From positions 1 to 38,716 of the forward strand of contig JAUVJU010000003.1 in the NCBI GenBank assembly GCA_030592285.1: a DNA stretch of 38,716 nucleotides, in the 5' to 3' direction. Positions 1-38,716 of this stretch are shown one piece after another. This DNA is from a candidate division WOR-3 bacterium (GTDB lineage Bacteria; Hydrothermota; 32-111). The position numbers were made by a program, and so were the translations under genes. The first letter of the stretch is position 1. Every line of letters begins with the position of its first letter. The notes beneath the pieces were generated by a model that saw only the letters and a list, made by a program, of their open reading frames with translations, did not search any database and was not told the DNA's origin.

Positions 1-162
1 AAACTTGTTATTATATGTAAGAAAATATATTATGATGATGTGAATAATAAACATTTTCTGGATAAGACCATTGAAAAGAATTATCCTGAACAGGATTATC
101 ATAGATTCTATATTGGTGAAATAGAAAAGGTTTTAATTAAGGAACAGGAAAGAAAAAACTAA
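1..162 (+). CDS. 3' end of a flavin reductase-like protein (5' partial)
   Basis: Frame 1 reads KLVIICKKIYYDDVNNKHFLDKTIEKNYPEQDYHRFYIGEIEKVLIKEQERKN*. The DYHxxYIGEI tail is typical of flavin reductase-like proteins. Absent from the ORF track. Confidence 0.7.
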   Translation, partial: KLVIICKKIYYDDVNNKHFLDKTIEKNYPEQDYHRFYIGEIEKVLIKEQERKN

Positions 163-240
163 AATAAATAACAGTAAAGAGATTATTGCTACAAAAATTT
201 TTAACCACATCACTTTCGTTTATTATAATCACAATTCCGA

Positions 241-270
241 AAAAGAGGGTACAGCACGCCGTGTCCCTAC
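241..270 (-). terminator. GC-rich hairpin/terminator after nfnB, resembling a degenerate GTAG-type REP
   Basis: Minus strand GTAGGGAC-ACGGC-GT-GCTGT-ACCCT-CTTTTT forms an imperfect stem followed by a T run, 10 nt past the nfnB stop. Confidence 0.55.
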
Positions 271-280
271 AAAAAAAAAA

Positions 281-2080
281 TTATTTTTTATTTCTTAAAA
301 ATTCATCAATGGATTTTGCAGCTTGTTTTCCAGCACCCATTGCAGAAATTACCGTTGCTGCACCAGTTACAATGTCACCACCGCTCCACACCTTTTCTTT
401 TTTGGTTTTACCTGTTTTATCGTTTGCAATAATATAACCCCATTTATTAAGTGGCAGGTCAGGTGTTGAATCAAGAATAATAGGATTGGGACCTGCACCA
501 ATGGCAATAACAGCCATATCAAAGTCAAAAACAATATTGGAGCCATCAATGGGAATTGGTCTTCTTCTTCCTGATTGATCGGGTTCGCCAAGACGCATAC
601 GAATACACTCAATTTCTGTAATAAAACCCTTGTCATTGCCAATATATTTTATTGGATTTGTAAGAAATTCAAATTTAACACCTTCTTCAACAGCATGATG
701 AATTTCTTCATTTCTTGCAGGCATTTCTTTTTCACTTCTTCTATAAATAACAACGGATTCTTCTGCACCCATTCTTAATGCGGTTCTTGCACAATCCATT
801 GTTACATTTCCTCCTCCCATAACAGCAACCTTTCTTGCTCTTGGGGCAGGAGTATCGTAATCGGGGAATTTATATGCCTGCATAAGATTAATACGCGTTA
901 AATATTCATTTGCACTAAATATATTATTGAGATTCTCTCCTTCAATATTCATAAAAATAGGGAGACCTGCTCCAACCGCAATAAAAATTGCATCAAACCC
1001 CATTTTATTTAGAAGCTCATCAACAGTATATAATTTACCAATAATACTGTTTAATATAATTTTAACACCGAGATTTTTAAGATAATTCATTTCACTTGTT
1101 ACAATTTTCTGCGGTAACCTGAAATCGGGAATTCCATAGGTTAATACGCCGCCCGGTTCATGCAATGCCTCAAAAATTGTAACCCCATGCCCTAATTGAA
1201 CAAGATCAGCAGCAACAGTTAGTCCAGCAGGACCAGACCCAACAATAGCAACTTTTTTATTTGTAGGTTTTTTCTTGGGAGGAATTTCTACTGCATTTGT
1301 GTTTCTTTCAAAATCAGCAACAAATCTTTCCAATCGGCCAATAGCAACGGGTTCATCATAAAGACCCAATATACATTTTGCTTCACATTGTGTCTCCTGT
1401 GGACAGACTCTTCCAGTAATAGCAGGGAGTGCATTGGTTTCTTTGATCTTTCTTGCTGCTTCAACAAATTTCTCTTCATGTACTAAACGGATAAATTCTG
1501 GAATATCAATAGCAACAGGACATCCTTCTATACATTTTGGATTAGTGCATTGCATGCATCTGCTTGCTTCAATTACTGCTAATTCGGATGAATATCCATA
1601 AGGAACTTCATTAAAATTGAAAATTCTTAATTTTGGATCCTGCTCAATCATATCCTGTCTGGGAATTTTAATTTTTATTATTTTCTCATCCCTTTTTGTA
1701 AGTCCATGCCATGTACATCCATATTTTGTGCAGATATAGAAAGGAATCAATTTTGAAAAGGCAGATACAATAAACTCAGCCACTTCTGGTGTCTTGCAAT
1801 CATCACATGGATGATCTTTTACTAATAAGCTATTCTTACAATGTGGACAGATCACATCATCAAGAATATCACCTTCCTTTAATGGAAGGTCAGATTCAAC
1901 TTCAAAAATATTTAAATAAGGACTCAAATTTAAATATCCGCTTTTTCCTTTATATATTATATTAATGTGAATATATTTATCTTCTTTCTTTTCAATATTC
2001 AGCGTTTTTTTACAATGTGGACAATATAAATGTAGATAAGACCCATATTTAATATATTTTGGCTCTATTTGATTAAACAT
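281..2080 (-). CDS. nfnB: NfnB/SudA (GltD-like) large subunit of NADH-dependent reduced ferredoxin:NADP+ oxidoreductase, with an extra N-terminal Cys-rich domain
   Basis: RCMQC..CIEGCP and GRVCPQETQCEAKC Fe-S motifs, GSGPAG FAD site, GGGNVTMDCAR NADPH site, GGDIVTGAATV; adjacent to nfnA; about 135 extra N-terminal residues. Confidence 0.9.
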   Translation of the reverse strand: MFNQIEPKYIKYGSYLHLYCPHCKKTLNIEKKEDKYIHINIIYKGKSGYLNLSPYLNIFEVESDLPLKEGDILDDVICPHCKNSLLVKDHPCDDCKTPEVAEFIVSAFSKLIPFYICTKYGCTWHGLTKRDEKIIKIKIPRQDMIEQDPKLRIFNFNEVPYGYSSELAVIEASRCMQCTNPKCIEGCPVAIDIPEFIRLVHEEKFVEAARKIKETNALPAITGRVCPQETQCEAKCILGLYDEPVAIGRLERFVADFERNTNAVEIPPKKKPTNKKVAIVGSGPAGLTVAADLVQLGHGVTIFEALHEPGGVLTYGIPDFRLPQKIVTSEMNYLKNLGVKIILNSIIGKLYTVDELLNKMGFDAIFIAVGAGLPIFMNIEGENLNNIFSANEYLTRINLMQAYKFPDYDTPAPRARKVAVMGGGNVTMDCARTALRMGAEESVVIYRRSEKEMPARNEEIHHAVEEGVKFEFLTNPIKYIGNDKGFITEIECIRMRLGEPDQSGRRRPIPIDGSNIVFDFDMAVIAIGAGPNPIILDSTPDLPLNKWGYIIANDKTGKTKKEKVWSGGDIVTGAATVISAMGAGKQAAKSIDEFLRNKK

Positions 2081-2092
2081 AAAGGGTTTCTC

Positions 2093-2923
2093 CTATTTTA
2101 TAGATTTAAAGAGGGATATTCTTTCGTCTTCCAAATAAGTTGTCTGTCTTTTCAATAAAAGTGGAAAATCAACCTTATGACCATCAAATTGAGGACCATG
2201 TACACAGGCAAACCTTGTTTTTCCATCAATAGAAACGCGGCAGGCACCGCACATACCTGTTCCATCAACCATAATGGGATTTAAACTTACCATTGTTTTC
2301 ATATTAAAGGTTTTGGTGATTTTGCAGCATGCCTCCATCATAACAACGGGACCTATTGCAATAACCATTTCATAATTTGCCGCATTTTCTTCTAATTCTT
2401 TTTGAAGTATTTGAGTAACAAATCCATGATGCCCCTCGGTTCCGTCATCGGTGCAGACAAATGTTTTTTCGGAAAAATCTTCCATTTCCTGTTTCATAAT
2501 AAGATATGACTGTGTTTTGGCACCAACAATGCTAATAACTTTATTTCCTGCACTTTGATATCCCTTAGCAATATGATGAAGAACAGCAATCCCTGTTCCG
2601 CCTCCTACAGCAAGGATTTTTTTGTTATATTTTTTAATATCAACAGGAGTTCCAAGAGGTCCAACCAAATCCTTAATAAAAGCACCCTTTTCAAGGGATG
2701 CAAGAAGAGCGGTTGTTTTGCCAATGATCTGAAAAACAAGAGTAATTGTACCGGCTACCTCATCATTGTCAGCAATAGTAAGAGGAATTCTTTCTCCTTT
2801 ATCATTGACCCTAACTATTACAAATTCTCCTGGCTGACATTTTTTTGCAATTTCTGCTGCCTCTATACGAATATTAATAATTGTATTTCTGGCATATGAT
2901 TTTTTATTTAATATTTCATACAT
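2093..2923 (-). CDS. nfnA: NfnA/SudB small subunit (PyrK-like FAD/NAD-binding, 2Fe-2S)
   Basis: PGEFVIVR, ERIPLTIAD, GGGTGIA, MVDGTGMCGACRV..FACVHGPQFDGH. Start moved to ATG 2923 (MYEIL), just after the upstream stop. Confidence 0.9.
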   Translation of the reverse strand: MYEILNKKSYARNTIINIRIEAAEIAKKCQPGEFVIVRVNDKGERIPLTIADNDEVAGTITLVFQIIGKTTALLASLEKGAFIKDLVGPLGTPVDIKKYNKKILAVGGGTGIAVLHHIAKGYQSAGNKVISIVGAKTQSYLIMKQEMEDFSEKTFVCTDDGTEGHHGFVTQILQKELEENAANYEMVIAIGPVVMMEACCKITKTFNMKTMVSLNPIMVDGTGMCGACRVSIDGKTRFACVHGPQFDGHKVDFPLLLKRQTTYLEDERISLFKSIK

Positions 2924-2927
2924 AATA

Positions 2928-3803
2928 TCACCACTCATTACTGTCATCTAAGACAATTGTATTTTCATCTTCAGCACTGATTCCATGCCATTTACATCCG
3001 GGTTTTGTGCAAAAAAAGAAATCAACAAGTTTTGAACTTGTAGTAACAAGAATGTGAGCGATTCTACTATCACAATCAGGACACTTCTCATCTTCAATTA
3101 ATGTATGCTTACAATGGGGACATGAAATATCTTTAATTCCGTCATTTTTTTCCGGAAGGTGGATTGTTGATTTGTGATTATAAACATTCAGATATGGACT
3201 TAAATGCAAAATACCTTTTTCATTGTTTGTGTTTATTACATCAGCTTCTAAAAAATTATCCTTATTTAATGTATGCTTACAATGAGGACAATATGTATAG
3301 AGAAAAGTTCCATGTTTAAGAACCTCTTTCTTTTCTATACGAACAATATTTTTCTTTTCCAACATTTCTTCTAATTCTTTGAAACACTTTTTATCATAAT
3401 TCGTTACATTACTTAATGCACTACTATCATAAAATAATTTGAGGGCAACATCAATTTTATTAAACTCAATCATATGATTGATGCAACTTTCCTTTGAACA
3501 AAACTTTACTTTTCCACCCTCATTTAATGTAAGTTCCACCATATTGCTATTACACTCTTCACATTTCAAGTCAGATACCAAGGAAGCATTACAGGATGGA
3601 CATAAAAAGTCCGCACATTTTTTTTCAGGGACATTAATGTCGGAATCATATTTATGACTTTCATAAACAGCACTAAGCCATATATTCCCCAAATTAGAAT
3701 CTGTCCTTATTTTCATTTTAATACTTGGTTTTTCATCTATTATATGATTGTCATCCATAAGAGATACATAACATTTAGGACATTTTAATTTTAAGTATAT
3801 CAA
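2928..3803 (-). CDS. Uncharacterised protein with two tandem Cys-rich (CxxC x3 + CxxxxCxxH) metal-binding domains
   Basis: CPKC/CPSC/CEEC/CSKESCINH then CPHC/CPHC/CPDC/CTKPGCKWH; TTG start with AGGAGG SD; first gene of the nfn operon. Confidence 0.8.
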   Translation of the reverse strand: MIYLKLKCPKCYVSLMDDNHIIDEKPSIKMKIRTDSNLGNIWLSAVYESHKYDSDINVPEKKCADFLCPSCNASLVSDLKCEECNSNMVELTLNEGGKVKFCSKESCINHMIEFNKIDVALKLFYDSSALSNVTNYDKKCFKELEEMLEKKNIVRIEKKEVLKHGTFLYTYCPHCKHTLNKDNFLEADVINTNNEKGILHLSPYLNVYNHKSTIHLPEKNDGIKDISCPHCKHTLIEDEKCPDCDSRIAHILVTTSSKLVDFFFCTKPGCKWHGISAEDENTIVLDDSNEW

Positions 3804-3825
3804 ACAGGCCTCCTTTTTTTTGGAA

Positions 3826-3854
3826 ATTCTATATTATATATTTAATCATGTCAA
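3826..3854 (-). promoter_or_regulatory. Sigma70 promoter of the nfn operon
   Basis: Minus strand TTGACA-17 nt-TAGAAT upstream of the SD. Confidence 0.7.
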
Positions 3855-3937
3855 GGTAGTTTTTTATAAATTAATAAAAAATAAAACAAAGTAAAAAATA
3901 GTAATTTGAATATAAAAACACAATAGTTAACTTGGTA

Positions 3938-3966
3938 TTGTAAAACAAATAAAAAAGATATATACT
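3938..3966 (+). promoter_or_regulatory. Sigma70-like promoter of the EamA gene
   Basis: TTGTAA-17 nt-TATACT. Confidence 0.5.
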
Positions 3967-3985
3967 TTAAGGTTAAAAAAAGATT

Positions 3986-4804
3986 ATGATTTATTTAATA
4001 TTAAGTATTTTAATGGCAGTGATAATAGTAAATATGCTGAAATATTATCAGCATAAGTTTTCTGCATCAATACTAATTGTGTTTATGGCAAATTATTTTA
4101 CTGCAGCATTACTGAGTTATTTATTATATCCCTTTTCATTTAAAACCCTTTATGCATTTGATTATATTTCCGGTATTATGATAGGAACACTATTTCTCAT
4201 AAATTTTCTTGTATTGCAGAAAAACATAAGAGAAAATGGAATGTCGCTTAGTATAGCAATTATGAGAGTATCTTTGATAATTCCAATTGTTGCCTCTCAT
4301 TTTATATTTAAAGAATTGATTTATATACACAATAAAATTGGTATTCTTCTAATTATTGCAACATTTGTATTTTTGGGAAAAATGAAAAATAAAACAGGGT
4401 TTCTTTTTCTTATTATGCTTTTTTTTCTTACGGGTATCTCCGATTTTGGCATGAAGGTTTATGAATTTTACGGAAAAAATACAATTAATACATATCTTTT
4501 CTTTCTATTTTCTTCTGCACTCATACTTAATATCATTATTGTAATTGTTAGAAAAATAAAATTCAATAAGAATGCTTTCTATTTTGGATTATTACTCGGT
4601 GTACCCAATTTATTAACAAGTTATTTTTTCATGAAATCATTAATAAATGTTCCTGCAGTTATTGCATATCCAATGCTTGGAGCGGGAATAACCATTTTCT
4701 CCATTTTAACAGATAAATTTATCTGGCATTCAAAAATATCCAGAACTCAGATAGCTTTTCTTATAGTACTTATTTTTGGAATTATTCTTATCAATATCAG
4801 GTAG
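3986..4804 (+). CDS. DMT/EamA-family membrane transporter
   Basis: About 10 hydrophobic segments in two repeats; NYxxA and GVPNL motifs. Confidence 0.75.
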   Translation: MIYLILSILMAVIIVNMLKYYQHKFSASILIVFMANYFTAALLSYLLYPFSFKTLYAFDYISGIMIGTLFLINFLVLQKNIRENGMSLSIAIMRVSLIIPIVASHFIFKELIYIHNKIGILLIIATFVFLGKMKNKTGFLFLIMLFFLTGISDFGMKVYEFYGKNTINTYLFFLFSSALILNIIIVIVRKIKFNKNAFYFGLLLGVPNLLTSYFFMKSLINVPAVIAYPMLGAGITIFSILTDKFIWHSKISRTQIAFLIVLIFGIILINIR

Positions 4805-4842
4805 CCCTTGAAAAATTCATTAAGTTTGATAAAATATATAAT

Positions 4843-5736
4843 ATGAACAATCTATTATCAATTATTATTAATGACATAATTCAAAATCATTCATTGATTA
4901 TTAAGATTATTATTTCAATTCTACTTATACTTCTATCATGGCTTACAAAACGAATCATTTTGTCAGCAATAATGAGAAGAACTGAAGATGTATATAGAAG
5001 GTATTCAGCAAGAAAATCAATTAATAACACCATATCATTTATTACGGTATTTTCCCTTTTCTGGCTATGGTTTGCAGGGATTCGGTCAATGGCAACATAT
5101 TTGGGATTATTATCTGCAGGTATTGCAATTGCTCTAAAGGATTTCATTATTAATCTTGCGGGCTGGTTTTTCATTATCTGGAGAAAGCCATTTGATGTTG
5201 GTGACAGAATTGAAATAGGGGATAAAAAGGGTGATATAATTGATATTAGAATATTTGAATTTTCAATGTTAGAGGTGGGAAGCCGAATTGATGCAGAACA
5301 GAGTACAGGAAGAGTGCTGCATATTCCCAATGGGCAAATTCTTTCTAAACCATTAGCAAACTATAATAGAGAATTTGATCATATATGGAATGAGATCCCC
5401 GTAACAATCACATTTGAAAGCAATTGGAAAAAAGCAAAAAAAATGCTTTTTGAAATAGGAGAAAGACATTCTTCGCACTTAAATGAAACAGCAAGAAAAA
5501 GTATTAAGGCGGCTTCAAAAAAATTCCTTATCTATTACTCATCTCTTACTCCAACTGTTTATATAAAAACAAAGGACTACGGAATTATTCTAACCTTAAG
5601 ATATTTATGCAAACCAAAAGAAATCCGCCCATCTGAAAGTGAAATATGGGAAGAATTACTGGGAGAAATTGAAAAAACAAAAGATATTGAATTTGCCTAT
5701 CCTACATATAGAATCACAAAAAAGGAGAAAAAATGA
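4843..5736 (+). CDS. MscS-family small-conductance mechanosensitive channel
   Basis: GLLSAGIAIALKD, PFDVGDRIEI..GDIIDI, IPN and IEFAYPT motifs. Confidence 0.9.
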   Translation: MNNLLSIIINDIIQNHSLIIKIIISILLILLSWLTKRIILSAIMRRTEDVYRRYSARKSINNTISFITVFSLFWLWFAGIRSMATYLGLLSAGIAIALKDFIINLAGWFFIIWRKPFDVGDRIEIGDKKGDIIDIRIFEFSMLEVGSRIDAEQSTGRVLHIPNGQILSKPLANYNREFDHIWNEIPVTITFESNWKKAKKMLFEIGERHSSHLNETARKSIKAASKKFLIYYSSLTPTVYIKTKDYGIILTLRYLCKPKEIRPSESEIWEELLGEIEKTKDIEFAYPTYRITKKEKK

Positions 5737-5808
5737 GAAAAACGGCAATACTTGTTCGTTTATAAAACAATATTGACAAGTTGCAAATAAAGGTATATTA
5801 TGGCACAT

Positions 5809-6855
5809 ATGGCAAATAAGGAAGACAAAGAAGTTCTGGAAATTCTGGAATTATGTAAATCGCTTGATGAGAAATCATATATCATATATAATGGGTTTTC
5901 AACGCTTTTCAAAAACGAAAGATCAGCACCGTTTTGGGATGAAATGGCAACATATAAACATGATCATATAAAGTCATGGGATACATTAATTGAATTATCA
6001 AAATTGAATATTATTCCCCAAATATATGAAAACCCCAATGAAGTAAAAAAGAATCTGATTAATATAAGAGAACGCATAGAAGATCTTTTACCAGAATCTA
6101 TTAATATTAATGATGATAGAGCATTTATTATTGCATGTAGATTAGAGTTTTATTTAATTCACCCTGCACTAGAATCATTAATGGGTTATATTAAGAACAT
6201 TCCATTTGAAGGGCTTGCAATGCTAAGCTATGAAAAACATATTGATGATTTTTTTAATGGCATTGAGTCATTTTCACATTATTCTCCGGAATTGCAATTA
6301 TTGTCAGAAGTTATAAAGGTATTATGGCAGAAAAATAAACATTTAGCAAAACAAAGCAGCAATGACACGCTAACAGGAATATTTAATAGAAGGGGCTTTG
6401 TTAATGCAATTACACCATTAACAATGTCTGCAATGGCAAGAAGGCAGAAAACAGGAATAATGATGCTTGATGTTGATAATTTTAAGAATATAAATGATCT
6501 GTTTGGACATAGTTATGGAGATAGGGTTTTGATGTTTATAGCTGATATTATAAGAAAATCCATTCGCACATTTGATGTAGTTGCAAGATATGGAGGAGAT
6601 GAATTTGTTGTTTTCATATCTCCATGTGAAGAGGAATTAATTTATGATATGGCGGATAATATAAGACAAACAATTAATTCTACAAGCGAAAAGGGAAAAA
6701 AGGTCACAATAAGCATTGGAGTAGAATGCAGGAAGGTAGAAGACAGTCCACGTATTCATATAGATGATTCTATAAAAGTTGCTGATAAATATCTTTATGT
6801 TGCCAAAAACAATGGTAAAAACAAGGTTATTTCTATCAATCATTTACCAAAATAA
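5809..6855 (+). CDS. Diguanylate cyclase (GGDEF) with a helical, possibly ferritin-like, N-terminal domain
   Basis: DTLTGIFNRR, DVDNFK, intact GGDEF with an RxxD I-site (RTFD). Start at 5809 preferred because the -10 box overlaps ATG 5800. Confidence 0.88.
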   Translation: MANKEDKEVLEILELCKSLDEKSYIIYNGFSTLFKNERSAPFWDEMATYKHDHIKSWDTLIELSKLNIIPQIYENPNEVKKNLINIRERIEDLLPESININDDRAFIIACRLEFYLIHPALESLMGYIKNIPFEGLAMLSYEKHIDDFFNGIESFSHYSPELQLLSEVIKVLWQKNKHLAKQSSNDTLTGIFNRRGFVNAITPLTMSAMARRQKTGIMMLDVDNFKNINDLFGHSYGDRVLMFIADIIRKSIRTFDVVARYGGDEFVVFISPCEEELIYDMADNIRQTINSTSEKGKKVTISIGVECRKVEDSPRIHIDDSIKVADKYLYVAKNNGKNKVISINHLPK

Positions 6856-6921
6856 AAGCTTATTTCCATTCATGTAATAAACAACTTGTTAAAAAAACTA
6901 CTTTATGTTAATATTGATATT

Positions 6922-7521
6922 ATGAAAATCTATATAAAAAAATTTATACTATTATTTATTATATCCTTTCTACTAATTTCCTGTAATAAATCAAACATGG
7001 AAGTACAGGAAATTACAAAAAGCAATGATTATATAAAATTAGCAAAGTGGATAACAGGAATATATAGTAATAGCACAAATGAAATACATTTAACAATGCA
7101 TCCAATATGGCAAAACAAAAATGATGGATTCTGGATCTATATGGAACAATCATTTACTAAAAATAACAAACCAATTATTCAACACATATATCAATTAATA
7201 GAATTAAAAGATGGTCTTTATGAAATGGCAGTATATGAAATACCATTAAAAAGTAGATTTATTGGCTGCTGGAAAAAAGAACATCCATTAGAAACATTAA
7301 ATCCCGATTTATTAATACAAAAAACAGATTGTACAATTATTATTAAAAGAAAATGTCAATTAATATTTGAAGGCAATACTATTGAAAATGATTGTAAAGA
7401 TAGTCAGAATATTTCTGAAATGATCATTACAAAAAAATCAATAAAGATATTGATTCAAGAACCTAAAAAAGTGGATCCCCACAAATATTTAGTATTTAAA
7501 AAGGGAACAATAGATGAATAA
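6922..7521 (+). CDS. CpcT/CpeT-like lipoprotein
   Basis: Lipobox LISC; PIW..GFWIYMEQ..PIIQHIYQL resembles the CpeT/DUF1001 family. Start at ATG 6922. Confidence 0.6.
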   Translation: MKIYIKKFILLFIISFLLISCNKSNMEVQEITKSNDYIKLAKWITGIYSNSTNEIHLTMHPIWQNKNDGFWIYMEQSFTKNNKPIIQHIYQLIELKDGLYEMAVYEIPLKSRFIGCWKKEHPLETLNPDLLIQKTDCTIIIKRKCQLIFEGNTIENDCKDSQNISEMIITKKSIKILIQEPKKVDPHKYLVFKKGTIDE

Positions 7522-8200
7522 ACGACTTATAGCAATTATTGATGATGAAAGTGATATTAGAGAATTATTAACCGTAAATCTGAAAAAGAATGGATTTGAT
7601 TCGGTTGAATTTGAAAATAGCAATGGTTTTTATGAATATCTGGAAAACAGAGATGTATCTTTAATAATTTTAGATCTAATGCTTCCCAATGAAGATGGCT
7701 TTGAGATTTGTAAGAATCTTAAAAACAATCAATACACAAAAAAGATTCCTATAATTATGCTTACTGCAAAAGTTGATGAAACAGATAAAATTATTGGACT
7801 TGAACTGGGAGCAGATGATTATATAACAAAACCATTTTCCCCAAAAGAATTAATTGCAAGGGTTAAAGCTGTACTGAGAAGAATGGATAATAAAAAAGAA
7901 GAAGAGAAAATCATCAAAATTGGTGAAGATATTATCATTAATACAGAAATGCATGAAGTTTATACAAAAAATGAGAAAATTGAATTAACCGCAACAGAAT
8001 ATAATATTTTGCTAATATTATCAAAACGCAAGGGCTGGGTATTTTCACGAAAGCAAATACTTGATATGTTATGGGGAAGCGAAAAATATGTAACCGCAAG
8101 AACGGTAGATGTTCATATAAAGCATTTAAGAGAAAAGCTTAAAAAGGCGGGAAAATATATCAAAAATGTACATAGTGTAGGATATAAGGTGTCAGAATGA
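7514..8200 (+). CDS. phoB: OmpR-family response regulator (PhoB/PhoP)
   Basis: IDDE, LDLMLP, GADDYITKPF and RTVDVHI motifs; pst operon context. Confidence 0.85.
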   Translation: MNKRLIAIIDDESDIRELLTVNLKKNGFDSVEFENSNGFYEYLENRDVSLIILDLMLPNEDGFEICKNLKNNQYTKKIPIIMLTAKVDETDKIIGLELGADDYITKPFSPKELIARVKAVLRRMDNKKEEEKIIKIGEDIIINTEMHEVYTKNEKIELTATEYNILLILSKRKGWVFSRKQILDMLWGSEKYVTARTVDVHIKHLREKLKKAGKYIKNVHSVGYKVSE

Positions 8201-9930
8201 GGAATTCATTGTTTTTCCGTTTTTTCATGTTTTTTCTTATTATTATTTGTATATTTTCAACAATTGTTTTTTTATTTTCATATAATTATGTAAAAGATCA
8301 ATTCATAATAAATATTAAGCATGATCTTGAAAATATTTCTGTTTTACTTCAAGCACATATAAACAATTATTCCTATATGGATATATCTAATTTGGATGAG
8401 TATATAAAAGAAACCGGGAAAAACATTCATAGAAGAATAACAATTATTAATATTAATGGAAAAGTTATAGCGGACTCGGACAAAAATCCTTTATTAATGG
8501 AAAACCATGCAAATAGACCGGAATTTCAACAGGCATTGAAATATGGAATAGGAACATCAAGACGATTTTCAGAAACATTGAATATTGAAATGTTATATAT
8601 AGCCGTTCCATATGGAAAAGATGATGCTATAAAAGGAATAATAAGAACATCCCTGCCGGCAAAAGAGATTTCATTATTATATCAGAATATTATAATAAAA
8701 ATTATAATAATTAATATAATTCTTATTTTATTATCATTAATAGCAGCAGTGCTTTTTGCAAGATCTTTTACTAAACCCATAAAAGAGTTAATAAAGGCAT
8801 CCCATGCCGTATCAGAAGGAAATTTTGATATAAGTGTTTTTCCTGAGTCAAATTCTGAAATAAATGAATTATCTATTGGTTTTAATAATATGGTTAAGAA
8901 GATCAATGATCTTTTTAATGAAAAATCAAAACAAAAGGAATTGCAGAAAAAAATCCTTTCTTCCATTGAAGATGCAGTAATGCTCATAAATAAGGATGAT
9001 GAAGTTATTATGAGCAATAAGAAATGCAAGGAGATATTTGGATACAAAGAGGATGGGTTTAAATACTTTAAAAAAGTGAAAAACCATGATTTGTTACAGA
9101 TAATAAATAATATAAAACAAAAGAAAGACAATTATGAAGAAGAAATTATATTTGAAAAGGAATATTATCATATTAAAGGTGTTTATATAAAAAACACACA
9201 AGAAATTATAATAATGCTTTATGATATTAGTAAAATAAAGGATATTGATAATATAAAGAAAGAGTTAATTCAAAATGTATCACATGAATTACGCACACCA
9301 CTAACGGCAATAAAGGGATTTTTGGAAACCATAAAGGATGAACAATCAAAAGAAAACAAAAGATATGTACATATTATGCAGAAACATACACAAAGATTAA
9401 TTAGGATTGTTAAAAATTTATTAATTCTCTCATCTATTGAAGAAAAACATTATGAAAATCAAATAAAAGAAATAGATTTGATTGAATTCATTAAAAATGA
9501 AATTGCAATATTTAAAAACATTGCCCGGCAAAAGGGAATAGAATTGATATTTACACCATCAATTAAGAAAGCAATCATTGATACTGATCCCTTTAAATTG
9601 GAGCAGATCATTATAAACCTAGTGGAAAATGCTATTAAATATACAAAGCGGGGGAAAATAGAAATCAAAATTGAAGAAAGTACCAATAATATTAAAATAT
9701 GTATTATAGATACAGGAATAGGAATACCACAAGATAAAATAGAACATATTTTTAATAGATTTTATGTGATTGATAGATCCCGTTCAAGGGAAAGCGGTGG
9801 GACAGGGTTAGGATTATCTATAGTAAAAAGGCTTATAAATCTTATAAATGGAACAATAACAGTTGAATCGGAAATAGGCAAGGGCAGCATCTTTATTGTG
9901 AAATTACCATTAAAAACATCTGTAAAGTAG
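8197..9930 (+). CDS. phoR: PhoR-like sensor histidine kinase (2 TM, HAMP, HisKA, HATPase)
   Basis: MENHANRPE sensor motif, SHELRTPL, NLVENAIKY, DTGIGI, GGTGLGL. Confidence 0.88.
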   Translation: MRNSLFFRFFMFFLIIICIFSTIVFLFSYNYVKDQFIINIKHDLENISVLLQAHINNYSYMDISNLDEYIKETGKNIHRRITIININGKVIADSDKNPLLMENHANRPEFQQALKYGIGTSRRFSETLNIEMLYIAVPYGKDDAIKGIIRTSLPAKEISLLYQNIIIKIIIINIILILLSLIAAVLFARSFTKPIKELIKASHAVSEGNFDISVFPESNSEINELSIGFNNMVKKINDLFNEKSKQKELQKKILSSIEDAVMLINKDDEVIMSNKKCKEIFGYKEDGFKYFKKVKNHDLLQIINNIKQKKDNYEEEIIFEKEYYHIKGVYIKNTQEIIIMLYDISKIKDIDNIKKELIQNVSHELRTPLTAIKGFLETIKDEQSKENKRYVHIMQKHTQRLIRIVKNLLILSSIEEKHYENQIKEIDLIEFIKNEIAIFKNIARQKGIELIFTPSIKKAIIDTDPFKLEQIIINLVENAIKYTKRGKIEIKIEESTNNIKICIIDTGIGIPQDKIEHIFNRFYVIDRSRSRESGGTGLGLSIVKRLINLINGTITVESEIGKGSIFIVKLPLKTSVK

Positions 9931-9945
9931 TTAAATACTAATTTC

Positions 9946-9999
9946 TTAACAAATTTTTAACATTTTATTCATACCAAATTAACTAATATTCTCTATATT
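9946..9999 (+). promoter_or_regulatory. Pho box (four hexamers at 11-bp period) plus -10 box
   Basis: TTAACA 9946, TTAACA 9957, TTCATA 9968, TTAACT 9979, then TATATT 9994-9999 with no canonical -35. Confidence 0.8.
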
Positions 10000-10033
10000 A
10001 AGCATATATAATTTTTACAATGGAGGTTTGTAC

Positions 10034-11077
10034 ATGAAAATTCGTAGTTTTTGTTTAATGGTCCTATTTTTTATTGCTGTATTTTTCCCATTAAGTTCAA
10101 TGGAAACAAAAATATCCATGGAATTGTGGAATAGATATACAACAGAACTAAATGGCAGCACAGTAGAGGAAAGCGAATTTGCTTTAAAAAGAGGATATCT
10201 CAGATTAGAACCACAGTTCACTGACAATATAAAAGGAAGATTCAATATTGATCTATTCTCTGATGATGATGGATTAGATGGGGCAGGGTTGAAATTAAAA
10301 TATGCATATATTGATTTTTCCAAAATCATAATCCCTGAAGCAAAATTCACATTTGGATTAATGAAGAATTATTTTGCCACAATTTATGATTGGGATTATA
10401 CAACAATACAAAAAGCATTGGAAGATAAAGAAAAGGTTATTGCATCAACAGATTACGGTATGGGAATATATGGATATATACCCAATGGTTTTGGAGAATA
10501 TTCATTACAGATTATCAATGGAGAGGGATACAAGAAAACAGGCGGAGATATAGATATTAATCCGGCATTTATTGGTAATCTAAGAATTATTCCATTTGCA
10601 GGATTTACAATAGGCGGTTCTGCTTATTACACAAAAAGCGGTCTTCTTAATAAGGATGAATTACTTGATACAACCCTAAATGATACAACAACACTTTCCT
10701 ATGCAATTGTGACCAAGGTAGCATTTGGACCATTCTATATATGGGGTGAATATTTGTCAAAGAATATTGATGGAGATAATGCAATGGGTTATATGATAAT
10801 GCCTGTTCTTCAACTTGGCAGAATAATGCCTATTGATATTGATATTATAGCAAGATATGACTCATGGGATAAAAATACTGAAAGCACAAGTATTGATGAT
10901 TCTCATCAAAGAATTACCGCAGGATTTAATGTTAATATTTTAAGAGATGCAAAAAATAAGCCATTGCTGTTTTTACAAACAAACTGGGAAAGGACAATGT
11001 ATGAAGATGCAGCAAAGGATCCCAAGGACATTGTTATGATTCAATTGAGATGGAAAGTCTCACACAAAATCAAATAA
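10034..11077 (+). CDS. Outer-membrane beta-barrel, probable phosphate-selective porin (OprO/P-like)
   Basis: Signal peptide; FALKRGYL, LKYAYID, NGEGY, ARYD amphipathic strands; first gene after the Pho box; GGAGG SD 7 nt before ATG 10034. Confidence 0.7.
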   Translation: MKIRSFCLMVLFFIAVFFPLSSMETKISMELWNRYTTELNGSTVEESEFALKRGYLRLEPQFTDNIKGRFNIDLFSDDDGLDGAGLKLKYAYIDFSKIIIPEAKFTFGLMKNYFATIYDWDYTTIQKALEDKEKVIASTDYGMGIYGYIPNGFGEYSLQIINGEGYKKTGGDIDINPAFIGNLRIIPFAGFTIGGSAYYTKSGLLNKDELLDTTLNDTTTLSYAIVTKVAFGPFYIWGEYLSKNIDGDNAMGYMIMPVLQLGRIMPIDIDIIARYDSWDKNTESTSIDDSHQRITAGFNVNILRDAKNKPLLFLQTNWERTMYEDAAKDPKDIVMIQLRWKVSHKIK

Positions 11078-11092
11078 TTAAAGGAGAAAAAA

Positions 11093-11896
11093 ATGAAAAA
11101 AACATTAATTATGCTTTTAGCCCTTATTTTAGGTGCTGGATTTATTTTTTCAAATGATATTTCAATTACGGGTTCAACAACAGTTTTTCCAATAGCCCAA
11201 ATGACAGCAGAAATGTATATGGAGATTAATCCTGATATTAATATATCAGTAAGAGGCGGTGGTTCGGGAGTGGGAATTGCAGCCCTTATGAATGGACAGA
11301 CAAATATTGCCAATGCATCAAGACCAATAAAAACAAAGGAATTAAAAATTGCAAGAGAAAATGGAGTTGACCCATTTGAAATAATTATTGCAATGGATGG
11401 AATAGCAATTATAATAAATCCTTCCAATAAAATTCCTAATTTAACATTTGAGCAATTAAAAAATATTTATAATGGAAAAATTATCAATTGGAAAGAACTT
11501 GGCGGGAAAAGTGCTCCAATTGTAGTTATTTCCAGAGATTATTCTTCCGGAACATTTGAGGTTTTCAAAACACTTGTTCTTGAAGGGGATAAAGTAAGAG
11601 ATGATGCTCTTCTTTTAGCATCAAATAAAGCAGTAGTAACAACAGTAGCAAATACACCCGGAGCAATTGGATACATTGGATTTGGATTTCTTTCGGATAA
11701 AGTAAAAGCAGTGTCAGTAGGCAATGTTATGCCTTCGGAAGAAACAGTAAATAATGGAACATATAAGCTTGCAAGGGCTCTCTATATGTACACAAATGGA
11801 AAACCAAAGGGTGAAATAAAGGACTATCTTGATTATGTACTTTCAGAACAGGGACAGCAAATCGTTGAAAAGGTTGGCTACATTTCTTTACAGTAA
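11093..11896 (+). CDS. pstS: Phosphate ABC transporter substrate-binding protein
   Basis: GSTTVFP, GGGSGVGI, ANASR, SRDYSSGT, YKLARALYMY. Confidence 0.95.
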   Translation: MKKTLIMLLALILGAGFIFSNDISITGSTTVFPIAQMTAEMYMEINPDINISVRGGGSGVGIAALMNGQTNIANASRPIKTKELKIARENGVDPFEIIIAMDGIAIIINPSNKIPNLTFEQLKNIYNGKIINWKELGGKSAPIVVISRDYSSGTFEVFKTLVLEGDKVRDDALLLASNKAVVTTVANTPGAIGYIGFGFLSDKVKAVSVGNVMPSEETVNNGTYKLARALYMYTNGKPKGEIKDYLDYVLSEQGQQIVEKVGYISLQ

Positions 11897-11903
11897 ATAT
11901 AAA

Positions 11904-11926
11904 TCCGGGGAGTATAACTCCCCGGA
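11904..11926 (+). other. pstS-pstC intercistronic hairpin (mRNA stabiliser or attenuator)
   Basis: TCCGGGGAGT-ATA-ACTCCCCGGA, a perfect 10-bp stem with no downstream U tract. Confidence 0.7.
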
Positions 11927-11947
11927 AATAAAAAAGGGAAATAGAAA

Positions 11948-12805
11948 ATGAAAGATAAGATGTTTAAATATATTACAATGTTAACAGCAATTTTATCTGT
12001 TGTTTTTCTTTTTGGAATTATAATCAGTATCTTTACTGAGGGCTTTTCTGTTTTTAGTAAATATGGATTTTTCAATTTTCTTTTTGGAACAAGCTGGCAT
12101 CCTACGCATGAACCTGCAGAAATGGGTATATTTGGACTTATTGTCAGTTCAATTGTTGTAACCATTGGAGCATTGATTGTTGCTTTACCATTGGGAGTTG
12201 GCTCGGCAATATATTTATCCGAAATTGCCAATCCAAAGCTCAGAGAAATATTAAAACCATTTATTGAACTATTAGCAAGCATTCCCTCTGTGATATATGG
12301 ATTATTTGGTATGGCTTTTCTTGCACCATTTATTAGAAAAGTATTTAATTTACCTATAGGTTTAAATGCTTTTTCGGCTTCCATTATTTTGGGCATAATG
12401 GTGATTCCCATTATTTCAAGTATTTCAGAGGATGCCTTTTCATCTGTTTCAAAACATCTAAAAGAAGCATCATATGCACTGGGAGCAAATAAAATTGAAA
12501 CAATATTCAGAGTAATCTTTCCATCAGCAAAATCGGGAGTCCTTACAGGTGTACTTCTGGGCTTTGGTAGAGCAATAGGGGAAACAATGGTTGTTTTGAT
12601 GGTTGCAGGTGGTTCAACGGCTATGTTTAAGAATATTTTTCAACCTGTCAGACCAATGACTTACGCAATTGCAGCAGAAATGGGAGAAACAGTTGTTGGA
12701 GGCATGCATTATAGTGCTCTTTTTGGAATTGCAATAATTCTATTTATTATTACTTTTATCTCAAATTTACTTATGCAAATGATTATAAATAAAGGAAGCA
12801 ATTAA
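11948..12805 (+). CDS. pstC: Phosphate ABC permease PstC
   Basis: ELLASIPSVIYG, EASYALGA, RAIGETMVV. Confidence 0.95.
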   Translation: MKDKMFKYITMLTAILSVVFLFGIIISIFTEGFSVFSKYGFFNFLFGTSWHPTHEPAEMGIFGLIVSSIVVTIGALIVALPLGVGSAIYLSEIANPKLREILKPFIELLASIPSVIYGLFGMAFLAPFIRKVFNLPIGLNAFSASIILGIMVIPIISSISEDAFSSVSKHLKEASYALGANKIETIFRVIFPSAKSGVLTGVLLGFGRAIGETMVVLMVAGGSTAMFKNIFQPVRPMTYAIAAEMGETVVGGMHYSALFGIAIILFIITFISNLLMQMIINKGSN

Positions 12806-13659
12806 TGAAAGTCAGAGAAATAAAAGAATTTCTTGGAATTAATATATTACGATCAACAATAATTATAAGCATGGTCTTTTTAATACTATTTTTATTATTA
12901 ATATTTATAAAGGGATTTAGTGTTCTTTCATTGGATTTTCTACTGAAAGCACCAAAAAATGGAATGACAGAAGGCGGCATTTTCCCTGCAATAGTAGGAA
13001 CATTTTATCTTACAATGCTTTCGGTTATAATAGCATTTCCTTTGGGGGTTCTTTCAGCAATCTTTCTTGTTGAATTTGGTAAGCCAAAGTGGTTCATTAA
13101 TATAATAAGAACAGCAATTAACACATTAGCAGGAGTGCCGTCAATTGTTTATGGATTATTTGGATTAGCAGTATTTGTAACATTATTTAATTTCAAAGTA
13201 TCAATATTATCAGGAGCATTAACCTTATCTATTTTGATACTCCCAATAATTATTAATTCATCTGAAGAGGCAATTAAGCAGGTGCCATATAATTTTAGAG
13301 AAGCTGCCTATGGTCTTGGAGCAAGCAAAAGACAGGTAATTATAAAAATTGTTATACCCGCTGCATTGCCGAATATTTTAACAGGAGCAATTTTGAGTGT
13401 AGGAAGAGCTGCAGGAGAAACAGCACCAATCATGTTCACTGCTGCAACCTTTTTTACAAGAAGATTGCCAAAATCAATAATGAATGAAGTAATGGCTATG
13501 CCATATCATATATATGCATTAATGACAGAAGGCTCATTTCCTGAAAAGCATGTTCCAATTGCCTATGGTACTGCAATAGTATTATTAATGCTGGTACTGG
13601 GGATTAATTTAATTGCAATAATTATAAGGACTAAAATGAGGAGAAATAAGAAATGGTAA
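12805..13659 (+). CDS. pstA: Phosphate ABC permease PstA
   Basis: [30 protein letters not shown]. Confidence 0.95.
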
Positions 13660-14408
13660 AAAATCTTTTAATCACTGAAAATCTCAATCTATGGTTTGGA
13701 GAAGATCATATTCTTAAAGATATTTCAATAAACATTCCTGAAAAAAAGGTTAATGCGATAATTGGTCCTTCCGGTTGTGGTAAATCAACACTGCTAAGAT
13801 GTTTTAATAGAATGAATGATCTATCAGGAGCAAGAATAAAGGGCAATATTGTTTTAGGCGGCAAGGATATTTATAAAGAAAAAATAGATGTATATGATTT
13901 AAGAATGAAAGTAGGAATGGTTTTTCAGAAACCCAATCCTTTCCCCAAATCAATTTATGAGAATGTGGCATTTGGATTAAAAATCAAAGGCATTAGAAAT
14001 AAAAATCTGATAAATGAAAAAGTTGAACAAAGCTTAAAAAATGTTTGGTTATGGGATGAAGTAAAAGATCGTCTTCACAAAAATGCTTTTGATTTATCCG
14101 GTGGACAGCAGCAAAGAATGTGTATGGCAAGAGCATTTGCAGTTGGTCCGGAAATACTGCTTTTGGATGAACCCACATCAGCACTTGATCCCAAATCAAC
14201 AAATAAGATTGAGGAATTGATTGTTGAATTGAAAAAGAAAATTACTATACTAATAGTAACGCACAATATTGCTCAGGCAGGAAGAATAAGTGATTTTACT
14301 ACATTTCTTTATTTGGGAAAACTTATTGAATTTGGAAAGACAGAAGAGATATTCACAGTGCCAAGGGATTCCAGAACAGAGCAATATTTAACAGGAAAAT
14401 TTGGATAA
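13653..14408 (+). CDS. pstB: Phosphate ABC ATPase PstB
   Basis: [42 protein letters not shown]. Confidence 0.97.
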
Positions 14409-14438
14409 ATGTAAAATTATAAAAAAAGGAGATAATTC

Positions 14439-15179
14439 ATGAAAATCATACATATTTCTGATTTACATAAAACAAGCAGTTTTTTCATCAAGGAATGGGG
14501 AAACATGCTTATTGATCAGGTGAATAGAATAAACCCGGAACTTTTAATAATATCAGGAGACATTACGGATAATGGTTACTATTTTGAATATGAGGAAGTT
14601 GTAGAATATTTAAAGGCTTTTAAAATCAAGAACATGATTATTGTTCCCGGCAATCATGATGCAAGAAATGAAGGATATAGGATATTTGAAAAATTTTTTA
14701 AAACCAGATATCCTCAATTTGAAAACGATGAAATAGTTATTCTGGGTCTTGATTCAAGCGAACCGGATTTAGATGATGGTCATATTGGGAGATCACATTA
14801 TAAATATATTGAGAATTGTTTTAAGGGGAAGAATAATAAAATTAAGGCAATAACATTACATCATCATCTTATCCCAATTCCAGGAACAGGTAGAGAAAGA
14901 CATATCCCTGTTGATAGCGGTGATATGTTGAAACTTATAAAGGACCTGGGTGTAAATTTTGTATTTTCAGGACATAAACATATGCCATGGATATGGAATC
15001 TAAATAACACATATTTTATTAATTCAGGAACATCAGCAACAAGAAAATTAAAGGGAATGGGATATCCATCATATAATATAATTACTATTAATAAGAAAGA
15101 AGTCAGAATAAATGAAATAAATCTTATTACAGAAGAAAGCAAAATGTCGCTTGAAACAATTATATCAAACGGAGATTAA
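14439..15179 (+). CDS. Calcineurin-like metallophosphoesterase (CpdA/Icc-like)
   Basis: SDLH, GD, GNHD, HHH and GHKH metal motifs. Confidence 0.88.
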   Translation: MKIIHISDLHKTSSFFIKEWGNMLIDQVNRINPELLIISGDITDNGYYFEYEEVVEYLKAFKIKNMIIVPGNHDARNEGYRIFEKFFKTRYPQFENDEIVILGLDSSEPDLDDGHIGRSHYKYIENCFKGKNNKIKAITLHHHLIPIPGTGRERHIPVDSGDMLKLIKDLGVNFVFSGHKHMPWIWNLNNTYFINSGTSATRKLKGMGYPSYNIITINKKEVRINEINLITEESKMSLETIISNGD

Positions 15180-15180
15180 T

Positions 15181-15840
15181 ATGTTGGAACAAAGAATAAA
15201 TAAATTAAAAAAAACCATAGTAGAAAATACTGCATTAGTGGAAAAAATGATAGAAAAATCAATACGGGGACTGTTAGAAAAGAATGGAGAATCTTTAAAT
15301 AATGTGTATGAAATGGAGAGGGCAGCAAATCAATATGAAATAGAAATAGAAGATAGATGCATTAATATAATTGCTCAGTTTCAACCGCTTGCAAAGGACT
15401 TGAGGACAATAATGACTATTCTAAAAATGGGGAATGATTTGGAAAGAATGGGAGACCATGCTGTAAATCTGAGTCAGCATGCTGAGTATATTATTGAAAG
15501 ACCAATAATAAAACCATTTATAGATTTACCGAAAATGGCAAATATAACAATTACAATGGTGAAAAACAGCATATCTTCATTTATAGATGAAAATATAAAT
15601 ATTGCAGAAGATGTTCTAAGAACCGATGATACTGTTGATGATTTAAGAGATAAAATAGTTAGGGAACTTATTGTAATTATGACAGAAAATCAAGGGAAAA
15701 CAGAAATATCCATTCATCTTATTGAAATAGCAAGGAACCTTGAAAGAATTGCTGATTTGGCAACTAATATTGCAGAAGATACAATATATATTGTTAAAGG
15801 TAAAAATATCAAACATTCTGGTGGAAAATCCCTATCATAA
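15181..15840 (+). CDS. phoU: Phosphate signalling protein PhoU
   Basis: QPLAKDLR, DLERMGDHA, NLERIADLATNIAE. Start at ATG 15181, right after the upstream stop. Confidence 0.93.
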   Translation: MLEQRINKLKKTIVENTALVEKMIEKSIRGLLEKNGESLNNVYEMERAANQYEIEIEDRCINIIAQFQPLAKDLRTIMTILKMGNDLERMGDHAVNLSQHAEYIIERPIIKPFIDLPKMANITITMVKNSISSFIDENINIAEDVLRTDDTVDDLRDKIVRELIVIMTENQGKTEISIHLIEIARNLERIADLATNIAEDTIYIVKGKNIKHSGGKSLS

Positions 15841-15846
15841 GAATAT

Positions 15847-16000
15847 CTAAGGTCGGGGTTTGACAATTTGACATATTTAGGAGCTGTTTTTTCTTAGATT
15901 TATATAAAAGCTACTATATATAGACAAATATTTCATAATGAACACAAGAATAAAGCATTTTAAGGCAAAAAAATGTCAAAAAGTCAAACCCCGACCTAAG
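15847..16000. mobile_element. Non-autonomous inverted-repeat element (MITE/REPIN-like), copy 1
   Basis: 32-bp terminal IRs matching 28/32 (CTAAGGTCGGGGTTTGACAATTTGACATATTT vs reverse complement of 15969-16000); CTAAG at both ends; a second copy at 27902. Confidence 0.7.
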
Positions 16001-16003
16001 GGG

Positions 16004-16031
16004 TTGACAATCGATTGACAATAAGTACAAT
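16004..16031 (+). promoter_or_regulatory. Sigma70 promoter with a tandem TTGACAAT repeat (11-bp period), apparently leaderless
   Basis: TTGACA-16-TACAAT, 6 nt before ATG 16038; a second TTGACAAT at 16015. Confidence 0.6.
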
Positions 16032-16037
16032 ATAATT

Positions 16038-16769
16038 ATGTCAGTAAAAGATAAATTATTCAATTTTATTTCTGATTTGGGACAGGCAGATACAAGGATG
16101 ATGCAAAAACAGTTTAAGATTTCCAGGCAAATGGTAAATAGGTATATGCAATCCCTTGTTAAAGAAGGGAAAATTATTAAAACAGGTAGAACAAAGGGTT
16201 CATTCTATATATTAAAGGCAGATAATGATCCGTATCTTAAACAATTTTCCAAAATATATGAAACAAAAATGAAAATTGAAACAATTACAGGGGATTTTCT
16301 TTCAAAAGCAAATATCAAAAAGGCATGCAATAAGAATTGTTTTCCAATATTGCAATTTATATTATATGAGCTTATTACCAATATTAACAAGCATGCAAAA
16401 GCGGAATTTATTCAGCTTGAGATGGAAATAGGTGCATTGGATATTGAACTAACTGTAATTGACTCTGGGATAGGTATATTGCAATCAATAAAGGACAAAT
16501 ACCATTTTGACAATGAATCAGATGCATTATTTCATGTTAATTTACCATTTTCGGGTTTTGAATTTTCAGATAATGAGGTTGTTGCAGAGCATTTGATGAC
16601 AATAATAATGATGGCGGATCAATTTTCATTGCAATCACATCAATCATTAATGGAAAAATATGATGAATATCAATCAGGAGTATTCGAATGCGACTTCTAT
16701 AAAGGAACCCGCATTCGATTTTTAATTTCTAAAAATACGAAGAAAAAATTAGCAAAATTTATTATATGA
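16038..16769 (+). CDS. Winged-HTH + HATPase_c-like protein
   Basis: N-terminal ISRQMVNRYMQSLVKEGKI..GRTKG wHTH; N-box ELITNINKHA; G1 box DSGIGI; ends KGTRIRF. Confidence 0.7.
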   Translation: MSVKDKLFNFISDLGQADTRMMQKQFKISRQMVNRYMQSLVKEGKIIKTGRTKGSFYILKADNDPYLKQFSKIYETKMKIETITGDFLSKANIKKACNKNCFPILQFILYELITNINKHAKAEFIQLEMEIGALDIELTVIDSGIGILQSIKDKYHFDNESDALFHVNLPFSGFEFSDNEVVAEHLMTIIMMADQFSLQSHQSLMEKYDEYQSGVFECDFYKGTRIRFLISKNTKKKLAKFII

Positions 16770-16773
16770 TCTA

Positions 16774-17376
16774 TTAATATCCGTACTTTTCCTTCACTTC
16801 ATTAATGATTTTATGATTTTCTTCAATCCTTTCAACATCAGCACTTTCTAATTTTTCTTCCAATTCTGTTAATTGCTTAAGAATTTCATCCAATTGTCTT
16901 TGATATTCTTCTTTTTCTTCCTTTGTCATTTCAACTTTATCTTTTTCTTCTAATGCCTTTTCATATCCGTTTTCCATTTGATTATATATATCTTTTGTCA
17001 TTACAACACCCTGATACTCTGCTTCAGCCATAACAATACGAGTACTTAGGGTGCCATATTCCTTAAATGACATATTTAATTCTTTTTCAAATATCTTATC
17101 TATATCCATACCAGATTTTCCTGCCTGAATAGCTGCTACAACAGGAGACATAAAATCAATATCTTCATATTTTTCACTCATTGTTTTGGCTGATTTGAAA
17201 AAGGTTTCAGCTTCATGCATAGAAACAATGATGGGTTCTTTTTCTTTAACTTCATTTGTTTTTTCAATAACCTTTGTTTCTACAGTTTCAACCGCTTTTT
17301 TCACCATTTCCTGTGGTGAATTACAAACAGTCAATAAAAGAATTGCCATTAACAACAAAATCATTAATCGTTTCAT
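16774..17376 (-). CDS. Hypothetical lipoprotein with a coiled-coil C-terminus
   Basis: MKRLMILLLMAILLLTVC lipoprotein-like signal; AGGAG SD. Confidence 0.65.
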   Translation of the reverse strand: MKRLMILLLMAILLLTVCNSPQEMVKKAVETVETKVIEKTNEVKEKEPIIVSMHEAETFFKSAKTMSEKYEDIDFMSPVVAAIQAGKSGMDIDKIFEKELNMSFKEYGTLSTRIVMAEAEYQGVVMTKDIYNQMENGYEKALEEKDKVEMTKEEKEEYQRQLDEILKQLTELEEKLESADVERIEENHKIINEVKEKYGY

Positions 17377-17402
17377 TTTAGTCTCCTTTTGATAAATGTT
17401 TT

Positions 17403-17987
17403 CTATTTTCTTTTCTGATTTTTTATTCTCCTTCTACTGATAAAATCAATTTCTCTAATAGGAGGGAAGATCCCTTTTGAAACAAATCTGACATCTTCTA
17501 TTGTATAAAAAGCATTTGGATTAAACTGCTCAATGCTTTCAATAAAATGATTTAGATTTTTTCTTCTGATTATTGAGTATAAAATATTAACCTTTCCCTG
17601 GGACCCCTCTGCATCAATGCTGGTAATGCCATAATCCTTTGAGCGTAGAAAATTTATTAGTTCATTAGCGTTTTTTTGAGTAATAATCCGAACAATATAG
17701 ATACCCATTTTTAGCTTTTGTTCAATTATAATACCAAGATAATTTCCTGCAGCAAAACCCCCTGCATAAGCAATATAGCACATAACATTATCCAAATGCT
17801 GCATTATCTGACCAATGGCAATAAGCCAGATAAGTACTTCAAAAAAACCAAGAAGTGGAGCTAAATATTTCATTCCCCTTGAAACAAAAATTATTCTTAA
17901 TGTTCCAATAGATACATCAAGGATCCGTGCAATAAAAATCAGTAATGGTAAAATTACCCAAACAAATACAGATGAATTAATAAACAT
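17403..17987 (-). CDS. DUF5698/DUF2179 (YebE/UPF0316-like) membrane protein
   Basis: ARILDVSIGTLR, GFFEVLIW, YAGGFAAGNYLG, PNAFYTIEDVR. Confidence 0.85.
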   Translation of the reverse strand: MFINSSVFVWVILPLLIFIARILDVSIGTLRIIFVSRGMKYLAPLLGFFEVLIWLIAIGQIMQHLDNVMCYIAYAGGFAAGNYLGIIIEQKLKMGIYIVRIITQKNANELINFLRSKDYGITSIDAEGSQGKVNILYSIIRRKNLNHFIESIEQFNPNAFYTIEDVRFVSKGIFPPIREIDFISRRRIKNQKRK

Positions 17988-17992
17988 AAAAA

Positions 17993-18358
17993 TTATTTAT
18001 CTGTATGTTTTTCTTTGGGTGTATAATCCTTGTCTTTAAGGGATTCCTTTTCCAATGATTCCATAATTTCTTCAATATTGCCTTCAGCTCCCTTAATAAC
18101 ATCAATGCCAAATTGCTGGAAAAATCCGATTGCTCTACCGCCCACTCCCCTTACAATAAGTTTATTTACTTTTTTATTTGCAAGATAACGGGGTATATCT
18201 CCGGGACCATGACCTTCAAGAGGGTTTTTTTCAATACTAATTTCGTATTTTCCTTTTTCATCAATTTCAATATATGCAAAATGCGGTGCATGACCAAAGT
18301 GTTCACTAATAACTGATTTCTTTCCTTCATTTGTTAATACAGGAATTGCAATTTTCAT
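17993..18358 (-). CDS. NifB/NifX-family (Nitro_FeMo-Co domain) protein
   Basis: MKIAIP..ISEHFGHAPHF..GVGGRA motifs. Confidence 0.85.
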   Translation of the reverse strand: MKIAIPVLTNEGKKSVISEHFGHAPHFAYIEIDEKGKYEISIEKNPLEGHGPGDIPRYLANKKVNKLIVRGVGGRAIGFFQQFGIDVIKGAEGNIEEIMESLEKESLKDKDYTPKEKHTDK

Positions 18359-18401
18359 TATACCTCCTTTAAATCTTTATTAATAGATTAAACCAATTAA
18401 A

Positions 18402-18989
18402 TTATAAGTCAATAGATGACTTCTTTATTGCCCATATAACAGAAGAGGCAATAATGATTTTTATAATATCACCTGCAATAAATGGGAAAAAAGCCATTTG
18501 AAGTAAAGTAAAGAATTTTGGTATTGAACTCAGCATATTTGTAAAAATGCCAAGCTGAATAACTCCGGGAATATATATGCAGGAAAAATTTATAAGAGCT
18601 AATAAAACAATTGTTCTTACATATGATAATCTCATATTCTTTAATTTACCAGCTAAAAAAGCTGTCATTGTAAATCCAATTAAATAACCGCCCGTTGGTC
18701 CGAATATTGCCATAATGCCGGGATTGTTTACACTGAACAGTGAAAAAATAAAAGTGCCGGCAAATAAATATATGATCTGTGCTCCCATGCCCCACAAAGA
18801 ACCAAGCATTAATCCGGACAAAAGTACTGCAAATGTTTGAAGCGTAATGGGTACAGGAGTAAATGGCAGATATATCCTTGCCTGAGCAGAAAGAGCTGTT
18901 ATGCCCGCAAACAATATTGCCCCAAGCATTTTTTTTATTAAACTATTTGTGTTTATTGAAATAATGGTCTTTCTTACAATTGATATCAT
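18402..18989 (-). CDS. bioY: Biotin transporter BioY
   Basis: PFTPVPITLQT, GPTGGYLIGF, PFIAGDIIK. Confidence 0.92.
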   Translation of the reverse strand: MISIVRKTIISINTNSLIKKMLGAILFAGITALSAQARIYLPFTPVPITLQTFAVLLSGLMLGSLWGMGAQIIYLFAGTFIFSLFSVNNPGIMAIFGPTGGYLIGFTMTAFLAGKLKNMRLSYVRTIVLLALINFSCIYIPGVIQLGIFTNMLSSIPKFFTLLQMAFFPFIAGDIIKIIIASSVIWAIKKSSIDL

Positions 18990-19088
18990 TTATATTCTCC
19001 TTGTTTTATATTCTTAATAGCATTTTTTAAAAATAAGTCAATAGAGAAAGCAATATTGTATTTATAGGAAACTATTGTTTTTCATATA

Positions 19089-19152
19089 TACAAATTTGCA
19101 AAGTATTGAAAAAAAGTACCGTACAAATTTGCAAAGCATTGAAAAAAAGTAC
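19089..19152 (+). repeat. Tandem direct repeat, 2 x 31 bp at 33-bp period, abutting the -35 of the ATPase gene
   Basis: TACAAATTTGCAAAG(T/C)ATTGAAAAAAAGTAC at 19089 and 19122, one mismatch. Confidence 0.9.
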
Positions 19153-19180
19153 TTGACAATAAGGAGATAATTGATAAAAT
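19153..19180 (+). promoter_or_regulatory. Sigma70 promoter, apparently leaderless
   Basis: TTGACA-16-TAAAAT with TGn extension; ATG 6 nt later. Confidence 0.7.
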
Positions 19181-19186
19181 TTATTT

Positions 19187-20383
19187 ATGAATAGAAAAAC
19201 ATATATTACATTATGGAAGGAAATAAACAAAGACGGTAAACCAATATTGATTATAGGACCAAGGCAGGTAGGAAAAACCACTCTTGCAAATCAGATTAGT
19301 AAGAAATATAAAAATTCATTTTACTATAATTATGATGAGTATCCTTTAAAAGTATTAAACAAGCCATATTTTTATGAGGAATTGAATAGAAGGGATTCAT
19401 CAAAACCACTAATTATATTTGATGAAATACACAAATTCTATAAATGGAAATCATATATAAAGGGTGTTTATGATAAAGATTCTTCCAAATATGATTTTAT
19501 TCTTACTGGAAGCGGGAGAATGGATTTGTATCAAAAGGGAGGAGATGCACTTACAGGACGAAAAAACAATTTATATCTTTTTCCATTTACATTAAGTGAA
19601 TTTTGTAAAAGAAGAAAAGTAGAAGGATTTTTATATGATCCTATGAATTTTATTAATTACAGCAAAAATAAAGAATCATATAAATTAATGAATATTTTTC
19701 TAGATATTTCTCCTTTCCCGGAGCCATTTTTAAAAAACAATAAAAGATTTTATAGAAGATGGAAAAAAGATTACAGAACACAATTAGTAAGGCAGGATAT
19801 AAGAGATGCTAGCAATATAATGGATATAATTAAACTAGAAAATCTGCTGTTATATATTCCTGAAAATGTATCATCAAATCTTTCATATCTTTCATGTGCT
19901 AAAATGCTTGAGGTCTCACCAAATACAATAAAGAAATGGCTATATCATTTGTCATCTTTTTTTCTTATATTTAGCATTATGCCTTACACAAAAACATCAA
20001 AAGCACTTCTGAAAGAAAAAAAATATTATATGTATGATTATGGGGTTGTAAATAATTTAGGTGCTAAATTTGAAAACATGATTGCTCTTGAATTATTAAG
20101 ATTAATTAACAATTTGAATGACTTGGGAGTTGATAATTTTGAGTTAAGATATATTAAAAATAGATTAGGAGAAGAAGTTGATTTTATTATACTTAAAAAT
20201 AATACCCCATTTTTATTAATAGAAGCAAAATATAATAATGATAATTTCAGTAAAACATTGTTAAAGTTTAGTGAAATATTTAATATAGCTGGAATTCAAT
20301 TAACAAATAAAAAAAATATTTATAGATTGAAAAACAAATGTGTACTTGTAAGTGCAAATAATTTTCTTTCTTCTTTGCCTTAA
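19187..20383 (+). CDS. AAA_14 / DUF4143-family ATPase with HTH and a C-terminal PD-(D/E)xK-like motif
   Basis: GPRQVGKT, IIFDEIH, LTGS, LTGR, KYYMYDYG, FEN, EVDFII..LIEAK. Confidence 0.88.
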   Translation: MNRKTYITLWKEINKDGKPILIIGPRQVGKTTLANQISKKYKNSFYYNYDEYPLKVLNKPYFYEELNRRDSSKPLIIFDEIHKFYKWKSYIKGVYDKDSSKYDFILTGSGRMDLYQKGGDALTGRKNNLYLFPFTLSEFCKRRKVEGFLYDPMNFINYSKNKESYKLMNIFLDISPFPEPFLKNNKRFYRRWKKDYRTQLVRQDIRDASNIMDIIKLENLLLYIPENVSSNLSYLSCAKMLEVSPNTIKKWLYHLSSFFLIFSIMPYTKTSKALLKEKKYYMYDYGVVNNLGAKFENMIALELLRLINNLNDLGVDNFELRYIKNRLGEEVDFIILKNNTPFLLIEAKYNNDNFSKTLLKFSEIFNIAGIQLTNKKNIYRLKNKCVLVSANNFLSSLP

Positions 20384-20637
20384 TGTAAAAATGCTATAAT
20401 TTTTTCATATTTAATGTGGAATAAGAAATATATACTTGAGGGACTATTATTCTTATCGGTTTTAAAAGTTAAATTGCAACGGAACTCATCTTACCGTCAT
20501 TATTAGGATGTTCTATTGTTGTGCTATTTACAACATAGACTTTTTGCCGGAAAAGAAGGGTTCATTTGTTATTAAAGTGAATACCATTGAATATGTAGAA
20601 AGAACCCAGCATTTTACATTTTTTTGGATTTTGGAGG

Positions 20638-20702
20638 TTGACAAAAAAGAAAAAGCAAATATATTATCATTAGTTCTACCAATTCAATAGAACAAGTAGA
20701 AC
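20638..20702 (+). promoter_or_regulatory. Promoter and probable Rrf2 operator
   Basis: TTGACA at 20638, TATATT/TATTAT at about 20660-20667, then the inverted repeat GTTCTA-N9-TAGAAC (20673-20693) and an extra GTAGAAC half-site. Confidence 0.55.
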
Positions 20703-20714
20703 AAAGGAGAAATA

Positions 20715-21125
20715 ATGAAATTATCAACAAGAGCAAGATATGGATTAAGAGCAATGATCGTATTAGCAGAGAATTTTGATAAAAAACCTGTATTATTAAA
20801 GGAAATTGCTAAAGAAGAGGGTTTATCAATGAAATATCTTGATCATATTCTAAGACCATTAAAAGCAAAAAATCTTGTAAGACGCGTTCATAATGGATAT
20901 GTGCTTACAAAAAAGCCAAGGAATATATCATCATATGAAATTATTTCAACACTTGAAGGAGATAATTATCCTGTTGAATGTGCTATGCATCCTGAAAATT
21001 GTGATAAATCAAAACAATGTGTAACACGGGATTTATGGAAAAAGATCAATGATTCATATATAGAGATTCTATCAAAAAGTACTCTTGCCGATTTCATTAA
21101 TAAAAAAGGAGAGAAAAATGGATAA
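20715..21125 (+). CDS. Rrf2-family regulator (IscR-like, three Cys)
   Basis: MKLSTRARYGLRAM, YLDHI, GYVL, LEG, C-x6-C-x5-C. Confidence 0.9.
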   Translation: MKLSTRARYGLRAMIVLAENFDKKPVLLKEIAKEEGLSMKYLDHILRPLKAKNLVRRVHNGYVLTKKPRNISSYEIISTLEGDNYPVECAMHPENCDKSKQCVTRDLWKKINDSYIEILSKSTLADFINKKGEKNG

Positions 21126-22278
21126 AATATATTTTGATAATAGTTCCAGTACAAGAATGGATGAAAGAGTATTAGCAGAAATGGAACCATATCTATTTGA
21201 TTCATATGCTACCCCTACAAGTGATTTTGGCTATTCAATGGGAACAGATGCAAAGGATGCATTAAGGATATCGCGTGAAACTATTGCTAAAAGCATTAAT
21301 GCATTAACCAAGGAAATTGTATTTACTTCGGGATTTACAGAATCCAATAATTTGGCAATAAAAGGCATTCTTAAAAAACTAAAAAATAAAAAACACATAA
21401 TAATTTCCACAATTGAAGATTTTTCTATTCTCAATACTGTGAAAATGCTTGAAAAAGATGGATACAAAGTAACATATATTGGTGTTGATGAATATGGCTT
21501 ATTAAATATTAATGAATTGAAGAATGCCTTAAGGGATGATACAGCTATTGTTTCCATTCAGACAGCTAATCAGGAAATAGGTACATTGCAGAACATTAAA
21601 GAGATTGCAGAAATTGTTAAGAAAAAAAACATTCTTCTCCATACAGATGCCACACATGCATTTATGAGAATTCCTATTAATGTAAAGGAATGGAATCTTG
21701 ATTTAATGACCATTGATGCATATACAATTCATGGTCCCAGAGGGATTGGTGCCTTATATATAAAAAAAGGAACACCCATTAAAAAAATCATGGATGGCGG
21801 TTATCAGGAATTTGATAAAAGAGCAGGTCCGGAAAATATTCCATCTGCTGTTGGTTTTGCAAAAGCTGTAAAATTAGTTACTAAGGATGAAAATATTGAA
21901 TTAGAAAAGATGAGGGATTATATAATTAAAAGAATTATAAATGAAATCCCTGATACAATAATAAATGGTCATCCAACAAAAAGAATTCCTCACAATGCAA
22001 ATATAACATTTCATTATGTTGAGGGTGAATCAATCACACTTCATCTTGATATGAGAGGGATTGCCGTAAGTACAGGATCAGCATGTTTTAGCAAATCGCT
22101 TGAGGCAAGTCATGTTATTCTTGGAATTGGTGGAGATCATGAAAGAGCACATGGATCAGTAAGATTTACATTTGGTAGATTCAATACAAAGAAGGAGATT
22201 GATGAAACCGTCTTGGCATTAAAAGAAATCATTGAAATATTAAGAAAGATCAGTCCAATAAAAAAAGCGGAGGCATAA
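21118..22278 (+). CDS. iscS: IscS/NifS-like cysteine desulfurase homologue with a degenerate PLP site
   Basis: YFDNSSST, FTSGFTESN, NQEIGT, STGSAC, SHVI, GSVRFTFG. The SxHK motif reads DAYT. Start ATG 21118 after an AGGAG SD. Confidence 0.85.
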   Translation: MDKIYFDNSSSTRMDERVLAEMEPYLFDSYATPTSDFGYSMGTDAKDALRISRETIAKSINALTKEIVFTSGFTESNNLAIKGILKKLKNKKHIIISTIEDFSILNTVKMLEKDGYKVTYIGVDEYGLLNINELKNALRDDTAIVSIQTANQEIGTLQNIKEIAEIVKKKNILLHTDATHAFMRIPINVKEWNLDLMTIDAYTIHGPRGIGALYIKKGTPIKKIMDGGYQEFDKRAGPENIPSAVGFAKAVKLVTKDENIELEKMRDYIIKRIINEIPDTIINGHPTKRIPHNANITFHYVEGESITLHLDMRGIAVSTGSACFSKSLEASHVILGIGGDHERAHGSVRFTFGRFNTKKEIDETVLALKEIIEILRKISPIKKAEA

Positions 22279-22914
22279 ATGAGCTTACCATATTCAGAAA
22301 AGGTAATTGAACATTTTAAACATCCAAGAAATGTTGGGAAAATAGACAATCCAGACGGAAAGGCAATAGAAGGCAGTGCTGCATGTGGAGATATGGTTGC
22401 AGTGTATATTAAGGTTGATAAGGATTCAAAAAGGATTGAGAATATTAAATTCCAATCATATGGATGTGCATCAAATATTGCAACAGGATCTATTGTTACA
22501 GAGCTTGCAAAGGGAAAAACAATTGATGAGGCAAAAGATATATCATGGCAGCAGGCAGCAGATGAACTGGGTGGATTACCTCCAATAAAACAACATTGTT
22601 CAGTACTTGCAGTTGATGGATTAAGGGCAGCCATTAATAATTATGAAGAGAAAAATGGGCTTATTAAGAATAAAAAAGCTACTACAATTGAAATCATTAA
22701 TAAGCGATTAAAACATGTAATGAACCCTATTACAGGATTGGATGTAGTAAAAACAAATTTAATAAAGAAGGTAGAATTAATAAATAAAGAAATAATTGTA
22801 ATTATGGATATTCCTTCAAATCATCAATTTGCAAATTCTCTAAAAGAAGACATTGTTGAAAAACTGGAAGCACTTTGGGATATTGAAAGAGTAAAAGTAG
22901 AATTTACAGAATAA
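22279..22914 (+). CDS. iscU: IscU/NifU-N scaffold fused to a C-terminal DUF59 (FeS_assembly_P)-like domain
   Basis: YSEKVIEHFKHPRNVG, CGD, GC, LPPIKQHCS; tail LKHVMNPITGLDVVKTNLIK. Confidence 0.85.
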   Translation: MSLPYSEKVIEHFKHPRNVGKIDNPDGKAIEGSAACGDMVAVYIKVDKDSKRIENIKFQSYGCASNIATGSIVTELAKGKTIDEAKDISWQQAADELGGLPPIKQHCSVLAVDGLRAAINNYEEKNGLIKNKKATTIEIINKRLKHVMNPITGLDVVKTNLIKKVELINKEIIVIMDIPSNHQFANSLKEDIVEKLEALWDIERVKVEFTE

Positions 22915-22917
22915 GTA

Positions 22918-23067
22918 ATACAAATCATACTAAATGTTTTTAAAGAAACATGTTTTTTGCTTTTAGAAATGTCACCATATGTACTATTTGGTTTTCTTAT
23001 TGCAGGACCTGCAACAAATACAGCAACAATTTCATTTATATATGGAAAATTTGGAAAAAATATTTAA
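22918..23067 (+). pseudogene. Internally deleted remnant of an ArsP/DUF318 (SO_0444-like) permease
   Basis: Reads IQIILNVFKETCFLLLEMSPYVLFGFLIAGPATNTATISFIYGKFGKNI*. The family's N-terminal EMSPY..GFLIAG motif runs directly into its late AGPATN motif. Confidence 0.7.
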
Positions 23068-23175
23068 CAATAGATTTAAGAGATACTATTGCTGTTGACT
23101 AAGAATGGTAACATATTTATAATATATTTATGAATAATGAAATAAATTCTAAAAAATCGTTAAAATAAGCATAAA

Positions 23176-23940
23176 ATGTTATATTTAGGAACAAGCGGAT
23201 ACCATTATAAAGAATGGATTGGAACTGTTTATCCTGAAACAACAAAGATAAAAACAATGTTTAATGAATATATTAATATCGGATTTAATACTGTTGAATT
23301 GAATTTCTCATATTACAGGCAGCCATCAGAAAAGATGATAAGAGATTTTTCCTTAAAGGCTCCTAAAGGGTTTAAATACATCATAAAGGCATATAAAGGA
23401 ATAACACATATATTTGAAGGCAATGAAATAATTAAAGATTACGTGAGTAATTACAGAAAAGGGAATGTGAAGAATAATTATGAAGGTGTATTATTTCAAT
23501 TTCCGGAATCATTTCATTTTAATAAGAAAAATTTGGAAATAATTAAAGAAAGAGTAAAGTATTTTGAAGATATTCCTTCATATATTGAATTCAGGGGTAG
23601 TGATTGGAATAGAGAAGATGTCTATGATTTTCTTAGAAAGAATAAAATGAATTATGTAATAACAGATTTACCAGAAAAAACCAATTTGCATAAAAGGGAA
23701 TTAAGATTAACTGATAAGAATGCATATTACCGTTTACATGGAAGAAATGATGACTGGTATAATCCAAAGGAACGGTATCATTATAATTATAATGATGATG
23801 AACTAAAAATATTTGCTTCGGAAATTAAGATGATTTCAAAAAAGGCAATAAATGTTTTTGTATTTTTTAATAATTGTCATGGTGGCTTTGCATTAACAAA
23901 TGCATTAAAAACAAAGCAAATGATTGGGGATTCTATTTAA
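23176..23940 (+). CDS. DUF72 (YecE-like) protein
   Basis: GTSGY, VELNFSYYR, LFQFP, EFR, YYRLHGRN, FFNN. Confidence 0.9.
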   Translation: MLYLGTSGYHYKEWIGTVYPETTKIKTMFNEYINIGFNTVELNFSYYRQPSEKMIRDFSLKAPKGFKYIIKAYKGITHIFEGNEIIKDYVSNYRKGNVKNNYEGVLFQFPESFHFNKKNLEIIKERVKYFEDIPSYIEFRGSDWNREDVYDFLRKNKMNYVITDLPEKTNLHKRELRLTDKNAYYRLHGRNDDWYNPKERYHYNYNDDELKIFASEIKMISKKAINVFVFFNNCHGGFALTNALKTKQMIGDSI

Positions 23941-26900
23941 GAATATCAATCTTTATTTTGTATTTATAACTTTTTTTTATAGAATATAATTTTTTATACA
24001 ATTTTAATGATTTAATTTTATATGATTTTTTATTAGTTAATCGGTATAATTCAAAGAGGATCTCGGCCTGATTTTCATCATCTTTATACTTATTTAACAT
24101 ATTTTCTAAACAAGAAATTGCAGAATCATTATTTAAAAGTATATCTGATTTTACTTTTATAAATTCAATGTCAAAACTATGAGATTTGAAAAAATCGGTT
24201 AATGAATATTTTTCAATTTTCTTGATTATCTTATATATATTCTTATTCTTTTGTTCATAAAAGATCTCTGCTTTACATAAAAGACCTTTAATTAAACGAT
24301 CATCAACATTTAATGCTTTTGCTTTTTTAATCACTTTGTCTAAGTATTTGATTGCAATTTTGTATTCGCCTGTTATTTTATAAATTGAAACAAGATCAAA
24401 ATATATCGTAGAAAGTCTTTGATCTTCTTTCAATTCTTTTGCAAGAATTAGAGCTTTATTAAGATAATTAAGAGATTTTGATAGATCACCTATTTCAAAG
24501 TAAACATCACCAAGATTTGACAATACAGTTCTAATCCCACCTTTATCACCAATGCTCACTGCAAGATCATAGCTTAGATTATAAAATTTTAATGCTTCAG
24601 AATAATTTCCTTTTAATGTATAAATACTACCAAGATTATTTTGTAGAATTCTAATCACATATCTTTCTCCCAATTTATTGTTTTTTATGAGTAGTTTTTT
24701 GTATAAATCTTCAGCATTATCAAGATTTCCTTTAAGAAACTGGATATTTGCAATGTTGGTCAAAGCAGGAATTCTTTTCAGTCCCATTTTATTTGATATT
24801 TTTTTACTTTTATTAAAAAGCATAAGAGCTTTACTATAATTACCTTTATATTGATATATTAAGCCCATATTATTATATGTTAAGGCCTTATCAAATAGAA
24901 GTTTCTTCTCGCTTTTCTCGTTTTTTTCAATAAACAATAAATTCATATTGTAATAATACAATGCTTTTTCAAAATTGCCCAAATTACCATAAGCAATGCC
25001 ATAATTATTGTAAGTCCCCGAAATACCAACTTTTTCATTAGTCTTATTATATTTTTCTAAAGCCCTTTTAAATAACTTAATTGCATATTCATTATTGCCC
25101 AATCTTATTGATATATACCCATGTCTGTTTTCGGCATCTGCAATAATTAATTCATTTTTCAATTTATTCCCAATTCTTTTTATAGTTTTATAGATTTCAA
25201 TAGATTCTTTCCATCTACCTATTATTTCATAAATCTCCCCAATCTTCATTTTAATTGAAACAATTTTTCTGTTTTTCTTTTCATATTTTAATAATCTTTC
25301 ATATAGGGAAACAGCATCCTCATTTTTAAAATTTTCCTTTGCAAAATCACCGGCTAATAATAAATATTGTTTTGCTTCATTTTTCATTTCTGCCTGTTCA
25401 TAATGAAAAGCAATATCACTATAAAAATTTTTATTATTAATAAAGACCTTTTCCATTGTAATGGCAGCAATTTTATGCAATTTTTTTAACTGCTTTTTCA
25501 TTTGCATATTGTATGCAGCATCACGAAGCAAGCTATGTTTGAATAAATATTTTATTTGGGAAACAGCATTCCACAAATTTTCCTGTTCTCCCGTTTTCAA
25601 GATGGGTTTAATATTACTTTTACCTGATAGCATTGATGATAAAATATTAATATTAAATTCATTTCCAAGCACTGAGGCACTTTGAATAAGATTTCTTAAT
25701 TTTTGCGATAATCTATCTATTCGTGAAATTAGAATGGGATATATTCCCGAAGGAATATCAATATTAACTGCTTTTAATGAATATATATTGTTTTTTAATT
25801 CAATATATCTATTTTCAAATAAATACAAACAGAACTGTTCCATAAAAAAAGGATTGCTCTGCGTTTTTTTAAGGATCAAAGAATGCAATTTCTTATCAGT
25901 TTCATATCCTAACTGTAATTTCACAAATTCCTCAGTTTCTTCAGACTCAATTTTTTTAAGAATAATTTCTGAAACAAAAATATCCTTAATCGCCAACCTT
26001 GGTTTTTCGCCATTATCAAAGAATCTACTTGAAACCAAAAAAACACAAGGAAATTGATTTATATCATTGAATAATTGTAATAATAATTTATTTGAATCAG
26101 AATCCATCCATTGCAAATCCTCAATAATAATAATAAGCGGCTTGATGAGTGACAGGATCTTTATAAATGATATTATTCCAATAAGAAGATTATTAAACTT
26201 TGCCTTTGGATCAAGGGATAAAAGGTGGGATTCTTTGGTCTTAATATTCAAAAACTCGGCAATGATTTCTCTTCTGTCAATCAATTCGCGAAGTAATGCT
26301 TTTGCTTTTCTAGTATGAATTTTCCCTGCTGTTTCAATTAATTCATCAAATTTAGTATTAAATAATTTATTATTTTCTTTATTGGAATTGCTTTCATTTA
26401 CAGAAAAATATTTTTTAAGCATATATTCAAAAGGATTTAAACTTTTTTTAAGAATATTATCAGTTTTAAGAATAATCCTATTTGATTTTGATTTATACTC
26501 TTCAATAGAATTAAATATAATTCTTGTTTTACCAATACCAACATCTCCGTATACATAAACCAAGCCGCCATATTTGTTATTATTAATATGATTTAAGTGT
26601 TTAGAAATTAATTTTGATTCCCTTTTTCTGCCAACAAATTTTCCAGAGTAAAAAAACTCATCCTGAATATTTAGATTTCCAAGTAATTTATACAATTGGG
26701 TTTCTTTTGATTTTCCTTTAAAAGTAATGCTTCCTAAATACTCAATGTTATGGGACATCTGAATTTTTCTTCCTACATTTTCAGAAATCCATATTTCTCC
26801 CCAATCTGCTTTACTCATAAATCTTGCAGCCAAATTGACATTGTCACCCAAAACAGTATAAGTTGCTCTTATATTAGATCCAACAAGACCGGCATATACG

Positions 26901-27856
26901 GTTCCATAGGATAAGCCGGCCTTTATATCATTCCCATACAATTTTTTTATTTCCAAAACAAAGTCAATTGCCCGTATCATATTATTCTCATGTGAAATAG
27001 GAGCACCAAATAGTATAAGTACAAGATTATTCTTATCTCCAAAATCCAGTAAATTAAAATAACCGCCATAATTATCAGATAATGTAATGATTGTTGTGAT
27101 GAATTCATTTAATTTTTTAAAATCACTTAATTTCTTAAATTGCATAAAAACAGATACTACTTGTCTAAACTCACTCTTATTTTTATTTAATACATTGAAG
27201 GAAAAATACTGATTCAAAATCTTTTTGGAAATAATTTGCTTTTTAGGATGAAATGATTGTGATTTGACTTTATATTGTTTAAGTTTGAAAAAGCCATTCC
27301 TATTTTTAATTAATATTTTTTTTGTTTTCAATAATTTTGCAGCAGAACCATGTAATAATATTTCTCCAGGTTTTGTACAATGTTCTGCATTAACAGCATT
27401 ATTTATTGAATTACCCTTAAAAAAGAATGTTCTATGGTTTTCTTTACCAAGAATTCCCCAATTTAATAAACCATGTGAAATTCCAATTTTTAATGAAATT
27501 GATAAGCCCTTTATAAGCTTGGATTTGATCTTATAATTAGTATAGATATTCTGGATCTCACAGGCACAGTTAGAAACGGTATCCATTGCTGTATTAGGAA
27601 AGATTGCTGTAAAAGCATCGCCTGCAAAAGTAGAAATAAAACCATTGTTTGAGTATATTACATCAATCATTTGACCAAACACCTTGTTTATTATTGAAGA
27701 TAATTCTTCTGCTCCTGCTTTTCCATGAGAAGAAAGCTGTTCGGTTATGGAAGTGAACCCGGAAATATCAAGAAACATAACGGATGCCTTAAACGAACCA
27801 TTATACTCCTTGTGTTTTTCCTTTTCGGCAATGAATACAGGAATATAATTTATCAT
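23933..27856 (-). CDS. Soluble adenylyl cyclase-like protein: tandem class III cyclase domains + STAND P-loop NTPase + TPRs
   Basis: FLDISGFT, FAGDA, GDNVNLAARFM; FVGR, GDVGIGKT, IIEDLQWMD, NPFF, FKHSLLRD; C-terminal TPR repeats. Confidence 0.9.
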   Translation of the reverse strand: MINYIPVFIAEKEKHKEYNGSFKASVMFLDISGFTSITEQLSSHGKAGAEELSSIINKVFGQMIDVIYSNNGFISTFAGDAFTAIFPNTAMDTVSNCACEIQNIYTNYKIKSKLIKGLSISLKIGISHGLLNWGILGKENHRTFFFKGNSINNAVNAEHCTKPGEILLHGSAAKLLKTKKILIKNRNGFFKLKQYKVKSQSFHPKKQIISKKILNQYFSFNVLNKNKSEFRQVVSVFMQFKKLSDFKKLNEFITTIITLSDNYGGYFNLLDFGDKNNLVLILFGAPISHENNMIRAIDFVLEIKKLYGNDIKAGLSYGTVYAGLVGSNIRATYTVLGDNVNLAARFMSKADWGEIWISENVGRKIQMSHNIEYLGSITFKGKSKETQLYKLLGNLNIQDEFFYSGKFVGRKRESKLISKHLNHINNNKYGGLVYVYGDVGIGKTRIIFNSIEEYKSKSNRIILKTDNILKKSLNPFEYMLKKYFSVNESNSNKENNKLFNTKFDELIETAGKIHTRKAKALLRELIDRREIIAEFLNIKTKESHLLSLDPKAKFNNLLIGIISFIKILSLIKPLIIIIEDLQWMDSDSNKLLLQLFNDINQFPCVFLVSSRFFDNGEKPRLAIKDIFVSEIILKKIESEETEEFVKLQLGYETDKKLHSLILKKTQSNPFFMEQFCLYLFENRYIELKNNIYSLKAVNIDIPSGIYPILISRIDRLSQKLRNLIQSASVLGNEFNINILSSMLSGKSNIKPILKTGEQENLWNAVSQIKYLFKHSLLRDAAYNMQMKKQLKKLHKIAAITMEKVFINNKNFYSDIAFHYEQAEMKNEAKQYLLLAGDFAKENFKNEDAVSLYERLLKYEKKNRKIVSIKMKIGEIYEIIGRWKESIEIYKTIKRIGNKLKNELIIADAENRHGYISIRLGNNEYAIKLFKRALEKYNKTNEKVGISGTYNNYGIAYGNLGNFEKALYYYNMNLLFIEKNEKSEKKLLFDKALTYNNMGLIYQYKGNYSKALMLFNKSKKISNKMGLKRIPALTNIANIQFLKGNLDNAEDLYKKLLIKNNKLGERYVIRILQNNLGSIYTLKGNYSEALKFYNLSYDLAVSIGDKGGIRTVLSNLGDVYFEIGDLSKSLNYLNKALILAKELKEDQRLSTIYFDLVSIYKITGEYKIAIKYLDKVIKKAKALNVDDRLIKGLLCKAEIFYEQKNKNIYKIIKKIEKYSLTDFFKSHSFDIEFIKVKSDILLNNDSAISCLENMLNKYKDDENQAEILFELYRLTNKKSYKIKSLKLYKKLYSIKKSYKYKIKIDILK

Positions 27857-27901
27857 AATACAGATTATACATTTAATTTGAAAATTAACAAGACTTAATA
27901 G

Positions 27902-28074
27902 TTAGGTCGGGGGTTGACATTTTGACAGAATTATTAGTAATATATTGCACTTTTTCTATTAAAATATTAAATAAAACACTATATATTGACAAACAACACA
28001 TTGTTGTATACAATAAAGGCACATCAAGGGCTGCAAAAAGCTGTAAAAATGTCAAAAAGTCAACCCCCGGCTAG
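27902..28074. mobile_element. Non-autonomous inverted-repeat element (MITE/REPIN-like), copy 2, with an internal promoter
   Basis: GTCGGGGGTTGACATTTTGACA ... TGTCAAAAAGTCAACCCCCGGC flanked by TAG/TAG; internal TTGACA-17-TACAAT at 27986-28014. Confidence 0.7.
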
Positions 28075-28150
28075 ATATCATATATTATTTATTTGTGATT
28101 TTTTATGTATTTGGTTGATTTAATATTGGTTTTATATTATTATATCTTTT

Positions 28151-29869
28151 ATGTTAATTAAATTTATACTTTCATATTACAGGAAAGCACCATTAAGAAT
28201 GGTATTGGGATTTTTGGCTCTTATAGCTGTTAATATTGCTCAGCTGGTTTCCCCAAGAATTGTAAAAAATGCAATTGATTATACTATAATGCCTACACAG
28301 GGAGCTAATCGTTTACTCTATCTTATGCTTGCATTATTTGGACTTGCTCTTAGCATAGGGATATTTAGATATATGTGGAGAATGATAATTATTGGTATGG
28401 CTCATTTTATTGAAATGGATTTCAAGAATAGATTATTCAATCATTTATTAATACTATCAAATAAATTTTTCCATAATGTTAAAACAGGTGATATTATGGC
28501 ACATATGACCAATGATATGCGTGCCGTAAGAATGTCAACGGCATTTGGTATAATTGCCGGTTTTGATGCTATATTCCTTTTTATAGCAACAATTATTTTT
28601 ATGCTTAATCTTAATGTGAAATTAACACTTTTTGCAATTATTCCATTGCCTTTAATATCAATAATTGCATTATTCTTTATGCGTATGCTGTTCAGCAAAT
28701 TTAAGGCAGTACAGGAAGGGTTCTCGGCAATGAGCGATAAGGCACAAGAAATGTTTTCAGGTATAAAAATAATTCAGGCATTTCAGCAGGAAGAAGCCGA
28801 ATCAAGAAATTTTGATAGAATAAGTAATGATTATCTTAATAAAAACATAACGCTTATAAAAATATGGGGAACAATGTTCCCAATGATATTTCTCCTTTCT
28901 CAGGTTGGAATTGCAATAATACTATTTGTTGGAGGTCAGCAGGTTATATTAAATGAGCTTACCCCAGGAGAACTTGTTGCCTTTATGTCATATATTGGAA
29001 TTATTGTCTGGCCCATGATGGCAGTGGGATTTGTAACAAACATCTTTCAAAGAGGAATTGCATCATTTAGAAGAATCAATACATTTCTTGAGGAGCAACC
29101 GGATATTAAAGATGAAAAATCAGCAGTTTATTCAAGTATAAATGGTGACATTGAATTAAGGAATCTTACTTTTTCCTATGAAAAGACATCTGTATTAGAT
29201 AATATAAATTTAAAAATAAATAAAGGTCAATATACAGGATTATGTGGGAAAATCGGGTCAGGCAAAAGCACAATTATAGATTTGATCATGCGTGTAGTGG
29301 AACCCCAGGATGGAGAAATACTCTTTGATGAGAAAAATTATAAGGACTTAAAAATTTCAGGAATAAGGGATTCTATTGGCTATGTACCACAGGATTCATT
29401 TTTATTTTCTGCAACAATAGAAGAAAACATTAGATTTGGTAAACCGGAAGCAAGCAATGAGGAAATCAGAGAAATGTGCAAAATTGCCTCTGTACATCAA
29501 AATATTATAGAATTAAAGGATAATTATAATACACTTGTTGGAGAAAAGGGAGTAGCTCTTTCAGGAGGACAGAAGCAACGCATATGTATTGCAAGGGCAA
29601 TAATAAGAAATCCAAAAATACTTATTCTTGATGATGCACTTAGTGCAGTGGATACCAATACTGAAAAAGAGATATTAACTAATCTAAAAAAATTCTCAGA
29701 AGATATAACTGTTATTGTTGTTTCACATAGAATATCCTCTTTTATCAATGCCGATATAATTTATGTTCTTGATAAAGGAAAGGTTGAGAACAAAGGTACA
29801 CATAAAGTTCTTGTTAAAAAATCCGAAATATATAAACATATTTACGAAATTCAGAAATTGGAAGCATAA
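28151..29869 (+). CDS. ABC exporter TMD-NBD subunit (MdlA-like)
   Basis: TGDIMAHMTND, GKIGSGKS, LSGGQKQR, degenerate Walker B ILDDA. Confidence 0.92.
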   Translation: MLIKFILSYYRKAPLRMVLGFLALIAVNIAQLVSPRIVKNAIDYTIMPTQGANRLLYLMLALFGLALSIGIFRYMWRMIIIGMAHFIEMDFKNRLFNHLLILSNKFFHNVKTGDIMAHMTNDMRAVRMSTAFGIIAGFDAIFLFIATIIFMLNLNVKLTLFAIIPLPLISIIALFFMRMLFSKFKAVQEGFSAMSDKAQEMFSGIKIIQAFQQEEAESRNFDRISNDYLNKNITLIKIWGTMFPMIFLLSQVGIAIILFVGGQQVILNELTPGELVAFMSYIGIIVWPMMAVGFVTNIFQRGIASFRRINTFLEEQPDIKDEKSAVYSSINGDIELRNLTFSYEKTSVLDNINLKINKGQYTGLCGKIGSGKSTIIDLIMRVVEPQDGEILFDEKNYKDLKISGIRDSIGYVPQDSFLFSATIEENIRFGKPEASNEEIREMCKIASVHQNIIELKDNYNTLVGEKGVALSGGQKQRICIARAIIRNPKILILDDALSAVDTNTEKEILTNLKKFSEDITVIVVSHRISSFINADIIYVLDKGKVENKGTHKVLVKKSEIYKHIYEIQKLEA

Positions 29870-31920
29870 TGCAGGAAGAAAAACAATACTCTACAGCAGA
29901 CAAAACAATATTAATTAAATTATGGAAATACGGAAAACCATACTATAAACAGATATTAGTGACTTTTGTTTTGCTTCTTTTAATTAGTGGAATAGAAATA
30001 TCTTTACCCATAATCACTAAAACAGTAATAGATAGGTATATTGAAAGAAATCATGTAAAAATCCAATTAAACGAGGAAACAATCAGCCTTGCTAAAACAC
30101 ATTCTTTTTACAGTATTATTACTGATAATGCTCTTTTTCTTCCAAGCGTTGTAATCACAATTGATCAGAGAATTATGCTTGAAAAGAATGATTATTTATT
30201 TAATGGTAAATATATTCTTATTGAAACTAAATATGAAGATATAATTAATAAATATAATATTGAATTTACTAAATCCGATCAGGGTTTTTTCATAAGTTAT
30301 GATGATCTAAATAGCATTGATAAAAAGGATATAAGAATTATAAGGTATTCTGATTTAATGAATATCAGGCATTTAGCTTTACTGTATCTTGCTCTTCTTC
30401 TTGTTTCATTTGTTTTTACATATTTCCAGGTTATTTTGATGGCTCTTGTTAGTGAAAATATAATGTATGATATTAGAAGTGCCGTAATGAGGTCATTATT
30501 AAATCTATCAATGAACTATTATAGAAAAAACCCAATAGGGCGTCTTGTAACAAGGTCGACAAATGATGTTGATGCATTAAGAGAACTTTTAACTGATGTG
30601 TTTATATATTCTGCAAAGGATGTTATTGTAATAATTGGAATTTTTATTGTTATGTTCAAATTATCACCGCAATTGGCTTTAATAATGATGGCATTAATTC
30701 CTATTATTGGTATAATGCTTTTTCTATTTCAGAGATTTGCAAGGGATGCATATAGAAAGGTGCGAATCACATTAGCAAAGGTAAATAGTTTTTTATCAGA
30801 AGCAATAACAGGGATTTCATTAATTCAGGTTTTTAATCAGCAGAAAAAATCTAAAACGGATTTTACAAAAACAAGCACTGATTATTATAAAGCAAATATG
30901 CATCAATTGCTGGTCTTCTCTATATTTAGACCTTTAATTGATGTTCTTGCTATGATCACACTTGGAATACTTATCTATTTTGGAGGAATGAGTGTATTAA
31001 AAGGTGCCTTATCAATAGGAGTCCTTATTGCCTTTATATCGTATATACATATGTTGTTTAGACCAATTTTTGATTTTTCAGAAAAATACAATATTTTTCA
31101 ATCGGCAATGGCTTCTTCTGAAAGAATTCTTATGATCCTTGATGAAAAGGATAAAATAGAAAATCCGATTAAACCCATCTTACCATCAAAAGAGAAAGGA
31201 AAGGTTGAATTCAGAAATGTTACCTTTGAATATAAAAAGGATGAGCCCGTTTTAAAGAATGTATCATTTATAATAAAACCCAATGAATCTGTTGCATTTA
31301 TTGGAGCAACTGGTGCAGGGAAAACAACAATAATTAATCTTTTAATGAGATTTTATGATATTAAAAAAGGTGAAATTTTCGTAGACAATGTAAATATTAA
31401 AGATATGAGCGTAAAATATTTGCGTAGTTATTTCGGACTTGTTTTACAGGATGTATTTATGTTTTCCGGAGATATTAAATACAATATTGCTTTAAATAAG
31501 GAAATAGAAGAAGAAAAGATCATTGAATATTCAAAATATGTTAATGCACATGCATTTATATCCAAATTGGAAAATCAATATAGGAACACTGTTTCAGAAA
31601 ACGGGAAAAATCTTTCAACAGGACAAAGACAGCTGATTGCTTTTGCAAGGGCATTAACAAAGGAACCCAAAATACTGATTCTTGATGAGGCAACAAGCAG
31701 TATTGATAGTGAAACAGAAAATCTTATTCAGGATGCTATTTCAAAAATAATGCATAATAGAACAAGTATTGCCATTGCTCATCGTTTATCGACAATTCAG
31801 GATGCGGATAGAATATATGTACTACATAAAGGTGAAATTGTTGAAAGCGGGAATCATTCTAACCTTCTTAAAAAGAAAGGAAAATATTTTGAATTGTATA
31901 AATTTCAGTATATTGAATAG
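29869..31920 (+). CDS. ABC exporter TMD-NBD subunit (MdlB-like) with a large extracytoplasmic loop
   Basis: GRLVTRSTND, GATGAGKT, LSTGQRQ, ILDEAT, AHRLST; about 100 residues inserted after TM1. Confidence 0.92.
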   Translation: MQEEKQYSTADKTILIKLWKYGKPYYKQILVTFVLLLLISGIEISLPIITKTVIDRYIERNHVKIQLNEETISLAKTHSFYSIITDNALFLPSVVITIDQRIMLEKNDYLFNGKYILIETKYEDIINKYNIEFTKSDQGFFISYDDLNSIDKKDIRIIRYSDLMNIRHLALLYLALLLVSFVFTYFQVILMALVSENIMYDIRSAVMRSLLNLSMNYYRKNPIGRLVTRSTNDVDALRELLTDVFIYSAKDVIVIIGIFIVMFKLSPQLALIMMALIPIIGIMLFLFQRFARDAYRKVRITLAKVNSFLSEAITGISLIQVFNQQKKSKTDFTKTSTDYYKANMHQLLVFSIFRPLIDVLAMITLGILIYFGGMSVLKGALSIGVLIAFISYIHMLFRPIFDFSEKYNIFQSAMASSERILMILDEKDKIENPIKPILPSKEKGKVEFRNVTFEYKKDEPVLKNVSFIIKPNESVAFIGATGAGKTTIINLLMRFYDIKKGEIFVDNVNIKDMSVKYLRSYFGLVLQDVFMFSGDIKYNIALNKEIEEEKIIEYSKYVNAHAFISKLENQYRNTVSENGKNLSTGQRQLIAFARALTKEPKILILDEATSSIDSETENLIQDAISKIMHNRTSIAIAHRLSTIQDADRIYVLHKGEIVESGNHSNLLKKKGKYFELYKFQYIE

Positions 31921-31931
31921 GAGTTAATAAA

Positions 31932-34265
31932 ATGAAAAAGAATATTGTTTTATTGTTCTTGATAATAATGTGTATAAATATTATATCAAAGGAAGTGATT
32001 CGTATTAAATGGAATGATTTTGAATTTGTTAATAAAGTATTAAAGGAAACAGACATTGCAGGACAGAAGAGATTTCACTTTGTTGATATTGTTGCCGATG
32101 AGGGGCAGATAAATACACTTATCTCACATGGAATAGCATTTGAAAAGGTTACAAGGCCATCGGCAAAAGCAAGCTTTTTATCATTGGACAGCATATATAA
32201 TTGGATGGACAATCTCCACTCTGCATATCCATTAATAACAGATATTGATACAATTGGATATACAAATGTTTACGGATATCCTTTAAAGATATTAAAGATC
32301 AATGGGGCAAATCCCTTAGTGCAGGAAGCCAATCAAAATGGATTTCTTTTAATGGGTTGTCATCATGCCCGTGAATGGCAAACAGCATCCCTTCCAATGT
32401 TTTGGGCTGATTCCATTCTAAATACTTATGCAAGCGATTTGCAGATACAGGATCTTATTGATAGTACATTTATTATTGTTTTTCCTGTTGTTAATCCGGA
32501 TGGATACTATTATTCAATAGAGTTTGATGACAATTGGCGAAAAAACAGAACTCTAAGAAATTCAGTTTATGGTGTTGATCTAAACAGAAATTATCCCGGA
32601 TCTTGTTTTGGTGAACCATTAGCTGATTGGGGTTTTATTGCCAATTCAGCCACAACACATTATCCTTCTTCATATGTTTATTGTGGACCATATCCAGCAA
32701 GCGAGATTGAAGTTAGAGCAGTACAAGATCTGATAAAGACCTATAATTTCAAGATCACTATTTCATTACATTCATATGCAGAAGCAATTATATGGCCCTG
32801 GGGTTCCGTTTTATATGGTGCTCCCGATTCACTGCTTCTTGAGTATGTTGGAACCAATATGGCAAATCGTATGCGTAAACAGGATGGTGTAAGCGTGTAC
32901 GATGCATATCAATCCGTAGGGTTGTATCCAACAAGCGGTGATAGTGATGACTGGATCTATGGTTATGCAAAATTTATTTTAGGCAAAACAATCTTACCAT
33001 TTACTTATGAAGTTGATGTTTCCTTTAATAATGCCACTCCTATTCAATTAGATTCACTTTATAGAAGGGTATATCCAGGCATACTATATGGGGCATTTTA
33101 CACGGATTCATTAAGTGGAACAGCAATAGATGTTCCATTAGAACCATTATTAAGTTTCAGCACAGATACTTTAAAGTGGAGTACGGAAAATGGTGAGAAT
33201 GCATCTTCTTTTGATGTTTATACATATAAAAATCCATTTACTATTTGTGATTCAATGAACAATATTCTGCTTTTTAATAGTGATAATTTTGAAAAAGTTT
33301 TTTTATCCGGTGCAACAAATGATACTATTTATCATGCTATAGATATTGCTTCAGGAACTGGTATTCTGCAAAGTATTCACAAATTTTTACCAAATAGTAC
33401 GGATTCAATTAAAGTAAAGGTAGACTATGATCTTGAATTTAATTATGATAAGGCATTTATTGAAGTTAGTGAGAATAATCTTGAATATACAATTATTGAT
33501 ACTATTAATGGAATATTAAATGGTTCTTCTTCCGGATGGGAGGAATTATCTTTTTCCCTTAATGAATATGCTGGAAAAGAAATCTTTATTAGGATTAGAA
33601 CCATTTATGATGGGAACACTTTTGGCAGTGGTTTATATATTGATGACATAGAACCCATACAGGTTTTTGATACATTTTTTGTTTTAGTGGATGACATTAC
33701 AGATTCAATGCTTTTGATAGAAGCAATATATGATAATAATTATTTTGCAGTTATTCCGAATATTTTTAATAGACAAACATGGCTTTCCGATAGAGAGCAG
33801 TATGCTTTAACTGCAATAAATGAAAATTATATTTCCTGCGTTATTGAAAAGGGGTTTATAAAATTAAAATTTAAAACAACAAGTATGGAAAACACATTTG
33901 TTATTTATAAAAAAATAAATAATAAATATGAAAAAGTTGCCTGTGTTTCAGACAATGAATGGATTGATAAAAATCCTATAAATGGAAAAAATGAATATCA
34001 GGTGAAGTTTTTCCAATCGGATAATTATGTAGAGGAAAAACATATTCAAATATTCTATTCAGATATTTCAGAAATATTATCATTAAATAATTCATTTTTA
34101 ACAATGGACCTATTAAACAATAAACTTGAAAAACTCCGCACTAATTACAGAATAGATATATATGATAAATCAGGAAGAAGCATAGAATATGTTAAATCAC
34201 CGGGTATATATTTTCTTAAAGAAAAGGAATCGGATATTAAATATAAGATAATGATAATGGAATAG
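31932..34265 (+). CDS. Secreted M14 zinc carboxypeptidase (carboxypeptidase T-like) with a beta-sandwich domain and putative T9SS-like C-terminal domain
   Basis: Signal peptide; HARE, NPDG, WRKNR, GVDLNRN, LHSY; YDLE..YD..GLYIDDI domain; tail IYDKSGR..PGIYFL. Confidence 0.88.
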   Translation: MKKNIVLLFLIIMCINIISKEVIRIKWNDFEFVNKVLKETDIAGQKRFHFVDIVADEGQINTLISHGIAFEKVTRPSAKASFLSLDSIYNWMDNLHSAYPLITDIDTIGYTNVYGYPLKILKINGANPLVQEANQNGFLLMGCHHAREWQTASLPMFWADSILNTYASDLQIQDLIDSTFIIVFPVVNPDGYYYSIEFDDNWRKNRTLRNSVYGVDLNRNYPGSCFGEPLADWGFIANSATTHYPSSYVYCGPYPASEIEVRAVQDLIKTYNFKITISLHSYAEAIIWPWGSVLYGAPDSLLLEYVGTNMANRMRKQDGVSVYDAYQSVGLYPTSGDSDDWIYGYAKFILGKTILPFTYEVDVSFNNATPIQLDSLYRRVYPGILYGAFYTDSLSGTAIDVPLEPLLSFSTDTLKWSTENGENASSFDVYTYKNPFTICDSMNNILLFNSDNFEKVFLSGATNDTIYHAIDIASGTGILQSIHKFLPNSTDSIKVKVDYDLEFNYDKAFIEVSENNLEYTIIDTINGILNGSSSGWEELSFSLNEYAGKEIFIRIRTIYDGNTFGSGLYIDDIEPIQVFDTFFVLVDDITDSMLLIEAIYDNNYFAVIPNIFNRQTWLSDREQYALTAINENYISCVIEKGFIKLKFKTTSMENTFVIYKKINNKYEKVACVSDNEWIDKNPINGKNEYQVKFFQSDNYVEEKHIQIFYSDISEILSLNNSFLTMDLLNNKLEKLRTNYRIDIYDKSGRSIEYVKSPGIYFLKEKESDIKYKIMIME

Positions 34266-34314
34266 AAATGAAAACAAATTTGCTGTTTATAGTAATGTAA
34301 GAGAGGTTCGAATC

Positions 34315-35187
34315 ATGATAAACATTCAATTACTTAAAAACATACAAAGAATCACCATAACAGCTCTTTTTGCGGACGATGAATTGATGAATCAATTGGT
34401 TCTAAAAGGGGGAAGTGCCATAAGTTTAATCTATGGTTTATCGAATAGAGCTTCTGTTGATTTGGATTTTTCAATGGAATTAGATTTTGACCAATTATAT
34501 TTAGATCAAATCGAAAATAAAATTGAGATGCTTTTGAAAAAAGAGTTTAAAAGGAACAATTATACAATCTTTGATTTTAAATTTGATGCAAAACCTAAAA
34601 ACAACAATGATCCAAATTGGGGTGGCTATAAAATTGAATTTAAATTGATTGAAACAGATAAATATAATGAAAATAATTTAAATAAAGCAAGGCGTGAATC
34701 AATACCCCTTGATGATGAGTTTCATAAGAAATTTACTATTGATATTAGTAAATATGAATATACTCATGAAAAAACAGAGAAGGAAATTGATGGATATATA
34801 ATTTATGTTTATACAATAGATTTAATTATTATTGAAAAAATCCGTGCAATTTGTCAGCAAAATCCTGAATATAAAAAAATAATCAAATCTGCTACTACAA
34901 GACCAAGATCAAAGGATTTTTATGATATTTATATATTACTAAAGGACAAAAATTCAGGTGAATTTATTGATAAAATCAAAGATACTATAAAAATTGTATT
35001 CAAACAGAAGAAGGTACCATTGGAATACTTGATGCAGATAAGTAACCAAAAGAATATACATAAAGCAGACTTTGCATCATTGCGGGACACTTTACCTGTT
35101 AAAGAAAAACTGGAAGAATTTAATGTATATTTTGCATTTATTGTAGAATTGTGCAGAAATATTTATAAATCAATATTTCCAGGATAA
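34315..35187 (+). CDS. AbiEii/AbiGii-family nucleotidyltransferase (type IV TA toxin-like)
   Basis: LVLKGGSAI, RASVDLDFS, EKIRA, RSKDFYDIY. Confidence 0.88.
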   Translation: MINIQLLKNIQRITITALFADDELMNQLVLKGGSAISLIYGLSNRASVDLDFSMELDFDQLYLDQIENKIEMLLKKEFKRNNYTIFDFKFDAKPKNNNDPNWGGYKIEFKLIETDKYNENNLNKARRESIPLDDEFHKKFTIDISKYEYTHEKTEKEIDGYIIYVYTIDLIIIEKIRAICQQNPEYKKIIKSATTRPRSKDFYDIYILLKDKNSGEFIDKIKDTIKIVFKQKKVPLEYLMQISNQKNIHKADFASLRDTLPVKEKLEEFNVYFAFIVELCRNIYKSIFPG

Positions 35188-36047
35188 TAAACATTCCATT
35201 CCTTATCAAATTTTAGATTTGATAATTTGTGACCAAGATAAAATTTTATTTTAAATGGATTTTTCTTTAATAAGGATAATTGCTGATTTGAATAAACACC
35301 GGATTTTGATAAATAAAAACCGATTGATTGAATATATGGATAAACGAAATCCATCTGTTTAAGATATGCCTGAATCCTATTAAGAGAAATTTTTCCTTTT
35401 ACATTATAATATGCATTCAGAACTTCAGAAATTCCACCAGCATATTCGGGTCTTACTGCTATGTCAATTAAGGTTCTTTCAATATCAGTAATAGAAATTG
35501 ATTCATCATCAAAATTTATTGATATAACCCCTAAATTGTTATGGTTTTTACCATTGAGAATGCAAACTCTATAATTATTCATTTTACAGATATTGTTTGA
35601 TAAACGCTGTGGTCTTAAGAATGCCATATCCACCTTCTCTTGTGATAAAATAGCATTATTAGGGGATCTGGGTTTTGGTGATTGTTCAATATTCAAATAA
35701 TATGTTTTTGGTATTTGATCTGTCAAATTGTGTATAAACATAGCAGAATAATGAGAAAAGTATGAATTTGGTTTTATTGATAAAAGAGTTTTATTCAAAG
35801 AGCCATCTCTCCAAATATAGAGAGATTTGCTGAAAGAGGGGAATTGGAATTTAAGAGACTTAAGAAAAGTATTTTCTTCAAGTAAAGAAATGAATTTTTT
35901 TGTACTAGTATTTTGTGGCAATCTCCAAAAATCAATATTGTTTGAAAGGATTTCGGATATATCTGAATAAGAAAAGACATTATTTTCTAATGAATCAAAT
36001 AATTTAATAATATCCTTTTTGGCTATTTGAAATCTTGTTTGTTTCAC
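35163..36047 (-). CDS. AbiEi-family antitoxin/transcriptional regulator-like protein
   Basis: YFSHYSAMFIHNLTDQIP, ITDIERTLIDIAVRPEYAGG, IGFYL, WNVY. GTG start at 36047 with AGGAG SD; the longer ORF-track start runs through the promoter. Confidence 0.8.
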   Translation of the reverse strand: MKQTRFQIAKKDIIKLFDSLENNVFSYSDISEILSNNIDFWRLPQNTSTKKFISLLEENTFLKSLKFQFPSFSKSLYIWRDGSLNKTLLSIKPNSYFSHYSAMFIHNLTDQIPKTYYLNIEQSPKPRSPNNAILSQEKVDMAFLRPQRLSNNICKMNNYRVCILNGKNHNNLGVISINFDDESISITDIERTLIDIAVRPEYAGGISEVLNAYYNVKGKISLNRIQAYLKQMDFVYPYIQSIGFYLSKSGVYSNQQLSLLKKNPFKIKFYLGHKLSNLKFDKEWNVYYPGNIDL

Positions 36048-36093
36048 AAATTCTCCTAATAAAATCCAAATACTATATATATCTCCTTGAATA

Positions 36094-36121
36094 ATAATAA
36101 CATAAATAAATAATTTGTCAA
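36094..36121 (-). promoter_or_regulatory. Sigma70 promoter of the abiEi-like gene
   Basis: Minus strand TTGACA-16-TATTAT with TGn extension. Confidence 0.65.
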
Positions 36122-36123
36122 TA

Positions 36124-36374
36124 GTTATCCTCATTAGTATATATACTAATGAGGAAATAACCATATAGTATTAAAGAATACATAAGTTGATATAAATGGA
36201 AACTTATAAGGGATATCAACAAAAATACATATTATATTATATAGTATATATACTATATAATACAATGTATATTTTCCATATTTATACATATAAGTTACTT
36301 TTATATTGGAACTTATATATGTTTTTAATGCAAATTAGGTTATGATATATAGTATACATACTATATATCATGAC
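36124..36374. repeat. Array of alternating palindromes at about 108-bp period
   Basis: Type A, core TAGTATA(T/C)ATACTA: 36128-36155, 36235-36262, 36342-36371. Type B, ATAAGTT-N12/13-AACTTAT: 36182-36207, 36290-36316. Confidence 0.85.
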
Positions 36375-36526
36375 TCATGTAGCAAACAATTATATATATG
36401 TAAATTTATTAATTACAGAATAAATTAAATACTAAGAACAAATATCAGTTATTAATCAAGAAAACAACGAAAAAGTTGATGATAATAATAGACAAATGGC
36501 ATAAAAAGTGCTATAATAGCGGACTT

Positions 36527-38302
36527 ATGAAAGAAAATATTAAAAAACTGAACATTTTAAAAAGCTTAAAAAGATTATTTCCATATATGATGGGATATAA
36601 ATTGCTTTTTATAAGTGGTTTTTTGGCAATGATATTTATTTCCATAGCACAACTTTTAGACCCATTGATTTTAGCACATATTATTGATGTATCAGTACCC
36701 AATAAAGATATTGCGGATATGGTAAGATATGGAATATTCTTTGTATTAGTGATCATGGTTACAGGTGTTATGTCAAATTTCCAAACAATACTGCTTGCAC
36801 GACTGGGAGTTAAAATAATTATTGATCTAAAAAGACAGGTTTTTGAACATATACTTAAATTACCCGTTTCATATTTTGATGAAAACCCTGTAGGAAAATT
36901 AATTGCACGAGTTGAAAGTGATTGTGAAAAAGTAAAACAACTATTTTCTCAATTCTCAATCATGGTATTTGGCAGCATTTTATTTTTTATTGGAATGATA
37001 GCAGTATTATTCTGGAAAAATTGGCAAATCACTTTTTTTCTTATCATTCCATTACCATTTGTATTTGTACTTATAATGTTCGCAATAAGATATCTTGCTA
37101 CTTATTATAGAAAAATAAGACATTTATATGCCGAATTATCGGGTCTGCTTGCAGAATATATACAGGGAACCCATATTGTACAGATATTCAATAAACGAAA
37201 GATTGTTGAAAATATTATTAATAAAAAGAGCAAAGAAAAGAAAAAGCAGGAAACAAAAGCTGCTTTTTATGAATATTCATTTTGGAGTATTTATTCCTTT
37301 CTTATTGAAACAATGTTTATTGTTCTTGTGATCTTACTTACTACACCAAAAATATTTGCGGGCTTAATGACCTTGGGAACATTGATTGTATTTATTCAAT
37401 ATGGAAGAAGAATGTTTGAACCAATTATTATGATCTCAGAAACATTTAATATGATTCAAAGGGCATTTGTTTCATTGGAGCGCATATTCAGTATTCTTGA
37501 TCTGGAAACAGAAAAAAACAATGAAAAAGGGATTGTTCCAATATTCAATAAAAGTATTAGATTTGATAATGTATGGTTTAAATACAAGAAAGACGAATGG
37601 GTATTAAAAGATATTAATTTTGAAATAAAGAAAGGTGAAAAAATTGCCTTTGTAGGTGCTTCCGGCAGTGGCAAAACAACTACTGTATCACTTTTAGAGC
37701 GATTTTATGCTGTTGATAAGGGTAGTATAACTGTTGACAGTAATAATATAAATGATTTTCCATTACAACAGTGGAGAAAAATGATAGGGCTTGTTTTGCA
37801 GGATATTTATCTATTCCCCGGTAATATTATTGAAAATGTAAGAATTTATAATAATGATATTAATAAAGAACAGGTTGAAAAGGCATTAAAAGCAGTTGAG
37901 GCAGATAATTTTATTTCTAAGAAAAAACATGGCATTGATATGGAACTTAATGAAAGAGGACAAAATATATCTGTTGGTGAAAAGCAATTACTAAGTTTTG
38001 CCAGAGCATTAGTTATTTCTCCTGAAATAGTAATAATGGACGAGGCAACATCATCTGTTGATGCACAGACAGAAAAAAAGATTCAAAAGGTAATGGATAA
38101 GATTTTAAAGAATAAAACAGCAATTATAGTTGCACATAGATTATCATCCGTTGTTAATGCGGACAAGATACTATTGTTTTCAAATGGAAAGATAATTGCA
38201 AGAGGAAAACATTCGGAATTGATGAAAACATCTAAGGAATATCAGAAACTTGTTGAATTACAATTTCTATCAGTTAAGGGAGACAGCAATGCATCACATT
38301 AA
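36527..38302 (+). CDS. ABC exporter TMD-NBD subunit (second pair, MdlB-like)
   Basis: GKLIARVESD, GASGSGKT, ISVGEKQ, MDEAT, AHRL. Start ATG 36527 follows TAGACA-17-TATAAT. Confidence 0.92.
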   Translation: MKENIKKLNILKSLKRLFPYMMGYKLLFISGFLAMIFISIAQLLDPLILAHIIDVSVPNKDIADMVRYGIFFVLVIMVTGVMSNFQTILLARLGVKIIIDLKRQVFEHILKLPVSYFDENPVGKLIARVESDCEKVKQLFSQFSIMVFGSILFFIGMIAVLFWKNWQITFFLIIPLPFVFVLIMFAIRYLATYYRKIRHLYAELSGLLAEYIQGTHIVQIFNKRKIVENIINKKSKEKKKQETKAAFYEYSFWSIYSFLIETMFIVLVILLTTPKIFAGLMTLGTLIVFIQYGRRMFEPIIMISETFNMIQRAFVSLERIFSILDLETEKNNEKGIVPIFNKSIRFDNVWFKYKKDEWVLKDINFEIKKGEKIAFVGASGSGKTTTVSLLERFYAVDKGSITVDSNNINDFPLQQWRKMIGLVLQDIYLFPGNIIENVRIYNNDINKEQVEKALKAVEADNFISKKKHGIDMELNERGQNISVGEKQLLSFARALVISPEIVIMDEATSSVDAQTEKKIQKVMDKILKNKTAIIVAHRLSSVVNADKILLFSNGKIIARGKHSELMKTSKEYQKLVELQFLSVKGDSNASH

Positions 38303-38716
38303 ATGGCTATGGCAATTGTGGAGAAAACATAAGGGTTTTATTCTACTTTTAACATTACTCACTATTTTATCAACTGGTGTTACAGTAGCATATCCATTGG
38401 TTTTCAGAAATTTACTTGATACAATTTCGGATATTTTAATTCGTCCCGATGCATATCCTTCTCCAGAAAAAGAGATGTATCGCATTGTTTTGATTCTTAT
38501 AGGCATAGGAGTAGTTAAAATGATTGCAGGAATATATCCTGCTTTTAGAGCTTTAATTAATTATATATTTGAATATGTTTTGAGAAAAAGATATTTTTCA
38601 AGCATATTAACTAAGGATTATAATTTCTTTAATCAATATAGAACGGGTGACTTGGTTACAAGATTGACAGATGATTTAGCGGACTTTCCCAAAATATGCT
38701 GGTTTGCCTGTTCAGG
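38289..38716 (+). CDS. ABC exporter subunit, partner of the preceding gene (3' partial)
   Basis: Open frame MHHIKWLWQLWRKHK...FFNQYRTGDLVTRLTDDL to the window end; overlaps the upstream stop. Absent from the ORF track. Confidence 0.85.
   Translation, partial: MHHIKWLWQLWRKHKGFILLLTLLTILSTGVTVAYPLVFRNLLDTISDILIRPDAYPSPEKEMYRIVLILIGIGVVKMIAGIYPAFRALINYIFEYVLRKRYFSSILTKDYNFFNQYRTGDLVTRLTDDLADFPKICWFACS

Follow-up and report, generated by a model that had tools for sequence, protein, structure and literature searches.

The question raised by this locus is whether an AbiEii-like gene and an AbiEi-like gene that point towards each other and overlap at their 3' ends form a genuine toxin-antitoxin pair, and whether this arrangement belongs to one assembly or to a lineage. 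Teaching and searches alike treat toxin-antitoxin and abortive-infection modules as operons. In AbiE, which is classed as type IV and has recently been argued to be type VII, the regulator gene precedes the nucleotidyltransferase gene (Dy 2014), and this antitoxin-first, co-directional order is absent from the pair described here. By the window we mean the whole stretch of 38,716 nucleotides that was analysed, from contig JAUVJU010000003.1 of a candidate division WOR-3 bacterium; the features discussed are collected in Table 1.

The gene pair and its ends

Table 1. Coordinates of the convergent gene pair and of the elements upstream of abiEi (positions in the window)
Feature	Position	Strand	Description
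abiEii	34315..35187	+	290-aa open reading frame, ATG start, stop included; predicted DUF1814/AbiEii nucleotidyltransferase toxin gene
abiEi	35163..36047	-	294 aa, GTG start at 36047, stop TAA 35163-35165; predicted AbiEi-family antitoxin/regulator
3' overlap of abiEii and abiEi	35163..35187	both	25 nt; each stop codon lies inside the last codons of the other gene
Shine-Dalgarno-like AGGAG	36053..36057	-	5 nt before the abiEi GTG; read from the sequence
Sigma-70-like promoter	36094..36121	-	TTGACA-16-TATTAT with TG; consensus match only, 11/12 positions
Palindrome 1	36128..36155		perfect 28 bp around the core TAGTATATATACTA; its centre lies 94 nt before the abiEi GTG
Palindrome 2	36235..36262		28-bp unit, same 14-bp core TAGTATATATACTA, centre 201 nt upstream of the abiEi GTG
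Palindrome 3	36343..36370		28-bp unit around the core TAGTATACATACTA; its centre lies 309 nt before the abiEi GTG

An earlier note on this DNA had described two intact genes on opposite strands, a 25-bp overlap of their 3' ends and no terminator between them. The open reading frames and the sequence confirm the genes and their overlap, and a search of both strands from 34000 to 36600 found 0 terminator-like sites, shuffled sequences giving a mean of 0.3. The longest abiEi open reading frame on the - strand begins at 36164, upstream of the GTG at 36047. We place the start at 36047 because of the starts of homologues, because an AGGAG precedes this GTG by 5 nt and because the promoter match lies inside the longer frame. 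The homologue at locus L004, from an independent genome of another genus, begins with M-K-T-T-R-F at the residue equivalent to this GTG, and an AbiEi length of 288-305 aa in 75 loci supports the same choice. The sigma-70-like match sits between palindrome 1 and the abiEi start, and it is weak evidence for a promoter, given that 28 matches of this kind occur in the region where shuffled sequences would lead one to expect 24.9. A co-directional peptidase gene ends 49 nt before the abiEii start with no terminator between the two, so that abiEii of the window may also be transcribed from upstream. An Rfam search of the window gave 0 matches, and near the locus Tandem Repeats Finder reported only the palindrome region, as a 21-nt row of 2.3 copies.

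The family assignments proposed in the earlier note hold for both proteins. AbiEii matches Pfam PF08843 over residues 18-272 (E 2.1e-24, 87.2 bits, cut-off 22.5) and PADLOC PDLC02306 (E 1.6e-21), the latter being one of 24 PADLOC AbiEii models that match. Its motifs, G32-G33, S47-x-D49-x-D51, E174-K175, D201 and D204, do not vary across 44 clade members, and G32, G33, D49, D51, E174, K175, D201 and D204 align with PDB 9hlo_B. Two residues before DxD, S47 falls on the Thr of the R-S-T-V-D-I-D stretch of the same chain. In S. agalactiae AbiEii the phospho-acceptor is T65 (preprint 10.64898/2026.01.19.700257), and the mutant positions named for AbiEii are G49/G50, D67/D69 and D192 (Dy 2014). As far as the alignment can tell, the catalytic and putative phospho-acceptor residues of the window protein are intact. 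Its partner matches PADLOC PDLC02267 at E 6.2e-27, and a profile-profile comparison (hhalign) with co-directional AbiEi gives 99.5% probability and E 1.4e-22 over 235 columns. The match to Pfam AbiEi_1 is under the cut-off (15.6 bits against 22.2), and in the clade this model matches only 19/46 members at E <= 0.01. Judged by its profiles, the partner is a member of the AbiEi family.

Orientation and partnership among relatives

Tabulating gene orientation, as the earlier note had proposed, found close and distant homologues alike to be convergent: in 83/83 related loci examined the two genes stand tail-to-tail, with AbiEi behind AbiEii. These are L004, 80 loci from genome contigs, a B. subtilis plasmid (L125) and L127; the 80 are the best-scoring of 497 relatives, a number that is itself a minimum among one-genome-per-species contigs. 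They cover more than 10 phyla and small plasmids, and include complete chromosomes. The 3' ends overlap in 78 of the 81 loci measured, by exactly 24 nt (the mode) in 41, with a gap in only 3/81 and a full range of -10 to 41 nt. Layout and overlap persist at 34-49% protein identity over these phyla, with 0 reversions in the 83 loci. Recurrence in each of the relatives looked at places the arrangement well outside chance. Other AbiE loci in the same phylum are co-directional and antitoxin-first in 29/30 cases and convergent in 0/30. In a quick tree, 76 convergent AbiEii proteins form one side of a branch of length 1.87 (SH-aLRT 95).

The source genome is a metagenome-assembled genome of 205 contigs, and a local inversion or an assembly error could have been suspected for that reason. 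The same 25-nt convergent overlap occurs in L004, in another genus and at identities of 58% for AbiEii and 66% for AbiEi, and the layout recurs in complete chromosomes and plasmids; the explanation as an assembly error or a one-off inversion is refuted. This is a real and widespread architectural variant of AbiE, previously undescribed in the literature searched. That search covered text and returned no convergent AbiE, while figures (such as Dy 2014 Fig. 3A) and supplements might show one. The earlier statement that the architecture is distinct from characterised AbiE and MenAT operons stands. The suggestion of a new system went too far, because by their sequences both proteins are clear AbiEii and AbiEi members, and what we have is a variant of AbiE.

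The distribution suggests that convergent AbiE is a discrete, horizontally spread lineage in which the layout is fixed with overlapping 3' ends, and we regard this as probable, as part of the explanation given below. Matches at E <= 1e-10 come from 2/401 genomes of an even Bacteroidota sample, and the two score more than 360 bits. There are 43 plasmid records with an AbiEi relative at E <= 1e-20, and the module occurs on small Rep/Mob plasmids; phage records held no AbiEi relative at E <= 1e-10. Cultured carriers include a Bacillus subtilis strain, with a Rep/MobV plasmid of 9.1 kb, and isolates of Pedobacter and Rufibacter. Synteny gave no readable empty insertion site, as contigs break at the locus (contig C205 of genome G008 ends about 29 nt past the match).

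Whether the two genes are partners at all can also be judged from these loci. An orphan AbiEii toxin might lie by chance beside an unrelated regulator, which would agree with the low Pfam score of the window AbiEi and with the label 'hypothetical protein' that RefSeq gives to the partner in 13/15 of the plasmid rows listed. Against this, the pair co-occurs in fixed geometry in every locus examined while the flanking genes differ in identity and orientation, and the partner has full-length profile homology to AbiEi. A model of the AbiEii-AbiEi complex also passes its controls: its median score over 3 runs is 0.68, whereas the best of 3 controls scored 0.02, and the mark is reached by 116/157 solved pairs and 2/215 mismatched pairs. 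At least 93% of contacts are common to the runs, the partner pLDDT is at least 88, and the predicted interface comprises AbiEi residues 173-259. The model supports binding of AbiEii to AbiEi, with the reservation that a like complex is already solved (9hlo) and the pass may only reflect likeness to it. A chance association is extremely improbable, and we consider it close to refuted. The annotation as 'hypothetical protein', together with weak PADLOC matches (75-93 bits against 215-600 bits for canonical pairs), makes it likely that these modules are counted as orphan toxins.

AbiE of Streptococcus agalactiae and Lactococcus lactis resembles the window pair in its DUF1814/AbiEii toxin with GG, DxD and a Ser/Thr two residues before DxD, in its AbiEi-family antitoxin, a two-domain protein whose N-terminal wHTH and C-terminal antitoxicity domain are putative in the window pair, in the inverted repeats upstream of abiEi and in its presence on plasmids. 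It differs in being an antitoxin-first bicistronic operon, whereas the window pair is convergent with overlapping 3' ends; in addition, the toxin gene of the window clade has no AbiEi operator, and the AbiEi is about 294 aa long.

MenAT3 and MenAT4 of Mycobacterium tuberculosis (Rv2827c-Rv2826c and Rv1044-Rv1045) have a COG5340 antitoxin of about 295 aa, close in size to the putative COG5340 protein of the window pair. Phosphorylation beside the DxD motif is described as turning their toxin off. Their antitoxin promoter contains several sets of inverted repeats (Beck 2020). Unlike the window pair these are co-directional operons, and searches of PDB sequences, whether with the window AbiEi alone or with its profile, brought no meaningful match to any chain. 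The order of DUF1814 genes is not fixed, since in RlegTA, SanaTA and SdenTA the toxin gene comes first with the antitoxin downstream. The available text on these systems speaks of upstream and downstream partners, with antitoxins of 136-205 aa, and mentions no convergent or overlapping layout.

The palindrome array upstream of abiEi

Besides its layout the clade has a further hallmark: upstream of abiEi stand 28-bp palindromes, near-perfect and two to four in number, with GTATATATAC at their centre. The earlier note had pointed to an upstream array, which proves to be real and to belong to the module: 73/77 loci carry 2-4 palindromes. The 32.9 kb upstream of abiEi contain 187 of them, a density of 5.68 per kb, compared with 0.18 per kb in the regions before abiEii and 0.007 per kb within the pair. 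The core alone occurs 191 times in the same 32.9 kb, whereas the 22.9 kb before abiEii contain 0 copies. The three palindromes of the window are the only copies in the 2.14-Mb genome. The self-complementarity of palindrome 2 extends further with one mismatch, and in genome G009 a 32-nt stretch identical to the palindrome 2 region lies upstream of abiEi. An operator shared by both upstream regions was rejected as a candidate, because the longest common k-mers are no longer than in mismatched locus pairs and the core is absent upstream of abiEii. Use of the palindrome centre as a -10 box with a canonical -35 found no support; on the sense strand a TTGACA-like element at 16-18 nt accompanies 12% of proximal palindromes against 13% of random positions, in a set where many hosts do not use the TTGACA consensus.

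AbiEi-family antitoxins autoregulate through inverted repeats (Dy 2014; Beck 2020), and the near-invariant TATAC core with its semi-conserved positions 6-11 fits base-specific contacts by a protein. Arm symmetry is 96-100% at positions 2-13 and 56% at position 15, and the length is sharp at 28 bp. At arm positions 12-14 symmetry is 98%, 94% and 87%, with near uniform base use. When copies from a single locus are compared, their outer arms are unlike in 128/140 pairs, yet each copy stays self-complementary. A plain dimer operator does not predict such an array, because the symmetry extends to non-conserved positions that differ between copies in one locus. The array makes a well-defined, conserved cis-element that obeys an unexplained rule of symmetry.

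One answer to this rule would be that the palindromes act as DNA structures instead of, or besides, operators read by sequence, with cruciforms or hairpins that sense supercoiling or single-stranded DNA and tune abiEi transcription to topology or infection. The sharp length, the symmetry at positions 12-14 with near uniform base use and the differing but self-complementary arms all speak for it. So do a palindrome centre that is AT-rich even in GC-rich genomes and the arm mismatches, of which 4 are G-U on the sense strand, 5 on the antisense strand and 20 of other types, with no sign of a one-strand RNA hairpin. Arm-to-arm template switching could, however, hold palindrome arms identical without selection for structure, and the conserved core suits a protein that reads bases. 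Long inverted-repeat AbiEi operators are also known, as in S. agalactiae, with one 23-3-23 site (Dy 2014) where the window clade has separate 28-bp palindromes about 100-110 bp apart. On balance we find a structural role rather improbable. Among changed positions between related loci 47/61 keep symmetry, a count that is biased because both members were pre-selected as palindromes. No AbiEi alignment column discriminates the core variant (A/G at half-site position 4), the top columns marking only one Bacteroidota subclade.

Transcription and the possible role of the convergent layout

The earlier note had inferred that the two genes are transcribed independently, and the anatomy of the loci supports this. 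The core is confined to one of the two upstream regions, and among the flanking genes of 74 loci the upstream neighbour at abiEii is divergent in 33, for which reason these 33 abiEii genes need their own promoter. Terminator-like sites downstream of the two stops number 32 and 32 against 28 and 21 on the sense strands, which is no enrichment, and such a site lies within 100 nt of the stop in only 2/75 and 1/75 loci; this scarcity speaks for read-through. For positions 34200-36500 no RNA run was listed, and three metatranscriptome runs of the same study contained next to none of its words. Control by antisense read-through or polymerase collision is plausible; Rho-dependent termination could stop the read-through and leave no hairpin signal.

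We consider it likely that the locus is a functional AbiE-type toxin-antitoxin or abortive-infection module, of a convergent lineage, with candidate damping by antisense transcription or collision. By analogy with the characterised systems, AbiEii would act as a nucleotidyltransferase and stop translation through the addition of nucleotides to tRNA 3' ends, and the C-terminal domain of AbiEi would bind AbiEii and silence the toxin, probably because it induces S47 to become auto-phosphorylated. With its N-terminal domain AbiEi would bind the palindromes and repress its own promoter, and abiEii, from its anatomy, would have a promoter outside AbiEi control. With no terminator between the genes, each transcript would run antisense into the other gene, so that the autoregulated abiEi promoter may damp toxin expression too, by antisense pairing or collision. 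The lineage can do without an operon if the antitoxin is catalytic, since it then need not be made in step with the toxin. The layout fits the view of AbiEi as catalytic, inducing toxin auto-phosphorylation, and not stoichiometric. The lineage has long been without an operon and offers a natural test of the need for co-transcription.

It is possible, though in our judgement unlikely, that the convergent layout is instead a frozen accident without regulatory function, an ancestral inversion tolerated because the antitoxin acts catalytically. The genes would then be transcribed and terminated separately (e.g. by Rho), and the palindromes would simply autoregulate abiEi. The AbiEii tail has the look of a passenger, as it is not conserved as protein (the consensus ends in 'x') and mirrors the conserved AbiEi C-terminus, W-R-L-F/Y-x-P-K-G-F; the variable length of the overlap points the same way. 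Such an accident is hard to reconcile with a layout and overlap kept without reversion at low identity and over many phyla, with a gap between the genes that almost never occurs, and with terminator-like sites that are not enriched behind either stop.

A more elaborate reading, which we hold to be improbable, takes the locus as an ancient AbiE lineage under hybrid control, in which the antitoxin mRNA is also the antisense RNA of the toxin and vice versa, and a cruciform-prone array of 28-bp palindromes gates the antitoxin promoter by reading DNA topology or transcription shut-off. If this were true, convergent transcription would serve as a switch that infection turns from antitoxin to toxin, with no need for antitoxin proteolysis.

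For the module with antisense or collision damping, which we prefer, a parallel exists in the type I systems txpA/RatA and bsrG/SR4 of Bacillus subtilis, whose RNAs are convergent and antisense with overlapping 3' ends. There the toxin and antitoxin transcripts pair at their 3' ends, as proposed for the window pair. The antitoxin of those systems is RNA only, whereas the antisense transcript of the window pair would also encode a protein antitoxin.

The convergent gene pair and its conservation

The window is an entire 38.7-kb contig of a 2.14-Mb, 205-contig metagenome-assembled genome. The earlier note had described in it an AbiEii-like nucleotidyltransferase gene (abiEii) and an AbiEi-like partner (abiEi) with overlapping 3' ends and no intervening terminator, and both points were borne out: the two open reading frames share their 3' ends as listed in the table, and a consensus scan of positions 34000-36600 found no terminator-like site on either strand. 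The GTG taken by the note as the start of abiEi is almost certainly the true one, because homologues of its product start at the equivalent M-x-x-T-R-F/I-x-I-A-K, an AGGAG lies 5 nt upstream of this GTG, and the 39 extra codons of the longest reading frame traverse a promoter-like match. At 35001-36000 the + strand GC skew is +0.125 despite - strand coding, whereas skew is negative over other - strand genes in the window, such as -0.16 to -0.25 at 24001-27000. An intergenic 33-nt tandem repeat (1.9 copies, 96% matches) lies at 19089-19152, upstream of an ORF at 19187.

Coordinates of the AbiE features in the window and of a canonical pair in the same genome
Feature	Position	Strand	Details
abiEii ORF	34315..35187	+	encodes 290 aa
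abiEi ORF	end 35163, start GTG 36047	-	longest ORF starts at 36164; ORF call and homologue starts
abiEii/abiEi overlap	35163-35187	both	25 nt shared; each stop codon inside the partner gene
Palindrome cores TAGTATA(T/C)ATACTA	36135, 36242, 36350		in the 428-bp region upstream of abiEi; sequence scan
Canonical co-directional pair (genome G000)	contig C154, L003:577-2253	-	AbiEi 279 aa, then AbiEii 277 aa

Close AbiEii relatives (E <= 1e-10) are present in 2 of the 272 genomes of the phylum, the window's own and one from another genus (G009), whose pair has the same convergent layout, the same 25-nt overlap and identities of 58% (AbiEii) and 66% (AbiEi). In this relative the abiEii gene is split across the ends of contigs C69 and C27 (L004, L005), both of which repeat the same codons; it is an assembly break within the gene and not a broken gene. 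A protein search identified 475 relatives at E <= 1e-5 among 1444 candidates, and a scan of one-genome-per-species contigs identified at least 497 stretches encoding a relative, of which the layout survey covers the best 80 by score. All of these 80 loci contain a nearly full-length AbiEi homologue (34-49% identity) directly downstream on the opposite strand, and their hosts include Bacteroidota, Ignavibacteriota, Nitrospirota, Chloroflexota, Planctomycetota, Acidobacteriota, Pseudomonadota, Bacillota, Thermodesulfobacteriota, Zixiibacteriota and Cloacimonadota. The pair is also convergent in a locus (L127) from an evenly drawn sample of 401 Bacteroidota genomes and on a Rep/MobV plasmid of Bacillus subtilis (9.1 kb; L125), in whose RefSeq annotation AbiEi is a hypothetical protein with a 49-nt overlap with the AbiEii gene. 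Counting these two, the G009 pair and the 80 best-scoring loci, the layout is convergent in 83 of 83 related loci, with no co-directional homologue found among them; the distinct architecture proposed in the note is conserved and not a one-off. With genes extended to the stop codon, the 3' ends overlap in 78 of 81 loci, touch in 2 and are separated by 10 nt in 1. Overlaps of exactly 24 nt account for 41 of the 81 loci, and here the codons for the conserved AbiEi C-terminus W-R/K-L-F/Y-x-P-K-G-F/L face those for the AbiEii tail L-K/E-x-L-W-x-x.

Comparison with canonical AbiE systems

A Pfam AbiEii search matched 120 of the 272 phylum genomes, including six matches in the window's own 2.1-Mb genome. 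A PADLOC scan of the 121 ORFs with 140 aa or more in the 30 best of these loci found the AbiEi gene directly upstream on the same strand in 29; the remaining locus, truncated 469 nt upstream, has no visible partner, and none of the 30 is a convergent pair. This agrees with Dy et al. (2014), in which the AbiE regulator gene precedes the NTase gene. Beside the canonical pair on contig C154 we noted two further ORFs, one of 82 aa resembling a RelE/ParE-type toxin (L003:2549-2797, - strand) and one partial and ATPase-like. Elsewhere in the phylum, a gene behind a normal AbiEi gene (L116:76-2241, - strand, genome G078) encodes a 722-aa AbiEii-RAMP fusion protein, its N-terminal AbiEii domain being joined to a Cmr1/Csm3-like RAMP region (PADLOC PDLC01564, E 4.3e-23, residues 263-495), and a canonical AbiEii gene in genome G215 (L098) is interrupted by a single in-frame TAG, both halves still matching the model.

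Canonical pairs score 215-600 bits against PADLOC, whereas the window proteins score 75 and 93 bits, and PADLOC therefore lacks a model specific to the convergent lineage. A quick maximum-likelihood tree of 104 AbiEii proteins puts the 76 convergent ones together on one side of a branch (SH-aLRT 95, length 1.87) whose neighbours are nine canonical PDLC02304-type proteins, a separation that arises partly by construction since the convergent set was selected for closest relationship to the query. A true gap exists all the same, because a clade profile run against 401 Bacteroidota genomes returned two matches, both above 360 bits, and no others down to E 1e-10.

The abiEii product matches Pfam AbiEii (PF08843; E 2.1e-24, 87.2 bits) and 24 PADLOC AbiEii models (best PDLC02306, 75.2 bits), and by homology it would be a tRNA-modifying nucleotidyltransferase toxin. 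Residues G32, G33, R45, S47, D49, D51, E174, K175, D201 and D204 are invariant among 44 clade members. The closest solved chain in a PDB sequence search is 9hlo_B, 'AbiGII' (E 1.1e-6), whose R-S-T-V-D-I-D aligns with R-A-S-V-D-L-D of the window protein. In Streptococcus agalactiae AbiEii, according to a 2026 preprint (10.64898/2026.01.19.700257), the phospho-acceptor that AbiEi uses to switch the toxin off is T65, two residues before D67-x-D69; S47 of the window protein occupies this position.

The abiEi product falls below the cut-off of Pfam AbiEi_1 and matches 23 PADLOC AbiEi models (best PDLC02267, E 6.2e-27, covering positions 6-237 of the 252 in the profile); neither product has an NCBIfam model. 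Alignment of a profile of 46 clade sequences with one of 10 canonical co-directional sequences gave 99.5% probability (E 1.4e-22, 235 columns, query 20-289), which argues that the partner is a full-length AbiEi relative, by homology the putative antitoxin of AbiEii and a DNA-binding autoregulator. Sequence searches with AbiEi found no matching PDB chain. The AbiEi-AbiEii complex model passed its controls with two clade alignments (0.68, median of three runs, vs 0.02 for the best control), a mark that 116 of 157 solved pairs attained, as did 2 of 215 mismatched ones. At least 93% of contacts agreed between runs and the partner pLDDT was at least 88, with AbiEi residues 173-259 placed against AbiEii residues 16-25, 80 and 159-162. 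Because a like complex has already been solved, the pass would show likeness to it rather than proof of binding.

The palindrome array and transcription of the pair

The upstream array to which the note had referred lies before abiEi, is real and recurs across the clade. The three cores in the window are spaced 107 and 108 bp, each at the centre of a longer palindrome, and are the only copies in the whole genome; a reversed control pattern gave none. At one threshold, the clade loci contain 187 palindromes in 32.9 kb upstream of abiEi (5.68 per kb), compared with 0.18 per kb before abiEii, 0.007 within the pair itself and 0.043 over the remainder of these loci. Allowing one mismatch, the core occurs 191 times upstream of abiEi vs 0 in 22.9 kb upstream of abiEii. 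Among 77 loci, 40 have two palindromes, 26 three, 7 four and 1 one, and the three with none hold less than 160 nt of DNA upstream of abiEi. Spacing between centres peaks at 95-113 bp, and the centre, GTATATATAC or in some subclades GCATATATGC, is also present in GC-rich Planctomycetota and Acidobacteriota. The unit is 28 bp, since arm complementarity (180 distinct palindromes) stays at 96-100% across positions 2-13, counted from the centre, and drops from 87% at position 14 to 56% at position 15, with 29-47% beyond; the B. subtilis plasmid has two 28-bp copies. The 29 canonical loci contain neither such an array nor such a core. A lone half-site-like stretch, 76% complementary to one arm of palindrome 2, lies at 36059-36079 between the promoter-like match and the abiEi start codon.

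The most likely role of the palindromes is that of AbiEi operators, given that relatives of this protein recognise long inverted repeats in the promoters of their own genes. Half-site positions 12, 13 and 14 have near-uniform base use across loci and vary among the copies of a single locus, yet are 98%, 94% and 87% Watson-Crick symmetric; symmetry at positions that are not read is not expected of a plain dimer operator. In 140 within-locus pairs, the copies are identical from the centre outwards for a median of 6 nt, compared with a median arm length of 14 nt, and 128 arms continue at least 4 nt past the shared run. Such symmetry might be predicted if the palindromes act as cruciform or hairpin DNA. 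Arm-to-arm template switching is a possible source of palindrome arm identity, and it too might account for these positions. The few mismatches at positions 2-13 (4 G-U on one strand, 5 on the opposite strand, 20 others) occur in the chance ratio and so do not point to an RNA hairpin read from a single strand.

The abiEii gene has none of these candidate AbiEi operators upstream. The gap before it has a median of 232 nt, and in the 33 of 74 loci where the upstream neighbour is divergent it must have its own promoter. Terminator-like sites number 32 and 32 behind the two stops vs 28 and 21 on the coding strands of this same DNA (about 66 kb each), and lie within 100 nt of the stop in 2 of 75 and 1 of 75 loci. 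Since they are no commoner behind the stops, each transcript would run antisense into the partner gene unless Rho intervenes, and we infer that this run-through, or polymerase collision, may have a regulatory effect. A catalytic antitoxin would need no stoichiometric coupling, so loss of the operon could be tolerable.

Distribution and standing of the module

The architecture is real, conserved and apparently undescribed, and has a conserved candidate operator array; searches of article text gave no description of convergent AbiE or of this array. The 'new system' of the note holds as a variant of AbiE with a distinct conserved architecture and not as a new system, because both window proteins are AbiEii and AbiEi family members but the pair departs from the operon arrangement treated as general in the AbiE literature. 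The module is very widely spread though rare per genome (2 of 272 in the window's phylum, 2 of 401 in the Bacteroidota sample). No phage record carrying it was found. It does occur on small plasmids: an AbiEi relative at E <= 1e-20 is encoded in 43 plasmid records, and among the matches listed the partner is annotated 'hypothetical protein' in 13 of 15 plasmid rows.

Follow-up and report, generated by a model that had tools for sequence, protein, structure and literature searches.

How is a toxin–antitoxin gene pair controlled when its two genes do not share an operon? The question arises in a stretch of 38,716 nucleotides from a candidate division WOR-3 bacterium (contig JAUVJU010000003.1), called the window here, in which an abiEi-like gene faces its putative toxin partner and is preceded by three long palindromes (A1–A3) with shorter inverted repeats (B1 and B2) between them. 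The original prediction offered two readings of this arrangement: a phased two-motif operator with an A-B-A-B-A design, or a processed non-coding RNA array like those of type III toxin–antitoxin systems. We find that the A palindromes are most likely binding sites through which AbiEi controls its own gene. They are probably the operators of a large, uncharacterised AbiE subfamily with convergent abiEi and abiEii genes, forming a phased multi-site array for AbiEi autoregulation.

The gene pair and the palindromes in the window

The antitoxin-like protein matched the PADLOC model of AbiEi (3.8e-27 over residues 10–285) and no Pfam family at E <= 0.01. Its AlphaFold2 model (mean pLDDT 91.7) gave four Foldseek matches at E <= 0.001, all of them chains of S. 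agalactiae AbiEi (6y8q) and Rv2827c (1zel). The top matches had E values of 1.7e-8 for 6y8q, at 14% identity in the Foldseek alignment, and 1.1e-6 for 1zel, with a TM score of 0.58–0.60. The neighbouring protein matched PADLOC AbiEii (1.6e-21) and the Pfam family AbiEii (PF08843, DUF1814; 2.1e-24, 87.2 bits against a cut-off of 22.5). An AbiEi-like protein beside a DUF1814 (AbiEii) nucleotidyltransferase marks the pair as a putative AbiE module, in which AbiEii would be toxic, AbiEi would neutralise it and the pair would confer phage resistance. Its genes are convergent, in contrast to the AbiE module described in PMC3985639, a bicistronic operon in which the regulator gene precedes the nucleotidyltransferase gene on the same strand. 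The same genome holds a second AbiE-like pair, which is co-directional, has another inverted repeat and lacks an A-type palindrome.

Table 1. Features of the gene pair and its upstream array (positions in the window).
Feature	Position	Strand	Description
abiEii nucleotidyltransferase toxin-like gene	34315..35187	+	Convergent with abiEi, 25-bp 3' overlap; no palindrome upstream
abiEi-like gene, 294 aa	35163..36047	-	GTG start 5 nt after AGGAG; PADLOC, AlphaFold2, Foldseek
Half-site	36070..36080	-	Matches one arm of A2/A3; within predicted abiEi 5' UTR
Predicted abiEi promoter	36094..36121	-	TTGACA 36121-36116, 16-nt spacer, TG-extended TATTAT ending at 36094
A1	36128..36155	.	Perfect 28-bp palindrome, core TAGTATATATACTA, arms TCCTCAT/ATGAGGA; centre 36141/2
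Decayed large dyad centred on A2	36156..36341	.	A1-A2 spacer resembles reverse complement of A2-A3 spacer
B1	36182..36207	.	ATAAGTT-N12-AACTTAT; centre 0.5 bp off A1-A2 midpoint; mirror copy of B2
A2	36235..36262	.	Perfect 28-bp palindrome, core as in A1; centre 36248/9
B2	36290..36316	.	ATAAGTT-N13-AACTTAT; centre 0.5 bp off A2-A3 midpoint
A3	36342..36371	.	30-bp palindrome, one central mismatch, core TAGTATACATACTA; centre 36356/7

The three A palindromes read as they had been described, two perfect 28-mers and a 30-mer with a mismatch, with centre-to-centre distances of 107 and 108 bp; extended outwards, A2 has arms of 30 nt at 90% complementarity. The array begins just upstream of the -35 element, again as described, with A1 lying 6 bp from TTGACA on the minus strand. 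In the window, the pattern TAGTATAYATACTA at up to one mismatch gave 6 strand-matches, which are the three sites (shuffle mean 0.02; at least 6 in 0 of 100 shuffles). Across the whole genome (G000; 2,141,478 bases) it matched only at the places of A1–A3, and its backwards control gave 0 matches. Shuffled controls had been named in advance as a way to unseat the array, and the counts observed for the A and the B pattern were each matched in 0 of 100 shuffles.

The reported half-site at 36071 is also present. Its 10-mer TATATAGTAT occurs 43 times in the genome, both strands counted, 5 of them in the array region; the half-site itself may be what is left of an operator close to the start. Neither the window nor L005, the closest homologue among the fetched loci, has a full site over the predicted -10 element or transcription start, and their promoter architecture is the same.

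Recurrence, symmetry and phasing of the sites across the subfamily

The subfamily comprises 1756 proteins at E <= 1e-5, and our sample consisted of 160 loci from many phyla that encode AbiEi-like proteins 40–54% identical; these loci are evolutionarily related, so the counts that follow are not independent. Palindromes of 28–30 bp were present in 2–4 copies upstream of abiEi at 107 of the 121 unique loci that had at least 500 nt of upstream sequence, the window and L005 included (no site at 8 loci, one at 6, two at 49, three at 50 and four at 8). The core GTATNNATAC was present at 340 sites, spread over 135 of the 152 unique upstream regions. A homologue in G006, 66% identical, has two A-type palindromes ~111 bp apart beside a TTGACA promoter, and its upstream neighbour differs from that of the window. 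Upstream of homologues, where the original prediction had placed its first check, both the motif and a preferred spacing of ~110 bp recur across phyla. Gene order recurs as well: an abiEii homologue adjoined abiEi tail-to-tail on the opposite strand in 141 of the 160 loci, and also in L005, and on the same strand in none. The other 19 loci gave no AbiEii match, and 12 of these had less than 900 nt of downstream sequence.

The sites keep to a single flank of the module. Within 600 nt upstream of abiEi there were 326 sites in 77 kb (4.2 per kb), against 5 in 214 kb further upstream and 0 in ~467 kb of the remaining compartments of 150 loci, namely both coding sequences, the 600 nt upstream of abiEii and the sequence beyond abiEii. 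The toxin promoter showed no operators, and only 6 of 120 loci had a perfect inverted repeat of 8 bp or more within the 200 nt in front of abiEii. At 78 loci the proximal site lay within 55 nt of the start codon, a distance that is approximate since start codons were set from tblastn alignments, and many of these loci show TTGACA-N17-TATAAT with TATAAT inside the left arm. In the 25 loci with TTGAC 26–40 nt upstream of the site centre, the site straddles the predicted -10 element and start; their arms are 94% complementary and 18 of the 25 are fully paired.

This distribution disposes of two further candidates. Dispersed repeats of the REP kind also measure 20–40 bp and have variable complementary stems, but are described in PMC3733652 as high-copy and scattered; A sites occupy a single locus in the 2.14 Mb of G000, upstream of abiEi, and none fell in the ~467 kb of other compartments. 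Ends of a site-specific recombination cassette were rejected on the absence of sites upstream of abiEii and beyond it.

The centre of the sites, GTATATATAC, is invariant across the family. Around it, Watson–Crick symmetry of the arms stood at 93–96% at positions 6–14 from the centre and then fell to 71% at position 15, 45% at position 16 and ~30% by positions 23–25. The claim of outer arms that differ yet stay complementary thus extends from the window to the whole family, out to position 14. All four pair types were present at positions 11–13, and mirror positions shared 0.78–1.64 bits of mutual information, compared with at most 0.17 bits after a shift of one position. Arms were hardly more alike within a locus (0.49) than between loci (0.42). 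The innermost positions are symmetric too (position 2 in 100% of sites, position 1 in 84%). Among 237 palindromes collected at a 12-bp threshold, arms measured 12–13 bp in 5, 14 bp in 44 and 15 bp in 71, followed by a tail, and some sites are perfect palindromes with arms of 27–44 bp. Mismatches at positions 6–14 comprised 36 GT/TG, 35 AC/CA and 104 others, with no excess of G:U. Compensatory change could be followed in only 8 orthologous site pairs, which gave 5 double compensatory and 4 single-side changes where 1.1 doubles were expected; the doubles represent about three events, and the statistical power is low.

Spacings in the family ranged from 47 to 303 bp with a peak at 109–113 bp, and the two distances in the window are at the low margin of this peak. 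A periodogram of 191 spacings peaked at 10.5 bp (R 0.281), and 0 of 500 jittered sets reached as high. The phasing was no weaker in a set reduced to 94 representatives at 70% protein identity: R was 0.39 at 10.6 bp (0 of 300 as high), and 31 of 119 spacings fell within 107–113 bp.

The B sites and a decayed inverted duplication

Both B sites lie between the A sites as claimed, and two matches in the window exceed the 0.01 expected (at least 2 in 0 of 100 shuffles). In G000 the B pattern occurs as the window's two copies only; its backwards control gave 10 forward matches, which indicates that similar 7-bp inverted repeats are a frequent feature of this AT-rich genome. The loops of the B sites had been called variable. 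B1, however, resembles the reverse complement of B2, loop included, and the same holds for the spacers around them: the A1–A2 spacer matched the A2–A3 spacer at z 4.3 when inverted (0 of 1000 shuffles as high) and at z 2.0 when read directly (34 of 1000), and a second spacer comparison, the one run on 69 site triples, gave z 5.5 against 2.5 for the window. Since inverted similarity exceeds direct similarity, the loops are better described as mirrored. When the window array is folded as single-stranded DNA (z -6.9), B2 pairs with B1 around A2.

The ~108-bp repeat units of the original prediction fared worse. Tandem Repeats Finder reported no such period, its only rows being at 5, 9, 21 and 9 bp, and together with the orientation of the spacers, which match better inverted, this rules out a direct tandem repeat. 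Ungapped identity between units was 0.34 (1 against 2) and 0.53 (2 against 3). Recent duplication as a general origin of the arrays was also rejected: among the 69 triples, neighbouring spacers exceeded z 3 directly in 1 and inverted in 6.

The spacers compared were those of L005 and the family loci, a set without the closest relatives, P0001 (94% identity), P0003 and P0004 (63% and 62%). B-like hairpins at the midpoint are absent from L005. Of 39 family spacers of 104–116 bp, 19 contained no inverted repeat of at least 6 bp, and the best inverted repeat lay within 1 bp of the midpoint only in the window's A3–A2 spacer (offset -0.5) and in L037; in the window's A2–A1 spacer the best one was 8 bp off the midpoint. 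A general second motif was rejected on these grounds. The B sites belong to an inverted duplication around A2 that is local and not family-wide. Of the proposed two-motif operator, the phased A sites stand, across phyla, and the A-B-A-B-A design falls away, its B elements being local mirror copies within a decayed dyad.

Candidate functions and comparison with known systems

How might the A sites work? PMC3985639 and PMC7319586 describe AbiEi and Rv2827c as autoregulators, each of which binds inverted repeats within its own promoter; S. agalactiae AbiEi is established to bind cooperatively, to bend DNA and to regulate its own expression negatively. Such binding is the precedent to which the original prediction had appealed. 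By analogy, we infer that two AbiEi winged-helix domains bind each 28–30-bp palindrome on duplex DNA. They would read the invariant centre (GTATA in one half, TATAC in the other), with weaker preferences out to position 10 and for T/A at position 14. The 2–4 helically phased sites, with their mode near 111 bp, would cooperate by DNA looping or wrapping, and AbiEi would repress its own promoter; the toxin gene would have a separate promoter without operators. The window and L005 would represent a variant in which A1 sits just upstream of the -35 element and only a half-site is left in the 5' UTR. Centred ~54 bp from the predicted start of abiEi transcription, on its upstream side, A1 occupies a place where an activator, or occlusion of an UP element, is more usual than simple repression, which tells against the model.

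Base-specific reading cannot explain mirror symmetry at positions without a preferred base, so this model needs a second process. We attribute the symmetry of the arms to a hairpin-mediated process at the level of DNA, either template-switch correction between the arms or selection for extrudability, and the central perfect palindrome would seed either one.

It is possible, though we think it unlikely, that the extruded DNA is itself the functional form, a cruciform or hairpin, with AbiEi or some other factor recognising the structure of its conserved tip, the invariant centre. Such an array would register supercoiling or the presence of single strands, as during phage infection or DNA transfer, for instance. 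Several observations agree with it: the arms co-vary as a stem would, there is a hard minimum arm length, the centre is an alternating TA run, the single-stranded fold of the window array is strong, and G:T mismatches are as rare as A:C ones, in keeping with a need for pairing on both strands. The perfect arms of 27–44 bp at some sites further imply that hairpins do form at these centres. However, spacing phased centre to centre to the B-DNA repeat argues for proteins meeting on duplex DNA, and positions 1 and 2 could not pair in a hairpin and are nevertheless symmetric. Stems of 14 bp extrude poorly at physiological supercoiling. One arm of a palindrome can also be corrected against the other by template switching, which could give equal covariation without any function of the extruded form. 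We hold it just as doubtful that these modules, in many phyla, use the array of cruciform-forming palindromes as a sensor of DNA topology or single strands, read by the AbiEi winged helix. Changes in supercoiling, or single-stranded DNA entering during infection, would then be coupled to antitoxin supply and so to release of the convergently transcribed toxin, and the covarying arms would offer a rare example of a bacterial operator selected for the secondary structure of its DNA.

The link from AbiEi to the sites is drawn from sequence, which leaves some room for another binder (a host regulator, AbiEii or a nucleoid protein), or for a role in mobility or recombination of the module rather than in transcription. 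In L015 the array is duplicated on either side of a tyrosine-recombinase gene fragment, and the sites accompany the module from phylum to phylum, which is how the components of a mobile cassette would behave. We nonetheless regard this group of explanations as improbable. A recombination cassette needs both ends, and the sites are one-sided, with none in ~207 kb beyond abiEii. A host factor is unlikely to be common to many phyla, many loci have their proximal site on the predicted core promoter of abiEi, and the AbiEi winged helix is the only conserved DNA-binding domain nearby.

That the array encodes RNA hairpins, as a processed non-coding RNA or a third component like type III antitoxin repeats, seems very improbable, even though each palindrome would fold as a strong hairpin from either strand, the covariation resembles that of an RNA stem and AbiEii-family enzymes are described as acting on RNA 3' ends. 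Wobble pairs are not favoured, and a hairpin loop needs no perfectly symmetric centre. Distal sites lie upstream of the abiEi promoter, and where the proximal site straddles the predicted start, as in the 25 loci above, the abiEi mRNA would hold one arm only, yet the arms are complementary; both the lack of a G:U excess and this placement argue for DNA. A search against Rfam gave no match near threshold (three matches at E 2–8.8, the two best at 18.6 and 18.4 bits where the gathering scores are 80 and 70), and 35950–36600 contains no terminator-like site. The type III ToxI element, as presented in PMC3985639, shares a repeated, structured-looking element beside an abortive-infection-type toxin–antitoxin pair, but is transcribed, consists of direct tandem repeats and precedes an endoribonuclease toxin; the units of the A array are not direct repeats (direct spacer similarity in 1 of 69 triples), they stand upstream of the antitoxin promoter, their toxin belongs to the nucleotidyltransferases and nothing speaks for RNA pairing.

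We return to the preferred reading, operators bound by AbiEi, and to the known AbiEi operators, whose layout is unlike that of the A array. S. agalactiae AbiE shares the two-domain AbiEi (winged helix and C-terminal domain), the DUF1814 AbiEii partner and inverted repeats in the abiEi promoter region. Its operator, PabiE, has one pair of 23-bp repeats 3 bp apart that overlap the promoter of the bicistronic abiEi-abiEii operon, with the best-conserved 11 bp at the outer ends and 27 bp between them. In the present family it is the centre that is conserved, the arms abut and are variable yet complementary, 2–4 copies stand ~110 bp apart in helical phase and the convergent toxin gene lacks an operator. 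M. tuberculosis Rv2827c is similar in length (293–295 against 294 aa) and, as noted above, in fold, and more than one repeat pair is bound, so that several antitoxin molecules occupy a promoter (PMC7319586). The Prv2827c operator of that report consists of four 23-bp repeats within 131 bp, with gaps of 13 and 4 bp and negative cooperativity, in front of an operon, and differs from the separate 28–30-bp palindromes seen here, which stand 60–190 bp apart with covarying arms and helical phasing. In both known operators each 23-bp repeat is described as bound by one AbiEi monomer, and neither pairing of 23-bp repeats, 3 or 13 bp apart, describes sites with arms of 14–15 bp and no gap.

In spacing, the arrays resemble the operators of looping repressors of E. 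coli. The gal and lac systems have auxiliary operators ~90–115 bp away; they share with the A arrays several dyad-symmetric operators ~100 bp apart at distances that follow the helical repeat and, in many loci here, one site on the core promoter with the others upstream. The proteins are unrelated to the gal and lac repressors and we know of no protein oligomer that bridges A sites, nor, to our knowledge, do gal and lac operators show covariation of unread positions.

Toxin–antitoxin systems of the AbiE/MenAT nucleotidyltransferase type, which are widespread, act in defence and stress. To judge from PMC3985639 and PMC7319586, work on their regulation has covered two examples, both operonic. 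The present subfamily is marked by convergent toxin and antitoxin genes, operators at the antitoxin promoter only, a helically phased array and stem-like covarying arms. It therefore offers a system for asking how a toxin:antitoxin ratio is set without an operon, whether AbiEi loops or wraps DNA, and how DNA hairpin formation, through selection or template-switch correction, shapes bacterial operators. Arms that are mirror-symmetric but variable are unusual for operator sites; Supplementary Figure S8 of PMC3985639, on the repeats in front of other abiE loci, may be relevant to how far the covariation is out of the ordinary. A partial literature search, without supplements, found no description of the core motif, the operator array or convergent abiEi-abiEii genes.

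Viral contigs, among the matches listed, contributed 81 core matches in 80 loci, with arms of 7–11 bp in 70 and of 12 bp or more in 11. In these 80 loci tblastn (E <= 1e-3) found neither an AbiEi nor an AbiEii homologue, and we treated the matches as chance or unrelated. The open reading frames around two of them (L176 and L200) matched no query that was run and look, by eye, like ordinary phage genes. In the family itself, the invariant 10-bp core provides a simple annotation marker for the subfamily. Many family sites also carry GTAG adjoining the core.

Palindromes at the abiEi promoter

All three core-sharing palindromes upstream of the antitoxin-like gene abiEi (A1–A3) are present with the positions, lengths and spacings of the original prediction, their centres lying 107 and 108 bp apart. 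Their core, TAGTATAYATACTA, matches at these three sites, giving six strand-matches where 0.02 are expected; none of 100 shuffles, the control proposed at the outset, reached six. The 2,141,478-base genome has no other match. The intergenic region holding the array spans 479 bp and has a G+C content of 20% (genome, 30%); no terminator-like site was found within 35950–36600. A strong abiEi promoter (TTGACA, 16 nt, TG-extended TATTAT; 11 of 12 matches) is predicted 6 bp from A1.

Features of the abiEi locus; A1–A3 were read from the sequence of 35700–36900
Feature	Position	Strand	Description
abiEii	34315–35187	plus	toxin-like nucleotidyltransferase gene; PF08843 at 2.1e-24; convergent with abiEi
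abiEi	35163–36047	minus	GTG start, 5 nt after AGGAG
Predicted abiEi 5′ UTR	36048–36093	minus	two Shine-Dalgarno-like runs, AAGGAG and AGGAG, ~30 nt apart
Half-site	36070–36080	minus	one-arm match
A1	36128–36155		perfect 28-mer
B1	36182–36207		inverted repeat ATAAGTT-N12/13-AACTTAT; unique in genome
A2	36235–36262		perfect 28-mer
B2	36290–36316		inverted repeat of the same pattern; unique in genome
A3	36342–36371		30-mer, single central mismatch
ABC-transporter promoter-like site	36489–36529		strong; TAGACA, 17 nt, TG-extended TATAAT ending 36517
ABC-transporter gene	36527–38302	plus	other flank of array

The 3′ ends of abiEi and abiEii overlap by 25 bp. A Pfam search of the minus-strand AbiEi-like protein matched no family, and its best match to the PADLOC AbiEi models was at 3.8e-27. 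Its AlphaFold2 model (mean pLDDT 91.7) retrieved from the PDB with Foldseek, at E ≤ 0.001, only the Streptococcus agalactiae AbiEi (6y8q) and Mycobacterium tuberculosis Rv2827c (1zel, TM 0.58–0.60). On the basis of the PADLOC and Foldseek matches, the modelled protein is a two-domain AbiEi.

Among 60 related genomes, one (G006) carries a close abiEi homologue, of 66% identity, whose ATG stands at the position of the GTG in the window. It has the same promoter (TTGACA-16-TG-TATAAT), and directly upstream of this lie two palindromes with the same core, their centres ~111 bp apart; one shares all 28 bp with A2. The next upstream gene differs from the ABC transporter of the window, so the A sites go with abiEi and not with the transporter. 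The predicted 5′ UTR of the G006 locus has a single Shine-Dalgarno-like run and lacks the ~30 nt separating the two runs of the window, the stretch within which the half-site falls. On the other flank, the predicted TATAAT of the ABC-transporter gene ends 10 nt before the ATG at 36527; if this site is the promoter, the mRNA would be leaderless or nearly so.

Symmetry, position and spacing across the family

The AbiEi-like family of ~290-aa proteins yielded 1756 matches at E ≤ 1e-5 among 2699 candidates. With a locus search built on an alignment of 22 members, we took the 80 top-ranking loci each from genome contigs (drawn from 545 of 589 confirmed stretches) and from metagenome contigs (576 of 597). 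Their proteins are 40–54% identical to the window AbiEi, and their record titles name many phyla. Start codons were placed from tblastn alignments. With the window and the G006 locus, the upstream set (up to 600 nt before abiEi) comprised 162 loci, 152 of them unique.

Run with a minimum arm length of 12 bp, a generic palindrome finder returned 237 palindromes, all with one common centre. To avoid selecting on symmetry, we then took every occurrence of GTATNNATAC, which gave 340 sites in 135 of the 152 unique loci; the examination of homologous upstream regions suggested originally thus recovered the motif, and the A-site finding is genuine and broader than could be known from the window. Watson-Crick symmetry is 93–96% at distances of 6–14 from the centre, 71% at 15, 45% at 16 and about 30% at 23–25. 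Mirror positions at distances 6–14 share 0.78–1.64 bits of mutual information; offsetting one side by a single position leaves 0.17 bits or less. Each of the four base pairs is frequent at positions 11–13 (at position 12, AT 76, TA 121, GC 50 and CG 78). The description of the arms as co-varying was therefore correct and applies to the family at large. Arm lengths extend up to 44 bp and cluster sharply at 14 and 15 bp, with 44 and 71 palindromes respectively. Arms are barely more alike between sites within a locus (0.49) than between loci (0.42), which rules out base-by-base reading by one protein.

The sites are confined to one side of the gene pair. In 150 unique loci, the 600 nt preceding abiEi contain 326 sites, a density of 4.2 per kb. 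Five more, all at 687–820 nt, turned up in 214 kb lying further upstream, and ~467 kb made up of the two coding sequences, the 600 nt preceding abiEii and the sequence beyond had none. Perfect inverted repeats of 8 bp or longer occur in the 200 nt before abiEii in just 6 of 120 loci. Where 500 nt or more of upstream sequence was available (121 loci), site counts were zero (8 loci), one (6), two (49), three (50) and four (8). In 78 loci, no more than 55 nt separate the start codon from the centre of the proximal site, and in many of these a promoter-like TTGACA-N17-TATAAT has its −10 hexamer inside the left arm, mirrored by the right arm. A site overlapping the −10 is in the classical position of a repressor operator. 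The window and the G006 locus depart from the layout common in the family: the centre of A1 precedes the predicted start by ~54 bp, the site itself standing just upstream of the −35, and past the start only the half-site is left, making the mode of repression less obvious in these two.

The 191 centre-to-centre distances span 47–303 bp. Their mode, at 109–113 bp, is sharp, and 37 fall within 107–113 bp; the spacings in the window are at the lower edge of this mode. A periodogram over periods of 8–14 bp peaked at 10.5 bp (R 0.281, phase 6.0); after jittering by ±8 bp, no set out of 500 attained this R. The family loci are related to each other, and thinning to one locus per 70% protein identity (94 loci, 119 spacings) left the signals no weaker: R rose to 0.39 at 10.6 bp (0 of 300 jittered sets), and 31 of the 119 spacings fell within 107–113 bp. 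The ~110-bp spacers of different loci are mostly unrelated in sequence, so it seems to be the distance itself that is conserved.

Three further observations concern palindromes with the family core. Perfect palindromes of 88, 60 and 54 bp surround it in L100, L026 and L108 (centres at −175, −103 and −110 from the start codon) and look as if grown outward from the centre. L015 has two copies of its two-palindrome promoter region, flanking what by eye resembles a tyrosine-recombinase C-terminal fragment ~1 kb upstream of abiEi. Two viral contigs among the matches listed (L176, ~6235–6262; L184, ~1769–1796) share, between phage genes, the same 28-bp palindrome, which combines the family core with G+C-rich arms and T...A ends; a tblastn search of the fetched stretches detected no homologue of AbiEi or AbiEii.

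Duplex operator, hairpin or RNA

Helical phasing is the signature of proteins that contact each other from separate positions by bending or looping duplex DNA. We favour reading the A sites as duplex DNA, given that the spacing is phased in B-DNA register and the centre is symmetric (position 2, 100%; position 1, 84%). The proposal of a phased operator, possibly a cruciform, holds for the phasing, with the cruciform as the less probable form. The paired arm positions have a hard minimum of 14, which together with the long perfect extensions indicates that hairpins matter in some way. Arm covariation needs a second cause, either selection for hairpin or cruciform formation or correction of one arm against the other by template switching, a mutational process at quasi-palindromes; both candidates are compatible with the evidence.

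Several results speak against the array as an RNA element, the other half of the original prediction. Mismatches at positions 6–14 are wobble-type for the sense strand in 36 cases and for the antisense strand in 35, while 104, more than either, are of other kinds. A hairpin loop needs no central symmetry, and the promoter lies downstream of the distal sites. Where TTGAC stands 26–40 nt before the site centre (25 loci), the predicted start lies near the centre, so the abiEi transcript would hold one arm only; yet there positions 6–14 are 94% complementary and 18 of the 25 sites fully paired. Nothing in Rfam came near its gathering score on the array. Sequencing runs listed for the stretch include none recorded as RNA, which weighs on neither side.

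A two-motif A/B design fares no better, as B-like midpoint hairpins are absent from the G006 locus and not general in the family, and B1 and B2 fall within an inverted repeat around A2. The A1–A2 spacer matches the reverse complement of the A2–A3 spacer (score 21, z 4.3, 0 of 1000 shuffles) far better than the same spacer read directly (score 4, z 2.0, 34 of 1000), and a separate comparison gave z 5.5 against 2.5. The B loops also match in the inverted alignment, the centre of each B site deviates by at most 0.5 bp from the midpoint of its flanking A pair, and in a single-strand fold B2 pairs with B1 around A2. From the inverted likeness, the A-B-A-B-A of the window is a long inverted repeat that has decayed, with A2 at its centre, in agreement with family sites grown to perfect palindromes with arms of 27–44 bp; neighbouring spacers are similar when inverted in 6 of 69 triples and when direct in 1 of 69. 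This excludes a tandem array; Tandem Repeats Finder reported no ~108-bp period there, and the units compared directly are barely similar outside the motifs. A backwards control of the B pattern had 10 forward genome matches, so such short inverted repeats are cheap at 30% G+C. A local role for B, such as a bend at a loop apex, is possible, the one pointer being that both copies keep all 14 stem positions amid diverged surroundings.

Proposed operator model and convergent gene order

The whole case is one of sequence comparison, with promoters and transcription starts predicted. Within it, the comparisons establish a conserved, locus-specific, DNA-level and helically phased palindrome set at the abiEi promoter of a convergent pair, with none at the toxin gene. 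Experiments on two other AbiEi proteins showed that their winged helix binds inverted repeats in their own promoters and that they repress (PMC3985639, PMC7319586). By this precedent, each palindrome would be bound on duplex DNA by two AbiEi subunits, and the sites would cooperate through looping or wrapping, so that the antitoxin would tightly repress its own expression. The toxin would be transcribed separately, perhaps coupled to abiEi only via the overlapping 3′ ends, which could link the two transcripts. The A sites are best filed as an AbiEi operator variant of a convergent AbiE subfamily.

Published AbiE systems are bicistronic with the regulator gene first, as far as they are described in PMC3985639. 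Whereas AbiE/MenAT systems in these accounts are bicistronic, the pairs in the window and family are convergent, tail to tail. An AbiEii homologue lies directly downstream on the opposite strand in 141 of the 160 family loci and in the G006 locus, at a median alignment gap of 10 nt (≤40 nt in 137 of 141), and no same-strand pair occurs among these loci. The other 19 loci lack an AbiEii match at E ≤ 1e-5: 12 have less than 900 nt downstream, and seven (L009, L034, L090, L123, L143, L150 and L154) have at least 1.5 kb, so that their abiEi-like genes may be orphans or differently partnered. A second AbiE-like pair in the genome of the window, on another contig (C154; 577–2253 of L006), is co-directional, a 279-aa AbiEi-like gene preceding a 277-aa AbiEii gene (PF08843, 9e-39). 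No A-type palindrome lies upstream of it; a different, 10-bp inverted repeat is found there at ~55–75 nt.
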